Shown: positions 1 to 20,000 of the stretch, piece by piece
Layout: each line of letters starts with the position of its first letter
Position numbering within the stretch: the stretch's first letter is position 1
Assembly: GCA_021432655.1 (NCBI GenBank)
Contig: MU271405.1
Location: forward strand, 49,891 to 69,890
Source: Atractiella rhizophila
Lineage: Eukaryota
DNA length: 20,000 nucleotides
Direction: 5' to 3'
Program-made: the position numbers and the translations under genes
The notes under the pieces: model-generated
Seen by the model: only the letters and a program-made list of their open reading frames with translations
Databases searched by the model: none
What the model was told of the DNA's origin: nothing

Positions 1-1090
1 CCATCAAAACCTCAAATTCATTTCAATTTCAAGAAAACTGCGGTACATGCTTGCAGAACAGGTTATTACAGTGACGCAAAAACAGTGGAGAAAGAGGCGA
101 CAACAAAACGCGACCATCAGAAACCTCAACAGAGTCTGCATAATTCTCATCCTCGCTATAGCGGTCATCATATAGCCCCATAGCTAATGAATAAGGATGA
201 CGAATGCAAATTCATCATTTGGTCACAGAAATTTGTTTCCCGATGAAAAGAAAATAAATATCGGACAAAAGTAGATCATACAACTCCTTTCTCTGGTAAA
301 TAACTTGCAAAAGCCTGGGGAAAGCAAGAAGCTGAGGTCACATGGACTGGCAGACAGGACAGTAATACAAGATTCTAGATTGCAAAGGACATCGAACGAC
401 ATGACCCTTGAATAGAGTCGAATACCAAAAGATAACTGGTCCGTTATCGGTACATTGTTTGACTGCAAGACAAGACCAATCTTCAAAGCATCACGCAGCG
501 CGAAACACGAATACAGAGAAACAGAGTTGAGAGAACAAGAAAGTACGCGAACTGATATTCGAAAGTGCATGTCCCCTCAGTTTACAAGATTTATAGACTG
601 CGGTCAGAAAGACTGCTTCGGAGGGAGATGAGGGTACTCGAATGCGCGTGCCCTTTTGTAAGAATGGGCGAGACAGGAATACATGCCAGCACATCGCCAG
701 GAGATACGCGATACTCATCAGAGCCCGCTTCTAAGTATGCATTTGCCCGACACGGAGGCCATAGAACAATCAAATGCTGTATTTCGCACCCCATTTACAT
801 TTCTTCGAAGCCCACAAAATCGGGACAGACCTTATCCTTCCTCACTCCTGGAACTCTACTTTCTCCTTGCAACAATTCAATCAATGTTAGATATCATTTC
901 TGCCTACGAAGCTCCCACCGTTCTCTACATGCTTGCACTTCTCTAAATTGAAAAGCTGGATACAGGGTCGTGGTTGTTGAAAGTATCGACGGTGGTGAAA
1001 TGCGAGGGTTTTAGTCTCTGTCTGATCTCACTACATTATCACTACATTAAGCGAAACAGCAAAGTCTACTTTCTACACCACCTCGCAAAC

Positions 1091-1438
1091 ATGGCGCACG
1101 GCTCCCACGCTCATACACCACCCTGGAACGGTCGTGGTCCTCGCCCCTTTAACCCTGCCCTTCCTGGTCGGTTTTATACCTGGAGCGCCAAACTGCTCGG
1201 TATGCTTTATGTCACTATGCTGTTGAGTATTCTGACAGTCTTTGGGGAAGGCGGTTCTATGTGGTTCTTCTTGCTCTATCGGCTGAGAGAAGACGGAAAG
1301 GTTGTATTTGTACGTTTATTGGTTCATCTCAGACATTTGTTTCATCTTAACAATCCCCGTTGCTTGTAGGGCATCGAACACCCTTTCGCAAACGGCCATG
1401 GGAAGGATGGGCATGGAGAAGAGAACAACCATCATTAG
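1091..1438 (+). CDS. NDUFB2: NADH:ubiquinone oxidoreductase (complex I) accessory subunit, NDUFB2/AGGG-like, 3 exons
   Basis: ATG at 1091. Introns 1200-1250 (GTATGC..AAG) and 1310-1369 (GTACGT..TAG). Spliced product: MAHGSHAHTPPWNGRGPRPFNPALPGRFYTWSAKLLGGSMWFFLLYRLREDGKVVFGIEHPFANGHGKDGHGEENNHH*. This matches the fungal NDUFB2 pattern LGxxMWFFxxYRxxxDGxxxxGxxHP[WF]. Confidence 0.85.
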
Positions 1439-1765
1439 AACAATTTATTATGTTTAAAAGCCAAGAAACGTTGCTATAAAGCACGAATAGTGAGAAGCGA
1501 TTGCGAAACATTGGTGAGTTCTTCTGACGTGAAACAATCAAGGGTTGAGGAGACAATGGTGAGCAAGTGAGTTCCATGAATCATTGATCTCGCAAGGCTT
1601 TAGATATGGCCGAGCTTTGTTAGCATGCGGAATGAAATCCGTCGTGGAACAAAGTAATTCAAACAACAACAGTGGTTTCGCTCTTTTCGTCCTACTTCAT
1701 CTTCTGCTGCACTATAAAGGCGTTAGTTTCAATCACAAAAAATGATGATGAACCCTACCATCCAG

Positions 1766-2023
1766 CTACGCCTTGAATCGTTTCAGTTGTTCCTTCTCAT
1801 ACTCGGCGTATTCTCTGCCATACCTCTCCTCGTCCGCCCTGGCTCTTCCTGTGTACACAGCCAAAAGGATCACGGCTGCATCTTTTCCATACTTCGCATC
1901 GAACGTCAAAAGGTTCCAATGCGTTTGTATTCCCTTCAAATCCGCGTTAGGATTTTCCTTCAGCGTGTCCGAAAAGTATATTTCTTTGGCTGTCCGTATG
2001 GGCCGTGGAGGCGAAAGAACCAT
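1766..2023 (-). CDS. small single HMG-box-like protein with a 10-aa insertion
   Basis: ORF PPRPIRTAKEIYFSD..ENPNADLKGIQTHWNLLTFDAK[YGKDAAVILL]AVYTGRARADEERYGREYAEY fits HMG-box helices 1-3 (PxRP, ENP, WxxLxxxxKxxYxxxAxxDxxRYxxExxEY). A possible intron near the stop (CTAAC..TAG acceptor ~1715) makes the 3' end uncertain. Confidence 0.7.
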   Translation of the reverse strand: MVLSPPRPIRTAKEIYFSDTLKENPNADLKGIQTHWNLLTFDAKYGKDAAVILLAVYTGRARADEERYGREYAEYEKEQLKRFKA

Positions 2024-2112
2024 CGTGGTTTGTCTCTATTGATCTAGGGAGGTATGAGGGAGATCTTTTTGGTTGCTCAATTGGAAGTAGAGGTCTGGAG
2101 TCGACGATTGGG

Positions 2113-2119
2113 TTTTATA
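2113..2119 (-). promoter_or_regulatory. putative TATA box of the HMG-box gene
   Basis: TATAAAA on the minus strand about 90 nt upstream of the ATG at 2023. Confidence 0.35.
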
Positions 2120-2513
2120 CAGAAGTATGTGCGATAGTCACCGTGCGAGACGTTGTGAAGTGAGCAGTTCTTGTCTGCTGCTTGTCCATTCGCGGTCAAG
2201 GAGCAAGGAAATAAGGACAACAAGGAGTATCAGGCATTTGTAGTCTCAGACTTCTCCGTACGCCTTGCAATAGGGGGAAGCTTGCCGAATGCTACAAAGC
2301 GCCTGCACCATACATTCAGTCACTAGGGAAGACCTAACATTCGAGTCCGAGTCCGCTGGCTTTGACGAAGTGAATAAACAATCCTTTCAAGGTAAGGCTA
2401 TAAACAGTTCTCTATCCTTTGCTATACTATTCGGTTGCCATTGCTCTAACGATCATCCAGCGCTTTTCTGTTTAGCCATGCATCAGTTATGCGGATGGGA
2501 AGTCAGGATGTCC

Positions 2514-4044
2514 TCACCCCGTCCGTGGAACCTCCTCCTCCTCGTTTATAGAGCCCACTAAGCTCACTGGAATTGGAGGATCGACTTGCAGGTGTCGAGA
2601 AATTGGTCCATTGCGTCCAGAGAGCGATGAGATCCGCTTTTTGCTCGTTTCATCATTCGAACTTGATCCCTCACTTGTGAACGGCCCTGATCGTCCATCG
2701 CCAGAGTTGGTCGGACTAAAAAACGAGTTCTGATCTGATCCAGCACATTAGCTTTTATAGGAATTAAAATACAGGAGGCTCACTTTTCTCATTCTTGAAG
2801 TACTTCGAAATTCCCCTTCCCATCCCAAAATTAGTCGAAGTTGGCGCGTCTGGAGGCGTCCGAGGTCGATTGTTCGAAGGAAGTGGAGGGACTCCTTGAT
2901 CCAATGCGGGTGACCCAGGAGTGTAACCAGATTCAGGAAACATGGTGCTGCTAGGCCTGACACGATTGGTAGCTTCTGTTCGCTCCGGAAGTTCCCTCGA
3001 CTCGACGTCCTTTTGAGAAAGTCCTGATGGCAGTTGAGAACCTAGAAGGATTACGAGGAACGAGAAGGCGTATATCGACGGGAGCAGAACCAAGAATAAG
3101 AGGCTCCATTGTGAACTACCCACTGGTTGCCCATGCTCCCAGATGGCTAAACCCAGCGTGACCAACTGGGTCGACAGAATAAGGAGTCCGCTGTAGATGA
3201 TAAACATTATCGCGTTGTCGAGCGTGAAACGAATGCGACTAGATGGGGAGATTAAGGATTTATTGACGTGTCGAAGTTCCATGATGAGAAAAAAGCACAA
3301 GCTGAAATCGACTGCTAACGACAGGGACAGCCAAGCAAGGAGCACGGCTGCATAGGTATTCGTACGATGGATCACGCCAGCGTGGAATACGGCGATAATC
3401 GTCTGTGACAAGCCAAGAACAAAGCCTACAACCACGCCAAACAGTGTAAGCGAGAGGGTGATGTTTAACCACAATCGACGCCATTTGATAATCTTGCTTA
3501 TTTGCCAACCACCTAATCTTGTGTCAGTTCAGCACTTCTATTCTGAAACATGAGCTGCAAACGGTAGCAAAGGAACAGCTGGCACTGTGACTGAAGCAAC
3601 ACAGATGTTATCCCTGATGCCATAGATACGCCTCGATCCCCTGGGTTCATAATGTAGACGAAATCCCCCCATCGGATGGCGTGAAGGAGGCATAGCTAAA
3701 GTAGACATCAACATGCAAAATGAGAAGGGATTTAAACCGTAAAAACTTACCCTGAGAATAATTGTAATAATGAATGTAGTTTCACAGCAGGCCACGAACA
3801 GGACCACTGCCTTCATCATAAAAAAGCGTTTGCCTTTGAAGTATCGAAAGTAGCGACCAGAAAGCTGCAAGATCACCCCGAGCATCAAGCAAGATATAAA
3901 ACCTCCCAACAAGCTTGCAAGGAGCTGGCTACCTCCCACCTAGTACAAGTGCCGTTAAGACAACGCACAGCACCTGGGAAGGACAGCAATGCTCACATGA
4001 GTGCCTGGAGGCAACTGGAAGACAGGACCAGCTTCAGAGCTCAT
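2514..4044 (-). CDS. multi-pass (about 6-7 TM) membrane protein, DUF6534-type basidiomycete family, with a disordered Ser/Pro-rich C-tail; 5 exons
   Basis: ATG at 4044. Four GT-AG introns join MSSEAGPVFQLPPGTH|VGGSQLLASLLGGFISCLMLGVILQLSGRYFRYF..MKAVVLFVACCE..LR|LCLLHAIRWGD..QCQLFLCYR|GWQISK..WLSLSLAVDFSLCFFLIMELR..SGLLILSTQL..LPSIYAFSFLVILL..KNEK|NQNSFFSP..EEEEVPRTG*. Motifs LG..LxG..Q..RYF, QxFxxYRxW, W...D and YxxSxL fit this family. Confidence 0.75.
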
Positions 4045-4649
4045 AACATTCGCGATGGGGAATGAATCAACAAGGGATCGTGAGCAGCTTCCTTGCTGTC
4101 TCTTCTTCAGCTCACAGACAGACGGTAATTTTGCCGAAAAGAGAAGCAGTAGGAGAAACGCAGTGATAACGTTTGGTTTGCATCATGAGGTTAACCCATC
4201 CGATCCACTGGCAGCTCGGCCGCAAGAAGAAGTTCTTTCCGGCATTGTCGATTTTGATTCTTAGTTCTTGGTCAACATGATCGTCTGGGGTGGAGGCAAA
4301 GGTGAGTGTCACTTGATCTTCGCTAAAGTCCAATGGCTTCATGGCATGCATTAATAAGAATGGCGTGTTCAAGCTTCGTCCACCTAAGATCAAAGACGAG
4401 GGAATGTAATCAAAGTGCCAGATTATCACTTTATTACGATCAGTACCGTTTCATCTTTCAGAACTTTTCTCTCCCATAGAAATCTATCAGCGAGTCGTGA
4501 TTTCCGAAAATGAACTGGGTTAAAAAGTACTAAAGAGGGAGGTCATCATTATTTCGCGGCAGTATCAAATAGTCCATCCAATCCTCCATGAAGGTGTCTC
4601 TCAAGCAAGTACAGAAATCCAGCATTCTCATACACGAAGAGCCATTGAC

Positions 4650-5926
4650 TTAGGCGAATTGTAACTGACATCCTACATCGTTAAGGAGGTTTCCGCTCTC
4701 CCTTTTTCCGTACACCACGTCGGATTGAGTGATCCTATATGAAGAAGGGATTACTGCCTCCTCTGTTACAGCCAGTCAGATGCTTACCTCGAGTTGAATT
4801 TGAGGATGCTCTTGTAAGCGAGGTATTGATCGACCGAGATCTCGAGCGGCTTGTCGACCACGTACCAAGAGACACCCTTTCCACGGGAACAAATTCACGC
4901 CAAGTTAAAGTGGTAAAGGGAAACGAAACGCACCTCAGAGCATGGGGGTGTGGTCAAGGATCCAGCATAAGTGAAAATGGTGCTTTCAACGAAGGCTTTC
5001 CTCAGGCCCCTATACATGGAGCGAAATCAGGATTAGTTTGTAACAGCGAGATAAAGACTGACGAATAATCGAGGGCTTCAATCTCGGCTTCTGAATCAAT
5101 CTCTCCCAAGGATGATAGGTACGGTTCAATAGCTTGGAATACTGCATCGCCTGGCCCATTAGACAGCTCAACGACAAAGCCTAGGACGGCGGATTTGGGT
5201 GCTACCATTCCAACAAGCGGGAGCAGAATTAGATACACTTGTGGTGCAGAGAGAAAAGCAAAGCGCACGAGTATCAGCGGTGCGGAAAACGAAGTGAATT
5301 TCCATGGGATAGTGCACTGCGTCAGGTGGTTAGTTACATCAGGGAGAGGATGGTAGGAGCTAGAGAGGTAACGGAGAACTTACTGTCGTTAATTCTGTGT
5401 TCGGAAGGAGTATGGTGGTGCCATTGAGCGAGGGTATAAAGCTATCGCAAAATTTATAAATGCCCACAGTCTCAAGATAGAAAAAGCAGAGTGTTACCTC
5501 GCCATTAAAAACTGCTTGTGTCCTCTCCTCTCCTTCGGGTTCTTCATCTAATTCGATCGTCAACCCATCATACGTGATTTTTCTCTTAATGCTATCGATG
5601 AGATTGAGCTGGGTGGTAAGCGCCCATTCGCTTTCATCCGTGGCGATATTCGTAGGCGACTGGTTCTGACCAGTGCTGCAAAGCGTGTTGTTCGCGTTCA
5701 GATTCGCCCAGTTCAGAGGGCCAGTCACGCCACTATAGCCAAACGGAAGTTCTCCAGCACCATCGGGGTCCCGGCGCGACTGTGAGTGTGAGTGCAAGGC
5801 TTTGATGGCTGATGCACCGACGTGGCTTGCCCGTTTGACGTTTGAGATGAAGTTGGGATTTGGACTGGGAAATGCTTGAGCTGTGAGCGCAAAGGCGAAG
5901 AGAGGGAGTGTGTTTGCGACCTTCAT
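4650..5926 (-). CDS. secreted alpha-class carbonic anhydrase, 7 exons
   Basis: Signal peptide MKVANTLPLFAFALTAQA. Motifs FGYSGVTGPLNW, CSTGQNQSPTNI, QWHHHTPSEHRIN, YPMEIHFV, AVLGF, YAGSLTTPPCSE|GVSWYV and KFNSR. All three Zn-binding His are present. Six GT-AG introns splice in frame; stop TAA at 4650-4652. Confidence 0.95.
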
Positions 5927-6916
5927 GTTGAGGATTGTTGAAGAATAATTGAGATGATGCTAGGATGTGTGAAGATAGGAAAAGCTGGAATGAGGAATGG
6001 CTCTTGAGGAAGCAGGCGTATTTTATGTCGTTTGGTCCGCTGGAAAACAAGACCTGAATGCTTGGTGTCGTAAAATACTCAACTAGGATAAATGAAGCAG
6101 AAGAGCTAGGCGAAGAGGGACGATGTGCCCGAGGTCATTCGACTTTTCACTGTTTTCTTTGGATGTGACATCTTGGCAAGCATCCCACCTGCTCCTTGGC
6201 GTCCCCAAATGCAGTTTACCAATCAATTGAGGAACAGACAACGAAGCAGGAATCCGGTGAAGGCGCGGGAGATACTGCACGCCTCCTTGAGCACCTACAT
6301 GATGCGACATCGCACCCAAGCAATCCTGGAACGGGATTCCCGCCTAACCCGACGATGGCTGACACGCTGACACATGATGGAAAAAGACAGCGGAAACGTG
6401 AGCCAGAGATACGGCATCCGGTGCAAACGGCATGAGATCGAGCCATTCTGTCGGCTCAATTCATGACTGCACTTTTGGTCAGCTTTTGACCGTGGCTCGT
6501 CCCAAGGGAAACTCATATCCCTTCTCCAAGTAAGCGCATTTACAGATGCGGAGGCACATTCAGACCTTCAATGAAGACAATGGTTGAAAAAGGCTTGGTA
6601 AGGCGGAAGAAAGCAGGATGACCGTTTCTCGCGTCGGAACGCCTCCGCTGCCTTTGGAATCTCCATCGGCAGAACAAGCAAAGTGGGATGTAAGGCTTTC
6701 ATGCCTAGTCCACGGCATTTCCATCAGCGTTGTTGCTGCAAATCTCGTCTTTTGGATGTTGTGACAATACAACGGTTTTAGTCCCGTGATTTAGTGTCCG
6801 CATTTCCCTTGTTTCCAGGGGAACCTTGTTCTCACACTTCGAACCTTTTTTCCTCCTTTCTCCCGCTCCAGCACTGTCGTGACAGCCTACTGGGTTCTGG
6901 CTTCAAGCACATCTAA

Positions 6917-7712
6917 ATGTCTCAAGAAGGCTCAACGCAAGGCTACAATGCCTATCAAGACGAAGAAGGGGAGGACGTATCAATGGACCAGGTTGAACGA
7001 CCAACTGGAAATACGAACGGGGCTGGGACTGGGAACGCGACCGCGAGCACGAGCACGGTGCCTCAACCTCAAGCGGTGACATCGCGTCCACAGGCTGCAG
7101 AGGCGAGCGGGAGCGGGAGTGGGAAGGTTGTGCATGGACCTGGACCGAAGCCTGATATCGTGTCGAGGAATAGGTTGAAGGCGAAATATGCTGAGCTGCA
7201 GAAACAGTATCACGTCGTTTTCGAGGTCAGTCTCCTTTCAATCTCCCCATGAGCGAGTCTTTCTCCATCCTCAAGATTTGGATTTGCATGGATGAGAAAT
7301 AAACTGACGGTTCACGTGTGGATAGGAGCATGAGAGGAAGAGGAAGGAGTTAGAATCGAAAGAGGCGAAATGTGCGCTATTGCAGAACGAAATCGAGTAC
7401 GTCCTTCCCCCCTCATCGGACCGATATAATCTAATTCCCTCCCTCTCCGTTCGTCAAAGTCTAATCCTCGATCAAATTTACGCTGCTGACTATGCGTCTG
7501 GGGCGAAACGGCTGCCTCCCACGCTCCTATACGATTCAGACGACGAGCAATCTGGTTCTCCTAGCGCCCCGAAAAAGGAAAAGGGAACAGAGGACGTGAA
7601 AATGGAAGAGGAGGAAGGGACGTCGAAGTTGAGGATTCATGATTTGTTAGAGGTATGCTACTTACTTCAATTCTAATTGACAAACTGTTGATTATTTGGG
7701 TTGTAGCGATAA
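6917..7712 (+). CDS. small coiled-coil protein, possibly Iec3-like subunit of the INO80 complex; 4 exons
   Basis: Introns 7226-7325, 7397-7459 and 7653-7706 splice in frame to give ..RLKAKYAELQKQYHVVFE|EHERKRKELESKEAKCALLQNEID|LILDQIY..SKLRIHDLLE|R*. The KY..(coiled coil)..ExDxxLD spacing resembles IEC3 as I recall it. The gene model is good; the family call is tentative. Confidence 0.6.
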
Positions 7713-8020
7713 CGAGGATTGGGCCTTGACATTCAGGATTGGTTTTGTCATCAGCTTTCATCGTGTGCAAGTGTACAACAGACAGATGGTAGTTTTGAAT
7801 GAGCACTGACGACTGAAGCTGAAGACGGAGAAGGTCTCTTAAAATAATCACTTCATCATCAAATCCAACCCACTCAATCCCAAACCGAAACCAACACAGC
7901 AGACGATCAAAACGATACTGTATGTCGAAACTAATAACAATAAAAATTTGTGCTAGAAATTGTAAATCAAATAAGGAGTTGGTCATTTCCTGTTGGTGAA
8001 CCACGATTGTACGTAGACGC

Positions 8021-8633
8021 TTAATCTGGTGGCGTTTCACCAACAACCTGCGGAGGTTTATCTACAGCTCGTGGTCTCTTCCTCTATCCAACCCAAAACA
8101 TCAGATCCAATCCCATCAGTAAGCTAGAGAAATCAAGACTCACATGAACACCCTTCCTCTCCCTCTCCCTCTTACTCTTCCTTCTAACCGGCTGAACATC
8201 CCTCTCCCCCTCCTCCCTCTCCCTAAAATCATAAGCTCTCCAAGCCCAATCCACATCCTCCTCCAGCGGCAAATAATTATTGAGCAGCGCATACGTCTCT
8301 AGCTTCTGTTGGAGTGGTGTCCGCTTCAGTGGCTTGAGTGGAGGGGGTGAGGAGGAACGTGGAGAAGAGAATGGGGAGACGGAAGGAGAGGAGGTGCCTT
8401 GACTTGAGGTCTCGTAGTCGGCATATCCTGATGATTGACTTAGGTTCGAACAACCTGACCTAACGCTCCAGGACGTTGATGGTGCCCTTGTCCGCATTGT
8501 CGTACGCGATAGCGGTCGCTCATACCCCCTAGATTTTGAGAATGGAGATGGAGAGGAGGATGGGGACGAGGAGGAGGAGGAAGTGAGGGAGGCGGCGAGG
8601 GGAGAAGAGGAGGAAGGCTCGATCGTTATCTTG
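8021..8633 (-). CDS. hypothetical Ser/Pro-rich low-complexity protein with a basic C-terminus; start codon uncertain
   Basis: Open frame of about 180 codons. An intron (GTGAGT at 8143 to GATAG ending 8084) joins ..RKGVH|RKRPRAVDKPPQVVGETPPD*. There is an acceptor-like TTTTACAG at 8634-8641, and the first in-frame ATG is only at 8497. Confidence 0.55.
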
Positions 8634-9365
8634 CTGTAAAATTTAGAGGTGATGTTGAGCACACGTCTTTATTCTCTCTTGTTTAGCAGCAAGCTATAAC
8701 CTCCCTCGCCAGTACTACGGTTTTAGGCTTGTTCACAGCTAGTGGGTTGAGAAAATAGCAGTTAGGACGTCTAGGAAGGGGAGGGAGATAGACTCGGTAG
8801 CTATATATGTAATAGTTATCTGGAGGTTGCAGTCGAACTGACGTCGTCTGGGGTCGAGCGAATACGACTGCGAATATTCAAAAAGCCGCGAAGGTGTTGA
8901 CGTTCTCAGAAAAACGCTCCTTCACCTTTGCCCCAGCACTAAAATAAACTGTCGCAAATAAGGAGACCCTTGTAGATGTGACTCCGTAGACATACTACCT
9001 CCCTCTCCACACTATAGATGACAGGTACTCCGCTCTTTCGCTCTTTCCGCTCAGGACTAGAAAAGTACGGTCCAAAACCCCGCAGTTGCGAGCTTCCTCA
9101 GAGATAGAAGGGGGTAGTCTGTGTGGTTGTGGGGTGTGGCGATGGGTGCGGAGGTCGTACATTGCGATCAGGAGGGAAGCGCAGTAGATGAGGAAGGGAG
9201 CGTAGGAGTAGCTGGGGTTGAGGTTTCGAGGTTGGGCAGGGAAGGCGGAGTCTTAGCAAGAGGTAGTGGGAGCAGCCGGGAAGGAGGTAGAGGAGCGGTA
9301 GGGCGAGGGCGAGGGCCTGCGGTCAGTGAAGTAGAGAGGAGAGTGGTCGCAGCCTCTTACGTGTC

Positions 9366-9956
9366 NNNNNNNNNNNNNNNNNNNNNNNNNNNNNNNNNNN
9401 NNNNNNNNNNNNNNNNNNNNNNNNNNNNNNNNNNNNNNNNNNNNNNNNNNNNNNNNNNNNNNNNNNNNNNNNNNNNNNNNNNNNNNNNNNNNNNNNNNNN
9501 NNNNNNNNNNNNNNNNNNNNNNNNNNNNNNNNNNNNNNNNNNNNNNNNNNNNNNNNNNNNNNNNNNNNNNNNNNNNNNNNNNNNNNNNNNNNNNNNNNNN
9601 NNNNNNNNNNNNNNNNNNNNNNNNNNNNNNNNNNNNNNNNNNNNNNNNNNNNNNNNNNNNNNNNNNNNNNNNNNNNNNNNNNNNNNNNNNNNNNNNNNNN
9701 NNNNNNNNNNNNNNNNNNNNNNNNNNNNNNNNNNNNNNNNNNNNNNNNNNNNNNNNNNNNNNNNNNNNNNNNNNNNNNNNNNNNNNNNNNNNNNNNNNNN
9801 NNNNNNNNNNNNNNNNNNNNNNNNNNNNNNNNNNNNNNNNNNNNNNNNNNNNNNNNNNNNNNNNNNNNNNNNNNNNNNNNNNNNNNNNNNNNNNNNNNNN
9901 NNNNNNNNNNNNNNNNNNNNNNNNNNNNNNNNNNNNNNNNNNNNNNNNNNNNNNNN
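9366..9956. other. assembly gap (591 N)
   Basis: run of N. Confidence 1.
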
Positions 9957-9987
9957 CGCCTGTCAGAACAAAGAAACTTTCGCAACG

Positions 9988-12747
9988 ACGTTTTCATTCT
10001 GTTTGCGTCTTGTCTTTACCCTATTTCCTTTGGTAAAAGCAGACACCCAACCTTATGAGAATCCACCGTGTGTCGTCTCCTCGTGCGAACAACACCGAGT
10101 TTTGGTTGGAAGGTGTGAAGCACCAAGGCACTTCTCCATTCCTTGGAGACGAAAGCTTCCAGATTTTTCGCAACGTCAAAGACTATGTAGGCCGCTTTCT
10201 ACTCTTTCAAATGTGGTCGTTGAATGAAGGGAAAGGGGGCTGTGGGTGATGGTGTCGCGGACGATACAGATGCTTTCAATCGCGCCATAACGGACGGGAA
10301 TAGGTGTTTAGGAGGTACTTGCGATGGAGGAGTAACTGGTCGTCCCGTCCGTGAGTCTCCCCTTCCGTCTCTCCCTCCGTCTTACATTCAACAATCGCTG
10401 ATTGACACTGAACGATAAAGTGCTGTACGTCCCGGAAGGTACATACGTCGTCACCTCGAGCGTCCAAGTGACAATTTACACCCAAATCATCGGCAACCCC
10501 CTCTCCCTACCCACGATCAAAGCTTCCTCCAACTTCCGCGCATCCGTCGATTCTGGCGCCGTCCTGAATGGATACGATCCTGGAACCGGTTCAACAACGA
10601 ATTTCTTCATCGGCATTCGTAATATAATCATTGATACGACGGATGTGGATAGCGGCTTCGCACTACCGTTGCTGAACTGGGCGGTCTCGCAGGCGACCAA
10701 CTTGGTCAATGTTCATTTTGAAATGCCCAAGGGGAGTAAGCATTTAGGGATTATCATGGATGGAGGAGACGGTGGGTTTCTCGTCCTCTCGATCGGTTTA
10801 CAGACCTTGATTGCTGTTGCATGAGGAAGGTGGAGGAGGAAGTGGGACCTTCTCAGGAGATCTTTCCTTCAACGGAGGAGCGGTTGGGATACAGCTGAAC
10901 AATCAGCAATACTCCTTCAAGAATCTCGAATTCACCGACGTCGACACAGCGATTCAGGTCCTCCACCTCTTCGTAGGCGTCTTCCAAGGCCTCTCGTTCA
11001 CCAACGTCAACATCGGAGTGGACCTCACGACGATGGACGACACCGGTTCAGTTTCCCTCATCGATTCGAGAGCCCAAAACACCTCCATCGTTCTCAAGAC
11101 GGACAATCAGCGATCAGTTCTCCTTGAGAATATACACAATGAAGACTCAGCTACAACAGTCTTGTTGAATGGTAATGCTGCCGTCAAAGGGTCGGTCGCG
11201 GGAACTTGGGCACTCGGAAACGTATACACAGACAATTCTGGCATCCCCAAGTTCACCTCCGGAGCGACACCTACTACCGATCGTGGCACTCTGACGGCGA
11301 AAGATGGGAAGTATGTCACGAAGGCTCTACCTCAGTATGAACAGTACAGCGCAGAAGCGTTTGCCAGCGTGAAGGATGCAGGCGCCGTGGGAGATGGAAA
11401 GACAGATGATACCAAGGCGATTCAGCAAGCCTTGATGGAGAATGCTGGGTGCCGCCTCACTTACTTCCCCCACGGTGTTTATCTCGTCACAGACACAATA
11501 TATGTTCCTCCTGGTATGATTTCTCTCACATTTGAACAGTTTGCACCAACGGGTCATAAACAGACTCGAGAATCGTAGGAGAGGTCTGGTCCATCGTCGC
11601 GGCTTCTGGGAAAGCCTTTTCCGACGAAAACAACCCAAAAGCCATGGTTCGTCATTTGCTCTTCGTCTTCCTGCTTATTGAAAGAGGTCAAGCTTCGAGT
11701 TGGTGAACCCGGTGAAGTTGGGGTAGCTGAATTCGTCGACATGATTTTCACGGTCGCAGACGCTCTGCCTGGTGCTATCGTCGTTGAAGTGAACATGGCT
11801 GGGGAGATTAAAGGCGATGTGTCTTTTCACAACACTCACATTCGGATTGGAGGTACGGGTCTCGGGTTCTCGAATCAATCCAGCGAACGCTAAGGATAAT
11901 GAACGAACAGGCTCACAAGACAGCAAGACAGAGACAGAATGTCAGGAAGACGGTTCCCCTTGCAAGGCAGCCTTCTTGATGATGCATCTCAAGGAGACGT
12001 CTCAAACATATATGGAAAATATGTGGTTATGGAGCGGTAAGCAGGTGCCTAATGAACGATAGCAATACCCTGACATGGGTCCGATAGCGGATCACGACCT
12101 AGACGCCGATTTTAACCAAGTGATAGGAACCGGTCGAGGCTACCTAACGGAATCGACTAAAGGGTCCTGGTTTGTCGGTACAGGCTCAGAACACCACATC
12201 CTATATGCATATCAATTTCTCAACGCTGCGAATGTCTACGTAGGCATGGCACAAATAGAAACACCATATTTCCAACCAGCTCCACCTGCTCCCACTCCTT
12301 GGAAACCGAATGCTGACTGGAACGATCCGACATTCGACAATTGCCCGGATGGGGACGACAAGTGCCGAATGCAGTGGGCGATTAGGATCGTTGGTGGTAG
12401 TCACCAGAATATCTACGGTGCAGGGTCCTGGGCCTTTTTCAATAATTTTGGTGGATGTGATGGGGATTGTCAAAAAGTCCAGTCTCACCTCTTCGGAAAT
12501 GATACTGGTGACTGACTTCGACATAAAGGATATTTACTCGCTAGAGGGCGACGTCCACGCAACTGTTCTGTATAACATGAACACAAGGTTCGTCAGTTTT
12601 CTGCTCAAATGGACGAAGGATGAGTATATTATCTTCAGATCTGTCACGAACGTGGTGACTGTCAATGGGCAAGGAGTAGCAAAGGCTGCTGACAACTTGG
12701 GGTCTTGGGGAGCCAAGGTGACGGCATACTTAGGACTGTTGCCATAG
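9988..12747 (+). CDS. glycoside hydrolase family 55 exo-beta-1,3-glucanase (Lam55A-like, double beta-helix), multi-exon; 5' end disrupted as assembled
   Basis: Motifs FWLEGVKHQG, FRNVKDY|GAVGDGVADDTDAFNRAI, LYVPEGTYVV, NFFIGIRN, WAVSQAT, a second repeat SVKDAGAVGDGKTDDTKAIQ..YFPHGVYLVTDT, ENMWLWSADHDLD, GTGSEHHILYAY and QIETPYFQP (conserved Glu motifs). Introns splice in frame to TAG at 12745-12747. First in-frame ATG is at 10055; a signal-like segment from 9988 is in another frame. Confidence 0.95.
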
Positions 12748-12935
12748 TACTTCAAGTATTCAACCAGCTTCAATGGATTTATTTCGATACTCTTGTGATT
12801 ACATCCCTGCTCACGTTGCGTTTCTCTTTATGTAAGCCACCACGGACTTATAGCCTATGCTGGAAACAACCACCAAGTTGACCAGTGAAAGGACATCCGA
12901 CGTCTACAGTTTGCAGGTCAAAAGTACAAAGCGCC

Positions 12936-13407
12936 ATGGGAACTCGAGGACTCTTAGGCTTCATTTTCAAGAACGGCACCCGCAAAGCGTCCTACTAATT
13001 GCAGGAGCTCTCTGAAAGTGTCGACAAGGTGACTTGGTGAGTTTCTCTCCTTTTACTATTAGAATTGGATAGATCACCCATCCCAACTTGGTTGGGACAT
13101 GCTCAATCCTCCAACCGACTCGGCCAGTCCAAGAACGATATTGGCCAGCTTTTGGCGACCCCAAAGTGAGCTTGAGCTCCGAAGCCGAATTATTCTCCCT
13201 CATCTGCTCTCTGCGTCTTGGGCACAGGCCTGACGATACCAACTTCCTCGACAACGATGTGTTTTGCAAATGGGTGTCGATTTCATCGATCTCAATGATG
13301 GAGAATGAGTGCAGATAGATGTTTTCCTTGAAACGGTTGCCTTGAACAAAGCGAGGGAGAGCAAGAATATTGTTGAGGAACTTGAAGAGCTGGTTGATCA
13401 ATTGTGA
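12936..13407 (+). pseudogene. pseudogene paralog of the uncharacterised gene at 17492-18088
   Basis: Reads MGTRGLLGFIFKNGTRKASY then TAA (12996-12998). Relative to the intact copy it has a 72-nt deletion, the same intron donor (TG|GTGAGTTTCT), an acceptor changed from GGGACAG to GGGACAT, and a frameshift near FCKWV. The homologous PDDTNFLDNDVFCKW..FIDLN segment remains. Confidence 0.9.
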
Positions 13408-13520
13408 GCTCTATGATGTTGGAATAACGTTACTACATAGTATTATCTTTGCCCTGTGTTTCGCCGTGCTTTTAAGTGAACTTCCTACCCAGGACGCCTT
13501 GCTCGAACAGGAACCACACT

Positions 13521-14801
13521 TTAAAGCGTAATGAGTTCTGGTAACTTCGACCCTTGTGGAGCATCCACCGCCCATGCGAGGCAATAGTGCTCAAGGATCA
13601 ACTCTAGCTCTTCAATCTCATCGAGCATCTCAAGCTTCGCAATGCTGTAAGGCCCAAAGAAGTCCATGTTCGATGGAATGAAAGAGTCATGTCACAGTCT
13701 CTTCCAATTCTGAAGATAAATAAAGGACAAACCGTTCCAGTTCAGAACGTGGAACGTCCACGCGTCTTATAGTTTTCAAATCCTTCACTTCGACCTTTTT
13801 GAAACCGGCTTTTGAGAATTGTTCCTTCTCTTTTGCGGGTAGGACCCCAGGGATATGAATTTGGCGATTCTGACACTCTTTTAATGTGGGTAACAGCATG
13901 AAGAGTCAAAGAATGAACCTTGAGATTCTGCTTCATCACCCTCCCAAACTCATCGCCTTTATCTACCATCTCGTATGTCAGCCCTGCCACTCCCGCTTCC
14001 CGAAAGGTGTCGTGAAACCAACGAAGAATGGATAGAGAGGAGGATGGGGACATGTAGACAAACACGCATTCTGTTCAATGAACCGAATCATTTCTTTCAC
14101 AAAACGTCAATACGAAGAGACAAACCAGCGATGAACAGAGTTGGGACCAAAGGAGAAAGCAACAGTACGTTTCCTGAGCCGGGAAATGGAGACAAAAGGT
14201 TAGTTGTGAGGGCATCGAAATCTTTCGACAAATCACACGGAAGGATACAATACTCCGTCGAATACAAAGTAGCTTCATTCTCTACATCCAACAGACATCT
14301 CTTCAGGCCATTTACTTCACTGAGAGTCTGGGGGCACTCACGGACGAGCACATCCTCCTCGCTCCCCACGGCCTCCATCAATTGCTTCTCCCTCACGATT
14401 CTGGCAATCTTCTCCTTCGTTGAACTCTCAAAATCGACCTCAACCCACCTCTTCACCCTCCCCACACTCATCCTCCAAAATCTCGTATCACTCCCCGCAC
14501 CTAGATTCACAACCTGCGCTCCTTCCTCACCCGCATGGTCAAGGAAAGCCTGGACGATCCTATCAACGGCCCACGTTCGTACAAACGTCCCCTGGTTGAT
14601 CAATGGCGGCCGCCGTTGAGATTGTGGCGGAGGGAGTGGAGTAGTGAGGAAGAGAGATGTGTACGGATCCTGCAGGTACCCGAGGGAGATAGCAGAGTGT
14701 CGAGAGAGGAGAGCATCTGTGTCGGTCGTTTGGAGGATGCGGGCGGTAGATTGGAGAGTTCGCTTGGTTGGGATAAGTGGTGGGAGCGGTGGAGGGTCCA
14801 T
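13521..14801 (-). CDS. PPM1: leucine carboxyl methyltransferase 1 (PP2A methyltransferase), 4 exons
   Basis: Motifs LQTTDTDALLSRHSAISLGYLQDPY, RRPPLINQGTFVRT, QVVNLGAGSDTRFWR, EVDF, PCDL, PTLFIA|ECVFVYM, YEM..DEFGRVMKQNL and LEMLDEIEELELILEHYC. ATG at 14801, stop TAA at 13521-13523. Confidence 0.95.
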
Positions 14802-15443
14802 TGTTTCTGTCGTTGATCTGTGCGCATCTGTCAGCCTAATCACTCAGTCTGAGAATAAGTGTGGGGTGAATGGCACTATGCCGACGAGTAATGCAGACCT
14901 CGCTGACATTCCCTGCCATGCTCACGTCATACGGTTAGATAACGATGCAACGCACAGGATGCGCGATAGAAATAATTATTCTCAAGAATAGCTGAAGCGC
15001 CAGATATATGTGCGGATCATGGTGGAGGCCTGCACAAGTAGGCAAGAAAGAGTCGTCGGCTTTAAGATTCCAGCTTGAACTTCCAGATTTGCATCAGCGC
15101 CAGTGAATGTATAAGACGGTCGCAAAACCGTTTTATCAATGGTCCGTAGATAATATAGAATAAATCAGGAGCATGAGTTCATTGAGAGCTCTCAGATCTG
15201 TTTGCAAGATATAACTCTCACCGTATATTACACGTGATACTCCTACTATCTCCTCAATTGATAACTGTTTTATGGTTGATTATATTCACTTGGCACCTTA
15301 TCCTTAAATATGTTGCTGGTGGGAGGGTGAGGGTGATGCTGATGATGACACAACAACTTTAGGTTCCGACCCATCTTGAACAAAGGTCAGATAAACTTTA
15401 CAACTTTACATCAACACGAACATTGACGACGAATACCAAAACA

Positions 15444-16795
15444 ATGTCACGAGCCATTCGTAGCACGCGTCCTCTCGTCCTCTCCCTGCGAACTCAACCG
15501 CTCCTGCGCTCCACGCCAGCCCTCCGCGTTCGCTCCTTTCATCACTCCCCCGCACGGCTTTCCGTCCCTCCAGCACCGTCGACCGTGCCAGGGATCAGGG
15601 AGTACGCCAACATCCTCTTCTCAACCGTGGGAAATGGGAACAACGTAGCCTTGATTACCCTCAACCGTCCAAAAGCTTACAATGCGCTTTCCGCCGGCCT
15701 ATTCGTCGACCTAAACCGTATGCCTTTTCAACTGACCTACTGAGCTCACTGACGAGGTCATTCCGTGGAAAACAGACGCATTGGACGCTTGTGCAAGCCC
15801 TGAGTCGGGTATCAGGGCTGTAGTCATCACTGGTGGCCATCCTAAGGCTTTCGCAGCCGGTGCAGACATCAAAGAGATGGCATCGAAGAGTTTTGCAGAC
15901 GTTTACACGCGCGAATTCTTAGGATCCTGGCAGCGCATCTCCAGTATCGATATTCCCATCGTGGGAGCCATTAATGGACTCGCTGTCCGTTTCTTTCAAT
16001 TTAGTTTCCATGGAGCATCAACTGACGGCTTTCCGTTTCACTGTTTATGCAGCTGGGAGGAGGCTGCGAACTAGCGATGATGTTCGTCCTCCCCTCCTTT
16101 CTTCCCCCTCTCAAATCAAAGGGACGAATGCAAATCTGAATGAATGTGAAGGTGCGACATCCTCCTCGCATCTCCCAACGCCTCATTCGGCCAACCAGAA
16201 ATCAACGTTCGTTGCCCCTCCCTTCCTTTCAGCCTCTTCCCAACCGCTAACATGTAACCAAACAGCTTGGAGTCATCCCAGGTTCCGGCGGCACGCAACG
16301 CTTGACAGCTGCAATCGGTAAATCGCGCGCCATGGAGCTCATCCTCACCGGTCCGTCCTCTCCTACCTCGTCCGACACAGCTCTAACGAACCGCTCGCAG
16401 GCAAATCCATCACCGCGACCGAGGCAGCAAGCTACGGTCTGGTGTCGCGGGTTTCGGAAGACGTGGTGACGGACGCGGTAGCAGTAGCGGAGGAGATAGC
16501 GAGCAAGAGCAAGCTGGCGATCAAGGCGGCGAAGGAAGCTGTCAACGCCGCTGCTGAGGTGCCGTTGGAGGCGGGAGTCAAATTGGAGAGGAGGCTGTTC
16601 CATTCTCTTTTTGCGACCGTACGTCCTCTTCTCTTACCCTCTTACCCTCGCTCCTTCTGGAGCTTGCGCCGTTATTGTCCTCGTTCGATAGCTCATGCTT
16701 TGGTTGCTTTGGTGTTGGGCGTGATCACAGGAGGATCAGAAGGAGGGAATGCAGGCTTTCGTGCAGAGAGGAAGGCAGAATGGAGGGATCGCTGA
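15444..16795 (+). CDS. ECHS1: mitochondrial short-chain enoyl-CoA hydratase (crotonase), 7 exons; apparent 1-nt deletion in the last exon
   Basis: Arg/Ser-rich presequence [16 protein letters not shown]. Motifs [79 protein letters not shown] and [21 protein letters not shown]. Both catalytic Glu are present. Confidence 0.95.
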
Positions 16796-17393
16796 GAATG
16801 GAACTTCGGTGAATGTACGAGTGAACCCTGACTAGTGAGGAGTCGAGTGCAATTGATATCTGTTTGCCAGTGCGCTCCTTCAGTTCTTCCTGCGACTTCC
16901 TGCGAGGCTTCAGATATAAGGCCGGACTGCGATTTACACCATTGATACTACTGTCCATCTCACAAACTGGATGGTGCTGCTGAGAATCAAAACTTTTAAT
17001 TTCGAGAATTTGAACCAGTGAAGAGAAGATAGAGAGGAAATCTAAATTTCTGCAGAATCAACGCGATTCGAGCTTGATATTCAACATCTTACGGGCTTTT
17101 TTGCTTGGCTCATACACGCAAACAAGATTGAATCATAGGTTCTCTGAGAAGAGGCGAGTGCCAACGTCCACCGACGTCCACCTTTCATTAATCTCATTTC
17201 CACTGGGAACTGGTACAATGGGACCTGAGTGACATGTCAAAGAACCTCTAGCTCTGATTTTAGGAGCAATTAGGAGGCTCCGGCCCGCCAGCAGCCTTCA
17301 CATCATCAACGAGTGCTGTCAGTAACGTAAAGTTTCTATAACGTAAAACCTTTCCTTGACCTCTTTTTTCTGTGGGACCGCATACTTCCTCCT

Positions 17394-17399
17394 TATAAA
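17394..17399 (+). promoter_or_regulatory. putative TATA box of the MGTRG-family gene
   Basis: TATAAA about 95 nt upstream of the ATG at 17492, preceded by a pyrimidine-rich tract. Confidence 0.35.
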
Positions 17400-17491
17400 G
17401 GCGTTGATCCTCTCGTTGGCGTGGCCCAAACTTGAAAAGCCAACAAGAAATAGATTGTTCATAAAATCAAGAAAGTAAAGTATAAAGCACC

Positions 17492-18088
17492 ATGGGAACT
17501 CGAGGACTTCTAGGCTTCATTCTTAAGAACGGCACCCGCAAAGGATCCTACAACCACTTCGACTCCTACCCCGACGGCTTGGGGAACGATATCCTTCAGT
17601 TTCTCCTCAATCTCACGCCGGAACAATTGAAGGCGCTCTCTGAAAACGTGGAGAAGGTGATATGGTGAGTTTCTGTCCCTGTGTCTCTCCTTCTCTCTAC
17701 AGTAGTAAGTAGTAGATCCTGACTTGGTTGGGACAGGTTCGATACCCGATCCAAGCCTTCCGAAGAAGTTCAAAAGCGATATTACGAAGCAGGATTCGCC
17801 AACCTCGAAGTCAACGTTCGCTCCACGGCAGACTGGTACTGTCTTCTCAACGGGACCCAAGGCGCGAAGGCACTTCCCCATCTGCTTTCTGGCACTCTTG
17901 GACACATGCCTGACGATACCGCCTTTCTCAAGAACGGTCTCTTTTGCGAATGGGCGTATTTCATCGATCTCAATAAAGAGGCTGGAGTGGAGATAAATGT
18001 TTATGCGCGAGGTGATAATCTCGTCAAGACGGTGACTTTGGACGACGCTAGGAAGAACAAGGGTGTCATGGAGCAGCTGGACGCATGA
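17492..18088 (+). CDS. uncharacterised 174-aa protein (MGTRG / YNHFDSYPDGLG / FCEWAYFIDL family), 2 exons
   Basis: Exon 17492-17664, intron 17665-17736 (GTGAGT..CTGAC..CAG), exon 17737-18088. Product: MGTRGLLGFILKNGTRKGSYNHFDSYPDGLGNDILQFLLNLTPEQLKALSENVEKVIWFDTRSKPSEEVQKRYYEAGFANLEVNVRSTADWYCLLNGTQGAKALPHLLSGTLGHMPDDTAFLKNGLFCEWAYFIDLNKEAGVEINVYARGDNLVKTVTLDDARKNKGVMEQLDA*. The ORF track does not show it as a whole. Confidence 0.88.
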
Positions 18089-18386
18089 ACTCCCCCGGCG
18101 CTCAAAAACCTTCAGGTGAAAAATTGTACAGTCAACTTCATGAGAATAGCAGTTAAGAATTTATTAGCCTTTTCGTTGTTAGTGCATAGTACTCAGTTAC
18201 CGTGCCAGCGTTCTGCGGTCCTTTTAAGTTCATCTGGGCCTTTCATTTCAAGTTTCGAGCCACTTCTTCTTCAGCCATCCCTAGGCTGTCTTCTTACTTC
18301 TGGAGCCCTGCCCCCTTTTATTATTTTATCAGCGTACTCGACACCGTAAGTTTCCAAAGCCTCTTGGTGCACTTTTTCGCAAGCGC

Positions 18387-18526
18387 AAGATAGAGATTTA
18401 TGACCGAGGGACGACCTCATTATGACCACCTTGGACGAAGCTAAGCAGAAAAAGAATATGATGCAGGAGCTTGAAGAGGTCTACCAGAATGAAAGTCGAT
18501 ACGATTACTCCTATATCCTCTCCTAG
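18387..18526 (+). pseudogene. 3' remnant of a third MGTRG-family copy
   Basis: KIEIYDRG/(frameshift)DDLIMTTLDEAKQKKNMMQELEEV aligns to EINVYARGDNLVKTVTLDDARKNKGVMEQLDA of the intact copy and to ALNKARESKNIVEELEEL of the pseudogene. Confidence 0.7.
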
Positions 18527-19080
18527 AATTGTCCTTCGAACTCGGGGTGTCTATAATGATAAATTGAGAGAGTTATATTTCTCAATCTTCGACAACTTGA
18601 CCCTGCTAGCGTCAAAAGTGGCAATGAAGACTTTCCCCAACGCCCTGAGAGCCCTGCCATAAGCCACCTGCTTCGAGGAGGAACCTGGTAATTCCCCATG
18701 ATGTTCTCGCTACCGTCCGTTGCTGTTTCTAACGTTGTACTCGCCTCACTTCCCTTCAGGATCCTGTGACTCTGATTGTCTCGTTTGATGTGCTCATGCT
18801 TTGTTTCCGGTGGGCAATAGGCAGGAAGATCATAAAAGGGACTACGGGCTGAAAGAGGACGGTGCAGTGCAGCGGAAGGATCGCGGAGAACGGCACTTGG
18901 GTCATTGCATGGATGGAGATGACATGATGACTGATACGGTCAGCTTGAATGAAATAATCATGTCCTCTTGCTCTCTAATTAAACTCATCTGTCACAATCC
19001 GTCAACATATGAAGCCACACATTACTTCAATACTCAGCATGCATCACAACTTGTCACACAAACTACAAGCAAAATTTTCA

Positions 19081-20000
19081 TCAATATCCGAAGCCATTCT
19101 GCTGCCTCGCTTGAGGCATGTAACCTGCCGCAAAGTTGCTGAAGTCTGTCGTCGAAGTTGAATTATTCAAGAAGGGATTATTGCTTTTACTTTGGGTCGA
19201 GAGGAAAGGGTTCGAAGGTGAAGGCGAGGGTTGATATGGATTCGATGACGAGAGAGTTGATTGGTAAGGATTTGAAGTTCCCGACTGATAGGAAGAGTTC
19301 GAATATGTCGGTTGAGGGGTATACGAATTGTACGAAGAGGTCGAATATGCGGACGAAGGGTATGAAGCGCCATTGAGCGTCCCTGACGAAGGCAGAGCGC
19401 CAGCCATGGCCCCAATGTTTGAGAACGCCGAAGAGTTCATGGGTGTTGAAGTTGCAGGCGATAGTGCAGAGTTCATTCCCGCCGTAAAGTTTGAGTTAGA
19501 ACCACTGCCGAAGGGAGAAGCAGTGTTCGTGTTGAACAGAGATGAAGCCGAAGTAGAAGCGAACGTTGGTGAAGCAAAGGTTGTGCTGACGGATGGTACG
19601 AACTGGTTCGGCGATGAGAAAGTGGAGGAAGGTGTGAGCTGATTCGAAGACAAGGACGAGAAGGAGGTGGAGGTGGAGGTAGAAGTGAAGTTGGCAGGCG
19701 AAGGGGAGGAGAATGAGGACGTGCCAAAGAGGGAAGAGGCCGAAGTAGAACTTGAAGGTACCGGCGAGAATGTTGATGTCATGTTAGGCGTTAGAAAATG
19801 GGTTCCCTCCCGCCATCGGGTTGGCGATGGGTGTAGAGGAAAGAGGTGGTAACCCTACGCTGCCAAAATTCGCCAAACCTCCGCCAACGTTCGACTGCCC
19901 GCCTCCAATCCCAGTCATGGAGTTCATAGACAATGACGCAGAAGCTGTGGTCGTTGTTGCTGGTGCTGGGAACGATGTTGAAGGACTTTGGACACTCATT
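19081..20000 (-). CDS. 3' part of a Ser/Thr/Asn-rich protein with NPF motifs (candidate endocytic adaptor or ArfGAP-type tail); continues beyond the window
   Basis: About 300 codons of low-complexity sequence with GNPF, SNPY (twice), SNPFL and NNPFL, ending QQNGFGY*. The two track ORFs join if one A of the run at 19795-19798 is removed. Confidence 0.7.

Follow-up and report, generated by a model that had tools for sequence, protein, structure and literature searches.

What kind of protein is encoded by the intron-bearing gene at positions 17492 to 18088 of the window, a 20,000-nucleotide stretch of contig MU271405.1 of the root-associated fungus Atractiella rhizophila, and what would a fungus do with a gene suspected to be of prokaryotic or viral origin? 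The original prediction described a two-exon gene for 174 amino acids, and we find it to be genuine and spliced: an ATG at 17492 and a stop at 18086–18088 on the plus strand delimit a 174-residue product, which is identical to the database protein P0003, a 'hypothetical protein' of A. rhizophila. Exon 1 (17492..17664) encodes strand 1 with G2-T3-R4-G5 and strand 2 ending in Y20-N21-H22-x-D24-S25-Y26-P27, followed by helices 1 and 2. The 72-nt GT-AG intron (17665..17736) interrupts codon 58 in phase 2 and has a GTGAGT donor, a CTGAC-type branch site and a CAG acceptor, and exon 2 (17737..18088) encodes an inserted subdomain (W91-Y92-C93 ... Q99-G100), F121, the C128-E129-W130-x-Y132 strand, two further strands and the stop. 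The predicted junction is borne out by contigs from two of the four sequencing runs compared (X1 and X3, from different studies, whose RNA nature is a guess), in which exactly these 72 nt are skipped at the GT..AG junction. The intron is retained in one RNA-run contig (X5), and the contig from X8 spans exon 2 alone. About 100 nt upstream of the ATG, the sequence holds a TATA-like box (17393..17400, plus strand), a putative promoter element, and the spliced X1 contig starts within it at 17395.

The gene is also present as an intact allele on a second haplotype of the assembly (contig C452), which is 95–96% identical over the stretches compared, and between the two alleles 6 codons show non-synonymous and 5 synonymous differences. 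We rejected a recent proviral insertion, as the gene has ordinary fungal neighbours, a flank-like GC content and an intron. Pfam matches were obtained for 4 of 10 fragments flanking it, with types including an enoyl-CoA hydratase, a leucine carboxyl methyltransferase and a pectate-lyase-like protein, and no viral genes were found among the neighbours examined. The pectate-lyase-like glucanase gene (PF12708) lies at 10400–12750 on the plus strand of the window; an assembly gap of Ns covers approximately 9370–9960, and a fragment without a Pfam match at 5360–5959 (minus strand) encodes a secreted protein resembling an alpha carbonic anhydrase.

Two further local copies have decayed, in accordance with the expectation that copies of this gene are gained and lost locally. 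A pseudogene at 12936..13410 (plus strand, end approximate), ∼4.5 kb upstream of the intact gene and found on both haplotypes (also on C452), retains the start motif and the intron donor. Its lesions comprise a 72-nt deletion over the HxDSYP motif, an in-frame TAA, loss of the acceptor and more gaps, and it encodes Lys where the intact gene has E129. The second, at 18388..18476 (plus strand) and ∼300 nt downstream of the intact gene, is what remains of a third copy's 3′-end; it scores 91 in alignment against 48.6 ± 5.7 (maximum 70) over 300 shuffles and is matched by blastn at an E of 5e-5.

To which family the protein belongs was addressed by sequence and structure searches. A word-based search with the 174-residue protein gave 1,604 matches at E ≤ 0.1 among 1,753 candidates, with fungal names (Agaricales, Leotiomycetes, Tremellales and others, a patchy distribution across Dikarya) on 28 of the best 120, and a profile built from those 120 recovered 5,944 representatives at 50% identity with E ≤ 0.001 and 1,217 at 1e-30. 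Scanned with an alignment, IMG/VR contained 137 contigs with the fungal-type subtype, where scanning viral contigs with a single protein instead had given no match. A subtype with Gln in place of H22 occurs on 399 IMG/VR contigs, its search patterns overlapping those of the fungal-type subtype, and a short Cys-His subtype on 115. Two scans of GenBank phage records found the family in 23 and 74 of them, and a pattern-limited survey of 185,579 prokaryote species gave 39 loci, mostly in metagenome bins. Among viral structure models, six matches at E ≤ 0.001 were all uncharacterised and include proteins of Orpheovirus (TM 0.73), Edafosvirus and Tupanvirus and gp614 of phage G; the atlas clusters are 53–100% viral and have no Pfam assignment. 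These searches uphold the view that the gene belongs to an uncharacterised family common to phages, large DNA viruses, some prokaryote genomes and fungi.

Characterised families offered no name for it. P0003 matches two phage clusters, PHROG 30528 (residues 1–147, E 1.3e-12) and PHROG 1987 (residues 1–36, E 1.7e-4), both without an assigned function and both defined in a way that excludes the fungal, giant-virus and plasmid branches. Pfam contains no family matching P0003 and gave two stray weak matches among 120 members, and no NCBIfam or PADLOC profile came close to its cut-off. Two atlas leads were dropped for scores below 0.9: Prok-E2_D (PF14460; 0.84–0.86, the family covering 15% of the cluster), which had no match in 120 members, and RecE. 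A literature search, with most subscription papers outside its coverage, turned up no description of the family; the accessible portions of PMC5512222, PMC7824862 and PMC11541004 name no such family, and their supplementary alignments or tables might include it. The family, together with its apparent fold, appears to be new.

The residues singled out in the Atractiella protein (the start, HxDSYP and a C-terminal Glu) prove to be conserved family-wide, with weighted frequencies over 356 rows of 0.98 for T3, 0.96 for R4, 0.92 for H22, 0.97 for D24, 0.96 for S25, 0.95 for Y26, 0.96 for P27 and 0.96 for E129. Residue 2 is only ever Gly, Ser or Ala, with Gly at 0.82. Under the rule of Met excision a small residue at this position fits removal of Met1, and a free amine at residue 2 is therefore likely from the sequences. 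The position of the motif at the extreme N-terminus, also part of the original prediction, is supported by counts of several kinds. A strong Shine-Dalgarno sequence precedes 67 of 104 distinct locus ORFs, three starts being GTG, versus 20 of 359 internal ATGs, in a survey whose pattern missed 10 loci and in which an ATG lies upstream of 9 of the 104. Of 268 database proteins, 227 have the motif at residue 1 and 11 have it internally, the other 30 failing the strict motif pattern, and in 15 of 15 long fungal proteins (the mis-joined P0255 left out) the domain likewise stands at residue 1. These start signals indicate that Met1 is the true start in the prokaryotic copies and that the motif is strictly N-terminal. 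The suggestion of a metal site is weakened by one phage subfamily, in which 68 of 69 sequences, gathered with a pattern that demanded Gln, have Gln at the position of H22.

Two outlying sequences deserve mention in their own right. A divergent member (L021:3647-4411), located 1.4 kb from a second member, has a C-terminal C-x-C ... C-x-H motif that we take to resemble a SWIM zinc finger and that has no Pfam match at 0.001. Just upstream of another family gene, a phage ORF (L020:516-1115) with an MGQR start and a YYHWSAY segment is matched by neither profile and is possibly a more distant subtype.

To understand how these residues could be arranged in three dimensions, we analysed predicted models together with covariation. 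The AlphaFold models of the fungal protein (pLDDT 96.7) and of a 109-residue minimal phage member (pLDDT 92.9) are confident, and both contain an initial beta-hairpin, two helices and a later E-x-x-Y strand. No characterised fold was matched: sequence searches of solved structures gave no match for the family, Foldseek gave none against solved structures at E ≤ 0.001, and VIA-align over 48,161 chains reached a best Z of 2.3 (rmsd 4.0, 86 aligned) for the 174-residue model and 4.2 (rmsd 3.2, 55 aligned, TsaB) for the minimal member, where unmatched models typically reach Z 7–8. Missing matches are no proof of novelty, and the modelled fold is new in appearance. The Ntn hydrolases, such as the proteasome beta subunits and HslV, also have a Gly-Thr opening strand 1 of an N-terminal beta-hairpin. 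They are built as a four-layer alpha-beta-beta-alpha sandwich, however, whereas the family model is one sheet with helices; their mature chain starts with Ser, Thr or Cys, where residue 2 here is mostly Gly and further trimming might expose T3, and they are absent from the fold-search matches listed.

The original prediction asked whether the N-terminal residues, H22, D24 and the Glu form a single pocket, and covariation across 477 rows (effective number 405) supports part of it. The hairpin register pairing G2 with D24, T3 with F23 and R4 with H22 has a summed signal of 26 at a mean z of 3.7, which puts G2, T3 and R4 beside H22 and D24; G2, R4, Y20, H22 and D24 would thereby share one face at one end of the hairpin. 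The place of E129 is a favoured reading only: it joins the pocket if strand 130–135 runs parallel to strand 1, and the parallel offsets 123, 125 and 127 score ∼0.9 each, with one antiparallel register scoring equally. R4 couples to F127 (z 2.7), and S50 couples to both L11 and E139.

Apart from its structure, the family can be approached through the company its genes keep. The short subtype occurs on 2,087 of 72,556 plasmids, 1,886 of them conjugative. A copy on 2,016 IncI plasmids matches the short phage subtype by hhalign at 99.2% (E 3e-19, 112 columns) and differs from it in having lost Thr-Arg, Asp and Glu together, a joint loss as expected of residues forming one site; since this copy persists motif-less on so many plasmids, the motif is unneeded for retention there. 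The IncI gene directly follows ardA in three of three IncI-type plasmids read, in the order ssb-parB-psiB-psiA-ardA, family gene, towards nikAB, so that it sits between oriT/nikA and ssb, behind a structured ssi-like promoter repeat of which two more copies precede ssb and a DUF4942 gene; this leading-region position applies to the plasmid relative and not to the fungal gene. As far as the accessible part of PMC12672017 describes pESBL, six leading-region operons are induced after transfer, three of them driven by ssi1-3, and its labels put hp16-18 beside ardA. By position the family gene there, 142/144 identical to the IncI copy tested, is hp16. Leading regions are enriched in anti-defence genes, and a third of their commonest families are uncharacterised, according to the portion of PMC11541004 available.

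In some records the IncI member (L375:9001-9435, and L382:9547-9981 in pESBL) is labelled 'post-segregation killing protein PndC'. The reading frame of PndC in the pnd locus, which is of the hok/sok type, overlaps the Hok/Gef toxin gene. The Hok/Gef gene of pESBL lies ∼14 kb from the family gene, with no overlap of frames, and the label looks wrong.

On the Enterococcus plasmid pEF01-1 a relative that keeps the motif residues precedes AcrIIA9, and an Acinetobacter relative flanks a PLxRFG polyvalent protein gene. For another copy, also from an Enterococcus plasmid, a leading-region position is not clear. The proposal that the gene takes part in biological conflict is thus strengthened for its relatives, through their conflict-type contexts (ardA, AcrIIA9 and PLxRFG). 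At L377:7814-8615, a 440-nt structured repeat with a second copy at 11918-12322 lies before the Enterococcus family gene/AcrIIA9 operon and is possibly an early-expression promoter. Phage copies lie in stretches of short accessory genes, and DUF932 and gene 88 recur in their neighbourhood; there is no conserved operon partner, the commonest neighbour family occurring at 16 of 226 loci. That neighbour (for example L076:6750-7679), shared by all three phage subtypes, has no Pfam match. In one group of large phage contigs (L009, L011, L039, L047 and L049-L051) a reverse-transcriptase gene directly follows the family gene, and the L049 copy matches RVT_1. Two different subtypes adjoin in six independent elements, which suggests that the subtypes differ in specificity.

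How closely these contexts bear on the fungal protein depends on the sequence path between them, which is transitive. P0003 itself matches two plasmids only and reaches an E of 0.014 against the short-subtype profile. The fungal-type and short-subtype profiles match each other at 97.7% over the first 40 columns only, and the fungal-type profile recovers 19 of 61 short-subtype and 69 of 69 Gln-subtype proteins.

The prokaryotic or viral origin put forward for the gene holds in a modified form. A 371-row FastTree tree places 29 named and 30 unnamed short fungal proteins together on one side of a branch (96) and sets 15 long ones apart at another (100). A 65-row IQ-TREE tree, with 31 hand-picked viral and prokaryotic rows, 5 of the 15 long forms and a bootstrap that had incompletely settled, sets all fungal rows apart from the viral and prokaryotic ones at 89/96. 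The fungal sequences are thus not nested within a phage clade, and because they cluster apart any transfer must be old. At least three subtypes occur on the mobile-element and viral side, and the fungal proteins seen are similar to one of them; from this diversity we infer that the gene came from viruses or mobile elements. Rows from ascomycetes and basidiomycetes are mixed with one another (8 and 7 changes), with monophyly in 0 of 200 bootstrap trees, although no starred branch of the unrooted tree forces this mixing. At agaric-like loci the intron of the 17665-17736 type is absent and a different one lies near codon 118, and three of four such loci have tandem or partial second copies.

The long fungal forms (P0256-P0270, 527–863 residues, from Agaricomycetes and Aspergillus), an undescribed clade, open with the domain at residue 1, lack its inserted subdomain and continue with an unassigned middle domain and an F-box-like segment, which scores above the Pfam cut-off in 1 of 16 long proteins and at E 0.001–0.003 in two more. 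Partner domains on F-box proteins normally bind substrates. The 174-residue Atractiella protein itself lacks an F-box, and when this genome was searched with the F-box form the only match was N-terminal, to the 174-residue gene and its allele. A further apparent fusion, P0255, with the domain inside 1,187 residues and a cytochrome-b5-like end, was discarded as it looks like merged gene models.

The reading that we tentatively prefer, and would rate as quite possible if short of probable, is that of a counter-defence domain acting early, with a predicted pocket at the N-terminus for binding or turning over a small charged ligand. The protein would be soluble, acidic and single-domain, with a new fold, and its family would reside mainly in phages, giant viruses and conjugative plasmids, where it would serve as an early tool against host defence or for host takeover. 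Removal of Met1 would expose the amino group of residue 2 (Gly, Ser or Ala), which with T3, R4, Y20, H/Q22, D24 and probably E129 would form a small polar pocket that binds, and probably turns over, a small charged ligand, for example a nucleotide-type signal or a nucleotide-derived mark on protein. Fungi may have taken up one subtype early, or exchanged it among themselves, and would keep it as a dispensable, often duplicated gene, and in the second fungal clade the domain may serve as the substrate-binding end of F-box-like proteins. The ardA, AcrIIA9 and PLxRFG contexts, the phage accessory genes, the adjoining subtypes, the true N-terminal start, the G/S/A residue 2, the hairpin register and the acidic pI argue for this reading. 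Against it count the lack of a fixed gene partner that would indicate a ligand, the transitive plasmid link, the retention of the motif-less IncI copy, the Enterococcus copy not clearly in a leading region, the ambiguous register of E129, the allelic differences, and the replacement of the family residue R96 by Asn in Atractiella.

Several of the same observations can be read differently. The domain could instead be a non-catalytic acidic binder or decoy like ArdA/Ocr or an anti-CRISPR, blocking a host protein (in fungi, a protein-binding module), with the N-terminal motif as a structural clamp formed by an amine-Asp salt bridge. We consider this rather unlikely, even though the median pI is 4.7–5.1 and each of the four groups has a net charge of −6 to −8, the IncI copy is common despite lacking the motif and occupies an anti-defence operon position, the fungal fusions place the domain where substrates are normally bound, and many invariant residues are Gly, Pro or aromatic. 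A simple clamp would have little need for T3, R4 and D24, which are kept across subtypes otherwise little alike (in counts inflated by the search patterns), and a bacterial protein target fails to explain retention in two fungal phyla. The same free N-terminus, if combined with Arg, His and Glu, would also suit an enzyme acting on DNA lesions, in which the amine is the Schiff-base nucleophile on abasic sites, as in SRAP/HMCES (YedK) or T4 pyrimidine-dimer glycosylase (PMC9436759 and PMC3285167, in the parts accessible), protecting incoming phage or single-stranded plasmid DNA; on plasmids the protein would be produced from DNA that is still single-stranded, going by the accessible part of PMC12672017. 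Those enzymes likewise pair a Met-stripped N-terminus with Arg, His and a carboxylate, but the present family has no Cys2, no sequence match to them and an acidic core, with pI above 7 in 5/70, 0/54, 0/69 and 0/29 sequences of the four groups. Repair or replication genes are not steady neighbours, and we regard a lesion enzyme as distinctly improbable. Neither SRAP nor T4 pyrimidine-dimer glycosylase is among the fold-search matches listed, the best Z scores of 2.3 and 4.2 being to unrelated chains.

A more modest alternative concerns the fungal copy alone, which might be a dispensable leftover or an ordinary metabolic accessory without a role in conflict. Of the three local copies two are dead, there is no clear sign of purging among the allelic changes, the flanking genes are of housekeeping type, and position 96 is relaxed in fungi. 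Yet the gene is spliced and intact on both haplotypes, the full G-T-R-G, H22, D24 and E129 set is present in most of the 29 named fungal proteins from two phyla, and the differing intron positions in agaric-like relatives imply a long residence in fungi, so that we regard this explanation as improbable.

A bolder version of the preferred counter-defence reading, which we consider doubtful, would make the family a new-fold enzyme class whose free N-terminal amine destroys or strips a nucleotide-type immune signal or mark. Phages, giant viruses and conjugative plasmids would deploy several subtypes differing in specificity against host immunity, and fungi would reuse the domain in two ways, on its own as an enzyme and, in F-box proteins, as the end that reads the mark; if true, an immune signal or protein mark would be common to bacterial and fungal immunity.

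An old fungal capture of a mobile-element gene is in itself an already known kind of event. What the analysis adds is that four sets of 'hypothetical proteins' now count as a single family sharing one predicted site. They are the accessory genes of phages and giant viruses, the early gene present on ∼2,000 IncI-type plasmids (PndC in some databases), the Enterococcus plasmid genes that neighbour an anti-CRISPR, and the two clades from fungi. If a free N-terminus is needed, as predicted, N-terminal tags would mask activity. A large family that no solved fold matches and that is found alongside counter-defence genes makes a direct candidate for a new anti-defence mechanism, and its fungal copies pose the question of what use such a tool would have in a eukaryote.
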